NCBI GenBank assembly: GCA_051745305.1
Contig: JBNJDY010000002.1
Coordinates: 2,822 to 66,821, forward strand
DNA length: 64,000 nucleotides
Direction: 5' to 3'
Source of the DNA: Thermoplasmatota archaeon
GTDB taxonomy: Archaea; Thermoplasmatota; Thermoplasmata; Halarchaeoplasmatales; Halarchaeoplasmataceae
In this document: positions 1-64,000 of the stretch, piece by piece
How positions within the stretch are numbered: position 1 is the first letter of the stretch
Layout: the number at the start of each line of letters is the position of its first letter
The notes under the pieces: model-generated
Told to the model about the DNA's origin: nothing
The model's input: the letters and a program-made list of their open reading frames with translations, nothing else
Databases searched by the model: none
Made by a program: the position numbers and the translations under genes

Positions 1-153
1 TTCCTATTATTAAAATGTTTAACCACCATTTTTTATCTTGATAGTTGATTTTCAAATATTTAGGTCAATGTAATGGAAACACATAAATAATAGTTTTTCT
101 TAAGTGAATGTAGAGATTTTAGAAAACCTTTTATTAATAAAGACTAATTGAGA

Positions 154-161
154 TATAATTT
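154..161 (+). promoter_or_regulatory. Candidate TATA-like box (atataatt) about 27-34 nt upstream of the psmB start codon; a second A/T box (ttttattaat, 127-136) lies further upstream
   Basis: An A/T-rich TATA-like octamer sits at the expected distance for a short-leader or leaderless archaeal transcript. No TSS data were available. Confidence 0.2.
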
Positions 162-187
162 AATATGATTGGGTTGAGTGTGAAAAC

Positions 188-853
188 ATGAATGAAATCG
201 ATAATATGAAAAAGAAAGGTACTACGACCGTAGGAATTGTTTGTAATGGAGGAGTAGTTCTTGCCACCGAAAAAAGAGCTACCAAAGGTCATATGATTGC
301 TCATAAAGATACACGGAAACTATTCCAAATTGGGGGTAATATGGCACTCACTATTTCTGGCCTTGTTGGGGACGGACAAGCTATATCAAGGTTTCTTAGT
401 TCTGAAGTAGAGTTGTTTAGATTAAAAAGAAACAAGGACATGACTGTAAAAGCTGCTTCGACATTACTTTCAAATATGTTATTGGGTCGAAGAATGATGC
501 CTTACTTTGTAGGCCTCTTATTAGGTGGCGTAGATGATAATGGTGGACACGTTTATGCTTTAGACATGGCAGGTGGAGCTATCTCGGATAATTTCGTATC
601 TGAAGGATCTGGTTCTCCATTTGTTTATGGTGTTCTTGAAGATCATTACAAAGAAGGTATGAGTATCGAAGAAGGTGTGGATTTAGCGGTATTATGTTTA
701 CTCGTTTCAAGCAGCAGAGATTCTGCTTCTGGAGACGGAATTTGTGTAGCTAAAATCACAAAGGAAGAGGGTTTTGAAGAGATTGAAGATGAAGATATCG
801 ATAAACGTATATCCAGTGTACGTAAGGAGAAACAAAATTTACCTCCCTTATGA
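188..853 (+). CDS. psmB: 20S proteasome beta subunit (propeptide followed by the catalytic Thr in GTTTVGI)
   Basis: The translation has the N-terminal threonine motif G-TTTVGI and is the right length (221 aa). Ntn-hydrolase proteasome beta family. Confidence 0.9.
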   Translation: MNEIDNMKKKGTTTVGIVCNGGVVLATEKRATKGHMIAHKDTRKLFQIGGNMALTISGLVGDGQAISRFLSSEVELFRLKRNKDMTVKAASTLLSNMLLGRRMMPYFVGLLLGGVDDNGGHVYALDMAGGAISDNFVSEGSGSPFVYGVLEDHYKEGMSIEEGVDLAVLCLLVSSSRDSASGDGICVAKITKEEGFEEIEDEDIDKRISSVRKEKQNLPPL

Positions 854-904
854 TCTATTCACTAAAATACATTTCATAACCTAGGTTTAACAGCAATTTA
901 AAGA

Positions 905-2827
905 GTGAACTATATGAGTGTGGAAGACATTTTGAACGATGCAAAAGAAGCGATCAGTGAAGTATTATCTAGACCTGTGAGTGTAACCAATATAGAGTTT
1001 GAAGGCTCGACTATCGTTATTTACACCAAAGATTTAGATGAATTCACGAAAGAATCAGGAACAGTCAAAAAGCTTGCAGAAAAAATAAAGAGAAGGATTT
1101 CGATCAGACCGGATCCTTCATTATTGGATACTCCTGAAGAAGCAGAAAGTAAAATCAAAGAGATAATTCCAGAGGAAGCCAAGATAACTGATATTTTTTT
1201 CAAAGAAGATTTAGGCGAAGTAACTATCGAAGCTGAGGCTCCTGGTATAGCAATAGGTAAAAAAGGAAAAATTTTAAATGAAATTAAAAGAGAAACTGGA
1301 TGGGCGCCAGATGTTGTACGTGCCCCACCTATACCTTCAAAGACGGTAAAGGATATCAGAAGTTATTTGAGAGCAGTTCGAGGCGAAAGAAGAAAGTTCC
1401 TCAATAAACTCGGTAGAAAAATAAACAGAGATACTCGGTCTGGGGAAACTTTCGCAAGAATTACCGCTCTTGGAGGTTACAGGGAAGTAGGAAGGTCCGC
1501 TCATCTACTTCACACAAGAGATAGTAAGGTTTTAATCGATTGTGGTGCAGATGTATCATCTGATGATGATGGAACACCTTACCTTAACGCTCCAGAACTG
1601 CTACCTTTAGATAGTATTGATGCCATTATTCTCACTCACGCTCATCTTGATCATAGTGGTTTAATTCCAGCACTTTATAAATATGGATTCGAGGGTCCTA
1701 TATATTGTACGCCACCTACTAGAGACTTAGCCGCTCTTCTACAACTAGATTATATTAAAGTGGCCGTCGGAGAAGCTAGAGAGCCACCTTATAAGTCATC
1801 TCATGTAAGAGAGGCCGTAAAATATACTGTACCGTTGGAGTACGGAGAAACCACAGACATAGCGCCGGATATAAGATTAACACTTCACAATGCCGGCCAT
1901 ATATTGGGATCAGCTGTAGCACATCTTCACATAGGTGATGGAGATTATAATGTTGCTTTCACAGGAGATATAAAATTTGACAATACTTGGTTATTTAATC
2001 AAGCTGTAAACAAATTTCCGAGAGTTGAAACAGTCGTTATGGAATCTACTTATGGTGGATATCATGATCTACAACCTAGCAGGAGAGATGCAGTTGCACA
2101 GTTAAAAGATATTTTAGAACAGCATCTAACTCATGGTAGTGGAAAGGTACTTGTTCCTGTTTTTGCCGTAGGTAGGTCACAGGAGGTTATGTTGGTAATA
2201 GAGGAAGCCATGAATAAAGGTGAAATACCAAAGGCACCGGTTTACTTAGATGGTATGATATGGGAAGCTACCGCCATCCATACAGCTTATCCGGAATTTT
2301 TAAATAACAAACTCAAGAAAAAGATATTCCATCAGGATGAAAATCCATTCTTGTCTGATATATTCCAGCAAGTGGACAGCAGGGATATGAGAGAAGAGAT
2401 ATGTGGCAGTTCGGAACCTGCTATAGTTCTAGCCACCGCCGGTATGATGAATGGGGGACCAGTGTTAGAGTATTTCAAGGCATGGGGAGATGATCCTGAA
2501 TCTGCTATAATATTCGTTGGTTATCAAGCAGATGGAACCATTGGAGATAAAATCCAAAAAGAGTATGATCACATCACTTTAACACAAAATGGGGATCCAA
2601 TCGATATAAAAGTAAAATTGAAAGTCTATACCTGTGAAGGATTCTCAGGTCACAGTGACAGAATACAGTTACTTCATTACATAAGTGGAATGAAACCTAA
2701 CCCAGAAAGAGTCATAGTTAGTCATGGGGAAGAAGGTAAGTGTACTAATTTAGCTAGCACCATCTATAAAAAGTATGGAATGGAAACTAGGACTCCTAAA
2801 AATCTGGAAACGGTTAGATTATACTAA
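905..2827 (+). CDS. Archaeal CPSF1 / FttA-type KH-domain plus metallo-beta-lactamase/beta-CASP ribonuclease
   Basis: 640 aa. N-terminal KH-like region, then the HxHxDH motif (THAHLDHSG) and beta-CASP motifs. Gene order with psmB matches the conserved archaeal exosome/proteasome neighbourhood. Confidence 0.85.
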   Translation: MNYMSVEDILNDAKEAISEVLSRPVSVTNIEFEGSTIVIYTKDLDEFTKESGTVKKLAEKIKRRISIRPDPSLLDTPEEAESKIKEIIPEEAKITDIFFKEDLGEVTIEAEAPGIAIGKKGKILNEIKRETGWAPDVVRAPPIPSKTVKDIRSYLRAVRGERRKFLNKLGRKINRDTRSGETFARITALGGYREVGRSAHLLHTRDSKVLIDCGADVSSDDDGTPYLNAPELLPLDSIDAIILTHAHLDHSGLIPALYKYGFEGPIYCTPPTRDLAALLQLDYIKVAVGEAREPPYKSSHVREAVKYTVPLEYGETTDIAPDIRLTLHNAGHILGSAVAHLHIGDGDYNVAFTGDIKFDNTWLFNQAVNKFPRVETVVMESTYGGYHDLQPSRRDAVAQLKDILEQHLTHGSGKVLVPVFAVGRSQEVMLVIEEAMNKGEIPKAPVYLDGMIWEATAIHTAYPEFLNNKLKKKIFHQDENPFLSDIFQQVDSRDMREEICGSSEPAIVLATAGMMNGGPVLEYFKAWGDDPESAIIFVGYQADGTIGDKIQKEYDHITLTQNGDPIDIKVKLKVYTCEGFSGHSDRIQLLHYISGMKPNPERVIVSHGEEGKCTNLASTIYKKYGMETRTPKNLETVRLY

Positions 2828-2875
2828 ATGGTCAGGTCTTTTACCAAAAATAAATGATAAAAAATGAGTTTTTAG
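2828..2875. terminator. Convergent intergenic region with oligo-T runs on both strands (aCPSF1 versus rps2)
   Basis: T5-T6 tracts immediately follow both stop codons. This is the usual archaeal terminator signal. Confidence 0.3.
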
Positions 2876-3496
2876 TTATAATTCCTGTTCGAAATCTTCG
2901 ACTTCAAATGGGAACTCTTCTCTTTTTTCTATATCTCCCTTTATCATAGCCATTTCTCTTGAAAGTAACCAGAACACTAGTGCGAGAGCCTTTCTACCTT
3001 TGTTGTTAGTGGGTAATGCTACGTCTATATTTTCTAGTCTGTTATTGGTATCTACAAGTCCTATTATTGGAATACCTATTCCTACAGCCTCTCTTACAGC
3101 TTGTCTATCTGCAGCTGGATCAACCACTACCATTATCTCTGGTTCGATAAAGGAATGTAGAGATGGATTTGTAAGAGAGCCAGGTATGAATCTACCAGCG
3201 ATACTCATCGTACCGACTATTTCAGAAAACGTTTCGATAGGCTTTTTACCATACTGTCTAGCTGAAACTAAAAGTATTCTTTCAGGGGGATAACGTGATA
3301 ACAGTTTTGCAACGGATGTTATCCTACTGTCGCTTTTTTTAACATCCAAAACGAACAGACCATCATCTCTAACTTTAAAAATGAATGGCTCCATCGAAGC
3401 ACTTTTTTGCTGCGTTCCTATATGGACGCCTGCAGTCAAATATTGATCTTCTGGTATCAGCATATCTTCTTCGTCTTCAACCATAGTTTCTTCCAT
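2876..3496 (-). CDS. rps2: 30S ribosomal protein uS2
   Basis: Motif LTAGVHIGTQQK and overall uS2 similarity. Length 206 aa. Confidence 0.9.
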   Translation of the reverse strand: MEETMVEDEEDMLIPEDQYLTAGVHIGTQQKSASMEPFIFKVRDDGLFVLDVKKSDSRITSVAKLLSRYPPERILLVSARQYGKKPIETFSEIVGTMSIAGRFIPGSLTNPSLHSFIEPEIMVVVDPAADRQAVREAVGIGIPIIGLVDTNNRLENIDVALPTNNKGRKALALVFWLLSREMAMIKGDIEKREEFPFEVEDFEQEL

Positions 3497-3498
3497 TG

Positions 3499-3678
3499 TT
3501 ATTCCTCTCTTAAAATTGAGATCGGTATTACACTTTTTTCATACTCGGCCACAGCGATATCCACTGGATCTACCATATCTTCTGGGACATCGATCAGAGG
3601 CGGAGCTCCCATAGATATCTGCAGAGACCTTGCGCCTATGATTCTAGCCTTTTCAAATCGAGTGTGTTCCGTTGTCAT
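3499..3678 (-). CDS. rpoK: DNA-directed RNA polymerase subunit K (Rpb6/omega homologue). The true start is probably the internal Met ([26 protein letters not shown]).
   Basis: Conserved RpoK core [19 protein letters not shown]. The ORF-track N-terminal extension is hydrophobic and unlikely to be real. The gene sits next to rps2 as in many archaea. Confidence 0.7.
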
Positions 3679-3784
3679 ATTTACTAATCCATCTACCCAA
3701 AACAAAGTTATATAATAAGCTTTTTGTTCGACATACCCCATTTTTCCCTAATCTTATATACATCTTACGCTTTCGACCAGTTGC

Positions 3785-4405
3785 ATGGTACAAAAGGTTG
3801 TTGTTTTGCTATCAGGAGGGATAGATTCTCCCGTTGCCGCACATCTCTTCGCTGAGGCAGGGGCAAAAGTCATATTGTTAAATATAGACCATAGACCCTT
3901 CACCGATTATAAGACCATAAAAAATGTTGATAAACTAGTCGATAGATTGAAAGAAATTCATCCTAATATCGTTTTTTATCGAACTAAATTTGAAGATATT
4001 CATAAGTTGATCACAAAGAATACAGAATCCAGCTTTAGATGTATACTCTGCAGACGTATGATGTACAGAGCAGCAGAGAAGTTAGCAGAAAACCTCGAAG
4101 CTTCCTCGATAGCTACAGGTGAGTCCCTGGGGCAAGTCGCTTCACAAACCTTATCTAATTTGGCGACTGAAGATAAGGCTGTTGATATCCCCATTCACAG
4201 ACCGTTGATCGGATTAGATAAAAATGAGATCGTTGATATCGCTAAAGAGATCGGAACATTTTATATATCCATAAAACCAGCAGTTTGCTGTTTACTCACA
4301 CCTTCTGGACCAAGGATAAAGAGTTCTAACGATGAAGTTTTACGGGAAGAAAAAAACATAGAGATAAACAAATTGTTGGATAAATTGGAATATTTTAAAC
4401 CGTAA
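3785..4405 (+). CDS. ThiI-like PP-loop ATP pyrophosphatase / sulfurtransferase domain protein lacking the THUMP RNA-binding domain
   Basis: Motif LLSGGIDSPVAAHL is a ThiI-type PP-loop. The protein is only 206 aa, with C-terminal Cys residues (CCLLTPSGP). Confidence 0.6.
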   Translation: MVQKVVVLLSGGIDSPVAAHLFAEAGAKVILLNIDHRPFTDYKTIKNVDKLVDRLKEIHPNIVFYRTKFEDIHKLITKNTESSFRCILCRRMMYRAAEKLAENLEASSIATGESLGQVASQTLSNLATEDKAVDIPIHRPLIGLDKNEIVDIAKEIGTFYISIKPAVCCLLTPSGPRIKSSNDEVLREEKNIEINKLLDKLEYFKP

Positions 4406-4416
4406 TTTAAAGGATA

Positions 4417-5421
4417 TTATCTGCCGATGTATTCTGAATATAGACTTTTTGCTTTATTAATATCCTCGGTTCCTTTTACTATTATTCGACCGTCTTTGAA
4501 GATATTCAACTCGTAACCTTCAACGCTTAACCTGACCAACTGTTGTCCAATTTTTTTTGCATATCTATATCTCTTCACTATATTGTCTAGATCCACTTTA
4601 TCCTTATCGGAAGGTATTATTTGTATTGCATCTCGTCCACAAAGTTCAACAGTCTCATCATCTTCCCCTTCAAGATATCTAAAGTTTTTATTGGCACAGC
4701 AGTCACAATCTTCTTTTTTTCTTACTTCTGTGAGGTCAAATTCGTTACGCCAGATATCTACTGTTAGGAGTTCTTTTCTATTTTCCTCATCTACTAAAAA
4801 TTTTACAGCCTCTGTTGCTGCAATATTAGCGACAACTCGTGGAAGTGTAAAAAGAACACCCTCCGAGGCACAGGTTCCCATACTTTCGCTATTAGGTTGT
4901 TCAGGTATTAGACATCGAAGACATGGTGCCCCCTCATGTGTGATATTCATGGTCATACCGTAGGTCCCAAGGACAGCAGAGTATATCCATGGGATATCAT
5001 GTTTTATGCAGGCATCATTTATCAGATATCTAAGTTTCATGTTGTCTGAAGCGTCCATAACAATGTCGGAACCCTTAATCAGTTTTTCAATATTCTTTGT
5101 ATTGACGTCTAAAACATGTGAATTTATATTGATATCCGAGTTTATTTTTTTTAATTTATCCTCCGCGACTTCAGCTTTTGCCTTCCCGATGTCGTTTTCA
5201 TCGAATAGAGCCTGTCGCTGAAGGTTTGATAACTCCACAAAATCTCTATCTGCGATAACTATCTCGCCAACACCACTTCGGGAGAATCCCTCTGCCATAA
5301 CCGTTCCAAGGGCTCCCTGACCTAGTATGGTAACTTTGCTTTCGCTAATTTTTTTCTGTCCTTCTTTTCCGATTTCTTTTAATACTGTATGTCGGGAGTA
5401 TCTATCAGATAGATCGGTCAT
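4417..5421 (-). CDS. ThiF/MoeB/UbaA-type E1-like enzyme (adenylates a SAMP/ThiS/MoaD-type carrier), with Zn-binding CxxC pairs and a roughly 100-aa C-terminal extension
   Basis: Rossmann motif ILGQGALGTVMAEGFSRSGVGEIVIADRDFVELSNLQRQ. Also CLRC...CDCC motifs and a catalytic-Cys-like GTCASEGV. Confidence 0.75.
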   Translation of the reverse strand: MTDLSDRYSRHTVLKEIGKEGQKKISESKVTILGQGALGTVMAEGFSRSGVGEIVIADRDFVELSNLQRQALFDENDIGKAKAEVAEDKLKKINSDININSHVLDVNTKNIEKLIKGSDIVMDASDNMKLRYLINDACIKHDIPWIYSAVLGTYGMTMNITHEGAPCLRCLIPEQPNSESMGTCASEGVLFTLPRVVANIAATEAVKFLVDEENRKELLTVDIWRNEFDLTEVRKKEDCDCCANKNFRYLEGEDDETVELCGRDAIQIIPSDKDKVDLDNIVKRYRYAKKIGQQLVRLSVEGYELNIFKDGRIIVKGTEDINKAKSLYSEYIGR

Positions 5422-5513
5422 AGTTTTTCTAACTCGATGATATTTAATATATTTTTGTTTTTAGAAGTTAACTAGGAAAAATAATAAAGTATTGTAATTA
5501 TATCTCCTAACCG

Positions 5514-7172
5514 ATGAAAAATAGATCCAAGATAATCCTGTTATCTCTTATATCGATAATTTTGTTCTCTCTATTCATGAGAACGATCCCTCTCTTTAGG
5601 TATTCTATGTGGGGGATGGATAGCGGAGAATACGTTTATTATACTCAGAGATGGGTTAGTACGGGATCTTCTTATCTCAGTATAGATGGTTGGGGGCAAG
5701 CCTATCCCTATTTTCCTGGGATGTTCGTTTTGAGTGGTTCTTTTTATTTAACGTCAAATACTTCATTACTTGGCAGTACTACCTTCATACCCGCTATTAT
5801 CTCATCTTTCGTTCCCTTGCTTGTTTTCTTGATATCTTATAAGATAACAAAATCATGGAAACCCTCACTTGTATCATCTATGTTTCTAAGTGTCGTAGCT
5901 CCCTTCGTTTATAATTATTCGCAACCTAAACCAGAGACCGTAGGATTCTTTCTAATGGCAGTACTATTGACATTTTTCATAATCCTTTCCAAGAAAAGTA
6001 AAAAAGTTTATTTTTTTATAATTCCCACTGTAGCAGCTTTAGTAATAACACATCATCTTACTACTTACTTTTCGATCTTATTCATCCTAGGTGGTGTCTT
6101 TTTCTCAGAATTTGTGAAGAGAAGGTCGGATGTCAACAATATTTATAAATTTTATACCTATATCTTACTAACAACTATTGCCATTTTATACTGGATGTTA
6201 TATGCGGATCCATTTCGCCGAAATAGGATTTATCAGGCTTTGGAGACTCCTTCATATTCTATAATATTTGTACCATATCTACTGATTCTTATAGCATATA
6301 TTTTAATCAAATTTAGGAGAAAATCAGATTACGTACTGCCTATCAATATCCATAAGCAAAATATAAAGACTTTTTTAAAATTTGCAATACCTTCCCTTAT
6401 AATTTGTTTAGCCCTATTATCATTCGCTGGTTTCTATAGAGTTCCAGGTAGAAATTTTAAACTCGGTTATCAGGTTTTTCTTTATTTACCCCTATTGATT
6501 TTAGTTATTCTAGCCGTTGAAGCAAGAAAAGTAATAAAAACATTCAAGGATGGTATGCATATTGTAGGCTGGTTTTTGTTTGCTACCCTTTCGATGATAT
6601 TAGGTGTTATAACAGAAAATTCTTCACTCCTTCCTATGAGGCAACTTTCTTTTTTACTATTTCCTTTATCCATCCTATTGGGATTGGGTATAATCCAAAT
6701 ATTCAATCTCTATAATCCTTTTAAGGAAAAAAGTAAAAGTACGATATTGGTACTATTCATAGCATTTCTTCTTTTATGGTCTATCCCGTTCACGTATCCA
6801 GAACAAGAGAGTATTAGTGGATACCAGGAAGGCAGTGATTGGAAAGATGTTGAGGCTGGTATTTGGACTCGTAGTATTGTAAAGAAAATAGCTACAGACC
6901 ACAGGATGAGTGCAGTTCTTTTTGGAGTGGGGAATGATAACCTCACATGGACAGAAGGCCACCATATGTATTTTTCATCAGAACCTTCAAAAATACGTGA
7001 AGAATTGGCAGCCCTAAATGTTAGTTATATGTTATGGGATCAGGATATGTTGAAAGGTGTAGCCACATCTCAAGGAGTCACACCATATAGATTTGATAAA
7101 TCAGCTATAGAATATTATCGAATGAATTATTCTATATATAAAACGGAGGAATGTGAGGTTTATATTGTTTGA
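5514..7172 (+). CDS. Polytopic membrane protein (about 10 or more TM helices) with a C-terminal soluble domain; possibly a GT-C-type glycosyltransferase (ArnT/PMT-like)
   Basis: Hydrophobicity pattern plus a loop-then-C-terminal-domain architecture. No WWDYG (AglB) motif was found. The functional call is speculative. Confidence 0.4.
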   Translation: MKNRSKIILLSLISIILFSLFMRTIPLFRYSMWGMDSGEYVYYTQRWVSTGSSYLSIDGWGQAYPYFPGMFVLSGSFYLTSNTSLLGSTTFIPAIISSFVPLLVFLISYKITKSWKPSLVSSMFLSVVAPFVYNYSQPKPETVGFFLMAVLLTFFIILSKKSKKVYFFIIPTVAALVITHHLTTYFSILFILGGVFFSEFVKRRSDVNNIYKFYTYILLTTIAILYWMLYADPFRRNRIYQALETPSYSIIFVPYLLILIAYILIKFRRKSDYVLPINIHKQNIKTFLKFAIPSLIICLALLSFAGFYRVPGRNFKLGYQVFLYLPLLILVILAVEARKVIKTFKDGMHIVGWFLFATLSMILGVITENSSLLPMRQLSFLLFPLSILLGLGIIQIFNLYNPFKEKSKSTILVLFIAFLLLWSIPFTYPEQESISGYQEGSDWKDVEAGIWTRSIVKKIATDHRMSAVLFGVGNDNLTWTEGHHMYFSSEPSKIREELAALNVSYMLWDQDMLKGVATSQGVTPYRFDKSAIEYYRMNYSIYKTEECEVYIV

Positions 7173-7232
7173 AAAAATCAACGAAATATTTATTTTAACC
7201 AAAAAAGAATAACATAAATAAAAAGAGAAACC

Positions 7233-7754
7233 ATGTCTGCAAAAGAAAGAGTCTTGAAGGGATTGACATTAGTTCCCCGATTACTGAAAAATGAAATCCA
7301 TAAGAATAGGAGTTCTATCCCTTTCTTGATGTGTATATCTTTTTTAGTATCATTCATTGGTGCTAGATTGTGGGTGACTTATTTAGGAGCTAGTGAAACC
7401 ACGCCACCTCCCACATCAATAGGTCGGAATGTAGTTTTAGGTGGTTATCATATTCACCATATCACATATGGTATCATACTGATATCTTTAGCTGCATGGT
7501 TGTCTATTAATTACTGGAGCCGAAGCATAGTCAGGATCAGTTCTATTTTATATGGGCTTGGACTAGGTTTGATAGTTGATGAGCTCGGATTCATAATAGG
7601 TGGGATCGAGGCTTATAGAGCTGATAGAGAAGTATTTTATATCGCTGTATTGATTATTGCTATATTGTTGAGTATAGTGTACTTCCCATCATTCTACAGT
7701 AGTTTAAAAAGAGACGTAAAACGATGGAAACGAATATTCCTAAATAGAAAGTAG
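7233..7754 (+). CDS. Small integral membrane protein (3-4 TM helices), function unknown
   Basis: Hydrophobic segments. Co-directional and adjacent to the large membrane protein. Confidence 0.4.
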   Translation: MSAKERVLKGLTLVPRLLKNEIHKNRSSIPFLMCISFLVSFIGARLWVTYLGASETTPPPTSIGRNVVLGGYHIHHITYGIILISLAAWLSINYWSRSIVRISSILYGLGLGLIVDELGFIIGGIEAYRADREVFYIAVLIIAILLSIVYFPSFYSSLKRDVKRWKRIFLNRK

Positions 7755-7756
7755 AC

Positions 7757-8398
7757 TTATTTTTTACTAAATTCACATATTTCTAAAAGCGGACATGAAT
7801 CACAGATGGGTTCTTTTTTACAGTATTTTTTCCCCAGTTCTACGATCAAAGCGTGATATTCCTGGTAAAGTTTTAAGTCGGCATCAAGATTTATTTCAAA
7901 AAACCGTTGTAATTCCTGATACTTTCCCTCATGATCCATCACTCTCCTCATAATCCGAATGGTATAAGAATCAATGACAAATTTAGGTCTATCTGCTGCA
8001 TATAATATTATACTATCCGCGGTTTCGGGACCGATTCCTTTTATATCTAGTAGAAACTCCCTTAGGTCCTCTTTTTCCAACAGTTTATTCAACCCCCCCT
8101 TTTCGATCACCGCATCTGCTAAACGTTTCAATCTTTTTGATTTTTGCTTATAGAATCCAGTGGGCTTAATATGCTCTTGGAGTTCCTCTAAATAAGAATT
8201 TTTTATAGCACAAGGGTCTAATAGATTTTTGTTCCTTAGGTTTTCTATAGCTATCTCCACGTTATTCCAACTGACGTTTTGTGTCAATATAGCACCTATC
8301 ATCATTTCAAATTCACTTTCAGCGGGCCACCAATTCTGCTCACCAAATCTGTTTTTTAGTAGTTTGTATATATCCATCAGTTTAATCCCGTTGCACAT
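7757..8398 (-). CDS. Endonuclease III-family HhH-GPD DNA glycosylase with a C-terminal 4Fe-4S cluster loop
   Basis: HhH-GPD motifs (ILTQNVSW..., GIGPETADSIILY) and a C-X6-C-X2-C-X5-C cluster (CKKEPICDSCPLLEIC). Confidence 0.75.
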   Translation of the reverse strand: MCNGIKLMDIYKLLKNRFGEQNWWPAESEFEMMIGAILTQNVSWNNVEIAIENLRNKNLLDPCAIKNSYLEELQEHIKPTGFYKQKSKRLKRLADAVIEKGGLNKLLEKEDLREFLLDIKGIGPETADSIILYAADRPKFVIDSYTIRIMRRVMDHEGKYQELQRFFEINLDADLKLYQEYHALIVELGKKYCKKEPICDSCPLLEICEFSKK

Positions 8399-8497
8399 CT
8401 ATTGTCCATCTAGTAAGCCTTTATAAATTATTTATCACTTTCAGTTTTTTACATCTCTTTACATAAGAATTAAGTCCCTTTTTAAGGATTTACAATT

Positions 8498-9604
8498 ATG
8501 AGGAATAAGGGTACTGTAAATCTTCCTCTACATAATGGAAGAGTACCGCGATGGTTATTCGATAAGATGGTTGAACTCAGTAGATGCATTACTGAGGTTT
8601 TGATAGAAGAGTACGATCAAGCAGAATTTCTAAAACGCATTACTGACCCATATTGGTTCCAAGCTCTTTCTTGTACTATCGGTTTTGATTGGCACTCGAG
8701 TGGAACAACCACGACTACATGTGGTGCCCTCAAGTTAGCAATCGATCCAGCGGAACATGGTATTGCCATACTCGGGGGTAAGGGTCGTGCTAGTAGAAAA
8801 ACTCCTAAAGAAATTAGAAAATTAGAAAATTACTTTCAGATCAAACCTAAAAGATATAAAGAGATGTCATACGCCTCAAAACTAGCTGCAAAAGTGGACA
8901 ACAGTTGCATACAGGATCAATATCAGCTATATCATCACTCTTTCATAGTTACTGAAAAAGGAGATTGGGGTGTAATTCAGCAGGGCATGAACGATAAGAA
9001 TTCTTATGCTAGAAGATACCATTGGATCTCAGATGAATTAAATGATTTCATCGATGAGCCCCATAAAGGTGTCTGCTGTGATAAAAAGGGAAACAATGTT
9101 TTGAACATGACTGATAAAAGAAGCGAGGAATCTAGAAATATAAGTGTCGATCTTATTAATGATAATCCAGAACATTTAAAAAAATACTTTAGAGGAAAAA
9201 ACCAAACCTCGCTTGACTCATTTACTGATAATTACGAAATGCCTATGCATCATCAGGTATTAGATATAGATATATCTAAAAAGGGGTGGAAAACTCTCAA
9301 GAGGGCTTACGAGATCCAACCAGAGGATTATGAAGAATTAATATCTTTAAAAGGTATGGGCCCGAAAAAAATACGCGCTTTAGCTCTGGTTTCCGATCTC
9401 ATATATGGTTCAAAACCGAGTTGGAAAGACCCTGTCAAATACAGTTTTGCACATGGTGGTAAAGATGGAACACCTTTCCCAGTTGATGAAGATATATACA
9501 ATTCGACTATTAGTAATCTTAGAACTGTTTTGGAACAGGCTGATGTAGGGGAGAAAGATAAAAAATATGCACTAAAAAGGTTGAACAAATCAATTCAAAT
9601 TTAG
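8498..9604 (+). CDS. Conserved protein of unknown function (DUF763-like)
   Basis: The N-terminal region MRNKGTVNLPLHNGRVPRWLFDKM...DWHSSGTTTT resembles the DUF763 family. There is no catalytic assignment. Confidence 0.45.
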   Translation: MRNKGTVNLPLHNGRVPRWLFDKMVELSRCITEVLIEEYDQAEFLKRITDPYWFQALSCTIGFDWHSSGTTTTTCGALKLAIDPAEHGIAILGGKGRASRKTPKEIRKLENYFQIKPKRYKEMSYASKLAAKVDNSCIQDQYQLYHHSFIVTEKGDWGVIQQGMNDKNSYARRYHWISDELNDFIDEPHKGVCCDKKGNNVLNMTDKRSEESRNISVDLINDNPEHLKKYFRGKNQTSLDSFTDNYEMPMHHQVLDIDISKKGWKTLKRAYEIQPEDYEELISLKGMGPKKIRALALVSDLIYGSKPSWKDPVKYSFAHGGKDGTPFPVDEDIYNSTISNLRTVLEQADVGEKDKKYALKRLNKSIQI

Positions 9605-9656
9605 CTCTGGCAATAGTTCTGGAATATAACCACAACCTTTATAACAAACTAATTTC

Positions 9657-10895
9657 ATGAAAAAATACAAGGAATTTGGTGGTCATTTGGAAGAAGAAGA
9701 CATAAGGGATAGTTCTAGAAAGCTGACGCAAAAAATCGATGAAATTCAAAAGAAACACGAACAGCTTCTAGAAGAGACTAATACACAGGGTTTCAATAAT
9801 GACTATGTAAGGAATGAATTAGAGCGGCTTAAAAGAGAAACAAGAGAGATAAAAAAAGAGATAGCTCGTTTGAAGAAACCTCCACTTATAGTAGGAACCA
9901 TCAAGGAATCTTTACCTAATGGACAGGCAGTAATCGAAAGCTCTACAGGACCAGATTTCATCGTCAATGTTGCTGATTATTTACCTAAACACCTAATCAG
10001 ATCGGGGACTAGAGTTGCCCTTAATAAACAAACTCTATCTATTGTAAAAACATTACCACCCTCTGCTGATCCTAATGTGATGGGTGCTGAAATAGTGTCC
10101 AAACCAGAGATTACATATAATGACATAGGTGGATTGAACGACCAAATCCTTGAAGTTAAAGAAACAATAGAAGAACCACTGCTTTACCCAGAGAAATTTA
10201 AAAAAGTCGGTATCGAACCACCTAAGGGTGTCCTTCTTGTTGGTCCGCCCGGTACGGGTAAGACCATGATCGCTAAAGCAGCAGCTAATCGTACGAATGC
10301 AACTTTTATAAAGTTCGTTGGATCCGAATTAGTTCAAAAGTATATCGGTGAAGGTGCTAGAATGGTCAGAGAGCTATTTGATATGGCTCGGGATAAAGCA
10401 CCTACTATAATCTTTATCGATGAGTTGGATTCAGTTGCTACGAAAAGATTAGAAGGTGCAACCTCTGGTGATAGAGAGGTTCAAAGAACGATGATGCAGT
10501 TACTCTCAGAACTTGATGGATTCGATTCTATTGGTGAGATCAAAGTAATGGGCGCAACTAATAGACCAGAACTTTTAGATAAAGCTCTTCTCAGGCCCGG
10601 TAGGTTCGATAGAATAATCAAAATACCATTACCTAATAAAGACGCTAGACGGAAAATATTTGAAATACATATGGCTAAAATGTCTATGGATGGAGATATA
10701 AATCTAGATAACCTCGCTAAGAAAACAGAGAACGCTAGTGGTGCTGATATCAAAGCGATATGTACTGAAGCCGGGATGTTCTCAATTAGAGACAATAGAG
10801 ATCAAACTAACTATGATGATTTCCAAAAGGCTATAGATAAGGTCCTGAGCGACTCTCCAGAAAGGGAAATTAAAAAACAGGTCATGTTCGCATAA
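9657..10895 (+). CDS. pan: Proteasome-activating nucleotidase (AAA+ ATPase, Rpt homologue)
   Basis: N-terminal coiled coil, Walker A GPPGTGKT, Walker B IIFIDELD, AAA second region of homology. 412 aa. Confidence 0.9.
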   Translation: MKKYKEFGGHLEEEDIRDSSRKLTQKIDEIQKKHEQLLEETNTQGFNNDYVRNELERLKRETREIKKEIARLKKPPLIVGTIKESLPNGQAVIESSTGPDFIVNVADYLPKHLIRSGTRVALNKQTLSIVKTLPPSADPNVMGAEIVSKPEITYNDIGGLNDQILEVKETIEEPLLYPEKFKKVGIEPPKGVLLVGPPGTGKTMIAKAAANRTNATFIKFVGSELVQKYIGEGARMVRELFDMARDKAPTIIFIDELDSVATKRLEGATSGDREVQRTMMQLLSELDGFDSIGEIKVMGATNRPELLDKALLRPGRFDRIIKIPLPNKDARRKIFEIHMAKMSMDGDINLDNLAKKTENASGADIKAICTEAGMFSIRDNRDQTNYDDFQKAIDKVLSDSPEREIKKQVMFA

Positions 10896-10912
10896 GATAG
10901 GGTCACTAGATA

Positions 10913-11077
10913 TTATTTATCAGTTTCTTTTTCTAGATCTTCTTCCAGAATCAGAACTCCCACGTAATCGCATTTTCGACAGTGATATTTGTAACCAGTC
11001 ATCATACCAGCTTCTGATACGATATCTGTGCTCCCGCATTTAGGGCACCTTTTTATTGTTTTATTAATATATACCAA
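10913..11077 (-). CDS. Possible small zinc-ribbon protein (C-P-K-C ... C-R-K-C). Only a TTG start is available.
   Basis: Translation ...KRCPKCGSTDIVSEAGMMTGYKYHCRKCDYVGV... contains two CxxC pairs. There is no in-frame ATG. The ORF is absent from the track because of its length and start codon. Confidence 0.2.
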   Translation of the reverse strand: MVYINKTIKRCPKCGSTDIVSEAGMMTGYKYHCRKCDYVGVLILEEDLEKETDK

Positions 11078-11094
11078 CTCGATTGTAAAGTTGT

Positions 11095-11310
11095 CCCCTG
11101 GCTGTAACAGTAAGGTTCATCGTAGGGGACGTCCATCTCCCCGTCCTGACTCTAGCCAGGGGCTTGTCCGGTTTTGGGGTTGGTCCTTGTTCATAGAAGG
11201 ACGTCGCGTCCTGATCTCACAAGGGGACCCATCAAAACCATGTCCCGCACTTGCATCACGATTCATAGTCCTGGGAAACTCCCCGTGACCTTCTATGCAG
11301 GACATATAAA
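11095..11310. ncRNA. GC-rich island (about 58% GC against a background near 33%), densely self-complementary. It is a candidate structured ncRNA, possibly SRP/7S RNA or RNase P RNA; strand was not resolved.
   Basis: Multiple perfect stems: CCCCUGGCU/AGCCAGGGG, GGACGUCGCGUCC, CCUUG...CAAGG, GUCCUG...CAGGAC. Both overlapping ORFs translate to Arg/Pro-rich nonsense. The tRNAs in this genome are similarly GC-rich. Confidence 0.45.
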
Positions 11311-11453
11311 ATACATCTATACTATTATTTCAATCCACCGGACTTGTAATTAAAGAAGATCTTATAATCATTGGGTTGTAGACAAAAAGTATATATAATT
11401 CGTTAATGTGGTGTATGGCTGATATAAGTGGACTCTGGCAATGGAGGAACTTA

Positions 11454-11933
11454 ATGCCTAAAGGCCAGTATAGCGATGAAAAAATATTGTTAATCGCAAG
11501 TTATAGGGAAGAGTACGATCGAAATGCCCTAAGGAAGATTAGAAAATACATTTTTAAAATTCAACCAGATAGGATAATCATATCTAAGATAATTGAAGAA
11601 GATTCTACATCAGAACTAGTGGACGCCAATTTAGGGATGGAAGAAAAAAAAGATTTTTTGGAAACAGTTAGGGAAGGAAAAAAGACCCAGGCTGACGAGC
11701 ATGCAGAGAATTTGATAAAAATGGTTGAAGCTGTTGGTATTCCAGCAGAAGTTAGATTAAGAAAAACAGAAGAGATATCCGATGAAATCATCCAGGATTT
11801 TAATCGAATCGGTGTTGATTATGTTATCATCCATAGTAGTAAAAAAGGTCCTATTTCCAGTATTATAGAAGGCTCTACCGCTAAAAAAGTGAAAAAAGAA
11901 CTGCCGGAAAAGACTGTGATTCCAGTTGATTGA
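11454..11933 (+). CDS. Universal stress protein (UspA family)
   Basis: C-terminal VDYVIIHSSKKGPISSIIEGSTAKKV is a Usp ATP-binding motif. The likely start is at MPKGQYSDEK, not the track's upstream Met. Confidence 0.65.
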   Translation: MPKGQYSDEKILLIASYREEYDRNALRKIRKYIFKIQPDRIIISKIIEEDSTSELVDANLGMEEKKDFLETVREGKKTQADEHAENLIKMVEAVGIPAEVRLRKTEEISDEIIQDFNRIGVDYVIIHSSKKGPISSIIEGSTAKKVKKELPEKTVIPVD

Positions 11934-11965
11934 TAAAATAATAACAAATCACCCTAAATCTTTTA

Positions 11966-13810
11966 TTGTATAATATTAGATATCCATTCATGTCCATTAT
12001 AAGATTAGGTAAGTTACATTTACATTGGTGTAAAGAATGTAATATCCCACTAGTCGAAGAAGGCAAGTGTGGTACCTGTTCATCTGAGAGTGAACAAGTT
12101 AAGATAACACCACCCGGTGACGTAAGACCTGCCTTTTCACTAGATAGAAAACGGTTGGAAAAAACCATTGATCACCAATGGGGTGAATCCTATTACAAAG
12201 AACTGTTCGGGAAAAGGGAAGTTATACTTTTAAACAATTCACCCCACATAGATAGGATGGATGAAGTGATTATAGATGGACATGTGGTGGGGAATTTAAG
12301 GTACAACATATTCAAAAGAGCTGAAGGTAAAGAACCCTATGAATTTTTGATAAGACCGTGGAAAAATATGCCAAAACCTAAGAAGGGATTTGTTATAGTC
12401 GATGATGGAGCGGTAAAACCAATATTGAATGGAGCTAGTATATTAGCACCAGGAATAATCGAAGTCGATGAAAATATAGAAACAGACGACGAGGTATTGA
12501 TACTCGATAAACAAGGAGATATAATCGCTGCTGGTTCTGCTCAGATGGATGCCTCGGAAATATTAGAATCTGATTATGGAAAATCGGTGAAAAATCGCTG
12601 GAGGGTATCAGATTTTACTTTAAATGATACATCACCTGATTGGGACACTGTTCTCAAGGCGAATGAGCATTTGATCGATAAAAGAGTAATAAAAGCGGTT
12701 AATTTCATCAGGGACAAAACCGATAAAACTGAATTACCAACGGCTGTAGCTTACAGTGGCGGAAAAGATTCCTTAGCGGCATTACATCTCGTGATGGATG
12801 CAGGTATAAAACCAGATCTTATGTTCATTAACACTGGTATAGAATTACCAGAAACTGTTGAGAATGTCAAAAATATAGCTGAAAAATATGATCTAAACTT
12901 ATTCTCTAAAAGGGCTAGAAGTGGTTATTGGGATAATGTTGATCATTTTGGTCCATCAGCTAGAGATTATCGTTGGTGCTGCAAAACTTGTAAATTAGGT
13001 CCAACAGCTCTATTGATAAATGAAGAGTATCCCGATGGTGTATTATCTTTCATCGGCCAACGTAGGTACGAATCGGAACAAAGGAAAGACAAAGGAAGTA
13101 CCTGGAACAACCCGTGGGTTCCTGGCCAAAGATCTGCTTCACCTATACAGGATTGGACGGCCTTGCACATATGGATGTACTTGTTTTTGAAGGATGCAGA
13201 TTATAACCCATTATATGAAAATGGATTCGAAAGAATTGGATGCTGGGTCTGTCCAGCATCTGACATTGAAGAACTTGAAACGCTGAAAGAAAGGTTTGAA
13301 GGATATAACAAGTTTGGAGAAGTTTTAGAAGAATATAGAAATAAGGCTAAACTCCCTGAAGTCTGGAAAGAACTAGGACTCTGGCGATGGAATGATGTAC
13401 CTAAAGAAATGGAGATCCTTTTAGATAGGATCGATGAAAATTATACAACCGAAACACCATCAAAAGAAGTAAAACCTTCTATATCTGAAATGATGGAGGA
13501 TCAAAGAACTAGAAATTTACTAAATATAATACTGCCCAAAGAGATAATAGAAACATATAACAACTCAAAAATAAGTGAATTCAAGGGAAAGCTCGAAGAA
13601 CGGGGTTTATCTCACGGAGATATCTATGAGATCTATATCAAAGCTAGATACTGTGCTGAATGCGGTATCTGCGTTGCTAGATGTCCCAACGATGCTATAA
13701 AATTTCAACATGGAATTTACATCAATACTGAGAAATGTAATAGCTGTAGAACCTGCCTAGGTAAATGTCCGGTGGTTGAATTTGATGCAAGAGTTATTTA
13801 TCCAGAATAA
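11966..13810 (+). CDS. Multidomain protein: Zn ribbon, then PUA domain, then PP-loop ATPase (PAPS reductase / CysH-like), then a C-terminal 2x[4Fe-4S] ferredoxin. Probably an RNA (tRNA) modification or sulfur-transfer enzyme.
   Basis: N-terminal CKECN...CGTC. PUA-like GFVIVDDGAVKPILNGASILAPGI. PP-loop VAYSGGKDSLAALHLV. A WCCKTCKLGP motif. C-terminal CAECGICVARCP ... CNSCRTCLGKCP. Confidence 0.7.
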   Translation: MYNIRYPFMSIIRLGKLHLHWCKECNIPLVEEGKCGTCSSESEQVKITPPGDVRPAFSLDRKRLEKTIDHQWGESYYKELFGKREVILLNNSPHIDRMDEVIIDGHVVGNLRYNIFKRAEGKEPYEFLIRPWKNMPKPKKGFVIVDDGAVKPILNGASILAPGIIEVDENIETDDEVLILDKQGDIIAAGSAQMDASEILESDYGKSVKNRWRVSDFTLNDTSPDWDTVLKANEHLIDKRVIKAVNFIRDKTDKTELPTAVAYSGGKDSLAALHLVMDAGIKPDLMFINTGIELPETVENVKNIAEKYDLNLFSKRARSGYWDNVDHFGPSARDYRWCCKTCKLGPTALLINEEYPDGVLSFIGQRRYESEQRKDKGSTWNNPWVPGQRSASPIQDWTALHIWMYLFLKDADYNPLYENGFERIGCWVCPASDIEELETLKERFEGYNKFGEVLEEYRNKAKLPEVWKELGLWRWNDVPKEMEILLDRIDENYTTETPSKEVKPSISEMMEDQRTRNLLNIILPKEIIETYNNSKISEFKGKLEERGLSHGDIYEIYIKARYCAECGICVARCPNDAIKFQHGIYINTEKCNSCRTCLGKCPVVEFDARVIYPE

Positions 13811-13814
13811 CCAT

Positions 13815-14894
13815 TCATTTAAAAATATCTTTTATATCATTTGCACCGGCGTCGGTTTTTAATCCAGTAGGCTTGAAATGGGTTCTAGAAACTTTAAATC
13901 CATTGCAGCGTACTCTTTCTTTTAATTCATTCATAGATGGTGGAGCGATCTTAAAGTAACTACCAATTGTATTACTATCATAAAAAAAGGGAGGCATATC
14001 ACATTCACTTTTCCAAAGTGAGATCGTTTCTTCATCAAGTTTGCCTACAGGTTCCATTTCTTTCAAGATTTTTTTAGAGGATAGTTTTTCAGACCATAGA
14101 GGACCAGCTTTTTTAAATTTATTTTTATATTTACCTTTCTCCACGTACCAACCTAGTTCATCAAAATAGTATGTTTCTAATTTATCGATGGCTTGATTCC
14201 CTCTTCTTGCTCCTTCTCTAATTTTCAAGTAGGTTCTGAAATGATGACCATTGTAATAAGAAAGCAAAGGAACAGCACCTTTATCGTATCTAGCTGCTTC
14301 CCTCACACAGAACCCGATCAAGATACGTAGGCCGATCTCGTGACAGCACCAGTTATTGATAGAATCAGATGAATATCGTCTATAGCAAACTTTTGGATAT
14401 GTTCCACATAAAGGCGCAGTATCAGTTGCCGTTACTGCTATCACACCTCGGTTAGATATAGATTTCACAGCAGGTGAATAAAAAGGTACTGGAGTTCCAA
14501 AAGGGTCGATATCGATGTAATCATATTCGTAACGATTTTCTAGTAAATGTATTTCTATAGCTTCATTACTAGGGGTCACGTTTTTTAGTTCATTTAATTC
14601 TATGTTTTTCTTCATCAGCTCAAAGGCATCTTGATCAACGTCGTTGACAACAACGTCACCGCATTTAATCTCATTACCCACCCTTATACCTCTAGCACCA
14701 GATGCAGCCATACCATCTAATATCCTTTCATTTCCATCACAAAGTGCCTTTAAAAAAGATATACATATGTCTCTATTGATTTCCATAGATGGATTGTAAA
14801 AAACTTTGGTACGAGAGCTTTTTGGACCGAGTTTATTTTCATGTTCGGGAACAAGAAGATCTGTTTTCCCTTCCCGGATCTTAATTAGATTCAC
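13815..14894 (-). CDS. trm1: tRNA (guanine26-N2)-dimethyltransferase
   Basis: TRM1 family motifs (FYNPSMEINRD, ILDGMAASGARGIR). 359 aa. Confidence 0.85.
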   Translation of the reverse strand: MNLIKIREGKTDLLVPEHENKLGPKSSRTKVFYNPSMEINRDICISFLKALCDGNERILDGMAASGARGIRVGNEIKCGDVVVNDVDQDAFELMKKNIELNELKNVTPSNEAIEIHLLENRYEYDYIDIDPFGTPVPFYSPAVKSISNRGVIAVTATDTAPLCGTYPKVCYRRYSSDSINNWCCHEIGLRILIGFCVREAARYDKGAVPLLSYYNGHHFRTYLKIREGARRGNQAIDKLETYYFDELGWYVEKGKYKNKFKKAGPLWSEKLSSKKILKEMEPVGKLDEETISLWKSECDMPPFFYDSNTIGSYFKIAPPSMNELKERVRCNGFKVSRTHFKPTGLKTDAGANDIKDIFK

Positions 14895-14922
14895 AAGTAA
14901 CCTCCAAAGTGATTTAGGGTTA

Positions 14923-15480
14923 TTATCCCATTTCTTCTTTGAAAAGGTCCACGACCTTGTAGGGGAGTAAATCTCTGTTCACATCGGTCAGTTCTAACAT
15001 CCTGACATCATCCCGTCTCCTTACATCCTGCAACAGTGGATTCCTAGATTTTTTATTGAATGTAAGGATCATAGGTTTGTTTACGTTCAAAGCTATTTTA
15101 ACGATCTTGTTAAATTCCTCGCTTTCCACCTGCATCTTACCTATTTCATCAACCAGTATCATGTCTTCATTTCGAATTGCATCTTCTACAGCTCTTACAC
15201 CCACCTGGTTTAAAGCATCTAAATCAACACCATATCCCTTTATACTTATTTGAGAATCAAGGCTAAGATGTGCAAAAACAGCTTTTTCTTTCGTTTTCCA
15301 GTTCATGACCTGGAATCCCATCTGTCTATTATCTTCTAGTATGGGTTCAGTTATCATACCCCCTACACTAACTCCTTCTTCAGAAAGCATGCTTATTATC
15401 CTTTTCAAAGTGTCAGTTTTACCGATACCGATAACACCACTGATACCAACCTTTAAACTTTTGACCATCTTATCTACCAT
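14923..15480 (-). CDS. Nucleoside-triphosphatase, THEP1 family (archaeal MJ1559-like)
   Basis: P-loop VGISGVIGIGKTD, about 185 aa, THEP1-like layout. Confidence 0.65.
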   Translation of the reverse strand: MVDKMVKSLKVGISGVIGIGKTDTLKRIISMLSEEGVSVGGMITEPILEDNRQMGFQVMNWKTKEKAVFAHLSLDSQISIKGYGVDLDALNQVGVRAVEDAIRNEDMILVDEIGKMQVESEEFNKIVKIALNVNKPMILTFNKKSRNPLLQDVRRRDDVRMLELTDVNRDLLPYKVVDLFKEEMG

Positions 15481-15558
15481 CCCTAAACGCTCTTCTAATA
15501 CTAGTATTTTGTTTAAATTCCCTAATCATGATCGCTATATTATTCAAGTATTCATTAT

Positions 15559-15954
15559 TCAATCTAACTTATCTATATACATTAGAGGATAATTAAGTTC
15601 TTCGATATATTTGAGTACACCCTCTGCTTCAATTCCTTCAAATTCCACAACTACTTTAGCTTCTATCATGTCCTCTGTCAGTGTAGTGTATTCAAATATG
15701 CCTTTTTCTTTCTTTTCTTTTGATCTTTCCAAATCTATACGAACTTCAGCGGATTTAACGTAAGCCTGTCTTTCCGTTGTTTTTTCCATTGCCTTTGCTA
15801 GAATATTGGCATTTTCTTCACTCACTGGTGCACCTATGAATTGGTGAAATAACGCTCCAAGTTTTATCCCTAGTTCAAAGGCTGTTCTTTCTCTTTTATT
15901 ACATTGGAAATAACTATTTGCAATTTCTTCTTTTTCCTTGGTCATATTTATCAA
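15559..15954 (-). CDS. Conserved small archaeal protein; possibly dihydroneopterin aldolase MptD family
   Basis: Motif AFELGIKLGALFHQFIGAPVSEENA resembles the archaeal MptD family from memory; this is not certain. It overlaps the downstream start by about 40 nt. Confidence 0.35.
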   Translation of the reverse strand: MINMTKEKEEIANSYFQCNKRERTAFELGIKLGALFHQFIGAPVSEENANILAKAMEKTTERQAYVKSAEVRIDLERSKEKKEKGIFEYTTLTEDMIEAKVVVEFEGIEAEGVLKYIEELNYPLMYIDKLD

Positions 15955-16681
15955 CCAAAACTGGTCCGAATATTACATACAATACGCAGACAAATAAAGT
16001 TATCCATATAAATATATTGCCGATATTTATACCCCATATGTTTAGAATAAATCCTATCAATGCTAAAAATAAAAATAAAAGCCCTATAGATTTTCTTTTT
16101 GAATCGATCAATTTTGGATAAGGTAGGTTACTGTAAAGTAGAAATGAAATAGATAAGATCACAAATAGTGGAATGTAGGATGAAACCTTGTATACCTCTC
16201 CCCAACCAAAAATATATGTTATACATGCTATCAAAAGTGTAAACAATGGGGTAGGTAAACCTGTGTATATTTGATCTTCTTGCTGTATATCAACGAATCT
16301 AGATAATCTTAACACACCGAAAAAAACAACCATCATTGATACTAACGTTGATAAGGCATTTACAGGTGATTGCCATGCTCCGCCCAAAGTTAGGTCATAA
16401 TAAGAAGAATATATCAACAAAGCAGGAGCGAAACAAAATGATAGTGTGTCAGAAATCACATCAAGATATGAACCTAATTCATGGACAAGGTTTAATCTTC
16501 TAGCAAGGTATCCATCTAGCCCATCTAATCCTATACATATCACAAGTAATATGGATGCCAAATGGAGTTTTCTATCGATGATATAAGTGATCGCTAAGAA
16601 TCCTAACAAACCGTTGGATAGGGTGATATAGTCAGGAATGTTTAGTGAACCTAAAGTTTCTTTAATCTTCATCCCAAACAC
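15914..16681 (-). CDS. CDP-alcohol phosphatidyltransferase (archaetidylserine synthase-like)
   Basis: Signature DG(x)2AR(x)8G(x)3D(x)3D (DGLDGYLARRLNLVHELGSYLDVISD). Polytopic membrane protein. Confidence 0.75.
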   Translation of the reverse strand: MFGMKIKETLGSLNIPDYITLSNGLLGFLAITYIIDRKLHLASILLVICIGLDGLDGYLARRLNLVHELGSYLDVISDTLSFCFAPALLIYSSYYDLTLGGAWQSPVNALSTLVSMMVVFFGVLRLSRFVDIQQEDQIYTGLPTPLFTLLIACITYIFGWGEVYKVSSYIPLFVILSISFLLYSNLPYPKLIDSKRKSIGLLFLFLALIGFILNIWGINIGNIFIWITLFVCVLYVIFGPVLVDKYDQGKRRNCK

Positions 16682-17270
16682 CTATTGTCGATTCGCCTGC
16701 TCTCACTTTATCACCTTTTTCAGCAGTTATATCTAAATTATCTGGAAGGTCCAATCTAACCCGTGATCCGAAACGGATTAAACCTATCCGTTCACCCTTT
16801 TGTAGTTCATCACCTTTATCGATATACGGTACTATTCGTCTAGCAAAAAATCCTGTTATTTGATGGATCTTTATAGTTCCATAATCGGTGACTAAGGTGA
16901 TTACATGTTTAAAATTATTCTCAGATTTTTCTGAAAAAGCTAGATTGAATTCTCCATGAATCCATTTTGCATCTTTTATCTTTCCTGAATATGGTGATCT
17001 GTTTACGTGTACGTTGGTGATATTCATGAACACGTCTATCCTGTTGATCTCCTTATCTACCAATATCACATTTCCATCAGCAGGTGAAACCAACCCCTTG
17101 CCGATAGTTCTGTCTGGATCTCTAAAAAATATAACTAACGCTAAAGCCAATATCAAGAATAATATTGTAAAATAAAAAATTGGGTACCACATATAGTATC
17201 CTATTACGATAGTAAAAAAAACTAGAATTGATGAAATTGTAATTGGCTTTAAAGATCCTTTAGCTAACAT
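16662..17270 (-). CDS. Phosphatidylserine-decarboxylase-like proenzyme (archaetidylserine decarboxylase)
   Basis: PSD-family C-terminal FGSRV cleavage/pyruvoyl motif. It overlaps the synthase gene by 20 nt, consistent with an operon. Confidence 0.75.
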   Translation of the reverse strand: MLAKGSLKPITISSILVFFTIVIGYYMWYPIFYFTILFLILALALVIFFRDPDRTIGKGLVSPADGNVILVDKEINRIDVFMNITNVHVNRSPYSGKIKDAKWIHGEFNLAFSEKSENNFKHVITLVTDYGTIKIHQITGFFARRIVPYIDKGDELQKGERIGLIRFGSRVRLDLPDNLDITAEKGDKVRAGESTIGVWDED

Positions 17271-17322
17271 ATACAGTTAAAATAAATAGAAGGGGGTAAA
17301 TGTTTTTTGCTGTATGTTTTTC

Positions 17323-18468
17323 CTAATCTACCATATCTATTCCGTCTCCGGAACTGATCATGGATTCATGGGCTAGTTGGTCAGATTCTGAATGAACGTT
17401 AGTTATAACCAATAATATCTTCATTGTGTTCTTTAAATCTTCTTCGACATTACAACCCCAGATTATCCTTGCATCGCCGGATATCTTTTCGTTCACTAGA
17501 TCTGCAGCTCTTTCTGCTTCGGTTACGGTCATGTCTGGACCACCTGTAACCCTGATTAGCGCGCCGTTAGCATCGCTCAAGTCTATCTCACCTAACAATG
17601 GTGAACCGATGGCTTGGTTAACCGCGTCGTCGACTCTATTGTTTGGATCGTCAGAATCACCGATACCGATCATCGCGACACCTCCGTCATCCATTATGGT
17701 TCTAACATCGTTGTAATCCAAGTTTACAAGACCCGGCTTAGTGATTATTTCAGTCATCCCTTTGATAGATTCCATCAATATTTCGTCTGCAACTTTGAAT
17801 GCAGCGTTAAGAGAAAGATTAGGTACCAATTCCAATAGTTTGTCGTTGGGTATTATAACGGTTGTATCACAGTATCGTTCTAATTTAGAAAGACCTTTTT
17901 TAGCATTCTTCATTCTTTCTCTGCCTTCTCCTTCAAAAGGAAGTGTAACTACACCCATAACAAGTGCTTCTTCTTCTTTTGCTAGTTCAGCAACAACAGG
18001 TGCTACACCAGTACCAGTACCTCCTCCCATACCTGCTGTGATGAAAACTATATCAGCACCTTCCATGTGTTTCTTTAATTCTTCTTTTGATTCTCTAGCA
18101 GATTTCTCACCTATCTCTGGCCTGGCACCTGCACCTAGACCTCTAGTAGTGTTTTTGCCTATCAAAACCTTTTTCTGAGCATGAGTATGGAGTAGATGCT
18201 TTGCATCTGTATTACATGCAATCAATTCAGCCCCGCTGATACCCTCTTCTGTCAGACGATCTAAAGTATTACATCCTCCACCACCACAGCCAAATATTCT
18301 AATTTTGACCTCTAGTGTTTCGAGTAAATTCCGAAGCTCTTCGTCTTCAGGAGCTTCTTCGATCGTTTCTTCATCGACATCATCTATCGTTTTTCCTCTA
18401 GGTTTTTCTCTTTCAAATTTTTCATCCTTCTCGTGCTTATTTAAAGCCTGATTTATTATTGACTCCAT
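17323..18468 (-). CDS. ftsZ: Cell division GTPase FtsZ (start taken at the internal MESIINQ)
   Basis: Tubulin signature GGGTGTG plus T7-loop features. The track's N-terminal 28 aa are probably upstream read-through. Confidence 0.9.
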   Translation of the reverse strand: MESIINQALNKHEKDEKFEREKPRGKTIDDVDEETIEEAPEDEELRNLLETLEVKIRIFGCGGGGCNTLDRLTEEGISGAELIACNTDAKHLLHTHAQKKVLIGKNTTRGLGAGARPEIGEKSARESKEELKKHMEGADIVFITAGMGGGTGTGVAPVVAELAKEEEALVMGVVTLPFEGEGRERMKNAKKGLSKLERYCDTTVIIPNDKLLELVPNLSLNAAFKVADEILMESIKGMTEIITKPGLVNLDYNDVRTIMDDGGVAMIGIGDSDDPNNRVDDAVNQAIGSPLLGEIDLSDANGALIRVTGGPDMTVTEAERAADLVNEKISGDARIIWGCNVEEDLKNTMKILLVITNVHSESDQLAHESMISSGDGIDMVD

Positions 18469-18711
18469 ATAGGATCCCGTCCATTTAATTGGTAGATGGA
18501 ACTTATTATAAGTATTTAAATTATTTGGGTATATCGTCAAAAAATCATACAATTTAACCTATTTTGTCAGAAATTTTTTAAATGTATCATATATAATTGA
18601 TTTACGTCATACAACAATCCAATATTTGTCTGACGGTATGAGATTATTCAATTCATCCTAAAACCTCACATAACATTTTTATCAAATGATAATCTAAGAC
18701 TTTCGGATATT

Positions 18712-19632
18712 ATGGTAAAAAAGAAGGTAATTGACTTCGATATAAATGCAGACACTAAGTTATCTGATTTAATCGATCAATATTATGATTCTGGTGGTTT
18801 TGTAGCTAAAAAAGTAGGAATAGCTGTAGATGTACTCGATAAAATGTTCAACGATGAATGTGTAAAATTTCTTTCTTTTCCAGCATGTATAATCTCGACG
18901 GGGACTAGAGGTATTATCAAAGATGCTATCAAGAATGACTTATTTGATGTGATTATTACTACATGTGGTACATTGGATCATGATCTTGCTAGAGTATGGG
19001 AAGATTATTATCATGGCAGTTTTTCGGTAGATGATGGTGAATTACATAGGGAAGGTGTAAACAGGCTCGGCAATATATTCATTCCTAATTCGTCTTATGG
19101 AGAGGTACTAGAAAGGGAGATGCAGCCTTTATTAAAAGAAATAGTGGATGAATGCGGTCCAAACCTAAGTACAAGAGAGATAATCTATCAGTTTGGTAAA
19201 AGGATAGATGACGAGAGTTCTATTCTGCACTGGGCAGCAAAAAAAGATGTTCCGATATATGTTCCAGGGATCACAGACGGTGCATTTGGATCACAGATAT
19301 GGATGTACTGGCAGAATAATAAAGATTTTAGTATCAATATGATGAAAGATCAGCAGGAATTATCCGATATAGTGTTTCCAGCTGAGAAGACCGGTGCTCT
19401 TATGATCGGAGGAGGTATATCGAAACACCATACGATTTGGTGGAATCAGTTCAGAGGTGGTTTAGAGTATGCTGTTTACGTTACCACAGCGGTAGAGTAT
19501 GATGGATCTCTTTCTGGTGCGAGGATAAAAGAAGCAGTCTCATGGGGGAAAGTAAGAGAGGATGCAGACTACATAACTGTAGAAGGTGATGCTACTGCTT
19601 TATTACCTTTAATAATGGGAAAATTTTTGTAA
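18712..19632 (+). CDS. dys: Deoxyhypusine synthase
   Basis: 306 aa, DHS-family NAD-binding motifs (TCGTLDHDL...). Confidence 0.8.
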   Translation: MVKKKVIDFDINADTKLSDLIDQYYDSGGFVAKKVGIAVDVLDKMFNDECVKFLSFPACIISTGTRGIIKDAIKNDLFDVIITTCGTLDHDLARVWEDYYHGSFSVDDGELHREGVNRLGNIFIPNSSYGEVLEREMQPLLKEIVDECGPNLSTREIIYQFGKRIDDESSILHWAAKKDVPIYVPGITDGAFGSQIWMYWQNNKDFSINMMKDQQELSDIVFPAEKTGALMIGGGISKHHTIWWNQFRGGLEYAVYVTTAVEYDGSLSGARIKEAVSWGKVREDADYITVEGDATALLPLIMGKFL

Positions 19633-19637
19633 AATAA

Positions 19638-20216
19638 TCAGTCCCCTCTCAAAATCTCTTTTATTTCTAGAGCTGTTTCATATATAGGTCTGCTGGAATC
19701 TATGATGTGCCATTCACCATCTATAATAGAAAAAACCTTATTTCTTACTCTACAGAGGTCTTTAAAATTTTCAAAGGTCTCTCTATTCTGTCGCTTATTT
19801 AATCTTTCCATAGCATCTTCAGGATCGACATCTAAAAAGAACATATAATCAGATGTTGGTAAGATCTTTTTAAAAATTTTATAACTTATCTTGGAAAACG
19901 GTTTGGGAAGGTAAGCAGTTCCCATCAAATATCTAACCATAATCAGTACATCGATTTCCTCAGGATCGTAATATTTGTTCAGAGATCTTAGTACATCTAA
20001 AGTGTAAAAAACCGAGGCTTTTAATTTGTTGACCATCCCATCTTTTAGAAGGGCATTTTTAGCTATTTTACCGAAAATATTATCTTCTTCAGGGTGGGAA
20101 CGAATTTTCACTATTTTATCCTCATTATCGAACATCTCTTTTAACTTAAGGGCGTGGGTATCTTTTCCCGAAGCATCACACCCGTCTATTATAATGAGTT
20201 TCATAATGTCACCCAT
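19638..20216 (-). CDS. Thymidylate kinase-like P-loop nucleotide kinase
   Basis: Walker A IIIDGCDASGKDT, 192 aa, Tmk-like fold layout. Confidence 0.5.
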   Translation of the reverse strand: MGDIMKLIIIDGCDASGKDTHALKLKEMFDNEDKIVKIRSHPEEDNIFGKIAKNALLKDGMVNKLKASVFYTLDVLRSLNKYYDPEEIDVLIMVRYLMGTAYLPKPFSKISYKIFKKILPTSDYMFFLDVDPEDAMERLNKRQNRETFENFKDLCRVRNKVFSIIDGEWHIIDSSRPIYETALEIKEILRGD

Positions 20217-20297
20217 ATGGTTATTATATTGGGTTTCTAAACAATTTATACTATGTTTAATATAAGAGTTATATTTGTAGTTATCTAAAATTATGGT

Positions 20298-21170
20298 TCA
20301 TGTTAAAGATCCAATTAGGAATGCGACCAATCCTAACATCATAGCTATTAAAGTCATTTTTCTAAAAAGTTTTACTCGAGGATATTTTTTAACAACAATT
20401 GAAACCGTTATCCATAAAAACAGTATATTTGCAAAAGAAACAGAAACCAAGTAAAAATAGTTTCTAAAAAATGACGGATCGATGTTCACGATAAAAGGGA
20501 TCAAACTTATCGATACCGCGCTAATAAAAAACATTCCAGATATGATGAAAGATTTTTTTTCTCCTAGAAGCATTGGTAGTGACCTTACTTTTTCTTCTTT
20601 ATCTCCCTCTAAATCCATAATGTCCTTTAATATCTCACGTCCAACGCCGGAAAGGAATGCCATGGATGAAAGTATCCATATTATAGAGGGTATATTTGGT
20701 GAAAATGCGACACCTCCAAATAAAAATGGTATGGCCATTGTATATGCAATGTAATAGTTGCCGACAAGTTTGATTTTCTTAAGTTTTATATCGTAAGATA
20801 GGGCGAACAAACCAGTGATTAAAGCTATGATAAAGCATGTGTAATTCACGTAGAATGCTGTGATTATTCCCATTGGAAAGAAGATAAAGGTCACTAAAAG
20901 CGCTGTCATAGGAGATAGATCGTCTCTAACAAGGGGCCTATCTGTCCTGTCATTTCTTTTATCGATGGGATAATCAAAATAGTCATTCAAAGCAAAAGTA
21001 CTAATCTCCAGAAAAACAGCTGTAAAAATAGCTAATGTAAGCTTCCAGTAGTCTGAGGGCATTCCTTTTTGGGCTATTACGGCACCTATCAATACTGCGG
21101 CAGCCAGCATCAAACCATGGTCTAACCTGATAAGATCCCATATACCCTTGATTTTACCCATGAAATTCAC
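20298..21170 (-). CDS. UbiA-family prenyltransferase, probably digeranylgeranylglyceryl phosphate synthase
   Basis: Motif NDYFDYPIDKRNDRTDRPL, 8-9 TM helices, and a neighbourhood of archaeal lipid genes. Confidence 0.7.
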   Translation of the reverse strand: MNFMGKIKGIWDLIRLDHGLMLAAAVLIGAVIAQKGMPSDYWKLTLAIFTAVFLEISTFALNDYFDYPIDKRNDRTDRPLVRDDLSPMTALLVTFIFFPMGIITAFYVNYTCFIIALITGLFALSYDIKLKKIKLVGNYYIAYTMAIPFLFGGVAFSPNIPSIIWILSSMAFLSGVGREILKDIMDLEGDKEEKVRSLPMLLGEKKSFIISGMFFISAVSISLIPFIVNIDPSFFRNYFYLVSVSFANILFLWITVSIVVKKYPRVKLFRKMTLIAMMLGLVAFLIGSLT

Positions 21171-21222
21171 ATCTGTAAGACTGTTGCCTTATCGAAGATT
21201 TTTCTTATTGATATTGTATTGA

Positions 21223-21693
21223 TTATATTACGTTTTCAGAGATTTCTTCACCTTTCATCTCTCTTTCACAATATACGCATTTCAATGTGACTGGATCTTC
21301 ACCGACTACATCAAATTCCGGTTCTATCGGTTCATTCTGATTCGTGATACATGTGTTGTTAATGCATTTGACAATTCCTTTTACTTTTTCAGGTAATTTG
21401 ACCTGGTGTTTTTTAATAACCTCGAAATCTCGTATTATATTAACAGTTGCTTTAGGGGATATAAGCGAAATTTTGTCTAATTCATCGCTTTCTAGTTCCA
21501 TATTCTCTACTTTTACGATGTCTTTTTTGCCAAAACTACTGTTGACGTTCATGGCAATACTAACGATACTGTTCATCTGTTTATCCATGACGCCTATTAT
21601 TTTTAGGACTTTCATGGCATGACCACTTTTAACGTGATCGATAACAGTTCCGCTTTCTATAGGCGTTATCTTGATCTTCTTCTTTTTATTCAT
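21223..21693 (-). CDS. pyrI: Aspartate carbamoyltransferase regulatory chain
   Basis: C-terminal Zn domain CxxC...CxxC (CINNTCITN...CVYCE). 156 aa. The stop overlaps pyrB. Confidence 0.85.
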   Translation of the reverse strand: MNKKKKIKITPIESGTVIDHVKSGHAMKVLKIIGVMDKQMNSIVSIAMNVNSSFGKKDIVKVENMELESDELDKISLISPKATVNIIRDFEVIKKHQVKLPEKVKGIVKCINNTCITNQNEPIEPEFDVVGEDPVTLKCVYCEREMKGEEISENVI

Positions 21694-22654
21694 AGTATTC
21701 CTCCGTTAATAATTTCAACAGAGCCATCCGGATGGGTACACCATTAGCAGCCTGCTGGAAATATCTAGCCTGTTTTGTTTGGTCAACATCTGTAGAAATC
21801 TCATCTACTCTTGGTAGAGGATGCATAATTATCAAATTCTCGTTTACATTTTCTAACATGTTCTTTTTAACATTGTATGTTTCAGCAACTTCAAGATATT
21901 CATCTTCGCTAGGGAATCTTTCTCTTTGTATTCTTGTCATATAGAGTACATCTAGTTCAGAAAGCACATCTTTTATATTTTCAACTTTTTTGTAATTGAT
22001 ACCGATCTTTTCTATATCCTTTATTATCTCGTCAGGTATCTGCAGTGCGTTTGGTGCAATAAAGGTTAGATCACATCCATACATAGACAATGCGTGGGTA
22101 AGAGAATGCACAGTTCTACCATATTTCAAATCACCTGCTATACCGATCTTTTTGTTCTTTATCTCACCTTTTTCCTCTTTTATTGTAAACAGATCAAGTA
22201 AAGTCTGAGTAGGATGTTGGCCTGCCCCATCACCAGCATTTATTATCGGTTTTTCTGAGAATTTAGCAGCTAATCTCGCCGCTCCTTCCTGAGGGTGTCT
22301 TAAAACAATTATGTCTACATAACTAGCGATCACTTGTATCGTATCTGCTAAGGTTTCACCTTTTTTTACTGATGATGTACCCGGTCTAGCGAACCCTATA
22401 CATGTACCTCCTAATCTTTTCATAGCACTTTCAAATGAAAGACGTGTTCTTGTGCTTGGTTCAAAAAACAAAGTACCTAATATTTTACCGTTTAATGAAT
22501 TATCAGTTTTGTTACCTATAGCAATCTCTTTCATGTCTTTAGCTATATCAAGGATCTCGTTGATTTCCTCTCTTGTGAAATCTTTTATTGAGACTACGTG
22601 TTTTTTATCGAACTTCGAAACCATATTTCTCAACCGGTAATAAAAATAGTTCAA
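21686..22654 (-). CDS. pyrB: Aspartate carbamoyltransferase catalytic chain
   Basis: STRTR and HPLP motifs. The start is likely at the internal MVSKFDKK. Confidence 0.9.
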   Translation of the reverse strand: MNYFYYRLRNMVSKFDKKHVVSIKDFTREEINEILDIAKDMKEIAIGNKTDNSLNGKILGTLFFEPSTRTRLSFESAMKRLGGTCIGFARPGTSSVKKGETLADTIQVIASYVDIIVLRHPQEGAARLAAKFSEKPIINAGDGAGQHPTQTLLDLFTIKEEKGEIKNKKIGIAGDLKYGRTVHSLTHALSMYGCDLTFIAPNALQIPDEIIKDIEKIGINYKKVENIKDVLSELDVLYMTRIQRERFPSEDEYLEVAETYNVKKNMLENVNENLIIMHPLPRVDEISTDVDQTKQARYFQQAANGVPIRMALLKLLTEEYYE

Positions 22655-22731
22655 TATATGGTTTTGGATTAGTATATATTTATCCCCACTAAAAGATAGA
22701 GATAAAAAATAGTTTAATTAAGTTGTTTGCT

Positions 22732-23601
22732 TTATAATAGGCCTGCTTTCTGAAGCGTCATTATATCTTCGGTACCAAGTTTCTGGCCCTTTTTAAACTG
22801 TTCATAAAGTTTCTCAGCCTCTTCTTTGGTATCCTTCTCTTCTTTTCTCTTTTTTGCCATCTTTTCCTTTTTTCTGAGGCCAGATATGATTTTGTTATAA
22901 TCTTGTACCTCGTTAACAGCTTCAATATGTTTTTGATGGTATTCATCGGCTTCAACTTTCGCTTCTACGAATTTTGCCTGAGCTCCATCTGCTTTTTCTC
23001 TAACTTCGTCAGCTTCGTTAAAGATCTCTATCATCTTGTCGTGTTTTTTCTGTGCTTCATCTGCTTTAGTAGACAATTCTTCGTGGAACTTTTCAGCTTT
23101 TTCTTTTGCTTCATCAAGTTTTTCTGATAATTCTTTCAATTCTTCGTTTTCATTGAGCAATCGTTCTCTCTCTTTTACTTTATCCCTTAATGTAGAAATT
23201 TGGTCAACGATCTCTTTTTCCTTTTCAGTGGAAAGAACATTTGTCATCTGTTTGTATTCGAGCTTTTCAATATCTTTGTTCAACTTTTCAATAGAATTTC
23301 CATCTTTTGGGAGAATCTCTCTTTTCTTCCTTTTAAGTTTGTTAGATAATTCTCTAACTTTCTTATTAAGCTCGTTTCTCTTTTCTTTTGCTTTCTTAAC
23401 GTCCTCATTGAGCTTGTTACGTTCCTCTTTAAGCTCATTTCCCTCTTCTATAAGCTCTTTGACCTTAGAATTGAGTTCATCTCTTTTTTGAACCCATTTT
23501 TTGGCCTCTTGATTCATCTCATTCCTAAGGCGCTTATATTTCTCAGCCTGGGAATTGGCCCGTTTTCTTTTTTCTTCCAATTCCTTTAGAAGTTCAGTCA
23601 T
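22732..23601 (-). CDS. K/E-rich all-coiled-coil protein (289 aa), function unknown
   Basis: Continuous heptad-like charged sequence. No enzymatic motifs were found. Confidence 0.45.
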   Translation of the reverse strand: MTELLKELEEKRKRANSQAEKYKRLRNEMNQEAKKWVQKRDELNSKVKELIEEGNELKEERNKLNEDVKKAKEKRNELNKKVRELSNKLKRKKREILPKDGNSIEKLNKDIEKLEYKQMTNVLSTEKEKEIVDQISTLRDKVKERERLLNENEELKELSEKLDEAKEKAEKFHEELSTKADEAQKKHDKMIEIFNEADEVREKADGAQAKFVEAKVEADEYHQKHIEAVNEVQDYNKIISGLRKKEKMAKKRKEEKDTKEEAEKLYEQFKKGQKLGTEDIMTLQKAGLL

Positions 23602-23796
23602 GTTCTCAGCACTATCCAGTAATTTATAATTTAATGAAGCAAACTAATCAATATATGACCCCTTTATAACACTTTCGGAGCTATTCTTAAGTAAAATAAG
23701 AAAATATCGAGTTTTTCCTTTCACTGAATGTTTAAAACTGTATGAAGACGCAAACGTAATATAATACTTCCATAGTTTAAGCCCTTAGTTGGTAAA

Positions 23797-25218
23797 ATGG
23801 AAGAAAAAAAATCTACTCTAGAAGATGAACTCACATTCTCTATACCTAATGCATGGGAGCAGTCTGATGAAGAAACTGAATCGGAGATAACAGAATTCGC
23901 TGAAAAATACAAAGTTTTTTTATCTGAATCAAAAACTGAAAGGGAAGCAGTAGACAATACAATTGATTTACTCAGAGAAAACGGATTTGTATCCATAGAC
24001 GAGTGTGAAAAATTAGAACAAGGAGATAAGGTCTACATCGTTAATAAAAACAAAGCAATAGCCATCGTCGTTATCGGAAAAAATAATATCACAGATGGTT
24101 GTCAAATACTCACAAGTCATATAGATGCCCCAAGGTTAGATCTCAAGGCAAGGCCAGTTTACGAAGATCAAGATGCTTCACTGGCACTTTTCAAGACCCA
24201 TTATTATGGTGGGATTAAGAAATATCAATGGGTAAGTACACCTTTAGCTATCCACGGTAAAGTAGTCAAAGAAGATGGAGAAGTGATAGATGTATCCATA
24301 GGTGAAGATCTAAATGATCCTGTCTTTGCAGTTAGTGATTTACTACCCCATCTTTCAAAGAAAAAGCAATCTGAAAGGAAGATGAAAGATGTCATTAAAG
24401 GTGAGGAATTGAATGTGGTCATCGGAGGCAAACCTATAGATGACGATGATATAGATGAAAAAGTCAAAATTAATGTCTTGAAGATATTAAAAGATAAGTA
24501 CGATATCGTTGAGGAGGACTTGACTAGTGCTGAAATCGAGATAGTTCCAGCAGGACCAGCTAGAGACCTTGGCTTTGATAGAAGTATGGTAGGTGGATAT
24601 GGTCATGATGACAGAGTATGCGCTTTTACCAGCTTGATGGCAGGACTCAACATAGAAACCCCCTCTAAAACCAGTTTGGTTTTGGTATACGACAAAGAAG
24701 AAATTGGTAGTGAGGGCAATACCGGTGCGAATTCTAGATTTACCGAATCAGTGTTCCAACAGATCCTTGCTAAAACATTGGGAGAGTATTCCATGGAGGA
24801 TTTCAGAAACCTTATGGAAAACAGCAAGGGTATTTCTGGAGACGTCAATCCAGGTGTTAACCCGTCCTTTAAGAGTGTTCATGACCTCCAGAACGCCGGT
24901 AAGATGAGTAAAGGAATCGTTATAACTAAATTTACTGGTGCAGGTGGAAAATATAGCGCAAATGATGCTCATGCAGAATACGCTGCTTATATAAGACGTG
25001 TATTCAATGAAAACGACGTCTGCTGGCAGACAGCTGAACTAGGAAAGGTCGACGAAGGTGGTGGAGGTACAGTAGCTAAATTCTTAGCCAATTTGAACTT
25101 AGATATAATCGACGCGGGTCCACCATTATTAGGTATGCATTCACCATTCGAGATAATATCAAAAGTGGATATTTACCATACCTATAAAGCATACAAAGCA
25201 TTTTTAGAAGCTGAATAG
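23797..25218 (+). CDS. M18-family (aspartyl) aminopeptidase
   Basis: HIDAPRLDLK (the HTDSP-like metal site) and KEEIGSEG motifs. 473 aa. Confidence 0.7.
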   Translation: MEEKKSTLEDELTFSIPNAWEQSDEETESEITEFAEKYKVFLSESKTEREAVDNTIDLLRENGFVSIDECEKLEQGDKVYIVNKNKAIAIVVIGKNNITDGCQILTSHIDAPRLDLKARPVYEDQDASLALFKTHYYGGIKKYQWVSTPLAIHGKVVKEDGEVIDVSIGEDLNDPVFAVSDLLPHLSKKKQSERKMKDVIKGEELNVVIGGKPIDDDDIDEKVKINVLKILKDKYDIVEEDLTSAEIEIVPAGPARDLGFDRSMVGGYGHDDRVCAFTSLMAGLNIETPSKTSLVLVYDKEEIGSEGNTGANSRFTESVFQQILAKTLGEYSMEDFRNLMENSKGISGDVNPGVNPSFKSVHDLQNAGKMSKGIVITKFTGAGGKYSANDAHAEYAAYIRRVFNENDVCWQTAELGKVDEGGGGTVAKFLANLNLDIIDAGPPLLGMHSPFEIISKVDIYHTYKAYKAFLEAE

Positions 25219-25268
25219 GTTAGAAAAAATCTAAATCCTTTTCTTTTTTATTCTTATTATTTTTATTA

Positions 25269-27188
25269 TTACTTGTCCATAATCTTTACTCCGCCAGGAG
25301 GTAATATATTTTGGACTTCACTAACGGGTACTTCAAAGTACTTTGACATTTCCTTTGCAAACTCATTTTGGTCTTTTTTACCGGGTATGAATTTCACTTT
25401 TTTTCCTAGAAACTCCTCATCTTTATTTTTCAGCAGTAAACTTGGAGCGCACATGACCTTTCTATGACCTTTATACTCAATTTCTATCAAGATCGCTTCG
25501 AGGGGTAAATTATCGAGGTAATTCCTCTTCCCCCTGATTACAAAAGCTCCCGTTGGTAGTGATTCTCCCGCTTCCGCAGTTTTACTAACCTGATTTGGCT
25601 TTACCCAGTATGCTCGACCCGATGCGATCCCTCTTTTCCATTCTTTGGAATGGATAAGTGAGTATTGACATGCTTCTATTAATGAAGGCTCATCTATACT
25701 GGTATCATTCTTGACCACAACGCTTGGGGCACCACCAGCTTCTGCATGGGCATACCTGGAATCATTTTCCATGTATTTTTTAACTACTTCTTCATTTGTT
25801 TTAGTATCCTTCCCTGCGATGACTATGTTATCTTCACTTGAAATGAACCATTTGTACTTATCGAACCAAAATTTTTCAGTTGGTTCAATTGTTTTCTTTT
25901 CGATCTTCTTTGCTTTACCCTCTTCTATCTGTTTTTCCGTTCGTTTTACTGCTTTCCTTGCCCCTTCTAGTTTTTTCTTGGATTTTTTACTTTTGTTATA
26001 GTATTTTTGAGCATTTTCGTTGACATCTTTTCTAAAATCTAATTTGACATTTTTCTCTATTTTATTCTCATCAACTACCCCTTTCAAACTCATTATAATA
26101 TATTCATCTTTATCATTAACTTGAACTACCACATCTTTTCCCCTTAACTTTTCATATATTTCAACTCTATTTCCTTCATCTCTAGCTTTATGTATTGTAC
26201 TCAAAGTTTTTTCACATTCTTTGTAATTTTGATAAATTATCTCTGCGATATTTTTGTTTTCAACTATACTTTCTTTCAAATTTTTTACAGCTCTTTTCTG
26301 CTGTTCCAACTTCCTGTCCAATCTTGAATCCTCTTTTTTTTCTTCTTCAATTTTTTCTTCTGGTTTTGGAAAGGCTTTGTCCAGTGCTTCATTGTATGTA
26401 TTCGTCTCTTTGACTTCGTAATTCTCATATATAGATAAAGGAAAAGGAACTGCATCGATGATTTCATTGTCTTCTTTAACTAATACAGGGTCTAACCTAT
26501 CTTCATCTAATACATGAATCTTCAAATCATCGATAACCTCCAATATGCCTTCAGTATATTCTAAAAACTCTTCAGAATTTTTGTCTACATTTAACCTTGA
26601 ACATATTTCTTCGGAATATTTTCCTCCAATATTAAGGTCAACAGCTAAAGTCCGTACAAGGTCTTTATCAGAGTCTTCTAATATCTGAATCAGTTCTTCC
26701 CTAGAGATATGTAAGGGATTAAGACGTTTAGGAGGGAATTTATAGAGCTCACCTTTTTTCAACTCTCTGTGACTCCAAGATTCAGACCTATAAGGCAGTA
26801 GAATTCTATCCTCTCCGTCGAGTATAAGGTTTCCCTTACCAAACACTTCAAAAATCAATCTAAATTTCCTTTTTTTTCTTAATTCCATTACAACAACTCT
26901 ATCGAATTCATGTTGGTAGATATCGGTGATGCTGGCGTTGCCTATATATTTTCGAATAAGCATTATGAAGTCGCCGGGATGCATTGGGTTATCCCTATCT
27001 TTCTCAGTCAAATAAAGCGCTTTTCCGATCCGGAATATCAGCATTTTTTTACCTTTTCCAGGAACGTGAATTCTAAAAAGGAGTTCTTTTTTGTTAGGTC
27101 GGTATATTTTTTGCGTATACCCTCCTATCAAGCTTTTTAATTCATTTACGGCTGCTGAGATTTCTAGGGATTCCATCTCTTCTTTCAT
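25269..27188 (-). CDS. NFACT-family ribosome quality-control protein (Rqc2/NEMF/RqcH homologue)
   Basis: NFACT-N at the N-terminus, a central coiled coil, and a C-terminal NFACT-R (DUF814) region with WFDKYKWFISSEDNIVIAGKD...AHAE. Confidence 0.8.
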   Translation of the reverse strand: MKEEMESLEISAAVNELKSLIGGYTQKIYRPNKKELLFRIHVPGKGKKMLIFRIGKALYLTEKDRDNPMHPGDFIMLIRKYIGNASITDIYQHEFDRVVVMELRKKRKFRLIFEVFGKGNLILDGEDRILLPYRSESWSHRELKKGELYKFPPKRLNPLHISREELIQILEDSDKDLVRTLAVDLNIGGKYSEEICSRLNVDKNSEEFLEYTEGILEVIDDLKIHVLDEDRLDPVLVKEDNEIIDAVPFPLSIYENYEVKETNTYNEALDKAFPKPEEKIEEEKKEDSRLDRKLEQQKRAVKNLKESIVENKNIAEIIYQNYKECEKTLSTIHKARDEGNRVEIYEKLRGKDVVVQVNDKDEYIIMSLKGVVDENKIEKNVKLDFRKDVNENAQKYYNKSKKSKKKLEGARKAVKRTEKQIEEGKAKKIEKKTIEPTEKFWFDKYKWFISSEDNIVIAGKDTKTNEEVVKKYMENDSRYAHAEAGGAPSVVVKNDTSIDEPSLIEACQYSLIHSKEWKRGIASGRAYWVKPNQVSKTAEAGESLPTGAFVIRGKRNYLDNLPLEAILIEIEYKGHRKVMCAPSLLLKNKDEEFLGKKVKFIPGKKDQNEFAKEMSKYFEVPVSEVQNILPPGGVKIMDK

Positions 27189-27316
27189 GGCTATGAAAAC
27201 TCACCCTTCAGGTTTATATTTTTTTACATAGGAATTCGTTGAAACGTATACTGTAGTTTTGTTTAAAGGATAAATTTTGTTTTAAGCACAAATCTTAAAT
27301 TCATCTTTTTTCATTA

Positions 27317-27973
27317 GTGGAAGGAGGATTTATAATGAGGATAAGATGGCATGGACATTCGTGTTTCGAAATTGAAAACGATTCAGTGGTCGTAACTGAC
27401 CCCCATGACGGGAGGAATATTGGTATTAGAGAACCGAATGTTAAAGGTGATATTGTTACTGTAAGTCATGATCATTTTGACCATAACGCAGTCAGACTAG
27501 TAGAAAAGAGTGATACACAGGTCATAGACGAACCTGGAGAATATGATAAAGGAAAAATAAAAATAAAGGGCTTTAAAACCTATCATGATGAAGAAAGTGG
27601 TAAAAAGAGAGGGGATAATATAATATTCAAATTTGAAACAGATGGAGTAAAATTATGCCATCTTGGGGATCTAGGTCATGATTTGGATGATGAAATGATA
27701 GAAGAAATAAAACCAGTGGATTTTCTTTTTATCCCTATAGGAGGCACTTTCACTATAGGTCCTGAAGATGCAGCTAAGATTATTGAAAAAATCAAACCTA
27801 GTATTGCGATACCTATGCATTTTAAAGTCGGTGGACTATCTTTAGATATAATGGGTGTCCAACCTTTCTTAGATCTATATCCAGAAGAAAAGACCCATAA
27901 AGTGGGTGTTGAATTAGATTTCTTAAAAACAGATTTACCTAAAGAGACTGAAGTTTGGGTTTTCTCTCTATAA
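27317..27973 (+). CDS. MBL-fold metal-dependent hydrolase (UPF0173-like)
   Basis: Motifs RWHGHSCF, HDHFDHN and HLGDLGH. The likely start is MRIRWHGH. Confidence 0.7.
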   Translation: MEGGFIMRIRWHGHSCFEIENDSVVVTDPHDGRNIGIREPNVKGDIVTVSHDHFDHNAVRLVEKSDTQVIDEPGEYDKGKIKIKGFKTYHDEESGKKRGDNIIFKFETDGVKLCHLGDLGHDLDDEMIEEIKPVDFLFIPIGGTFTIGPEDAAKIIEKIKPSIAIPMHFKVGGLSLDIMGVQPFLDLYPEEKTHKVGVELDFLKTDLPKETEVWVFSL

Positions 27974-27975
27974 AA

Positions 27976-28626
27976 TCAATCTAAATAACCTAAACCTTCT
28001 TCTATCCTTCCCATCTCTATAGGTGTCGTTCTATTCCCTATAACTGCACCTTTTGTGTTTGCAACTAAACAAGTACCTATCCATGCAGAACCATGGTTTG
28101 CAGTCGTTTTCATAACAGGAACTTCGAAAAGGTCTTCCATCTTCTCTTTTTCATCTTCTTTTACATGGGGATGACAAAGGATACCTTTGTTAGTGGCAAC
28201 TGCAACTGAACCGACCATCTCGATACCAGCTATATTTCCTCGCTTCACTGGAACTTTTAAGAAAGATTTTATTGCTTTCTCGGTTTTTTTATGAAGGTCT
28301 GGATGTATCAATGCGCCATAATCGTTTATTAGAATATTGTTACCAAGAGCATTGAATCGGTCAGGTACCAATGTTACATCAGCATGATCTAACAGAGGGT
28401 CTATTTCCCTACTTTCTGCGATGTCAGAAACCAGTATTCCATTGGAATTTGCAGCCATCAAAGCCCCTAATACCCTTGTCCCTCCTACTGTTGTTCTTAC
28501 CACGGGAGTTTCCATCGCTTCCTCGAAAGGCTTTTTATCTACTAATGGAATAATAGAAAGTTCCTCTGTAGTAACGGTGAAAACACCTATGTACGGTTTT
28601 TGATCGATGGCATGTTTTTTAAGCAT
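27976..28626 (-). CDS. eif6: Translation initiation factor 6
   Basis: aIF6 family, 216 aa, five-fold pseudo-repeat pattern. Confidence 0.85.
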   Translation of the reverse strand: MLKKHAIDQKPYIGVFTVTTEELSIIPLVDKKPFEEAMETPVVRTTVGGTRVLGALMAANSNGILVSDIAESREIDPLLDHADVTLVPDRFNALGNNILINDYGALIHPDLHKKTEKAIKSFLKVPVKRGNIAGIEMVGSVAVATNKGILCHPHVKEDEKEKMEDLFEVPVMKTTANHGSAWIGTCLVANTKGAVIGNRTTPIEMGRIEEGLGYLD

Positions 28627-28629
28627 AGA

Positions 28630-28896
28630 TTACTCTCTTGGGATTGAAACTTCTACTATACCATCCTCGAATTTAATCGCTCGTACTTTTATTTTCGAAG
28701 GTGGCTTTTTCACTCCCCTTCGCCATATTTCTTCGTTAGTGCTAGAGTCTATCCAAACGTCCTCTGATGGGACATTCATATGTTTAGAAACAAACTTTCT
28801 AACGATTTTCATCGCCAAAGATGCTCTTTTACTAGCTGGTGAATTTTTAACTTCGTTTAATGGAATATTAATTATTCTCTCTTCTTGGTCTACCAT
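28630..28896 (-). CDS. rpl31e: 50S ribosomal protein L31e
   Basis: 88 aa, eL31 motifs. Conserved L39e-L31e-aIF6 order. Confidence 0.85.
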   Translation of the reverse strand: MVDQEERIINIPLNEVKNSPASKRASLAMKIVRKFVSKHMNVPSEDVWIDSSTNEEIWRRGVKKPPSKIKVRAIKFEDGIVEVSIPRE

Positions 28897-28919
28897 ATCC
28901 TCACCTGTTTTAAATCGAT

Positions 28920-29075
28920 CTACTCGTCTAAGTCATCTCGACGCCAATTTCTTCTCTTTGGGTGACGAGTGAACCGTCTGTTAGTCCTCTGCATTACCCA
29001 TGCAGGTACACGTTTGTTTTCTTTACCTTTTTTCAGCAATCTTCTTTTTTTAGGTCCTGGTTTATTGCTTGACAT
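28920..29075 (-). CDS. rpl39e: 50S ribosomal protein L39e (51 aa; not in the ORF track)
   Basis: Manual translation gives [51 protein letters not shown]. The position upstream of rpl31e matches the archaeal operon. Confidence 0.75.
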
Positions 29076-29078
29076 GAT

Positions 29079-29408
29079 TTATCTCCTTTTAATATTGATA
29101 TCCTTTTTTTTACCTGTTATCTTTTTTAACAGTTCTTTTAAAGTTTTATCCGTGATTTTACCTTGGATAGCCCCTCGCTGGGCCAGCATTATTATCTGTG
29201 ATTCTATATTTTCCGCTATCTCAGGTCTCGCAACCCTAACTCGTCCTAATCTTTCTCTTGCTTCAGGGGTCATCAGTTGTCTGAGTATAGCTTTTTTCTG
29301 AGCCTCAAGTTGTTCTTCTGATCTTTCTTGTTCTTCTTCGGTTTCTCTTTGCTCTTTAAGTTGTTGAAGTTTTTGTTTTTTAATCCTTTCTAATTCATCT
29401 TCATCCAT
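29079..29408 (-). CDS. PDCD5/TFAR19-like DNA-binding protein
   Basis: Motif LRQLMTPEARERLGRVRVARPE...GKIT. Size and gene context match the archaeal PDCD5-like family. Confidence 0.8.
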   Translation of the reverse strand: MDEDELERIKKQKLQQLKEQRETEEEQERSEEQLEAQKKAILRQLMTPEARERLGRVRVARPEIAENIESQIIMLAQRGAIQGKITDKTLKELLKKITGKKKDINIKRR

Positions 29409-29421
29409 AAATACCCTACCT

Positions 29422-29874
29422 TCAGAGATATTTAGTCAATTCAGGATCGTCTTCAGCCATATTTTTCAATATCTCATAAGCGGTATTATCTAATAAAGCC
29501 TGTCCTTTCGGGGTGATGGATCTACCTTTCTCTTCTTTTTTTACTAATCCTTCATCTTCAAGTTGCTTAAGAGCAGTCCTAACAATTGAACCAGATCCTT
29601 TAGCCACTCTACTAGGTTTAGCCCCTCTTTCTTGTTTCCCTCCATATTTTCCTCTAAGCTTGGATATACCCACAGGTCCTTGCGTGTAAACACTCCTTAG
29701 GATAGCGGAAACCCGTTTATACCACCAATCTTCTTCTAAGGGTGCCTTCTCTTTATGGATACCTGTCTTAACATATTGTGCCCAACTAGGACTCTTTATG
29801 TTATCCATATCCTTCATTTTATCGCTTACATCTTCGACTAATTTATTTGGAGGGACGTCGTATACTGTTACCAT
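29422..29874 (-). CDS. rps19e: 30S ribosomal protein S19e
   Basis: eS19 family similarity. 150 aa. Confidence 0.85.
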   Translation of the reverse strand: MVTVYDVPPNKLVEDVSDKMKDMDNIKSPSWAQYVKTGIHKEKAPLEEDWWYKRVSAILRSVYTQGPVGISKLRGKYGGKQERGAKPSRVAKGSGSIVRTALKQLEDEGLVKKEEKGRSITPKGQALLDNTAYEILKNMAEDDPELTKYL

Positions 29875-29954
29875 AATGTATTACACTCCAGCGAACTCAA
29901 TATTTGAACTTATTTAAAGGTTGTTATTAAAGATTTCCCCGTGTCAAGGGAAAA

Positions 29955-30857
29955 TCATCCATATAACTCTCCTTTCATTCTAGGTAATAGTGCATCGATT
30001 AGCGCAGATTTTATGTACCCCTTAATATCTGTTGCTTCTCCTGTTACCATCCCTACTGGATCAAAATTTTTTTCCAATTCGTCTCCAACTATTTTTAAAG
30101 ATTTGCACAGATCTAATTTATTATTCGATTGGACCCATTTATTCGGTATTTTTAATCCCGGACTACGACCGTTAGATGTAAAACCTAGTTTGTCTTTGAT
30201 GACCGCTTTCTCTACAAATAACCGTTCACATTCAAGATTTTCGCTTTCTATAGCTAGATTTATTACATAATCGATTCCATCCGGAACTTCTAAGTCATCA
30301 TCATTGAAATTCACACGACTTCTACTTATCTCACATTCGAAGAAGTCTGACATCAACTCCTTTACAGCGTAAAATTCTTCTGTAACGGTGCACTCCAAAA
30401 TGATTTTGACAGGTATTAATCTATCTCCGTATTCGTCTATCTCACCGTTTCTTATCCTTGTTGAACTTATAGGTAAAAAATCCTCTGCAACCACGGGTTT
30501 AACTTCAATTATTTTTAAAGGTTGTTCTCCTATCTTTTTTCTCTTTCTGTTGATTTTCTCGCCACGTTCCTTAGTTTCTGACGAGACAACGAGTATGTCA
30601 AAATCTCCTTCAATAGCCTTACTATAAGGATCAGATATCTTCACGATTTCCCAGTTTTCCTTACCTGCTAGGAAAGTATCTAGATTCTTTTTTCTCTCTT
30701 TATATGATTTTTCGACTTCCGGTTTCCACTCTTTCAGCATCTCATCTGAAACTAAACCGATAGTAACATCACCTTCTTCGAATGCCCTCTCGATGAGTTT
30801 AACATGACCCATATGAACATGATCGAAAGTTCCTCCCAAAATAACCTTTTTAGGCAT
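29955..30857 (-). CDS. Archaeal-type phosphopantetheine adenylyltransferase (N-terminal about 150 aa) fused to an uncharacterised C-terminal domain of about 150 aa
   Basis: GGTFDHVHMGH ... ISSTRIR cytidylyltransferase motifs. The C-terminal half has no recognisable motifs. Confidence 0.7.
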   Translation of the reverse strand: MPKKVILGGTFDHVHMGHVKLIERAFEEGDVTIGLVSDEMLKEWKPEVEKSYKERKKNLDTFLAGKENWEIVKISDPYSKAIEGDFDILVVSSETKERGEKINRKRKKIGEQPLKIIEVKPVVAEDFLPISSTRIRNGEIDEYGDRLIPVKIILECTVTEEFYAVKELMSDFFECEISRSRVNFNDDDLEVPDGIDYVINLAIESENLECERLFVEKAVIKDKLGFTSNGRSPGLKIPNKWVQSNNKLDLCKSLKIVGDELEKNFDPVGMVTGEATDIKGYIKSALIDALLPRMKGELYG

Positions 30858-30858
30858 T

Positions 30859-31047
30859 TTACCAGATTCCAGATAACTGTAAAAATATCAAGACCAAGAG
30901 TACTGCAAGGAGTATGTAGAATATGTATGTTTTCTTTTTTCTCTTTTCGATATATTCTTTGTACTCCTCTCTGCATTTTTCTGAACAAAATTTTTCATCT
31001 AAAGGTACTGGTTTACTACATATTTGACAGTGGGTATGTGGTTCCAT
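30859..31047 (-). CDS. Small zinc-ribbon (CxxC...CxxC) protein with a C-terminal TM helix
   Basis: CQIC...CSEKC followed by a hydrophobic tail. Its stop abuts the upstream gene's start. Confidence 0.4.
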   Translation of the reverse strand: MEPHTHCQICSKPVPLDEKFCSEKCREEYKEYIEKRKKKTYIFYILLAVLLVLIFLQLSGIW

Positions 31048-31088
31048 ATTTTTGTTAGATATGTTGTTGTTTTAATTATTTTCCCAAA

Positions 31089-32750
31089 TCATCTATGCCC
31101 GTATGCAACTTTATATGGTGATTTTTCAAGAATTTTTACGAATCCGTATCTCTCGAATTGAACTATATCATTCAATTCTACCTCATCTATGTTTGCTTCA
31201 ACGATACCTTCGTCATAACTCCCATCAGGTTTTTCAACTTCACATTTTTCTCCATCGGGAAGCCACTGGATCTTTAAGATATCTTTATTTGCTATGTCTG
31301 TAACATATCCTTTATGGCCTTCAAGCTTTATGTTACACAAGTTTTTCAACCGAACTTCTTTCCCTTCGTTCTCGTTCCAATCCTTTTTAGATATTATCAA
31401 TTTTTTGTCCACTTTGATTTTTCTATTTCCACGGTCTGAAAAATCAGGATGTCTAGGTATCTCGGCTTCATCGATATCTAATTCCCCTATCAACTCGATT
31501 TCAACAGGGTCTTTAACGAAAAAGTACCTATTAGCTTCTTCATCTATTAATTCTCTATTTTTAGCATACAATTTTGATGCAGGTACTTCGATATCTGTTT
31601 TTGACATTCCAAAATCTAAAATAAAATCTCTAATAGCATCTGGCTGTATGCCTCTTCTTTTGAGAGACTGTAAGGACCAGGTTCTAGGGTCATCCCAACC
31701 CCTCAGGTCTCCTTCTTTAATCTGCTGCTGGAATTCACTTTTACTCAACCTGACATCCCGTAATCGTAACATACCGTAATGTAAAAATTCACATTTATCC
31801 CAACCAAACAGATCCCAGATATATTCCTCCATCTTATCTTCCATAACAAGGTCTTTACCTCTCAAAATGTGAGTCATACCCAATAAATGATCATCGATAG
31901 CCCATGAAAACTCTAACAGTGGCCAAACATGATATTTATTACCTACTCTAGGGTGTTCTTGATTCGATACTCTGAACAAAACACGGTCTCTAAAAGCGGG
32001 ATCCGGATACTCCATATCAGTTTTCAGCCTAAGGGTGACTTCGCCTTCTTCAAACCCTCCTTCCAACATCTTGTTCCATTTTGCAAGGTTCTCTTCAACA
32101 GTTCTAGATCTATGTTCACATTCTATACCCTTTTTACGATTATTCCTTAATTTCTCAGCACTGCACTCACAGACGTATGCCTCACCCATTTCGATAATTT
32201 TTTGACCATATTCGTAGTATCTTTCCATCCTTTTAGACTTATAATGGGTCTCATGCCATTCCACCCCCAGCCATTCTAAACCCCCTTTTATCAAATCAAA
32301 AGCCTCTATGAGGGGTTTTTTCTTCTCTGAGCCTATAGTATCATCATAAAACAGAACCAATTTTCCATCATTCCTTTTGACGTACTCATCGTTAAGTATC
32401 ACCATACGAGAATTACCTATATGTAATGGCCCACTTGGATATGGAGCCATCCTCATTACTATATCTTCGCCCTCGATATTTGGTAATCTATTGATTTCCT
32501 CCTCATCTTTTTCTTCGAAGTACTCGGGCATCTTCTTTTTTAATCGGCTAGTCTGCTCATCGAGGGATAATTTGTTTACTTCATTTACAATCTGTTCAAC
32601 CAGTTCTTTAGTACCTGTAGGATCTTTTCTACATTTCTCTGATTCTCCCATAACCTTTCCCATAACAGGTCCGACCGTTGCCTCCCCATCGAATTTTACT
32701 GCATTTTTCAAAGCGTATTTTCTGATTATTGTTTCCTTTTCGTTAGACAT
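31089..32750 (-). CDS. gltX: Glutamyl-tRNA synthetase (archaeal type)
   Basis: Class I HIGH motif (PSGPLHIGN) and archaeal GluRS length (553 aa). Confidence 0.9.
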   Translation of the reverse strand: MSNEKETIIRKYALKNAVKFDGEATVGPVMGKVMGESEKCRKDPTGTKELVEQIVNEVNKLSLDEQTSRLKKKMPEYFEEKDEEEINRLPNIEGEDIVMRMAPYPSGPLHIGNSRMVILNDEYVKRNDGKLVLFYDDTIGSEKKKPLIEAFDLIKGGLEWLGVEWHETHYKSKRMERYYEYGQKIIEMGEAYVCECSAEKLRNNRKKGIECEHRSRTVEENLAKWNKMLEGGFEEGEVTLRLKTDMEYPDPAFRDRVLFRVSNQEHPRVGNKYHVWPLLEFSWAIDDHLLGMTHILRGKDLVMEDKMEEYIWDLFGWDKCEFLHYGMLRLRDVRLSKSEFQQQIKEGDLRGWDDPRTWSLQSLKRRGIQPDAIRDFILDFGMSKTDIEVPASKLYAKNRELIDEEANRYFFVKDPVEIELIGELDIDEAEIPRHPDFSDRGNRKIKVDKKLIISKKDWNENEGKEVRLKNLCNIKLEGHKGYVTDIANKDILKIQWLPDGEKCEVEKPDGSYDEGIVEANIDEVELNDIVQFERYGFVKILEKSPYKVAYGHR

Positions 32751-32806
32751 GGTTCATCAATTAAACAAGAGGGTATTTTATTATTTTCCTATATTAGAAA
32801 ATTCTA

Positions 32807-33529
32807 TCAATCGGAAAGAGGTTTAACGAAGATATCTTTTATTATCCCCCTTTCCATGGCTATATCTGTTTCTCCAGACCTGATCACATAGACTGGCTTT
32901 TTCTGATGGAGTTCTATTACAGACCCAGGTCCGATGTCATACGACAAAAGTTTATGTAATCTTGGATGACTCTTTGTATGAATATATGCTATCTCAACTT
33001 TTTTCCCAACAGGGATCTTCGTCAAAGGCATTATAGCTGGTTTGATCGTTTCTCTTCCCTTTCTACAACATTTTCCTGAGGGTATAGGCATACCATGTGG
33101 ACATTCTCTTGGATGGCCTAACAAAGTACATATCCTTTCAGTCACTTCTTCAGATAAAAGGTGTTCAAACTCGCAAGCAGGTTTTTCTACTTCTTCTTTG
33201 CCCATATCCAAAACATCGACTAAAAGACGCTCTGCTAAACGGTGTCTTCGGACTATATCTCTAGCCTTATTATGCCCCTTATCGGTTAATTTTACTTTTT
33301 CATTGTAAACCTTAGCCAATCCTCTCTTTTTAAGCTCTTTAAGGACTGAATCAGTAACTTTTTCCCGATAACCATGACGGAATCGTTTCCTGTGATTAAA
33401 TTTCATACCTTCCTCTTTATCGGTCAGTCTTTCTTTAAAACTCTCTTTATCTCTCTTACCCTCTTCCTCTAGGGTCCAAAGTATTTCTAGTGCTTCATCT
33501 ATTTCTATCTTTGTTATTTTATCGTTCAT
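32807..33529 (-). CDS. DtxR-type HTH regulator fused to a C-terminal FeoA (SH3-like) domain
   Basis: N-terminal wHTH-like region. The C-terminal VGKKVEIAYIH...GSVIELHQK...VYVIRSGETDIAMERG is a FeoA pattern. Its start overlaps the preceding stop (ATGA). Confidence 0.65.
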   Translation of the reverse strand: MNDKITKIEIDEALEILWTLEEEGKRDKESFKERLTDKEEGMKFNHRKRFRHGYREKVTDSVLKELKKRGLAKVYNEKVKLTDKGHNKARDIVRRHRLAERLLVDVLDMGKEEVEKPACEFEHLLSEEVTERICTLLGHPRECPHGMPIPSGKCCRKGRETIKPAIMPLTKIPVGKKVEIAYIHTKSHPRLHKLLSYDIGPGSVIELHQKKPVYVIRSGETDIAMERGIIKDIFVKPLSD

Positions 33530-33696
33530 CTTTCATCGACTCCCGGTATAAATTCATAACCACAATTAGGGCATTTAACCATATTACAACCACCACCCAT
33601 TGGACAGGATTGGCAGGCTGTTACCGAGCCTTTTTCAAATTCATTTCCACAGAGCGGACATTTATGTTTATCCTGAGTATTATTTTGTTTACTCAT
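33526..33696 (-). CDS. Cys-rich small protein (about 56 aa) within the Feo operon; not in the ORF track
   Basis: Manual translation gives MSKQNNTQDKHKCPLCGNEFEKGSVTACQSCPMGGGCNMVKCPNCGYEF... ATGA overlaps occur at both ends (with feoB upstream and the DtxR-FeoA gene downstream). Confidence 0.5.
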   Translation of the reverse strand: MSKQNNTQDKHKCPLCGNEFEKGSVTACQSCPMGGGCNMVKCPNCGYEFIPGVDER

Positions 33697-35654
33697 ATTA
33701 GGCCCCCAAATAATTTTGTAATCTGATTGATAACTCCACCTACGAAAAAGGCAAAAGGAATCACGAAGGCGATGATAGCTAATGCTGTTTTTATACCCCT
33801 TTCTTTGATTATCACCAGAACATTAGCTACACACGGAACGAACAGAGTAATAGAGACAACTGCCACCAGCATCTGAACATGAGTTAAACTACCAGAAAGG
33901 TCCAATATTCCAGCTGCCCCAAAATCTCTTCTTAGGAAGCCTAGAATAAAAGCTATAGATGTTTCTGAAGGCAAGCCCAACCACGAGACAACTACAGGTT
34001 CAAGTCCATTTACTAATATATCCAAAATCCCCGTTAAATTTGCGACACTGATCAAAAAAGTACCTAAAATGAATAGGGGTACCAATTCTTTAAAAAACAT
34101 AGCAACCTTATAATAAGTTTTTCTCAGAACATTGTCCCATTTAGGGATCCTCAGTGGTGGTAATTCCATTATAAAATCACCTCTACCTCCAGGTAAGATT
34201 TTTGAGGCCGCCCAAGCGACGAATAATAACTGGGAGAAGATGATCCCGGCCCACACGAAAAAGTAGTAAAATGGAAGTGTAGCCATGATCGCGAATAATA
34301 CACCTAATTGAGCAGAACATGGAATACCAAGTGCTAACATGGTTGTTGCTATAATTCTTTCTTTTTTCGTGTCTAAAACCCGGGTAGTCAAAGTGGCCAT
34401 GGTGTCACAGCCGAATCCTAGAACCATCGGTAATACAGCTTTTCCATTTAAACCAACCCGTCTAAAACCTTTATCAGCCATGGCCGCTAATCGAGGTATA
34501 TAACCAACATCTTCAAGTATCGAAAATGCCAGGAAAAATGTGGTGATGATAGGCAGTATCAAAGCGATAGCCCAGGTTAAACCTACAGTTATAACTCCAA
34601 ATTCACCTACTAAAATTCTCGATGCAAAGTTCCTTCCCATGGATTCATAAATAAAATCCTTGATATATGGATTGATATACTCCCCAAATATTATCCCTTC
34701 GAAAAAATCTACCAATACCTGTGCTCCTATAAAACCTACGAACTGATATAAAAGAAACACGACCCCGATAAATATAGGGATACCAGTAAGGGGTTTCATC
34801 GTTAGATCATTTATCTTTTCCTTGAACGTGGTTTTCTCGATTTTTTCTTTACTGATGTACTTAGATACTATTTCTTCAGCTTTCCTTCTAATTGCTAATG
34901 TGATAATATAACTTAAATCATGGCTAAATTTTCTATGCAGTCTATTAAGAATTTCTTCTGCCTTTTTCCTCTCTTTCTCGCCTATCTTTTCATCGATAAA
35001 ATCCCTCATCTCACCTGGGGATGATAAAAATAGGAGTGCAGTTCCACGGTTTCCAAAGATGCTTTTTAATTCACTAAGAGCTTCTTCTATTTCCCGAGGA
35101 TAATCTGCTCTCACATCTGGAATTTTTGCTTTAGGTAGACCCTTTTTAAGTGCTGAAGTCCCCCTATGTTCAGGTGCAACGGTTGGAAAGACAGGAACGT
35201 TAAGCTCATCGGAAAGACCTTCATGATCTATATCGATCAAACGGGACTTTGCCTCATCCATCATGTTTAGATTTAAAACAGTAGGGATATCAAATTCAGA
35301 GATCTGCAGGAAAAGCATGATAGCCCTTTTCAGATTTTTAGCGTCGGCGACTTGAATTATTCTATTGGGATCACTGCCTAAGATGATATCTCTTGTAACT
35401 TTTTCATCTTCTGATATGGGAGTCAGAGATTCTGCCCCAGGGGTGTCGATTATAGTTTCTTTTTTCGTACCTATCCTGGTATCCCCAAGACTGACTTCAA
35501 CAGTTGTACCGGGATAATTAGAAACATCTCTGTACTTCCCTGTAAGACTTGAAAATATAACTGATTTACCAACATTAGGGTTACCAACAAGAACAGAAAC
35601 GTTCTCATCAGGGTCTATACCCAAAGCCTTTCTTGCATACTTAATTTTAATCAC
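33693..35654 (-). CDS. feoB: Ferrous iron transporter B (N-terminal GTPase plus a polytopic permease)
   Basis: G1 motif GNPNVGKS, G-domain motifs, then about 10 TM helices. 653 aa. Confidence 0.9.
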   Translation of the reverse strand: MIKIKYARKALGIDPDENVSVLVGNPNVGKSVIFSSLTGKYRDVSNYPGTTVEVSLGDTRIGTKKETIIDTPGAESLTPISEDEKVTRDIILGSDPNRIIQVADAKNLKRAIMLFLQISEFDIPTVLNLNMMDEAKSRLIDIDHEGLSDELNVPVFPTVAPEHRGTSALKKGLPKAKIPDVRADYPREIEEALSELKSIFGNRGTALLFLSSPGEMRDFIDEKIGEKERKKAEEILNRLHRKFSHDLSYIITLAIRRKAEEIVSKYISKEKIEKTTFKEKINDLTMKPLTGIPIFIGVVFLLYQFVGFIGAQVLVDFFEGIIFGEYINPYIKDFIYESMGRNFASRILVGEFGVITVGLTWAIALILPIITTFFLAFSILEDVGYIPRLAAMADKGFRRVGLNGKAVLPMVLGFGCDTMATLTTRVLDTKKERIIATTMLALGIPCSAQLGVLFAIMATLPFYYFFVWAGIIFSQLLFVAWAASKILPGGRGDFIMELPPLRIPKWDNVLRKTYYKVAMFFKELVPLFILGTFLISVANLTGILDILVNGLEPVVVSWLGLPSETSIAFILGFLRRDFGAAGILDLSGSLTHVQMLVAVVSITLFVPCVANVLVIIKERGIKTALAIIAFVIPFAFFVGGVINQITKLFGGLI

Positions 35655-36084
35655 CTTCTACTGGACATTCTTCAAAATCACATGGAGGGATCTTTTTTCC
35701 ATGTGGACATTTTTCTGGTGCTCCTAACCTCTTGCACATCTCATCTATCATCTCTTCATCGAAGATATGTTCCATCTGACATGCTTTCTCATGAAGTCGA
35801 TCCCGATCCAAAGAAAAATATTTTTTTAAAAATACTTCCAAAACTCTATGTGTTCTTACGATATTTTTACCTAAGCTCTCTCCATCCTCAGTTAATTTAA
35901 CACCATAATACGGAATATATTCGATATAACCTTCTTCTTCTAATACTGGGAGGACTTCTGTTACAGTAGGAGGAGATAGACCCATCTTATCTGCGATTTC
36001 ACCCGTCTTTACATTTTCTTTTTCTCTTTCAAGAGATAATTTATAGATGTTCTCTAAATATTCCTCGCGAGTCTCTTTATTCAT
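35647..36084 (-). CDS. DtxR/MntR-family metal-dependent transcriptional repressor
   Basis: N-terminal wHTH (ENIYKLSLEREKENVKTGEIADKMGLSPPTVTEVL) plus a metal-binding/dimerisation region. It overlaps the feoB start by 8 nt. Confidence 0.8.
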   Translation of the reverse strand: MNKETREEYLENIYKLSLEREKENVKTGEIADKMGLSPPTVTEVLPVLEEEGYIEYIPYYGVKLTEDGESLGKNIVRTHRVLEVFLKKYFSLDRDRLHEKACQMEHIFDEEMIDEMCKRLGAPEKCPHGKKIPPCDFEECPVEGD

Positions 36085-36191
36085 CGTTTTAACTTAATGC
36101 ACCGTTTTTATTAAACTTTTTGGTTGACCTAAATATTTGATTTTGCGATTATCTACTCTTATAAAAGATACTATAGTAAATAGAAAATTGA

Positions 36192-36291
36192 TAGCGGGGA
36201 GTGGATTTGAACCACTGGTCTCCGGGTTCCTCAGGTGCTTTATCATGCACCATATGAGCCCGACGGGTTTTCCTAGCTACCCTACCCCGCT
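36192..36291 (-). tRNA. tRNA-Met (anticodon CAU) with initiator-type features and a 25-nt intron after position 37
   Basis: Cloverleaf acceptor AGCGGGG/CCCCGCU with an A1:U72 pair, anticodon stem UCGGG/CCCGG (three G-C pairs), loop CUCAUA, T-arm AGUGG-UUCAAAU-CCACU. The intron UGGUGCAUGAUAAAGCACCUGAGGA is required to close the anticodon stem. No encoded CCA. Confidence 0.75.
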
Positions 36292-36389
36292 CTGTTGGTA
36301 AAATCAGGAACTACTAACTTCTGGGATTCCTATATTAGGATGCATTTTATAAATCTTTCTATCCATATAGCTCTTTTAAACGCCTCTAT

Positions 36390-38105
36390 TTAAGTCCTTT
36401 TAAACATCTTGTCTAGTTCTTTGGTCGTATAATTGATAATTGTCGGTCTTCCATGAGGGCATGTATATGGTATCTCAGTATTACCTAATTCCTGAATTAT
36501 TTCTTTAGCTCTCGTAAGTGATAAGTTATCACCAGCCATAACGGAAGATCTACAGGCCATATATTTGATCAGTTCTTCTTTCCTTTCTTCTAAACTGCTG
36601 TTTTTTAAATCGGATAATTCGTCTAAAATCGAGTAGATAATCTCTCCCTCTTGTATCTCACCTAACACGACTGGCATTCCTATTACTCTGAAGGTCGATT
36701 TACCAAAAGATTCGATTTTGAAACCTAGTTTTCCTAAAAGGTCTTTATTTGCCTTGATAAGCGCAGATTCACGTGGTTTAACTTCAATTGTCTTGGGAGA
36801 TAATAAGTCTTGACTTCCGATCTTATCGTCATATTTCATTTTCAATCTTTCATAGTTGATCCTCTCATGTGCTGCATGTTGATCTATCATAGATAGACCG
36901 TTGGGTGTTTCTGCTAAGATATATGAGTCTTTGAGTATCCCTAATATTTTCATGTCCGGTAATTTTGATCCCTGGACATCAACTTCTTCCTTTAAGTTAA
37001 GAGTCCTTTGGGAATAACTAAAATCAGATGAATACTCAATCTCCTCAGAATATTTTTCTTTTTCCTCTTTTTCGTTAAAAACATTTTTAGCGTGCTTATC
37101 TGGAGTCGGTACAAGGTCGTGCTCTATAAGCGTAGATTTGACAGCACTACTAATTTCTTCTTTAACTTTTTTTTCATCCTGAAACCTAATTTTGGTTTTC
37201 GTTGGGTGTACATTCACATCGATATCATTTCCAGGGATTGAGATATCGATCACTGTGATTGGATAACGTTTTCTTGGAAGTAGTGTTTTATAGCCTTCCA
37301 TAACACTGTCCTTTAAAAGAGTGTTTTCTACGAATCTACCATTCACATAAGTGTAGATATGTTTTCTACTTGACCTTGTAACTTCAGGTTTACTCAGAAA
37401 ACCATCTATAGAAATATAATCACTTTTAAGGTCTATGTTCACCATCTTTTTGGCGATATCTACACCGTAAATCGATTTTATATTTTGTAATTTAGAATTT
37501 GCCTTTGGCACGAAAAAAATCTCATTCTCATTATGACTTAAGGTAAACTGTACTTCTGGTTTAGATAGTGCGTTCCTCGTAACGATGCTTGTAACATGGG
37601 CCAATTCTGTATTGGTCTTATTTAGATACTTTCTCCTAGCAGGAGTATTGTAAAACAAATCTTTTACTTCTATAGTTGTTCCAACAGGGCAACCAACGGT
37701 GTCTATATTTTTTATTTCATCACCGTGGATTATTATTTCAACTCCTTCTAAATTATCTGCCTTTTTGGTTTTAGCTTTGACTTTTGATACCGCAGCTATA
37801 CTTGGTAGAGCTTCTCCTCTAAAACCTAAACTACTTAGATCGTTGAGGTCATCGATATCATTTATCTTACTAGTTGCATGTTTTTCGAAGGCCAGTTTCA
37901 CCTCTTCTTTTGCCATGCCGGTTCCGTTATCCTTTACAAGAATACGATCTTTTCCACCATTATCAACTTCAATATAGATCTCATCTGCCCCAGCATCTAG
38001 AGAATTCTCTATAAGCTCCTTAACCACTGAAGCTGGTCGTTCGATGACCTCCCCAGCAGCTATTTGATTTACAGTTCGAGATGATAATTTTTTAATTTTA
38101 GACAT
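36390..38105 (-). CDS. mutL: DNA mismatch repair protein MutL (start taken at MSKIKKLSSRTVNQIAAGEV)
   Basis: GHKL ATPase motifs (NQIAAGEVIERPASVVKELIENSLDAG). The C-terminal domain includes an endonuclease-like motif. The start lies 1 nt after the mutS stop. Confidence 0.85.
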   Translation of the reverse strand: MSKIKKLSSRTVNQIAAGEVIERPASVVKELIENSLDAGADEIYIEVDNGGKDRILVKDNGTGMAKEEVKLAFEKHATSKINDIDDLNDLSSLGFRGEALPSIAAVSKVKAKTKKADNLEGVEIIIHGDEIKNIDTVGCPVGTTIEVKDLFYNTPARRKYLNKTNTELAHVTSIVTRNALSKPEVQFTLSHNENEIFFVPKANSKLQNIKSIYGVDIAKKMVNIDLKSDYISIDGFLSKPEVTRSSRKHIYTYVNGRFVENTLLKDSVMEGYKTLLPRKRYPITVIDISIPGNDIDVNVHPTKTKIRFQDEKKVKEEISSAVKSTLIEHDLVPTPDKHAKNVFNEKEEKEKYSEEIEYSSDFSYSQRTLNLKEEVDVQGSKLPDMKILGILKDSYILAETPNGLSMIDQHAAHERINYERLKMKYDDKIGSQDLLSPKTIEVKPRESALIKANKDLLGKLGFKIESFGKSTFRVIGMPVVLGEIQEGEIIYSILDELSDLKNSSLEERKEELIKYMACRSSVMAGDNLSLTRAKEIIQELGNTEIPYTCPHGRPTIINYTTKELDKMFKRT

Positions 38106-38106
38106 C

Positions 38107-40701
38107 TTAATCACTAACCTCTTTTCTAAGCTTCCAAAGTTCATTCATAGCTTCCATAGGTGTCATATTCTCGATATCCATCTTTTTTAACTCTTCGATA
38201 ACAGGATGACTTTCTGAAGATGTTTCTCCGGTATTCGGGTCGAAAACAACCTGTTTGAATTTGGGACTATCTTTAGTTTCCATCTTTATAGTGTGGTCTT
38301 TTTCTATTTGATTCAGCACTTCAATAGAACGTTCAACAACTGGCTTGGGAACACCAGCTAGAGATGCTACATGGATACCATAACTTTCATCTGTATGCCC
38401 TTCTCTGACTTTTCTAAGGAATGTAACCTCTCCTTGACTCTCTTTAACTGCAACGTGTAGATTTTTGACTCCCTTAAGAGACTTTTCAAGTTCGGTTATT
38501 TCATGATAGTGGGTAGCAAAAAGCGTTTTTGCTTTTATATTTTTATCGATATACTCTGTTACCGCCCAGGCAATACTCAGACCATCGAATGTGCTCGTAC
38601 CACTTCCTATTTCATCAAGCAAAATCAAACTATCTGGGGATGCATTGTGCATTATATTAGCAAGTTCCACCATTTCAACCATGAATGTGGATTTTCCTTT
38701 AGTTAAAGCATCTAAAGATCCAACACGGGTAAATATTCTATCAACGATCCCAATGTGAGCTTTCTCAGCAGGTACGAAACTTCCTACGTGAGCTAACAAT
38801 GTGATCAATGCGTTCTGTCTCATATATGTTGATTTACCGGACATATTCGGTCCAGTGATTATGATATATCTGTTGCTTTGCTTATCTAGAAGCGCATCGT
38901 TTGGAATAAAACTATCTACAGTTTTCTCAACGACTGGATGTCTCCCCTCCTTGATGTCTAATCTACCGTCTTCTCCGATATCAGGGCGATTGTAATCATT
39001 TCTAACCGCAAGATGAGCGAACGTAGTAATAACATCCAATTTAGAGAGCACTTCTGCAGTTTTTTGGAATCTTTCTGAATGACTACCTACTTCTTCTCGA
39101 ATCTCTTTGAATATTTCGTATTCAAGGGCTTCCATCTTTTCTTCTGAACTGATTATCTCATCCTCTTTATCTTTTAGTTCTTTAGTATAGTACCTTTCAC
39201 TGTTTTTCAAAGTTTGTTTTCTAGAATAGTTCTCAGGGACCTTATCATCCTGGGATTTTGATACCTCTATGTAGTAACCATGGACTTTATTGTATCCAAC
39301 TTTTAAAGTTTCGATCCCAGTTTTATCTTTTTCCTTTTTTTCCAGAGAACTTATCCATTCTTTTCCTTCTTTTGTTTTTCTTTTAAGCTCATCAAGATCA
39401 TCGTCGAAGCCTTCTTTTATAATGCCGCCTTCCTTAACGGTATTAGGGGGGTCGGTAATTATAGAGTCCTCGATCAGTTTCAGGATATCTTCCATAGGGT
39501 CTAACAATATTTTTAAATTCAGTAAATAATCACTTTTCACATCATCTAAAATTTCTAGAAGAGGTCCTAATTTACCTAGAACGTTCTTTATAGAAATCAG
39601 ATCTCTAGCATTAGCATTTCCATAAACTACTCTGCTGATCAACCTTTCTATATCCGACATACCATCCATCTGGTTTCTAAGATCGTCTCTTAAAAATATT
39701 TCATCTTTTAGTTCTTCTACAGCCCCTAATCTTTCTTCAATCAAATCCACATCAAGTAAAGGCTGCTGCAACCACTTTCTAAGCCTTCTATAACCCATTG
39801 AGGTTACAGTATCATCCATGATTTGCAAAAGAGTCCCTTCTTTACCACTTTCACGTAAATTTTGAAAAATCTCTAAATTTTTTAAGGTGGTGGAATCTAA
39901 AGTCATGTAATCATTATGAGAATAAAACTGTAGTCTTTGTATATAGTCCATAGTTCTTTTCTGCGTATCCTCAAGATAATCTAAGACTGCTCCAGCCGCT
40001 TTTATAGCCTGTTTTTTATCACTAATTCCAAGAGGTTCCAAGGATTCTGTACCGAACTGATTTAATAGTTTTAATTCAGCAGGATGGTATCTAAATGCTT
40101 CGTCTTTGTATTTATTTATCATCATTGAAATTTCCTGTTCCAGCTTTTCTACAAACTTTTCATCGTTGATTAAACTTGATGGTAAAATGCATTCCGAAGG
40201 TTCATATCTCACTATTTCTGTAATAAGATCTTTTTGATCATCTAATTGAGTTACTAAAAAATCGCCTGTAGATATATCTACTGCTGCAAGTCCGTATGCA
40301 CCGTCACCTACAATACCTATTAAAAAATTATTGCTAGAGTCGTCAAGTAATCCCTCATCAATTACTGTTCCTGGCGTTATCACTCTAACAACTTCTCTAT
40401 CCACCAGACCTTTAGCTTGTTTTGGGTCTTCGACCTGTTCAGCAATTGCGACGGTGTATCCATCTTTTATAAGTCTTTGAAGGTAAGAATCTACGGAGTG
40501 ATATGGAACACCAGCCATAGGGATCGGATCATCTTTTCCTTTATCTCTGGTTGTTAAGGCTATGTCTAGTTCTTTAGCTGCTAATTTAGCGTCCTCATCG
40601 AACATCTCGTAAAAGTCCCCCATACGAAAGAAAAGGATTGAATCAGGGTACTGATTTTTCAGTTTATAGTACTGCTTCATCATAGGTGTCCTATCGGACA
40701 T
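38107..40701 (-). CDS. mutS: DNA mismatch repair protein MutS
   Basis: Walker A GPNMSGKSTYMRQ, ABC-type MutS domain order. 864 aa. Confidence 0.9.
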   Translation of the reverse strand: MSDRTPMMKQYYKLKNQYPDSILFFRMGDFYEMFDEDAKLAAKELDIALTTRDKGKDDPIPMAGVPYHSVDSYLQRLIKDGYTVAIAEQVEDPKQAKGLVDREVVRVITPGTVIDEGLLDDSSNNFLIGIVGDGAYGLAAVDISTGDFLVTQLDDQKDLITEIVRYEPSECILPSSLINDEKFVEKLEQEISMMINKYKDEAFRYHPAELKLLNQFGTESLEPLGISDKKQAIKAAGAVLDYLEDTQKRTMDYIQRLQFYSHNDYMTLDSTTLKNLEIFQNLRESGKEGTLLQIMDDTVTSMGYRRLRKWLQQPLLDVDLIEERLGAVEELKDEIFLRDDLRNQMDGMSDIERLISRVVYGNANARDLISIKNVLGKLGPLLEILDDVKSDYLLNLKILLDPMEDILKLIEDSIITDPPNTVKEGGIIKEGFDDDLDELKRKTKEGKEWISSLEKKEKDKTGIETLKVGYNKVHGYYIEVSKSQDDKVPENYSRKQTLKNSERYYTKELKDKEDEIISSEEKMEALEYEIFKEIREEVGSHSERFQKTAEVLSKLDVITTFAHLAVRNDYNRPDIGEDGRLDIKEGRHPVVEKTVDSFIPNDALLDKQSNRYIIITGPNMSGKSTYMRQNALITLLAHVGSFVPAEKAHIGIVDRIFTRVGSLDALTKGKSTFMVEMVELANIMHNASPDSLILLDEIGSGTSTFDGLSIAWAVTEYIDKNIKAKTLFATHYHEITELEKSLKGVKNLHVAVKESQGEVTFLRKVREGHTDESYGIHVASLAGVPKPVVERSIEVLNQIEKDHTIKMETKDSPKFKQVVFDPNTGETSSESHPVIEELKKMDIENMTPMEAMNELWKLRKEVSD

Positions 40702-40829
40702 CTAAGTACCTCCGTCTTTTTTCATTCATCGGTTTGATATCTCCTTAAGGATTGAAAAATGAAATGTATCTTATAAACCTTTTTTTAATAATCAAAACAA
40801 ACTATTCTAAAATTGTAGTGTTAAAATAA

Positions 40830-41783
40830 TTAAAATGGTGTTTTCATATCGAGTTTTTCAACGAGTTCTTTATATCTGTTACGGATTGTTACTTCAGTAA
40901 CAGAACTCACTTGAGCAATTTTCTTTTGAGTTATTTTTATTTTTTTATTCTTTGCAGTAATATATATTGCTGCTGCCGCTAAGCCCGACGGACTTTTTCC
41001 AGATAAAATTTCACTCTTCTCGGCCTCATTTAGTATTTCCTTAGCGTTTTTAATAACATTGACATTCAAATCTAATTTGTTACAATATCTTTCGATATAT
41101 TCTTGAGACCTAGTCGGTTTTATTTTTAGTTCAAGCTCTCTGCAAAGAAATCGATATGTTCTACCAATATCTCTTTTATCGAGTAAGGTTACGTTCGATA
41201 TTTCTTCCATAGTTCTTGGGTTTCCTACCTGTCTGCAAATTGTATATATACAGGATGAAGCTATACAGTTGATACTTCTGCCTCGTATCAAGTTCTTTTT
41301 AACCGCTTTTTTGTACAGATGACAAGCTTCTTCTCTAATTTGATTGGACAAGCTCAATACAGAACCGATTCTATCTATTTCTCGAAAAGCTTTTTTTAAA
41401 TTTTTTTCTAAGGCATTCGACGCTCTCAATCTTTTTTGCCATTTTCTCAATCTATATAATTGGGAACGATTTTGATTGGAAATGGGTTTTCCATATGAAT
41501 CCTTGTTTTTATTGTCAATTTCTGTTGTTAAACCTTTATCGAAGACTCTTGGATTTTCAGGTGGTCCTGTTCTTATTTTGTGATTATCTTCGTCAGAATC
41601 GTTTGATAACCACTCGTGCCCTTGATAAAGGTATAATTCATCTAATATCAGACCACATTTGTTACACAAAAGATCTCCATGTCGATAATCAAAGATTATC
41701 CTTTGACTACCACATTCGGGGCATATATTTATTTGATTCGCAGAATCTACTCTCTTGCCCGCCTCAAATTCAATTTCATGCAA
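40830..41783 (-). CDS. tfb: Transcription initiation factor IIB
   Basis: N-terminal Zn ribbon CPECGS...CNKC, a B-reader/linker, and two cyclin repeats. 317 aa. Confidence 0.9.
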   Translation of the reverse strand: MHEIEFEAGKRVDSANQINICPECGSQRIIFDYRHGDLLCNKCGLILDELYLYQGHEWLSNDSDEDNHKIRTGPPENPRVFDKGLTTEIDNKNKDSYGKPISNQNRSQLYRLRKWQKRLRASNALEKNLKKAFREIDRIGSVLSLSNQIREEACHLYKKAVKKNLIRGRSINCIASSCIYTICRQVGNPRTMEEISNVTLLDKRDIGRTYRFLCRELELKIKPTRSQEYIERYCNKLDLNVNVIKNAKEILNEAEKSEILSGKSPSGLAAAAIYITAKNKKIKITQKKIAQVSSVTEVTIRNRYKELVEKLDMKTPF

Positions 41784-42248
41784 TCTATCTCACCCCCGCT
41801 CTAATATACACCCTTTTACATTGAGCGGCATTATTAAGAACCTACTTCGATATTAATAAATGTATCGTTAAGGTTTATGAAATAAATACATTAAATATTT
41901 ATAGAGTACTGTTTAAAGAATCATATCATATTTAATTTATAGTAGGACATATTTTTCAAATGAAATATTGTAGTTTCTCGTCAGAATCCGCAGTGATAAC
42001 GAGGATCAAGATGAATAAATGAACAAAGTGAATTTATTTGTCGAAAAGCTTATGCTCTCTAACTGCCCGTTTTTTTTCTGGAAAAATAAGCTCTCAGGAA
42101 TGTTGACGTATTCTCTTATCCCATTAAAAATCAAAGATTTTATAATGGACCCAGCTGGACGAGTTTATTTTCAGAGAAAATCAACGAGCGAGAGGAATTC
42201 ATTCCTCTTGGTTTTCGAATCCGGATGAGAACATGAGTAGATACGATA

Positions 42249-42322
42249 TGGGCTCAGCCGGATTCGAACCGGCGACCTCCGCCATGTCAAGGCGACGTCA
42301 TAACCAACTAGACTATGAGCCC
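42249..42322 (-). tRNA. tRNA-Val (anticodon GAC)
   Basis: GGGCUCA acceptor, D-arm GUCU...UGAC, anticodon stem UCGCC/GGCGG with loop UUGACAU, T-arm GCCGG-UUCGAAU-CCGGC, discriminator A. 74 nt, no encoded CCA. Confidence 0.85.
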
Positions 42323-42464
42323 TTTATGGATGGAAGAAACAAGCCATTAATTGACCGTTCAACCACTTAACTCCACATTAAATAAATTGATTATATATCA
42401 TTTTCCCTTTAACATACGGATCAACGGAAAGATTGTTATATAGAAAGGATAAATCGAATATTAG

Positions 42465-44000
42465 ATGCAGCATCTAAAAAAGATTCTAAAGGACATATAC
42501 TCTGGTGAAATTAACTCACCAGATGAATTACAGAAAGCCAAAATGAAATATTGTAAAGAATTTGGCATCTCTGAACTTCCCAGGAATTCTGAATTATTAG
42601 AATATGTTGAAGAAGTAGATGATATACAAAAGAAGGATGTAATCCCAGTACTACAAAGGAAACCAGCTAGGAAGAAGTCTGGTGTAACTGTAATTGCATG
42701 CATGACTTCTCCAGCGGAATGTCCTCACGGAAAATGTATCATGTGTCCCGGAGGCCCGAATAAAGAAAAACCTTCTCCTCAATCTTACACAGGCAAAGAA
42801 CCGGCTGCTCTTAGGGCTGAGAGAAATGATTTTGATCCAAAAAGGCAGGTGGAGGATAGATTACGTCAATACGAAGCTATAGGTCATAAAACCGATAAAG
42901 TGGACCTTATCGTCATGGGAGGAACCTTCCCATCTAGGGAATGGGAGTATCAAAAGAGTTTTGTTAAAGGATGTTTAGATGGATTAAACGGTTCGGTATC
43001 TAGATCTTTAGATGAAGCAAAAAAAATCAATGAAACTGCTGATATCAGGTGTATTGGTCTAACCATAGAAACTAGACCTGACTATAGTAAAGAATTGCAA
43101 ATAGATCGGATGTTAAATTTAGGTGCAACTAGAGTAGAACTAGGTGTACAAAGTTTGAGAGATGATTTATTAGATAATATTCATAGGGGACATACAGTGA
43201 AAGATACTATCGAATCAACTAAGTTAGCCAAGGAAAGAGGATTTAAAGTATGTTACCATATGATGCCTGGACTTCCTGGAAGTAATAGTCATGATGATCT
43301 AGAAGAGTTTAAAAGATTATTTGACGATGAAAATTTTAAACCAGACATGTTAAAGCTTTATCCAACTTTAGTTGTAGAAGGAACTGAATTATACGAGATG
43401 TGGAAAGATGGTGATTATAATCCAATGACCACTGAAGAAGCTTCTATATTGGTAGCTAAAATGAAATCATTAGTCCCTCCCTATGTAAGAATCCAAAGAG
43501 TGCAGAGGGATATTCCTTCTCCGTTGGTCGATGCAGGGGTGAAAAAAAGTAATCTTCGTCAATATGCTAGAAAGGAGTTGAAAAATATGGGTCTCGATTG
43601 TGACTGTATCAGGTGTAGGGAGGCAGGCCATTCTAATAAAGAAATTGATATTTCAGATATCGATATGAAAGAAATGGATTACAGAGCATCTGATGGTACA
43701 GAATACTTTTTGGAAATCGGTGTTGATTCCGTAATTGTAGGATATGCAAGATTGAGAGTTTGTGATTACAACCCACCAATTATACGGGAGTTAAAAGTAG
43801 TAGGCTCGATGACACCTGTGCAGAAAGAAGGAGACAAATACCAACACAAAGGGATCGGGAAAAAACTAGTCGAAGAATGTGAAAATATTGCTTCATCAGA
43901 AGCAGACCACTTACGTGTAATAAGCGGAGTCGGTGCTAGAGAGTACTATAGGAATTTAGGGTATGAGCTTGAAGGACATTACATGGTTAAAAGATTCTAA
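42465..44000 (+). CDS. elp3: Elp3-type tRNA uridine-34 modification enzyme (radical SAM plus GNAT acetyltransferase)
   Basis: Radical-SAM cluster CPHGKCIMCPGG and a C-terminal GNAT region (HKGIGKKLVEECE). 511 aa. Confidence 0.9.
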   Translation: MQHLKKILKDIYSGEINSPDELQKAKMKYCKEFGISELPRNSELLEYVEEVDDIQKKDVIPVLQRKPARKKSGVTVIACMTSPAECPHGKCIMCPGGPNKEKPSPQSYTGKEPAALRAERNDFDPKRQVEDRLRQYEAIGHKTDKVDLIVMGGTFPSREWEYQKSFVKGCLDGLNGSVSRSLDEAKKINETADIRCIGLTIETRPDYSKELQIDRMLNLGATRVELGVQSLRDDLLDNIHRGHTVKDTIESTKLAKERGFKVCYHMMPGLPGSNSHDDLEEFKRLFDDENFKPDMLKLYPTLVVEGTELYEMWKDGDYNPMTTEEASILVAKMKSLVPPYVRIQRVQRDIPSPLVDAGVKKSNLRQYARKELKNMGLDCDCIRCREAGHSNKEIDISDIDMKEMDYRASDGTEYFLEIGVDSVIVGYARLRVCDYNPPIIRELKVVGSMTPVQKEGDKYQHKGIGKKLVEECENIASSEADHLRVISGVGAREYYRNLGYELEGHYMVKRF

Positions 44001-44458
44001 ATTGATTTAAAAACTTCAAGCTCCGGTTCGTAGACCTCATCTATTTTTCTAATATTTTTGATAATAGAATCTACCTCTCCAAGATCGCTTATTTTAGCAA
44101 CCTTTTCAAGGTCTTCTTTATTAAATTGTCCTAACTCATCGGTCAAAATCCTAGCTAAGATCAAAAGCTTTTCTCTCTGATTGTCCCCTTTAGATGATTC
44201 TTTCACCGCTTTATAATATGGATCTGAAGATTCTTCTTGTTCTTTTATATGTTTTTCTTTACCTTTTAATTTCTCATTCAATCTTCCGACAGCCCATGCT
44301 GCCTCTTTTTGTGAATTTGTCTGATAGTAAACATTCATCCTTTTTATCTTCATCTTATTTCCACAATAGTTGCATCTTGTAGTCTCGTTAGTAAGGTCAA
44401 CAGAACGGGCATTTTGACAATCTGGACATACGATTATCCCATATCTTTCTCTACTCAT
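43997..44458 (-). CDS. Zinc-ribbon protein (N-terminal CPDC...CNYC) with a charged C-terminal helical region; function unknown
   Basis: Start chosen at MSRERYGIIVCPDC, immediately after the pdaD stop. The ORF-track start would overlap pdaD. Confidence 0.5.
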   Translation of the reverse strand: MSRERYGIIVCPDCQNARSVDLTNETTRCNYCGNKMKIKRMNVYYQTNSQKEAAWAVGRLNEKLKGKEKHIKEQEESSDPYYKAVKESSKGDNQREKLLILARILTDELGQFNKEDLEKVAKISDLGEVDSIIKNIRKIDEVYEPELEVFKSI

Positions 44459-44925
44459 GGTAAATACACCATTATAGCTACAGCGCAACCGTACTTTGAA
44501 TCTTCTATTTTCGTTTTAATACTTTCAATTTTTATGTTCTCCAACTCGATATTTCTAATTCTCCCCATCTCTTTGACTTTCTTTTCTATTTGGTTATCAA
44601 ACTCTTTCATATCAATGTCTTGCATGCATAATGAATGTTCAACAACGTATCCTCCACCGTCTTTATTTAATCCATAACCGATACCTGCGGCTACTTCATT
44701 TTTTACTCCGACTGCTTCAGCTAAAACACATGGAAGAAAAGAACCGAACTCTTCATCAACTCGATCTACTTTTTTAATTCCCTTGGGTAAAATAGAAGAA
44801 ACTCGAATAAGGTTGAGATTACCTACTCCAGCATCTAAGTATGCTTTGTCTATAGCGTTTAATGTAGATATATCATTTTTACCGATTCCTCTTTTTACTG
44901 TGAAATGTTTGTATTCTTCTAACAT
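44455..44925 (-). CDS. pdaD: Pyruvoyl-dependent arginine decarboxylase
   Basis: About 156 aa. Self-cleavage Ser-Ser site (LIRVSSILPKG). PdaD family. Confidence 0.8.
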   Translation of the reverse strand: MLEEYKHFTVKRGIGKNDISTLNAIDKAYLDAGVGNLNLIRVSSILPKGIKKVDRVDEEFGSFLPCVLAEAVGVKNEVAAGIGYGLNKDGGGYVVEHSLCMQDIDMKEFDNQIEKKVKEMGRIRNIELENIKIESIKTKIEDSKYGCAVAIMVYLP

Positions 44926-45025
44926 CTATCAAGACTAATCAGGGGGTATAATTTAAATCTTTCAGGTGTCTGAAATGGTATCATTTTTATAAAGATTTAA
45001 ATAATTCGATTTACTTTTCTAATAT

Positions 45026-45199
45026 ATGGCATTCATAATTCCAATATTGATATTGGTTGGTATCCTTATATTGATATTAGTCGCATGGTTTATATGGCAT
45101 CTCATAAAATGTGTTATCGTTCTTATCCTAGTCGCTATAATAATAGTTGCATTATGGATTTTTGGTGGACTTTCCCAACTTATCCCCTTCATTATTTGA
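45026..45199 (+). CDS. Possible small two-TM membrane protein (57 aa); not in the ORF track
   Basis: Manual translation gives MAFIIPILILVGILILILVAWFIWHLIKCVIVLILVAIIIVALWIFGGLSQLIPFII. This is more plausible than the overlapping minus-strand 64-aa ORF. Confidence 0.3.
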   Translation: MAFIIPILILVGILILILVAWFIWHLIKCVIVLILVAIIIVALWIFGGLSQLIPFII

Positions 45200-45256
45200 T
45201 ATACAACCTCCAATGGTTTCTATAGGTTTAAAATAGGTTAGGATTTATGATTCATC

Positions 45257-45925
45257 ATGAAGACATTAAAAATGTTTGAGGAGTTACAAGGACCTTTGTA
45301 CTCATTATCTGACACAATCCCCATTAGAAAGTTTCTGATTTTTAGCGAACTCTGCTTAATTTTGATTTTACTCACATCTTTGTTATATCAAGAATATTTC
45401 ACAAGCCCCGTAATTTGGTTAATGATGATATACATTAGTCTTTTGATTTTATTATCTTTAATATTGTTATTTACTAAGCATAAGTTTACTTTAATAGCAT
45501 TTATTGCGGGGCTCTTCATTATAGCTGGTTCATCAATAGTGTCATTTTTTTTAGAACTATTTTTAGCCACTTTGAATATACATATTTTAGAGGGTATGTT
45601 TTTAATAAATGCGGTTGTAATTGTATTTGTAGGATTCAAACTTTTAAAATATCAATATGACAAAATCGATAGAATCAGTCTTTTATTTATGTGGTGGTCA
45701 TTTTCGATATTATATGTCGCTTATGTGCCTTTTTTAGAGTTGAATTCTTCCGGAATTAGTATTGGTTATGGTTTGGTAACTTCTATAATATTTGGTGGTA
45801 TTTTATCTGCTGTCTCATCCCTGTTATATTTAAAATATCTATCAGAAGTAGATAGAGATGAAAAAAGAATATATTTAAATTCTGGAGATTATTATGAAAC
45901 AGTAAATAGGTTAAAACGGAATTGA
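45257..45925 (+). CDS. Integral membrane protein (about 6 TM helices), function unknown
   Basis: Hydrophobic helices. Short C-terminal soluble tail. Confidence 0.45.
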   Translation: MKTLKMFEELQGPLYSLSDTIPIRKFLIFSELCLILILLTSLLYQEYFTSPVIWLMMIYISLLILLSLILLFTKHKFTLIAFIAGLFIIAGSSIVSFFLELFLATLNIHILEGMFLINAVVIVFVGFKLLKYQYDKIDRISLLFMWWSFSILYVAYVPFLELNSSGISIGYGLVTSIIFGGILSAVSSLLYLKYLSEVDRDEKRIYLNSGDYYETVNRLKRN

Positions 45926-45958
45926 ATCGTGTATAAAATTTCATGAGGAGATGAGAAC

Positions 45959-46480
45959 TTGAATAAAGGATTAATTCAGGTATATACGGGAGATGGCAAA
46001 GGGAAAACTACGGCTGCATTAGGTCTTGCTGTCAGAGCGGCAGGAAGAGGGATTAAAGTTTTGATAATCCAATTTATGAAAGGAAGATCAACTGGTGAAA
46101 GAAAGGTCATAAAAGAGACTCCTAACATACAAATCGAAAATTACGGAACTTCAGAGTTCATAAAAAAAGAGGAAATCAAAGAAAAAGATAAATTAGAAAT
46201 CAAGAAAGGTTTTGAAAGGGCAATAGAAGCGATAGAGATCGAAGATTTGGATATCCTGATTCTTGATGAAATCAATGTTGTTTTAGATCTAGAATTACTC
46301 AACTTAGAAGATTTTATAAATTTTTTAAAGAAATATGGTGATAAAGATCTCGAAATAGTTCTAACAGGTCGTAACGCACCTCAAGAGATTCTAGAATTAG
46401 CTGCACTTGTGACCGAGATGAAATGTATCAAACATCCATTCGAAAAAGGAATAGGTCCGAGAAAAGGTATAGAGTACTAA
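45959..46480 (+). CDS. cobA: Cob(I)yrinic acid a,c-diamide / corrinoid adenosyltransferase (CobA/BtuR type)
   Basis: Motif IQVYTGDGKGKTTAALGLAVRAAG (P-loop variant typical of CobA). 173 aa. Confidence 0.8.
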   Translation: MNKGLIQVYTGDGKGKTTAALGLAVRAAGRGIKVLIIQFMKGRSTGERKVIKETPNIQIENYGTSEFIKKEEIKEKDKLEIKKGFERAIEAIEIEDLDILILDEINVVLDLELLNLEDFINFLKKYGDKDLEIVLTGRNAPQEILELAALVTEMKCIKHPFEKGIGPRKGIEY

Positions 46481-46481
46481 C

Positions 46482-46988
46482 TCATTCTTTATAAGACTCG
46501 TAAAGATCTTCTTTATGCTCATCCCTTAGATGGTGATAATGCACAGCGTTGGCCTTGGTTTTCTTTCTAAGGTTCTCATCCCCTTCTTTAATTATTTTAG
46601 CGGGAACGCCTACTGCGATACTATAATCTGGGATCACCATATCTTCTCTCACTAACGCGTTTGCACCTATAATACAACCCTTTCCAACATAAGCGCCGGA
46701 TAAAACGGTAGAATTCATGCCAACAATAGTTTCATCCCCTATTTCACATCCGTGAACTACCGCTCCATGTCCTACGGTGACATCTTTACCGATTATAGTG
46801 TGGTGTTCCTCATCTACATGAACTACTGCACAATCTTGGATATTCGTTCCCTCGTGTATCTTAATATAATTCTGGTCTCCCCTAAGGACTGCATTAGGCC
46901 ATATACTGCACCCCTCGCCTAACTCGATATCTCCAATAATGGTACTACTTTTAGATATGAAGCAGGACTCTGGTATAGATAGCGACAA
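46482..46988 (-). CDS. Gamma-class carbonic anhydrase-like left-handed beta-helix (hexapeptide repeat) protein
   Basis: Hexapeptide repeats and the conserved His pattern (HVDEEHH...HGAVVHG). Confidence 0.75.
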   Translation of the reverse strand: MSLSIPESCFISKSSTIIGDIELGEGCSIWPNAVLRGDQNYIKIHEGTNIQDCAVVHVDEEHHTIIGKDVTVGHGAVVHGCEIGDETIVGMNSTVLSGAYVGKGCIIGANALVREDMVIPDYSIAVGVPAKIIKEGDENLRKKTKANAVHYHHLRDEHKEDLYESYKE

Positions 46989-47009
46989 TCAAATCCCCCA
47001 GTAAGCAAA

Positions 47010-47270
47010 TCAATCTTTAGAAATCGATACTCTTTTTGGGAAGTACCTTAGAAGGATTATATCTCCAACCGAACTCACCCAGCGGTAAGGTACTTTGACA
47101 CTCTTAGAATCTTCTACTAGTAACGGATTAGTATCACCAACAAACAGACCATCGATGTCTGCTTCATCCATATCGATAACGACATTATTTACTGTGCCAA
47201 GGAACATACCATTCTTGGTATAGACTTGGATCCCAATCATTTCTGATACTTCTTCGAGCATATTTATCAT
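47010..47270 (-). CDS. PRC-barrel domain protein
   Basis: About 86 aa. GIQVYTKNGMFLGTVNNVVIDMDEADIDGLFV matches the archaeal PRC-barrel pattern. Confidence 0.55.
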   Translation of the reverse strand: MINMLEEVSEMIGIQVYTKNGMFLGTVNNVVIDMDEADIDGLFVGDTNPLLVEDSKSVKVPYRWVSSVGDIILLRYFPKRVSISKD

Positions 47271-47393
47271 ATGAGGTATAGTTTAATCTGTTTTAAATTT
47301 TTTTATGGTTTAGAGTAAAATCGAATCGATAATTTTATACTATAACAAGTTTTCTAGCAAATAAACAAAATCGTCTGACGAAGGAGAATTAGG

Positions 47394-47963
47394 ATGGATA
47401 AAATCTCTAGCAGTGAGGAGGATATCAAAAGGCATTATGCCCTTCTTGACATTTTACTACTCCTTTTCTGGCTATTATTGACAGGTCAGTTAATAATTAT
47501 GCTAAGAGGTCAAGAGATTTCAATGTCTGTATTACTTGCTGGGATAGTATCTGCTAGTGCTGTTACACTAACCGCTCATGAATTTGTCATACGCGGGAAA
47601 CAGAGGGAAAAAGAATCATTGTTCGAGTATGTGCAAGCTTTGAAGAATTTAGTCATTTTATTTTTAGACGTAATATTAAAATTGATAATCGCTAACGGAA
47701 TACTGATGTATCAATCTTTGACTATGAACATAGAACCTAGGATAGTAAAAACAAAGGTCAATCTTACTTCTGATTCTGAAGTTACTCTGATATCATTACT
47801 AATAACTTTAACTCCGGGTACACTTGTGATAGATGTAGAAGAAGCAGAAGATGAATACTTTCTATATGTACATTTTTCGTTTCTGAAAGCAGAAAATCTA
47901 TCAGGTGATATAAAAGATACAATCATAGCTTGGGACGAAAGGATACGAGGTGTTTTCAAATGA
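47394..47963 (+). CDS. mrpE: Mrp/Mnh-type cation:proton antiporter subunit E
   Basis: Size and TM pattern, and its position as the first gene of an E-F-G-B-B'-C-D module. Confidence 0.55.
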   Translation: MDKISSSEEDIKRHYALLDILLLLFWLLLTGQLIIMLRGQEISMSVLLAGIVSASAVTLTAHEFVIRGKQREKESLFEYVQALKNLVILFLDVILKLIIANGILMYQSLTMNIEPRIVKTKVNLTSDSEVTLISLLITLTPGTLVIDVEEAEDEYFLYVHFSFLKAENLSGDIKDTIIAWDERIRGVFK

Positions 47964-48220
47964 ACGTACTTACTGCCATATCGACTATCTTGATTTTCAT
48001 CGCCTTATTATCGTCCTACCGGCTTTTTGTTGGTCCTTCAATATATGATAGAATAATATCTTTAAATGTATCTGGAGTAATAATTACCGTAATTCTTACG
48101 ATTATGAGTATAGAAACTGGAACGGGTCTTTATTTAGACATCGCCATCTCTTTTGTGATGTTAGATTTTGTTGGCACTATGGCCTTTGTAAAATATCTTG
48201 AAGGTGGTGATTTTAAATGA
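47930..48220 (+). CDS. mrpF: Mrp antiporter subunit F
   Basis: MnhF-like (ALLSSYRLFVGPSIYDRIISLNV). 96 aa, 3 TM helices. Confidence 0.65.
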   Translation: MGRKDTRCFQMNVLTAISTILIFIALLSSYRLFVGPSIYDRIISLNVSGVIITVILTIMSIETGTGLYLDIAISFVMLDFVGTMAFVKYLEGGDFK

Positions 48221-48558
48221 TCTTAAATTTATTATCGATTTTTTTAATGTCTCTTGGCTGTGTTATAATGTTCACAGCAGCCTTGGGTTTATTGAGGTTT
48301 TCGACAATCAATATGAGGCTACATGCTAGTGGAAAAGCAGGAACGGGAGGAACTTTAGCGCTTTTGATAGGAATTCTCATTTATACTGGATTTGATATTA
48401 TATCGGGTAAAATCATACTGATAATTGTTTTAGTTTTATTTACCGGGCCTATATTATCTCATGCTATTGCTAAAGCAGCTTTTATCGATCCTGAAGTAGG
48501 TACGGAAGTCCCAATAGAGGAATATTATAGTCAAGAAAATAGGGGGAGTGATAACTGA
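48217..48558 (+). CDS. mrpG: Mrp antiporter subunit G
   Basis: MnhG motif LGLLRFSTINMRLHASGKAGTGG. Confidence 0.75.
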   Translation: MILNLLSIFLMSLGCVIMFTAALGLLRFSTINMRLHASGKAGTGGTLALLIGILIYTGFDIISGKIILIIVLVLFTGPILSHAIAKAAFIDPEVGTEVPIEEYYSQENRGSDN

Positions 48559-48806
48559 TGGTAATCGAACTCTTTCTTATCTTATTATTAGGAGCTTGTA
48601 TTTTGGTAGTTCTGGAAAAAGATCTCATTAGATGTTTAATTTTTCTTAGTTTTGCGTCGATATTCGTGATTATACTAGTTTACCTATATAACGCTCCTGA
48701 TGTTGCTCTTACTTTGGCAGTAGTTAATGGTGCTGCTAGTACTATCCTTTTTTTAGCTGTAATAAAGAAAATAGAGGTGATTGGAGATCAAGAGTCTTAC
48801 ATTTAA
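48558..48806 (+). CDS. Mrp subunit B-related small membrane protein (MbhD-like)
   Basis: 82 aa, 2-3 TM helices. Its position corresponds to MbhD/MrpB-N in Mbh-type modules. Confidence 0.45.
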   Translation: MVIELFLILLLGACILVVLEKDLIRCLIFLSFASIFVIILVYLYNAPDVALTLAVVNGAASTILFLAVIKKIEVIGDQESYI

Positions 48807-49101
48807 GAAAATCTTGACTGTACTATTCCTTGTTTTTATACTGATCACTCTAGTGCGGGGTATGGGTCTTGAACATGAGGATAAAAAAGAAACCCCCTTA
48901 AAACAGTATTACATAGAGAATAGACAAACTACTGGTTCCGATAACATAGTTTCAGGCATATTACTAGATTACAGAGCCTATGATACCTTTGGTGAGGTCA
49001 TGGTTTTATACGTGGCAATTACCGGAGTGATCATATTAGGTATTAAATCTAAAGAAAATAATAAAGAAAAACAATCCAGTAAGGGCGGTGAAAATAGTTG
49101 A
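48781..49101 (+). CDS. Mrp subunit B-related protein (MnhB-domain, MbhE-like)
   Basis: MnhB-domain motif NIVSGILLDYRAYDTFGEVMVLYVAI. Confidence 0.6.
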   Translation: MEIKSLTFKKILTVLFLVFILITLVRGMGLEHEDKKETPLKQYYIENRQTTGSDNIVSGILLDYRAYDTFGEVMVLYVAITGVIILGIKSKENNKEKQSSKGGENS

Positions 49102-49496
49102 GATCTATAATTACTAGGGTATCAGGTAGAGCTCTAGCACCTTTTATACTTTTATTTGGAGTCTATGTGACCATTTTTGGTTATGCATCTCCTGGGGGTG
49201 GTTTTCAGGGAGGGGTATTACTTGCTTCAGGGATAATTTTGATTCTAATAACTCATAGTAGAAAAGAAGTGGAACGATTGGCCTCGAACATCAGTTGGTT
49301 AGAATCTTTTGGTGCTTTTGCTTTTTTGATAGTTGGATTAATTGGGATATTTATAGGAGGCGCTTTTTTGGCTAACGTTACTCCTTCTAGTAATATCATG
49401 AAGATAGTTCTAGATATAGTAGTATCTCTAAAAGTTTTTGCTGGGGTCGTAGCACTTTTTGTGTATTTGTTTAGTTTGGAGGTGGAACGATCTTAA
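49098..49496 (+). CDS. mrpB: Mrp subunit B (MnhB-family, MbhF-like)
   Basis: Motif GYASPGGGFQGGVLLASGIIL, 4 TM helices. Confidence 0.65.
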   Translation: MRSIITRVSGRALAPFILLFGVYVTIFGYASPGGGFQGGVLLASGIILILITHSRKEVERLASNISWLESFGAFAFLIVGLIGIFIGGAFLANVTPSSNIMKIVLDIVVSLKVFAGVVALFVYLFSLEVERS

Positions 49497-49513
49497 ACGG
49501 CATTAATATCGGA

Positions 49514-49849
49514 TTGATTATAGTTTTTGTTGGATTGTATGGTTTGACCAATACTCAGAATTCCATAAAGATAATGATAGCACTTTCAATCATGGGCTTA
49601 GGTTTGATATTGTTTTTTGTTTCTTTAGCGTATGTGCCTGGTGGTGCTCCTCCGATCGTACCTATTGGAACAGATATATCGAACCTTAATATTGTAGATC
49701 CAGTCCCACACTCTTTTATGATTACATTGATAGTTATCAACCTTGCAACCACTGCTTTAGGGTTGGCTCTTGTTATAAGATTGTACGATGAATATGAATC
49801 TTTGAACATAAAAAAAATGCTTAGAGGGGGCGATGAGGAAGTTGATTGA
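49514..49849 (+). CDS. mrpC: Mrp antiporter subunit C (NuoK-like)
   Basis: NuoK/MnhC-like 3-TM protein (GLYGLTNTQNSIKIMIALSIMGLG). Confidence 0.75.
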   Translation: MIIVFVGLYGLTNTQNSIKIMIALSIMGLGLILFFVSLAYVPGGAPPIVPIGTDISNLNIVDPVPHSFMITLIVINLATTALGLALVIRLYDEYESLNIKKMLRGGDEEVD

Positions 49850-51491
49850 ACATGCAGTGATTTTCATAATTATTGCTCCTTTAACAGGAGCTTTACTTTT
49901 AAGTGTGCTTTCCAAGTTGAACTTATCTCAACTTTGGAGAGATGTTATCGCATTTATCTCTTTATTGATACCAGGTATACTTTTGATTTATTTTACTACT
50001 TATCTTTTAGCATCTCCTTTGAGATATGAACTTAGCGGTTGGCCCTCTCCATATGGGATCACAATCGTTTTAGACAGTTTATCGATCACCATGGCTACTA
50101 TTACCGCTATAGTAACTATTATAACTTTTATCTACTCATTAGAGATCAGAGAGATACTTCCTAAAGGTGAAAAATATTACTTTCTTTTTTTGTTCATGAC
50201 CACCGGTTTATATGGAGTTTTTTTATCCGGTGACGTTATTAACAGATATGTTTTCTTTGAACTTACAGTCTTAACCACTTATGTACTGTTAACATACACT
50301 GATACAAAAGAGTCTTTGAGAGCTAGTTATATTTATCTCGTCATAGGCAGTGTTGCTTCATTTTTCTTTCTGATAGGTATAGGTCTGATATATTTCAATA
50401 CGGGATACTTGGATTTTTATGTTCTATCTAAGATGCTTCCAAAATTGAGTGTATATAAAAGAAACCTCATTTTTATCTTTATAATGGTAGCAGTCTGTAT
50501 AAAATCTGGGTTAATCCCCTTCCATACATGGCTTCCTGACGCACACGTTTCTGCCCCATCACCAATGACAGCGGTTTTAGCAGGGGTGACAGTAAAAACG
50601 GGCATATACATACTTGTAAAATTTATGGGCATGGGATTCATTACAGAACATATCAGATTAGTTCTGGTATCACTCGGCTTTTTAACAGCTATAATCGCAG
50701 TATTCGTCTCTCATAGCTACTGGGACCTAAAAAGGATATTAGCTTGGCATACTATAGCACAAATGGGTTTGATAGTAGCAGTTTTATCTTTATGGACCAT
50801 TTCTTCTGTTGCAGCTAGTATATTTCATCTTGTTTCACACGCGATCTTTATGATTTTATTATTTCTAGTAAGTGGAGCAATATTTTATCAATTGGGTACA
50901 CGGGATATCCGTAAAATTTCTTTATATAATAACAGCCCTATTCTTATCGGCACCTTGTTTATTGGAATTTTATCTATAATAGGTGTTCCTCCTCTGAATG
51001 GATTCTATAGTAAAACAATGATGCTTGGTTCTCTCGAAGGCAATCCGGTTTTATATGTTTTATTTATGGTTGTACAAATATTAACTGTTTCTTCTTTTTT
51101 CCGAGTTTTATATCATTCTTCTAAAATTGAACTTTATAAACAAGATTTCCCGGTCAGCATACTTCTTCCTACAACTATCCTCGCGGGGCTGTCAATATTT
51201 ATAGGGTGTACTACAACAATATGGATGAATAATGTTATTATGCCTTCAGCCAGAGTGCTGATTGGAGTAACTAAAATAATCCCCTATTCCTCTTTGGAAA
51301 TCAATCTTATAACATCAATCCATGGAGTTTTCATCCTTTTAACCGTACCAGTCGGTATTGGAATTGGGTTAGTATTAAACAAATTAAAGAAACTGAATTT
51401 AAGTGGATGGTTAACAGAAGTCGATATAGCGGACTCTGTAAGATATATCATTATCGTTTTGGCTATTTATCTATTGTTTTTAATTCTGTAA
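49833..51491 (+). CDS. mrpD: Mrp antiporter subunit D (NuoN/NuoM-like proton-translocating subunit)
   Basis: 552 aa, about 14 TM helices, complex-I antiporter-like motifs (FHTWLPDAHVSAPSPMTA). Confidence 0.8.
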   Translation: MRKLIEHAVIFIIIAPLTGALLLSVLSKLNLSQLWRDVIAFISLLIPGILLIYFTTYLLASPLRYELSGWPSPYGITIVLDSLSITMATITAIVTIITFIYSLEIREILPKGEKYYFLFLFMTTGLYGVFLSGDVINRYVFFELTVLTTYVLLTYTDTKESLRASYIYLVIGSVASFFFLIGIGLIYFNTGYLDFYVLSKMLPKLSVYKRNLIFIFIMVAVCIKSGLIPFHTWLPDAHVSAPSPMTAVLAGVTVKTGIYILVKFMGMGFITEHIRLVLVSLGFLTAIIAVFVSHSYWDLKRILAWHTIAQMGLIVAVLSLWTISSVAASIFHLVSHAIFMILLFLVSGAIFYQLGTRDIRKISLYNNSPILIGTLFIGILSIIGVPPLNGFYSKTMMLGSLEGNPVLYVLFMVVQILTVSSFFRVLYHSSKIELYKQDFPVSILLPTTILAGLSIFIGCTTTIWMNNVIMPSARVLIGVTKIIPYSSLEINLITSIHGVFILLTVPVGIGIGLVLNKLKKLNLSGWLTEVDIADSVRYIIIVLAIYLLFLIL

Positions 51492-51524
51492 ACCTATATT
51501 AATTAAAGAGTCGATCTCTAAAAA

Positions 51525-52322
51525 TCATTCTATCGATAAATCCCTTGTATCGTTCAACACTGGTCTTCCCTTTCTTGCTCTATCAAGGTCTTCTAGATCA
51601 ATTTCCACAGTCAACACATCCTCTTTATATATCGGCCCCTTTGCAACTTCCATCCCTGTCGGTGAAATCACCCTATCTCCGCCCCAGAATGTGATATTTT
51701 CCTCTCTACCTAGTAGATTTGCGTAGAATGTGAAAGCCGTAGTTTCGATAGCTCTAGCTGGTAAAACAGTTTCGAAGAACTTTTTACTTATAGATGGAGA
51801 TGCTGAGATACAAACTATAAAATCAGCACCTTTCATGGCCATCGCTTTAGTCAGTTCGGGGAAGAAAATATCGTAGCATATCACCATACCTAACTTACCG
51901 AACTGAGTATCGAAGACAGGGATATTATCATCTGGTCCAAAATATCTCATCTCTTCGAAAGGCCCGAAGTTAGGGAGGTAGGTTTTTCTATATACATCTA
52001 TATCTCCTTTTGAATTTACTAAAACAGCGGAGTTTTTCAATCTTCCACTCCTACCTGTTTTTTCCGGCATACCAAATATTATAGATGTTTGTTCTTCTTC
52101 CGCCAATTCAGCAATTTTGTCAGTTGAAGGACCCGGTATATGTTCAGCTTCATCCCATAATCTATCCATGAGCCTGTAACCAGTTAGAAACAGTTCCGGG
52201 AAGATGTATAGGTCACTATCATTTTGTTTCACCGTATCTTTTATAATACCTAAGTTTGCTTCTTTATCTCCTAAAACATGTTTTTTTTGTACTAAGGAAA
52301 CTTTCATTGCTTCCACATCCAA
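51525..52322 (-). CDS. Carbon-nitrogen hydrolase (nitrilase-superfamily amidase)
   Basis: Glu (YIFPELFLTGY), Lys (YRKTYLP) and Cys (VICYDIFFPE) triad. 265 aa. Confidence 0.8.
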   Translation of the reverse strand: MDVEAMKVSLVQKKHVLGDKEANLGIIKDTVKQNDSDLYIFPELFLTGYRLMDRLWDEAEHIPGPSTDKIAELAEEEQTSIIFGMPEKTGRSGRLKNSAVLVNSKGDIDVYRKTYLPNFGPFEEMRYFGPDDNIPVFDTQFGKLGMVICYDIFFPELTKAMAMKGADFIVCISASPSISKKFFETVLPARAIETTAFTFYANLLGREENITFWGGDRVISPTGMEVAKGPIYKEDVLTVEIDLEDLDRARKGRPVLNDTRDLSIE

Positions 52323-52964
52323 TTAGTTCTCAGTGAACTTTATTTTGATTTCATCGATATCCCAGAGATGTTCCAACTTTTCCATGATATCTTCCTTGAT
52401 GGCATTAGCGAATTGATGATCCTTTGCAAGATCAACTTTCAGGGAGATGATTCCCTCTTCAACTTCTATATCACCGATCAGGTCGGTTTTGACCACATCT
52501 AGTCCCGTCATGGGGTTCATCACGTGCCTCAATCTTTTCTCAACGATCTTCTCTGTTGTTGGTTCCTCTTCTTTTACCAGACCATGCCTTTCTTCATAAT
52601 CCGCGATAGCTGCCTGTAGTCCTTCTACGGCTAAAACGGAACAATGAGTTTTCATATCTGGTAAACCACCTAATTCATCTGCTGCATCGTTCCAGGTGAT
52701 ATTTTTTGCCTCCTCTATAGGCTTTCCCTTAGCCATCTCTGTGATTATAGAGCCAGTTGCGATGTTCGATGCGCAACCATAGGACTCGAATTTTATATCC
52801 GTGATCTCCTTAGTTTCATCATCTACTTTTATGTATACTGAAACCATATCCCCACAAGCTGGACTACCCTCTTTTGCTTTACCGTCTGCATCTTCGATCT
52901 TTCCAACGTTTTTTGGATTTTTGAAATATTCTATTACTTTTTCCGTGTATGGTAAATCTGCCAT
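52323..52964 (-). CDS. iscU: IscU/NifU-type Fe-S scaffold fused to a C-terminal DUF59/MIP18-like domain
   Basis: Three conserved Cys (GSPACGD, SYGCASNIATGS, THCSVLAVEG). The roughly 80-aa C-terminal extension is DUF59-like. Confidence 0.75.
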   Translation of the reverse strand: MADLPYTEKVIEYFKNPKNVGKIEDADGKAKEGSPACGDMVSVYIKVDDETKEITDIKFESYGCASNIATGSIITEMAKGKPIEEAKNITWNDAADELGGLPDMKTHCSVLAVEGLQAAIADYEERHGLVKEEEPTTEKIVEKRLRHVMNPMTGLDVVKTDLIGDIEVEEGIISLKVDLAKDHQFANAIKEDIMEKLEHLWDIDEIKIKFTEN

Positions 52965-52995
52965 ATTTTTTACCTCCTTTTTATCTTTTTAATAT

Positions 52996-54162
52996 CTATT
53001 TATCTTTTCCTAAAGGACTTATCTCTCTTAATCTTTCTACAACTTCACTTATAGCTTCTACGGTCCTATCAACATCTTCCATCGTATTATATCTTCCAAA
53101 GCTAAATCTGACTGAACCGTGAGCCCTTTCATGATCCCCGCCGATACCCAATATGACGTGGCTCGCTTCTAAAGACTTGCTGAAACATGCTGAACCGGTG
53201 CTCACGGAAAATCCTCTCATATCCATGTGGAGTGTTATCGATTCACCTTCTACGTAATGAAATGTGATATTTGCATTCTGTGGTGTTCTATCCTTTAGAG
53301 GTCCGTTTAGAGTTGTATCTGGAATTTTGTCCTGTATTTTTTTTATAAGAGCATCTCTCATCTCTTTGAGCCTTTGATTCTCTTCTTCATTTACGAGTTC
53401 GACCGCTTTTGCGAACCCAACGGCACCGGGGATATTTTCGACACCTGCTCTTCGATTGTTCTCCTGAAAACCACCATCCATCAATTTTTCTAGATCTGTT
53501 CCATCTTTGACATAAAGTGCTCCAATCCCTTTTGGACCGTGTATTGTATGTCCAGACAAAGTCATCAAGTCTATACGAGTTTTACTGATATCGATGGGTA
53601 GTTTCGTGAAAGTATGAGTAGCATCGGTGTGAAATAGAACATCTTTTTGGTCACATATTTTACTAATTTTCTCGATATCTTGAACTGTTCCGATCTCTTG
53701 GTTTCCATGCTGTATCGATACTAGTCCAGTGCTCTCTTTAATTGCATCCTCCAATTCAGTAACATCCACAAAACCTTCATCATCTACTTCGAGAAACGTA
53801 ACTTCGTACCCCTCTTTTTCTAATCTTTGTGCACTTTTAAGAACGGGAAAATCTTCTATTTTACTAGTTATTATATGATCTTTCTTTTCAGGTAGTTTCT
53901 CAGCCACACCTTTCAAAGCTAGATTGCTTGCTTCTGTCCCACATGACGTAAATATTATCTCTTCAGAGTTGGCTCCTATATTATCTGCTATAGTGCTCCT
54001 AGCATCTTCCAAACCCTCTTTTGCTTTTATCCCAAGAGAATATCCAAATTCAGAACTTGCTACTGCATATTTCTCGAACAAGTAAGGTTTCATGGCTTCT
54101 AAAATCTCTTCATCCATCTTCGTGCTTGAACTGTTATCTAGATAGACTGTTTCTTCCTTCAT
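52996..54162 (-). CDS. iscS: Cysteine desulfurase-like class-V aminotransferase (IscS/NifS family). The PLP-lysine position reads Thr (GHT instead of GHK).
   Basis: NifS-like fold with the catalytic-Cys loop STGSAC. Residue 206 (codon at 53545-53547, ACA) is Thr where the Schiff-base Lys is expected. Confidence 0.75.
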   Translation of the reverse strand: MKEETVYLDNSSSTKMDEEILEAMKPYLFEKYAVASSEFGYSLGIKAKEGLEDARSTIADNIGANSEEIIFTSCGTEASNLALKGVAEKLPEKKDHIITSKIEDFPVLKSAQRLEKEGYEVTFLEVDDEGFVDVTELEDAIKESTGLVSIQHGNQEIGTVQDIEKISKICDQKDVLFHTDATHTFTKLPIDISKTRIDLMTLSGHTIHGPKGIGALYVKDGTDLEKLMDGGFQENNRRAGVENIPGAVGFAKAVELVNEEENQRLKEMRDALIKKIQDKIPDTTLNGPLKDRTPQNANITFHYVEGESITLHMDMRGFSVSTGSACFSKSLEASHVILGIGGDHERAHGSVRFSFGRYNTMEDVDRTVEAISEVVERLREISPLGKDK

Positions 54163-54171
54163 CTTTTCACC

Positions 54172-54597
54172 TCATATAAACAGTGTTATATCAGATTCTT
54201 TCGCCTCTTTAATATATGTACCGACTGCGCAGTAATCTGAAATAACTTCATCTCTTAAATCTTTCTTTTCTACACCCATTATTTCCATAGTCATATCACA
54301 AGCTAATATCTTTCCACCCAATTCCACAAAGTCATTCATCATGTCTTCTAATTCTCTTACATTGGATTTCTTCATCTTTCTCTTCATTATCCATTTACCC
54401 AATCCAAGAAAATTCATTTTAGAAAGAGGACCCTTGTCTAGTTTTCCTTTCTTCAACCTTTCAAGCCCCCAGAATGTAAAATACATCGAAACCTCCATCC
54501 CCATGGAAAGCGCACCGTTTCCTACAATAAATGCACTGAAAACTTTATCGTGGTCACCACTTTGAACTATAAGCGTGGCTTTTCCTGTCAATATCAT
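54172..54597 (-). CDS. DsrE/DsrF/TusD-like sulfur relay family protein
   Basis: About 141 aa, DsrE-like fold motifs (GKILACDMTME). Confidence 0.55.
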   Translation of the reverse strand: MILTGKATLIVQSGDHDKVFSAFIVGNGALSMGMEVSMYFTFWGLERLKKGKLDKGPLSKMNFLGLGKWIMKRKMKKSNVRELEDMMNDFVELGGKILACDMTMEIMGVEKKDLRDEVISDYCAVGTYIKEAKESDITLFI

Positions 54598-54827
54598 ACC
54601 TCCGTTGTAATTTTGATCTTTATTGTCCAGTTTTTACCGTCTTCCTCGATACCTAATAGTTCTAAACCTAAAGCATCAACTGCCATGGGTATTTCTTTCT
54701 TTGATGGAGGATGATCACCTTGAATTATGAGAACATCTCCCTGTTCAGCTGTTCTAACTGCTTTTCTTGTTTCGACTAATGGTACCGGACAAGTTTCACC
54801 CTTCACGTTTATTTTTCTTTCTGCCAT
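54594..54827 (-). CDS. tusA: TusA-like sulfurtransferase
   Basis: CPxP motif (GETCPVPLVETRKA). 77 aa. It overlaps the DsrE-like gene by 4 nt. Confidence 0.75.
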   Translation of the reverse strand: MAERKINVKGETCPVPLVETRKAVRTAEQGDVLIIQGDHPPSKKEIPMAVDALGLELLGIEEDGKNWTIKIKITTEV

Positions 54828-54992
54828 ATTGAGCCACTCCAGATATTTTAATTCCGATATACAGTTAAATTTGGTTAATATAATATACTTGATTTGTTAT
54901 TACATTAATGTTTTGGTGTGTTTAACCATATCTTTTTAAGCCTTTGAATCCATTGTATAGCTTTCAAAACATATATTTATACCTTCCACACT

Positions 54993-55292
54993 TTGTTATT
55001 TAATATGGTAGAAAAAGAGCATAAAGGATTGGTTGAACTTAGTGATTATTTTGAAACAAATGACATGATGAAGGAATATATATTCGAGATAATCAAAGAA
55101 GAATTAGGAAGTAAAACCTTTAAGAAATTTGATCTGGGGGATAAAAGCAGTTTGGAAGATATTAGAAAGGCCATTTCTCTATACCTCGAAGCAAAAATAA
55201 AAGAATATTCAGCCTATTCTCTACTCCTAAAATCTGGTAGTTCAGTTGCATTAAAATTTTTACTTTATAGACTTCAATCTAAAAGGGACTAA
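54993..55292 (+). CDS. Hypothetical small soluble protein (99 aa)
   Basis: ORF only; no motifs recognised. Confidence 0.3.
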   Translation: MLFNMVEKEHKGLVELSDYFETNDMMKEYIFEIIKEELGSKTFKKFDLGDKSSLEDIRKAISLYLEAKIKEYSAYSLLLKSGSSVALKFLLYRLQSKRD

Positions 55293-55363
55293 ACATCGAA
55301 ATCACAACACTTGTATCATGATGCAAAAGTTTTAATACTTAATGCTAAATGCGAATTTGAAAA

Positions 55364-56998
55364 GTGATGGATAAAGATAAGTTTGAGTCACTCACGTGGT
55401 TATTAGGACTTTTGAAGGCTCTTATCAAAAAGCCCGGTGAGATATTTCGGGGTATGCGTCGCGAAGGGATCTATGCTTTTTTAAAAGAAAGGATGAAGAA
55501 ACCGAGCAAGGATGAGATACTTGAAGGTAATGTTATCGGGGTCATGTTCAAGTTAGGATGGCCTATGATGGTAGCCACTTTTTTGAGAACACTTTACAAT
55601 CTTATTGACACTTTTTGGCTCGGCAGGATTGCTGATCCTCAGATAGCAGAATATTCTGTAACCGCAGTAGGTCAGGGATGGACTGTTGTTTTTATGATGA
55701 TGTCCATCGAGATGGGATTTGGGATCGCCGCATTAGCATTAATTTCTCAGTACACTGGGCAGAGAAATTACGAAGAAGCTGATAGAACTGCTGGACAGTT
55801 ATACTTTATAGCTATCACGGCTTCAATCCTGATCGGTGTATTTGGTTATTTTATGACCCCTACGTTTATGGACATTCTTGTAGGTGCTGGAGAGGATTCC
55901 GCAGCATTAGCTCACTACGGCACAATGTACATCCAGATAATATTTCTAGGGCTGCCGTTTATGTTCCTCTTTTTTGCATTCATGTATACACTTCGGGGTT
56001 GGGGTGATACGATCACACCGATGAAGATCACTGCCATCTCTGTTTCACTCAATATGATCATCAATCCTATACTCATCTTTGGATCTGGAACTATGCCTTT
56101 TCTTGGCATAACAATTCCAGAGCTACCATTATTTGGGCCAGTACCTGCCCTTGGAGTAAGAGGGGCGGCTATTGGAACAATTATGAGTCGAGGGATCGGT
56201 TCAATATATGCGACCTACATGCTTTTCAAAGGAAAATTAGGGTTGAAACTAAAACTTTCTTATTTGAAACCGGACCTATCTAGATTGAAAGAGTTTCTAA
56301 AAATTGGTGTACCAGCTGGCGTTGGTAGGTTTGGAACTTCTATAGGTTTCATTATTTTGTGGGCTGTGATATACAGGCTTCCGAATCCTGAGATTGCTGG
56401 GGCCGCTTATAGTGTTGGCAACAGGATATTGAACATAACCTTTCTTATTATGGGCGGTTTCGCCATGGCTATAAGCACCATGGTGGGACAGAGCTTGGGG
56501 GCTGATGACAAAAAACGATCGGAAGAAGTGGCCAAAAAAGGTTTTTTAGCTGTAGCTGGATTGATGTTGTTCTTTACAGCAATTTTATTCCTTTTGAGAA
56601 ACAATTTAATAATGATATTCATTCCTGATTCTCCAGAAGTCATCGCAGAAGGGGCTAAGTTTTTAGGTATCTTCGCCCTTGCCATGCCATTCTTTGGGGT
56701 ATTTAGAGGCGTGACTTCTCTTCTAGGAGGGTCCGGCCATACGAAACTACAGATGGGTCTGAACCTTACTAGACTGTGGGGGTTGAGACTACCGTTCGTC
56801 TTTCTATTCGCTATCTTTTTATCCATGAATTCCACCGGTGTTTGGACAGGGATGGCGTTGAGTAATGTGGTAGCATTTGTCATTGCTTTAGGTGTTTATA
56901 AAACGGGATGGTGGAAAGAAAAAGTGATCAAAGATAAACCCACTCCTGGTTCTAAAACTAGATTAGACCGAGATAAACCTGATAGAAGAAGGGATTGA
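55364..56998 (+). CDS. MATE-family efflux transporter
   Basis: 12-TM MATE layout with duplicated halves and a charged C-terminal tail. Confidence 0.8.
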   Translation: MMDKDKFESLTWLLGLLKALIKKPGEIFRGMRREGIYAFLKERMKKPSKDEILEGNVIGVMFKLGWPMMVATFLRTLYNLIDTFWLGRIADPQIAEYSVTAVGQGWTVVFMMMSIEMGFGIAALALISQYTGQRNYEEADRTAGQLYFIAITASILIGVFGYFMTPTFMDILVGAGEDSAALAHYGTMYIQIIFLGLPFMFLFFAFMYTLRGWGDTITPMKITAISVSLNMIINPILIFGSGTMPFLGITIPELPLFGPVPALGVRGAAIGTIMSRGIGSIYATYMLFKGKLGLKLKLSYLKPDLSRLKEFLKIGVPAGVGRFGTSIGFIILWAVIYRLPNPEIAGAAYSVGNRILNITFLIMGGFAMAISTMVGQSLGADDKKRSEEVAKKGFLAVAGLMLFFTAILFLLRNNLIMIFIPDSPEVIAEGAKFLGIFALAMPFFGVFRGVTSLLGGSGHTKLQMGLNLTRLWGLRLPFVFLFAIFLSMNSTGVWTGMALSNVVAFVIALGVYKTGWWKEKVIKDKPTPGSKTRLDRDKPDRRRD

Positions 56999-58248
56999 AA
57001 GACAAAACTAAAATATACCCTATTCTAAAGTTTCATTTAATGAAGTATTATCTAGAAGCCTATGGCTGCACCATGAATCAAGGGGAGACCCAAATGTTAG
57101 CAGAGAATTTGAACAGTCAAGGCCATGTACAGGTAAACAGTCCGAGAGATGCTGATTTGGCGGTTATTGGAACTTGTGTCGTAATCTCAAAAACTGAGGA
57201 AAGGATGAAAAGAAGGATTAAAGAGTTAAGTGAAAAATGTTCTAAAGTTATGGTAACTGGCTGTTTAACCTCGATAAATAATGGTGAGCTTGATTTAATA
57301 TCTGATAATATTGAGAAAGTAGTTCCTAAAGATATCGCCCTCTCAGTCAGTCCTAAACCGGGTTTAGTGGGAGTTATACCTATAGCGACCGGTTGTTTAG
57401 GTGAATGCTCATATTGTATCACAAAAATTGCAAGAGGTCCTCTAAACAGTCGGGAGCCGGATGATATAAAATGTAGGTTTGAACAATTAGTAAAATCATC
57501 CGCATGGGAGATTCAAATCACTTGTCAAGATACGGCTTCATATGGTAAAGATATCAACAGTTCCCTACCTGAATTGATCTACAAACTTCTAGAAATAGAA
57601 AAAGAGTCTAGGATAAGGATAGGGATGATGAACCCTGACACAGCTATACCCATCAAAGAAGAGATCAAGAATATATTGAACCATGAAAGGATTTACAAAT
57701 TTCTTCACATTCCTCTACAGTCTGGTTCAGAACAAGTTCTTAAAGATATGAATAGACGGTATACACCTGAGGATTGGATAAAATTAGTAAAGGAAATCAG
57801 GAAAAAGTTCCCTGATTTGACCCTCTCAACAGATATAATAACTGGTTTTCCAGGAGAAGAAGAAGATGATTTTAATAAAACCCTAGAAATATTAAAGGAT
57901 ACAGAGCCTGATATTATCAATGTGACTCGTTTTAGTCCTAGGCCTGGTACAGAAGCCATTAACAAAAGCAACAAAGTCCATTCTAGAATAAAGAAAAAAC
58001 GTTCAAAAGAACTTACTGAACTGAGATTTAAAATCAGTCGTGACAGGAATGAGAGATATAAGGGTAGACGTATGCTAGTAACTATTTTAGAAGAAGGAAA
58101 GGGAGATTCTTTAAAGGGGAGAACAGATAATTATAAAGTAGTGGTTTTAAACAAAAATGATAGTTCTCTTATCGGAAAAAGGGTTGTAGTCGATATCGTG
58201 GATGCTAAAGAAGTCTATTTGGAAGCTGAATTAATCAAAATTATCTAG
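56995..58248 (+). CDS. Radical-SAM methylthiotransferase, MtaB/CDKAL1-like (MTTase domain, radical SAM, TRAM). The likely start is at MKYYLEAYGC (57040).
   Basis: N-terminal MTTase Cys (AYGCTMNQ), radical-SAM CLGECSYC, C-terminal TRAM domain. Confidence 0.8.
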   Translation: MKDKTKIYPILKFHLMKYYLEAYGCTMNQGETQMLAENLNSQGHVQVNSPRDADLAVIGTCVVISKTEERMKRRIKELSEKCSKVMVTGCLTSINNGELDLISDNIEKVVPKDIALSVSPKPGLVGVIPIATGCLGECSYCITKIARGPLNSREPDDIKCRFEQLVKSSAWEIQITCQDTASYGKDINSSLPELIYKLLEIEKESRIRIGMMNPDTAIPIKEEIKNILNHERIYKFLHIPLQSGSEQVLKDMNRRYTPEDWIKLVKEIRKKFPDLTLSTDIITGFPGEEEDDFNKTLEILKDTEPDIINVTRFSPRPGTEAINKSNKVHSRIKKKRSKELTELRFKISRDRNERYKGRRMLVTILEEGKGDSLKGRTDNYKVVVLNKNDSSLIGKRVVVDIVDAKEVYLEAELIKII

Positions 58249-59136
58249 GTAAGAATTTTCTAAACATTTTATTAGGTTCACCATGGTTCTATTGTAAGGA
58301 GTATCTACTCCATGTTTGCTCCCAACACTTACAATCGCTCCGTTAATACAATCAATTTCGGTCTTTCTTTTATTTTCAACATCCTGAAGCATACTAGATT
58401 TGTTCTCACTAGTATTCTTTGCTACCTTTACAGCTTCTTTGAACGGATCTTTTCCAGGCAAAACAACTTCAGTTTCTGCCACTTTTACGGATTCTTCACA
58501 TATGTATTCCATCAATGAAAAGAGGTTTTTGTCATCAATAATCGCACCGTTTTTCAAGCCACTTAAAGCTGTGATGGGGTTTATACCGGCATTGATGATG
58601 ACCTTTTTCCAAATGTGCCCATATATGTTATCTGATATTTTGTTTTCAATACCCGCATCATTCAAAATTTGAGAGAATTTCTTAACACCTATTATAAAAT
58701 TATCTCCAAATAGCCCTATTATCGTTTCTCCTTTACCGGCATAGATCACTTCCCCATACTTTTTAAAGGTAATTCCATTTTCTGTAATCCCTCCGATCAC
58801 TCGATCCTCACCTACAAATTTTGAAATTATTTTTTCATTCTTTAAGCCATTTTGGAGGGAGACAACCATTGTTTTTTCACTCAAATATTTGTGTATATCT
58901 TTCATCACCTGTTCAGTTTGGAAAGATTTAGTACAGATTATAACATACTCCAAGTCGGAAAGTGCATTTGGGTCAGTTGTATACTTGATATCTGTTTTGA
59001 GTTGAGTTTTACCAGAAATATCTACTTCCTTCAGAGACAAGTCTTTTCGACCATATAATACAACTTGATTCATTTTTCCTATCATCCCTGCAAGGAATGT
59101 GCCTAAGGCTCCCGGTCCAACAATACCTACCTTCAT
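58231..59136 (-). CDS. panE: 2-dehydropantoate 2-reductase (ketopantoate reductase). Start taken at MKVGIVGPGALG.
   Basis: N-terminal Rossmann motif GIVGPGALG and the ApbA/PanE fold. Confidence 0.75.
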   Translation of the reverse strand: MKVGIVGPGALGTFLAGMIGKMNQVVLYGRKDLSLKEVDISGKTQLKTDIKYTTDPNALSDLEYVIICTKSFQTEQVMKDIHKYLSEKTMVVSLQNGLKNEKIISKFVGEDRVIGGITENGITFKKYGEVIYAGKGETIIGLFGDNFIIGVKKFSQILNDAGIENKISDNIYGHIWKKVIINAGINPITALSGLKNGAIIDDKNLFSLMEYICEESVKVAETEVVLPGKDPFKEAVKVAKNTSENKSSMLQDVENKRKTEIDCINGAIVSVGSKHGVDTPYNRTMVNLIKCLENSYLDNFD

Positions 59137-59183
59137 TGTTTGTAGAAAAATCTCTTTAATAATAAATATTTTGAGTAAAGATA

Positions 59184-62100
59184 TCAAGTAAGGATATCAT
59201 CCATTTCGCTTTTCATAAGATCTAATTGATAATCATCGAGTTCTTGAGAATCTATTTGCACCAATAGTATAGATTCTGACATTACAGATTGGTCTTTTAA
59301 AGATAGTAAAAGATGGAGTACCTTTCTGAAATCGTTATTTATTATAAGATATTCGATGCCGCTTAAGAGAATTACACTATTTCCAGATTTAAGGAATTTT
59401 TCTAATTCCAACTTTAATTTTTTAAGATTTTTGGGTCTTATAACCTCCTCCTTATCCACGTTTGAAAGCCATATTATAGAACTCTTCTCAAGATCGTATT
59501 TGTTTCGAATCTTTTTCGGGTATTCCCTAGTGATGCATATACCATCCATACCAGTACTCATTATTTTTTTAAATAGTTCAAAACTATTATCGAGGTTCTC
59601 ATCGATCATCATATATGTAGAACTTTTATTGATTCCCTCGGGTAATTCTTCTGCCAATTCTTTTTCTTCCTTCTCAGACTTTTTTCTACCGGACCCTTTT
59701 TCTTTCTTTTCCAAACTTTCTTTCGGTTCTTTTGTTTTAAGATCATCTTTTTTTATTTCAGGGGCATGTTTTTTCTTCGAGTAATCTATCAATCTCTCCG
59801 CTGTGTCTTCTTTCATGTATCTGATTTCCATCAATTTTTCAACTGATGTTTCAGCTATATCTTCAAAAGAATAGTAACCCTTTTTTGTGATACTTTCAGC
59901 GATTGATTTACCGATACCTGAAATCTTTTGTAACTCTCCGATGAATCTTTTCATTTCCTTGTTTAAACCTGATTTCAATTGCTCTTTTTTTATTTCGCCC
60001 TTTTTGAGTTTGTCACCTTTTTCTTTCATGGTCTGTACTATTCTTCTAGCTAAACTTCTTTTGAAACCTCTTATATCTGAAATATCTTCGGCAGTCGCTT
60101 TTTTAAGTTTATCCAAAGATGTGTATCCGTTGTAATATAAACGCTCAGAGAGTTCTTTGCTCATACCTGGGATTGATTGATAAATATGTAGCATATTTGT
60201 TTTATATAATGGATTTATTCCAATATCTACTGTTTCTCCATTTATGTCCCACTCTACTACATACTCAACTTCATCCATATCGTCATCTGATATGGTTAAA
60301 TCTTTACCACCAACATAGTTTAATATATCCGTTTTATGTGAATTTATAGATTCAAAAAATTCATCTGGTGGGTAGATGAATATCTCAACTTCATCCTCTT
60401 CTAAAAGGTCAAAATCTTCCCGCATACTCTTGATTCTTAACTTGATCTCATTTGCGATTTGCTCATTCCATATATCCTCCGACATCTCATAATTGGCATA
60501 TACATTGAAATCATCGTATTCTACTTCTACATATCCTTCTGGTAGCTCATTTTTAAAGGTCAACATCTCAGGTTGAATCTCAGTTTGATGCCCTTCAATA
60601 CCAATGATGTATTCACCTTCTTCAATTTTTTCTTTAATCTCTTCAGCATCCCTATTTTCTAGCAAAAGGGCAATCCTACTAGCCCATTGACGATATGTTT
60701 TTCCGATAGCATCCATGTTCGCTTCTACTGTCAATTCTAGTTCTTTCCATTCCTCATCAGGTCTTAAAATTTCAATTTCTTTGATTTTAGCTTTATTTTT
60801 TATTATATGTTTGAACTTTTCAAAATTGTCATATGTTTCAAAAGTAGACGTATCGATAACAATTTTCTGGAAGGGCCATTTAAGGGGTAATTCCATTTCC
60901 TTTTTTAAGTTATATACATCATTGGTCACTTCATCTGCTACATTTTTCCAAAAATCAAATCTAGAGTTTTTAAATTTATTGATTGTGATATCTTCATCGG
61001 AAGTAAAAACAGAATCGTTTTTTGGATGCATATCAGTGTAAATTTTTTCTGTTATACATGGAGCTAAAGGACACAAAATTCTTGTAACGGAATTTAATAA
61101 ATATTCAAGTGTCAATATTACGGATATTCTATCAATTTCATCTCCTTCTTGGACCCTATACCGTACTATGCCAACATACCATTGAGCTATATCTTTTAAC
61201 ACAAAATCATTCATGAGTGAAATCAGTTCGTCGAATCTAAGATCATCCAAGTGCTCTTCTGAATATTTAATTATGTCCTGTGATCTTGATAATATCCATT
61301 TATCTTCTATTCTAGTATTTTCGTAAAAAGATTCGATAGATTCATCTTCTAGTTCTTTTATATCACTTAAACCGTCTTTTAATTGGTTATAGAAATTGTA
61401 GATATTCCATAGGACTTTGATAATTTTGTTAGGTCTAGATAGATTTTCATCTTTGAGTTCTTTGTCCTCCCAAATAGGAGAATTTTCAAGAAAAGCGAGT
61501 CTAAGTGAGTCAGATCCAACAGTTTTTAAATATTTTGGTATGTTTATTTCGCCTTCTATTTTCCCTCGTGTAGCTATTTTTTTAATTGATATGTCGTTAA
61601 ACAAAATGCTAGATAATACAAGATTGCCAAAGATTACCCCATCTTCATCCATAAATTTACCGAAAGTTAGATCACCAGACCACCAATCTTTGAAATTTTT
61701 TTCATTATCAGGATAACCTAATTGAGCCCAGGGGGATATAGATTTGATAAAGTTGTGATGAATACTCTTACCTTCCCATTTCATTTTTTCTCCACAATCG
61801 TCACACTCAATATCCAAGTTGTCAATAAAATGGGGGAAGATTATATGTTTCATGTTTGCTCCAGTTAAGTCTTTTAATTGATCAGTTGACGATATTATTT
61901 TTTCCTCCCCACAGCCACATCCCCATATAGGAAGTTGGATTCCTATCTGTTTATCACTGGAAATTCTCCAATTATCAATATCTTCCAAAGAATCGTAGTC
62001 TTCTAAAGGGGACCCCCATTCAGGTAACCATTCTATATCATCTGAGTGCTCATGTACTTTGTTTTCCATTTCCTCTGTGATCAAAATCCATTCCTTAATA

Positions 62101-63341
62101 GTTACATTATTTACTTCAGATGAGCAATTCGGACATGAGATTATTTTCTTTTCCTCTGAATATTTATCTAATAAATATTTTAAATCTTTAAGATATTCTT
62201 CTAACATTTCATCTAGATCTTTTATCAGATTGTTTTTAGCTCCTTTATACTTGATATTTTTTCCAACTACTTCTTCTTTGTTGACTCTATACTCTATATC
62301 GATACCCACATCATCCGAGAATTTAACACTGTCTTCTGTTATACCCGGTGTAACTAGTTTAATTTCATCTTCTTGATTTAATATATCTGAAGCTAGTATC
62401 TTATTGGTTATTTGTTTCTTGATTCGCTTTCTGTGTTTAATCAGTTTCTCGATAGGATTGATGAATTCCATACCATGTATTTTATTACCTGAAATATAAT
62501 TTATCTCTTTGAAATCTGTTATGCCTGCTTCAGCCATTATAGAATTCAACTTTGATTTCGGAACTATACCTCTTTCCTCAACACCATCTAATTCGTAAGA
62601 TACTACACTGTATTTTCCTTTTGGAGAGACAAATATACCTAGAGGTGCAAGAAGAGAGAGAAGTTTTGGAATCTTCAAAAATAAAAATCTGTCTTTCCCT
62701 CTTTTAACCGGAACTTTCAGTAAATATTCCGCTTCAGTATAAGTCTCTTCAACGATATTCTCTTTTGAATTATATTCATTACAATTTTTGCACTGCCAAA
62801 CATCTCTTTCCACCTTTTTAAATAATCCTTCATTGTATAATTCACTCAATGACCACCAAACTGAGTTTATAAATTTTTTATTTGAAGTATGATATTCACT
62901 ACTATCCCAAATTTTTGCCCCGTTTAAAGATTTTTTAAAATTTGATTTAAATCTTCCTGAACTTTTTTTCCATATTTTCAAAAGTTTTTCGTTATCTTTT
63001 TTCTTAATCTCATCTATGTTTTCAACATCTAATTCTTGTAAAAAAGTCTTTTGTGAATCTTTGGTAAAAGTGTTAAGACAATATTTCATGTTTATATTTT
63101 GTTTATTTAAACATTGATATTTGTACCAAACATCATATAATAGATGTTTGTACCATATTGATGGTTTAAGTTCGGATTCTATATTATCGGGAGTTTGAAC
63201 TAAATAATACTTATCTTTATTTTTACTTGTTTCTTTGATTTTGTCAATAATATTTTCTTTTTCCCAGTACATTTTTATTTTTGTTTCCAAGTTCAATGGA
63301 TCATATTCTTTCAAGATTTTTTTCTCCATTATATCTAACAC
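59184..63341 (-). CDS. Giant (1385 aa) protein: a degenerate class-Ia aminoacyl-tRNA-synthetase-like scaffold (IleRS/ValRS/LeuRS-like; HIGH and KMSKS are not recognisable), followed by HhH repeats, a K/E-rich linker and a C-terminal domain of unknown function
   Basis: aaRS landmarks are present: VERDVWQCKNCNEYNS...YTEAEYLLKV (CP1 entry), DNWRISSDKQIGIQLPIW (the WCISRQRxWG-like motif), GSDSLRLAFLENSP (GADALRLYL-like) and an anticodon-binding-helix-like WILSRSQDI...DIAQWYVGIVRYRV. The HIGH position reads PDNIESELKPS and the KMSKS position reads GEINIPK. C-terminal HhH motifs IRGFKRSLARRI and ISGIGKSIAESI. Confidence 0.8.
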   Translation of the reverse strand: MLDIMEKKILKEYDPLNLETKIKMYWEKENIIDKIKETSKNKDKYYLVQTPDNIESELKPSIWYKHLLYDVWYKYQCLNKQNINMKYCLNTFTKDSQKTFLQELDVENIDEIKKKDNEKLLKIWKKSSGRFKSNFKKSLNGAKIWDSSEYHTSNKKFINSVWWSLSELYNEGLFKKVERDVWQCKNCNEYNSKENIVEETYTEAEYLLKVPVKRGKDRFLFLKIPKLLSLLAPLGIFVSPKGKYSVVSYELDGVEERGIVPKSKLNSIMAEAGITDFKEINYISGNKIHGMEFINPIEKLIKHRKRIKKQITNKILASDILNQEDEIKLVTPGITEDSVKFSDDVGIDIEYRVNKEEVVGKNIKYKGAKNNLIKDLDEMLEEYLKDLKYLLDKYSEEKKIISCPNCSSEVNNVTIKEWILITEEMENKVHEHSDDIEWLPEWGSPLEDYDSLEDIDNWRISSDKQIGIQLPIWGCGCGEEKIISSTDQLKDLTGANMKHIIFPHFIDNLDIECDDCGEKMKWEGKSIHHNFIKSISPWAQLGYPDNEKNFKDWWSGDLTFGKFMDEDGVIFGNLVLSSILFNDISIKKIATRGKIEGEINIPKYLKTVGSDSLRLAFLENSPIWEDKELKDENLSRPNKIIKVLWNIYNFYNQLKDGLSDIKELEDESIESFYENTRIEDKWILSRSQDIIKYSEEHLDDLRFDELISLMNDFVLKDIAQWYVGIVRYRVQEGDEIDRISVILTLEYLLNSVTRILCPLAPCITEKIYTDMHPKNDSVFTSDEDITINKFKNSRFDFWKNVADEVTNDVYNLKKEMELPLKWPFQKIVIDTSTFETYDNFEKFKHIIKNKAKIKEIEILRPDEEWKELELTVEANMDAIGKTYRQWASRIALLLENRDAEEIKEKIEEGEYIIGIEGHQTEIQPEMLTFKNELPEGYVEVEYDDFNVYANYEMSEDIWNEQIANEIKLRIKSMREDFDLLEEDEVEIFIYPPDEFFESINSHKTDILNYVGGKDLTISDDDMDEVEYVVEWDINGETVDIGINPLYKTNMLHIYQSIPGMSKELSERLYYNGYTSLDKLKKATAEDISDIRGFKRSLARRIVQTMKEKGDKLKKGEIKKEQLKSGLNKEMKRFIGELQKISGIGKSIAESITKKGYYSFEDIAETSVEKLMEIRYMKEDTAERLIDYSKKKHAPEIKKDDLKTKEPKESLEKKEKGSGRKKSEKEEKELAEELPEGINKSSTYMMIDENLDNSFELFKKIMSTGMDGICITREYPKKIRNKYDLEKSSIIWLSNVDKEEVIRPKNLKKLKLELEKFLKSGNSVILLSGIEYLIINNDFRKVLHLLLSLKDQSVMSESILLVQIDSQELDDYQLDLMKSEMDDILT

Positions 63342-63518
63342 TCACATAATCTGCTATCTTAAATTAGTTTCCATAATTTTTGAATTTATCGAATGAAGTA
63401 CTTGAACCATCCTATATCAATTTAAACACCCGAAATTATATATATAATAGTACTTCTCAATACATAAACCTTTATTTAGAAGGTTTAAGGCTCTTAAAGT
63501 TTAAGAGGAGGAAATAAC

Positions 63519-64000
63519 ATTAGCCTTGAATTCCAAAGGAAAGCCTATGTCTTAGGGAAAGAACACTCAATATCTATTCTCAAGTATCTTTATGCAGTGG
63601 GATGGATAAAAGCAAGTGATGTTGCTAATTCATTAGATCTCCATATAGCTACCTGTACTAAATATTTAGACGAATTACATGAGATAGATTTACTCGAAAT
63701 GAGGGAAGGAAAAGGTAAAACCGGAAAAATAAAAGAGTATAGATTAAAAGACCCTAGAATAGAACTCCATTTCGAGATTGAAAACACTGATCTTAATGAT
63801 GAAGATATTGAATTCTATAAAAAATTATATGAATCGTTAACAAAAAGAACGGAAGGAGTTTATGGTTCTATCTCGGTTGATATTCTTGATTTAGACGAAA
63901 TTGAAAACATAAGTAGCATAAAAGTTTTGATAGACTCGATCAGAAAGTTGCTTGAATTCAATGAAAAAACTATAGGTCTTAATCCCACTAGAAAATTAGT
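63519..64000 (+). CDS. Partial (3'-truncated by the window) winged-HTH transcriptional regulator (ArsR/MarR-like); start codon uncertain
   Basis: The open frame runs from 63498 to the window end and encodes ...SISILKYLYAVGWIKASDVANSLDLHIATCTKYLDELHEIDLLEM... (wHTH). A strong SD GAGGAGG at 63505-63511 is followed 7 nt later by ATT. There is no nearby in-frame ATG. Confidence 0.4.
   Translation, partial: MSLEFQRKAYVLGKEHSISILKYLYAVGWIKASDVANSLDLHIATCTKYLDELHEIDLLEMREGKGKTGKIKEYRLKDPRIELHFEIENTDLNDEDIEFYKKLYESLTKRTEGVYGSISVDILDLDEIENISSIKVLIDSIRKLLEFNEKTIGLNPTRKL

Follow-up and report, generated by a model that had tools for sequence, protein, structure and literature searches.

The window analysed here, meaning the whole 64-kb stretch of DNA, is AT-rich with a mean GC content of 35.8%, and its GC-richest stretch lies at positions 11083–11285, just downstream of the gene for the proteasome-activating ATPase PAN. 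When islands are called in an 80-nt sliding window at GC ≥ 0.55, this stretch peaks at 0.60 against the window mean of 0.358. A small conserved zinc-ribbon open reading frame (ORF) follows on the minus strand (10913–11077). The original prediction had described a GC-rich, self-complementary island at 11095–11310, and both the sliding-window composition and a fold that is better than those of shuffled sequences confirm it; the GC content of that interval is 53.7%, lower than the approximately 58% that had been given. The accompanying remark that only two tRNAs are comparably GC-rich was correct. They are the sole other intergenic islands in the window, namely a tRNA-Val (42249–42322) and an intron-containing tRNA-Met (36192–36291); the latter is reported by ARAGORN with the intron option only, and default ARAGORN and Rfam report just one of the two. 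Three further, borderline GC-rich stretches are all located inside long ORFs.

The minus strand between 11087 and 11310 folds with a minimum free energy of −86.1 kcal/mol (z = −3.7), a value that none of 200 shuffled sequences matched. The minimum free energy structure consists of three successive hairpins, each of which has a lower stem, an internal loop, an upper stem, kink-turn (K-turn) strands with tandem G.A pairs, and a 3′ ACA. Elements of this kind define the archaeal H/ACA guide RNAs (PMC3608112; PMC2584109), and every one of them is present in each hairpin. A plus-strand reading was rejected. The fold of that strand is weaker (z = −2.5) and has no ACA or K-turn logic, and about 10% of the paired cells in the alignment of homologues (about 116 of 1121) are G.U pairs that would become A.C mismatches on the plus strand, which identifies the minus strand as the coding strand. 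The ACA boxes and the GA/UGA strands of the K-turns are likewise strand-specific.

The predicted RNA has a length of about 212 nt (11092–11303, minus strand), with both of its ends placed by inference. Its 5′ end would lie near 11303, a position suggested by a TATA-like box about 26 nt upstream together with RNA-seq of the Pyrococcus abyssi RNA Pab40, whose transcript begins exactly where its first H/ACA motif does (PMC4652768). The promoter-like element TCCGGTGGATTGAAATAAT (11324–11342, minus strand) includes the TATA-like box TTGAAATA and, ahead of the box, the conserved sequence TCCGNTGG. Homologous loci have TTGAAATA or TTAAAATA as the box, all 22 homologues keep TT.A.ATA unchanged, and at every locus the centre of the box is some 26 nt upstream of hairpin 1; the box is presumably the promoter of the RNA.

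Sequence family and conserved structure

The only non-tRNA Rfam match in the whole window is to RF00064 (HgcG, the family of Pab40). It covers 11087–11357 of the minus strand with a score of 48.5 bits (E = 3.8e-12 for the local search and 3.5e-10 for all 64 kb); the alignment spans the entire model, positions 1–276, and has the three hairpins in register. Model positions 1–57 are unpaired and align to the AT-rich DNA upstream of hairpin 1; because the Pab40 transcript starts at the first H/ACA motif, these positions correspond to promoter DNA. The curated gathering cut-off of the family is 77 bits, above the score of the window sequence and above those of its homologues (24–49 bits), so that curated pipelines skip this RNA, and a search at the gathering threshold returned nothing in the island region. 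Five diverged homologues match HgcG independently, in each case as the sole non-tRNA Rfam match (E from 1.8e-10 to 8.6e-3). With E-values that are significant, the predicted RNA is a divergent relative that lies outside the curated boundary of RF00064. A covariance-model search of Rfam, with H/ACA models among those listed, had been proposed as a check in the original prediction, and this match is its outcome.

The same prediction had put forward SRP RNA or RNase P RNA as candidates, on the view that the island might encode a divergent housekeeping RNA. An RNA of that kind would be GC-rich, structured, intergenic, and conserved, as the island is. Neither RNA gave a match at E ≤ 10 within 10800–11500 on both strands or at E ≤ 0.05 in the whole window; no C/D model was matched at the gathering threshold, and the only other hits at E ≤ 10 were noise (sR52, E = 3.9; a flavivirus element, E = 10). 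Three independent hairpins fit neither architecture. Covariation supports local hairpins and no long-range helices, a length of 212 nt is short for either RNA, and one-third of the molecule is deleted in a subclade, a loss that an essential RNA would not tolerate. We regard a divergent SRP or RNase P RNA as having next to no chance of being correct, and it was the fallback offered beside it, ‘something else’, that pointed in the right direction.

The PAN protein encoded beside the island shares 97% identity with its counterpart in a metagenome-assembled genome (MAG) of Ca. Saliniplasma halalkaliphilum, and 67–89% with the PAN proteins of further Thermoplasmata MAGs, Ca. Natronoplasma among them, that come from salt and soda lakes. 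Of 23 Thermoplasmata loci, 22 have the RNA immediately downstream of PAN, as located by nhmmer; at the remaining one (L018) it has been lost from that position. In the resulting alignment (55 pairs, 10 helices, 22 sequences), 95.2% of the paired cells can pair, compared with 32–50% when the partners are slid, and 26 of the 55 pairs show changes on both sides, compared with 4–9 in the slid controls. The alignment was also scored on five measures against 500 shuffles: for four of them no shuffle came up to the real alignment, and for the fifth (further pair types) 2 of 500 did. Folding and comparison of homologous loci, which had also been suggested, yielded three hairpins with covariation over 22 sequences.

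These observations bear out the earlier view that the island encodes no piece of a protein gene but a non-coding RNA with a defined structure. Two ORFs across it had been judged to be nonsense, and the ORFs of the region (86, 62, and 59 amino acids) show no coding conservation; the homologues differ by compensatory changes to base pairs and by loop insertions and deletions of 1–2 nt. A degraded protein-coding gene at homologous loci, named in advance as the finding that would count against an RNA, is not what such non-triplet changes describe.

Several of the stems noted earlier could be placed within the alignment. Hairpin 3 has CCCCUGGCU/AGCCAGGGG as its lower stem, and hairpin 2 has GGACGUCGCGUCC as its apical stem and CCUUG/CAAGG as its upper one; covariation supports all three. 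The pairing GUCCUG/CAGGAC was discarded; it bridges different hairpins and falls outside the structure that the alignment supports. Similarly, the alignment gives no support to a proposed 7-bp long-range helix. One of its strands, ACCGGAC (about 11339–11345, plus strand), sits in the conserved promoter-proximal motif TCCGNTGG, and the other strand belongs to hairpin 2, where it forms the 3′ side of the lower stem; this side varies, and does so together with its local partner.

Box H/ACA guide RNAs direct the conversion of specific rRNA uridines to pseudouridine. Taken together, the family match, the fold, and the conserved elements indicate that the island is very probably a minus-strand gene for a three-hairpin archaeal box H/ACA sRNA, an orthologue of Pab40/Pf7 of Pyrococcus (Rfam HgcG) and of Afu4 of Archaeoglobus. 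The tandem G.A motifs of the K-turns are essentially invariant in all three hairpins at the level of the motif (NGA opposite NNN-GA-N), and they are predicted to be binding sites for L7Ae. Structure, covariation, motifs, homology, and the complementarity of hairpin 3 are what the present analysis shows; expression, protein binding, and the modifications themselves are inferred. By analogy with characterized archaeal H/ACA ribonucleoproteins (PMC3608112), L7Ae would bind the kink-turn of each hairpin, and Cbf5-Nop10-Gar1 would bind the lower stem and the ACA box. The internal loop would use its two strands to pair with the rRNA stretches that flank a target U-N dinucleotide, and Cbf5 would isomerize the unpaired U to pseudouridine.

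Predicted guide functions of the three hairpins

Hairpin 3 (11092–11162, minus strand) consists, in order, of CCCCUGGCU, AGAGUCA, GGACGG, GGA, an apical part, GAU-GAA, CCUUACU, GUUAC, AGCCAGGGG, and ACA. Above the lower stem CCCCUGGCU/AGCCAGGGG, the two putative guide strands are AGAGUCA on the 5′ side (11147–11153) and GUUAC on the 3′ side (11104–11108); the upper stem has six pairs and one bulged nucleotide, GGA (11138–11140) lies opposite GAA (11116–11118) in the K-turn, and the ACA is at 11092–11094. All 22 homologues have GUUAC, GAG, and UGAA without change, the K-turn is likewise invariant, and AGAGUCA is retained in 20 of 22. GUUAC is followed after 9 nt by ACA in all 22, and the upper stem is separated from the ACA by 14 nt throughout. 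Active guides of P. abyssi have a spacing of 14–15 nt, counted from the ACA to the target U or to the foot of the upper stem, and a 6-bp upper stem (PMC2377435), rules with which the 14-nt distance and the six-pair upper stem of hairpin 3 agree.

The two guide strands can form 12 Watson–Crick pairs (7 + 5) with the sequence GUAAC-UC-UGACUCU of helix 69 in 23S rRNA from other archaea, and the unpaired U that they flank is at the position of E. coli U1915. All of the target assignments made here use rRNA of other archaea; neither the window nor the fetched loci L001–L023 contain rRNA, and a 23S sequence is present only in the Lokiarchaeum locus L024. A metagenome scan for the predicted target GUAAC-UN-UGACUCU with its conserved flanks returned at least 120 archaeal 23S contigs with the sequence GUAACUCUGACUCUCUUAAGGUAGCC, a result that is partly circular as the pattern was derived from the guide of hairpin 3 itself. 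Two points stand outside this circularity: the exact GUAAC-UC-UGACUCU variant of helix 69 is common in archaea, and when the guides were shuffled, none of 1000 versions reached 12 pairs within one 5.4-kb rRNA operon. Motif 3 of Pab40 acts on U2016 of P. abyssi with strong activity in vitro, and Pf7.3, Afu4.3, a motif from M. jannaschii, and the haloarchaeal HP2/Hvo2 have been assigned to the helix 69 site as well. Hairpin 3 is predicted from sequence to guide pseudouridylation of the uridine in the helix 69 loop that corresponds to E. coli U1915 and P. abyssi U2016.

Hairpin 2 (11165–11240, minus strand) consists of UGGUUUUG, AUGGGUCC, CCUUG, UGA, an apical stem (GGACG/CGUCC), UAU-GAA, CAAGG, ACCAACCC, CAAAACCG, G, and ACA. 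Its lower stem is UGGUUUUG/CAAAACCG, the internal loop is made up of AUGGGUCC (5′ strand, 11225–11232) and ACCAACCC (3′ strand, 11177–11184), UGA (11217–11219) lies opposite GAA (11190–11192) in the K-turn, and the ACA is at 11165–11167. The helices of this hairpin (4–6 in the alignment) are paired in 95–99% of cells, with compensatory changes in 11 of 18 pairs. GGGUCC and CAACCC are invariant, the UGA/UGA strands are kept in 21–22 of 22 sequences, and ACA or AUA is found in every sequence but L008. The distance to the ACA is 14 nt from the AACCC guide and 17 nt from the last pair of the upper stem.

The GGUC...AACCC blocks of hairpin 2 are common to stem II of Pf7 and the haloarchaeal HP1, for which the published pairing (GUC/GAC and AACCCG/UGGGUU) is with position 2621 of H. 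marismortui 23S rRNA (E. coli U2586). A scan identified 5 + 4 Watson–Crick pairs at GGGUU-[UA]-GACC, with at least 93 archaeal 23S loci among the matches listed. Taken alone, this 9-bp match is not significant: the best score on the operon tested was 8.0, and 720 of 1000 shuffles scored 8 or more. The pairing also requires that a 3-nt spacer (ACC) separate the guide from the upper stem. An alternative, GGGGUU[UA]ACCCA, would form 6 + 5 pairs and was found at 17 or more loci, in other lineages only. Hairpin 2 most likely guides modification of the equivalent of E. coli U2586 (H. marismortui 2621), an assignment made by homology only.

Hairpin 1 (11241–11303, minus strand) consists of GUCCUGCA, UAGAAG, GUCACGG, GGA, an apical stem-loop, UAU-GAA, UCGUGAU, GCAAG, and UGCGGGAC. 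The lower stem GUCCUGCA/UGCGGGAC is followed by an internal loop with UAGAAG (11290–11295) on the 5′ side and GCAAG (11250–11254) on the 3′ side, an upper stem GUCACGG/UCGUGAU, and a K-turn with GGA (11280–11282) opposite GAA (11262–11264). Its ACA (11241–11243) overlaps the lower stem, whose 3′ strand ends with the first two bases (AC) of the box. The helices (1–3) are paired in 91–97% of cells, with compensatory changes in 10 of 19 pairs. Conservation of the loop strands (GAAG and GAUGCAAG) is high, and the GA/UGA strands of the K-turn are kept in 14–15 of the 15 sequences that have the hairpin. A stem followed by ANA (ACA, AUA, or AAA) is found in 19 of 22 sequences; the ANA is degenerate in L008. 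The spacing departs from that of active guides: the upper stem is 11–12 nt from the ANA, or 13–14 nt only if two basal pairs of the upper stem are open, and the 3′ strand from the G.A pairs of the K-turn to the ACA measures 19–20 nt, compared with 22–23 nt in hairpins 2 and 3. Seven of the 22 aligned sequences, representing 8 fetched loci (L009–L012 and L019–L022; L011 is identical to L010), have lost the pocket, upper stem, and K-turn and keep a 7-bp stub hairpin.

Searches of 120 listed archaeal 23S and 37–42 16S sequences, E. coli rRNA, tRNAs, and both strands of the window gave no target for hairpin 1 that was both recurrent and strong. Chance matches to its guide with scores of 10.5–12 arise in the AT-rich window itself, so a target cannot be assigned by complementarity alone. 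The target published for hairpin 1 of Pab40 (23S U2588) was not adopted as a model, as it could not be reconciled by reasoning with the consensus guide of the Rfam family. As a separate observation, a weak lead is provided by a variable region of 16S rRNA, ...GAUGCAU[UG]ACUUG..., located about 320 nt past the 515 motif in 10 of 37 sequences. Hairpin 1 may be non-productive or may work differently from the other two; it may have a lineage-specific or non-guide role, for example in rRNA folding or on a non-rRNA target.

The unusual features of hairpin 1, namely its off-rule spacing, the lack of a target in these searches, its deletion in some sequences, and the degenerate ANA of L008, could be taken together with the statistically weak match of hairpin 2 to indicate an H/ACA-shaped RNA that no longer acts as a guide, such as a relic in decay or a chaperone for rRNA folding; in a related view, the island is a GC-rich pseudogene of foreign origin. 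Against the former, hairpin 3 keeps its guides, ACA, spacing, and K-turn without variation at loci where PAN is only 67–97% identical, which points to purifying selection on guide function. Compensatory substitutions in pairs, and indels that are not multiples of three, are not expected of a decaying coding sequence, and synteny in 22 loci does not fit a recent insertion. We consider explanations of this type highly improbable.

The downstream zinc-ribbon gene

The conserved ORF that follows the RNA encodes 54 amino acids with two CPxCG motifs and starts 14 nt past the ACA of hairpin 3. An ORF of the same family begins 10–64 nt past the ACA at 21 of 22 fetched homologous loci as well as in the window; at the other locus (L002), no ORF with a standard start was found. 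The family has 15 invariant columns, and its Pfam hits are weak and of a generic zinc-ribbon type. Its best match to a solved structure is also weak (E = 2.6e-5) and is to a small zinc-finger chain in the 70S ribosome of Pyrobaculum calidifontis (9E71). Identification of the ORF as Nop10 was considered and rejected, based on its CxxC-17-CxxC spacing, the lack of a Nop10 Pfam hit, and an E-value of about 0.07 against Nop10 in the PDB.

This arrangement raises the question of whether the structured RNA acts in cis, as a regulatory or stabilizing 5′ leader of the zinc-ribbon gene, and not in trans as a guide. The close and conserved spacing on the same strand is what such a leader would be expected to show, at most loci a promoter of its own for the ORF would not fit into the gap, and a clear oligo-T terminator is lacking. 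A leader would leave unexplained the HgcG homology seen in six independent sequences, the presence of three ACA boxes and three K-turns, and the invariant internal-loop strands that match helix 69 of rRNA exactly. A purely cis-acting leader is therefore considered very unlikely.

The guide RNA and the zinc-ribbon gene are possibly co-transcribed, and co-transcription is compatible with guide function; for example, the P. abyssi H/ACA RNA Pab21 is found on one transcript with a C/D RNA. A more elaborate version of this idea, which we consider doubtful, is that one transcript carries both the sRNA and the zinc-ribbon gene, with the guide derived from the 5′ leader of the mRNA and the micro-protein acting on the ribosome. 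Separately, and equally doubtful, hairpin 1 would have a lineage-specific or non-guide role. The weak resemblance to a ribosome-bound archaeal zinc-finger protein is the reason for suggesting that the micro-protein could act there. If this were true, a guide RNA that modifies the ribosome would come from the 5′ leader of an mRNA.

Comparison with characterized guide RNAs

No paper linking H/ACA guides with Thermoplasma or Thermoplasmata was found in the literature searched, and this orthologue of a well-characterized family appears to have been neither described nor annotated before. It would bring a guide RNA of the H/ACA type to a little-studied group of salt-lake archaea, the halo(alkali)philic Thermoplasmata to which Ca. 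Saliniplasma and Ca. Natronoplasma belong, where we found none reported, and it would explain a conserved GC island that has been left without annotation; the alignment of 22 sequences could seed a broader model. The understanding of H/ACA RNAs in general is unchanged. Pseudouridine in helix 69 is near-universal, and the guide for it known as Pf7, Pab40, Afu4, or its haloarchaeal equivalent would be extended to another major euryarchaeal branch.

The closest similarities are to Pab40/Pf7/Pho40 of the Thermococcales (RF00064, HgcG), which likewise string together three hairpins that all possess a pocket, a K-turn, and an ACA. In hairpin 3 the 3′ guide of Pab40/Pf7, UGUUAC, is nearly identical and the helix 69 target is the same, and in hairpin 2 the GGUCCCC and AACCC blocks are common to the window RNA. 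The 5′ guide of hairpin 3 differs, with AGAGUCA here and GGGUUAG in Pab40, a difference that tracks the helix 69 stem (UGACUCU compared with UAACCC); the guide strand has thus changed in step with the sequence of its predicted target stem. The guides of hairpin 1 also differ (UAGAAG/GCAAG here, AAGCGAGGA/UGCGAC in Pab40), and its distance from stem to ACA is 3–4 nt shorter here. In hairpin 2, the spacer is 3 nt, compared with 1 nt in Pyrococcus. The hosts are also unlike one another: the window comes from an AT-rich genome of salt and soda lakes, whereas Pab40 belongs to a hyperthermophile.

The haloarchaeal HP1 and HP2 (Hvo1/Hvo2, from Haloferax volcanii and relatives) are homologues of stems II and III of Pf7 and have been assigned to 23S positions 2621 and 1956/1958 of H. 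marismortui (E. coli 2586 and 1915/1917). The hairpins homologous to HP1 and HP2 adjoin in the window RNA, 3 nt apart including the ACA. For HP2, modification of two neighbouring uridines has been proposed to occur through alternative folds, whereas here the guide extends for the U1915 equivalent only; from a reading of the sequences, the next guide nucleotide is a mismatch. Haloarchaea have no homologue of stem I (PMC2584109), similar to the subclade that has lost hairpin 1, and the present alignment captures such a loss within a single order, in parallel with the absence of stem I in haloarchaea.

Afu4 of Archaeoglobus fulgidus, which is likened to the window RNA by description, is also a three-hairpin H/ACA sRNA. 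Its hairpin 3 is close to Pab40.3 and can guide modification at L1970 in helix 69, and the targets published for its hairpins 1 and 2 disagree between papers. Beyond the archaea, the H/ACA snoRNAs snR191 of yeast and U19 of humans guide the same conserved pseudouridines of helix 69 (PMC2584109). These are likened by target; they have the eukaryotic architecture of two hairpins with H-box and ACA and are without K-turns.

Conserved neighbours of the H/ACA sRNA

Just downstream of the predicted three-hairpin box H/ACA guide RNA (the sRNA), and on the same strand, lies a conserved zinc-ribbon ORF (window positions 10913-11077, minus strand). The protein is conserved, is 50-60 aa long, and carries two CPxCG-type zinc knuckles within the consensus ...CPKCGS..I.PEAGFITGYKYHC.DC.YVG.... 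Among the fetched loci that are homologous around PAN, the proteasome-activating ATPase, the ORF was located directly 3' of the sRNA in L001, L003-L017, and L019-L023, and none was found downstream of the sRNA in L002. In the window and in 21 of these 22 loci, only 10-64 nt of the same strand separate the last ACA box of the sRNA from the zinc-ribbon start, a gap that in most loci is too short for a separate zinc-ribbon promoter. Pfam matches of the protein are to generic zinc ribbons only, and its top PDB match, which is weak (E=2.6e-5), is chain Bc of entry 9E71, the small HVO_2753-like zinc-finger in the Pyrobaculum calidifontis 70S ribosome. An identity as Nop10 was considered and rejected.

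At the other end of the sRNA, the conserved motif TCCGNTGG (window 11335-11342, minus strand) directly precedes the sRNA's TATA-like box, in the intergenic spacer that separates the sRNA from usp, a gene in divergent orientation, and is present at the equivalent position in all homologues. It occupies the position that a BRE would take, with a length and GC content above those expected for such an element.

The PAN-sRNA gene order in L018 and L015

The gene order is broken downstream of PAN in one Thermoplasmata locus (L018; PAN identity of 72%), where the stretch at positions 7225-9415 lacks both the sRNA and the zinc-ribbon gene. A locus labelled ‘Candidatus Aenigmatarchaeota archaeon’ (L015, JBKHKA010000010.1) has PAN, the zinc-ribbon gene, and the H/ACA sRNA in the same order as Thermoplasmata MAGs, with a PAN that is 70% identical and an sRNA match at E=1.2e-30; its label or binning looks wrong.

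Loss of hairpin 1 in one subclade

In a subclade of eight loci (L009-L012 and L019-L022), most with the reduced sRNA region at about 7380-7600, all that remains of hairpin 1 is a stub of 7 bp (GUCCGGU-NNN-ACCGGAC) with an ACA or AUA after it. Deletion has removed its pocket, its upper stem, and its K-turn, and has left hairpins 2 and 3 intact. The stub represents the natural loss of one guide function inside the order.

An intron-containing tRNA and rRNA observations

The second of two tRNAs named in the original prediction as comparably GC-rich was identified by ARAGORN with its intron option as a tRNA-Met gene (anticodon CAT, 25-nt intron; window 36192-36291, minus strand), coinciding with a GC island at 36188-36301. 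It was missed by default ARAGORN and by Rfam searches at both the gathering threshold and E <= 0.05.

The rRNA check of fetched loci placed a 23S rRNA gene at about 1547-4485 in the Asgard locus L024 (Ca. Lokiarchaeum ossiferum, CP104013.1), within a few kb of a PAN homologue. Separately, among the matches listed for metagenome contigs with archaeal 23S rRNA (L031-L150), a subset diverges strongly from the rest in a segment of the peptidyl-transferase centre, located about 560-620 nt downstream of helix 69. The segment reads ...GAUUGGUUCUCCGCCGUCGUCCCUUCCCAUCC... in the subset and ...GGUUUGGUACCUCGAUGUCGGCUCUUCCCAUCC... in the other contigs, which is reminiscent of archaeal clades described as having divergent peptidyl-transferase-centre rRNA (bioRxiv 10.1101/2024.11.12.623245).
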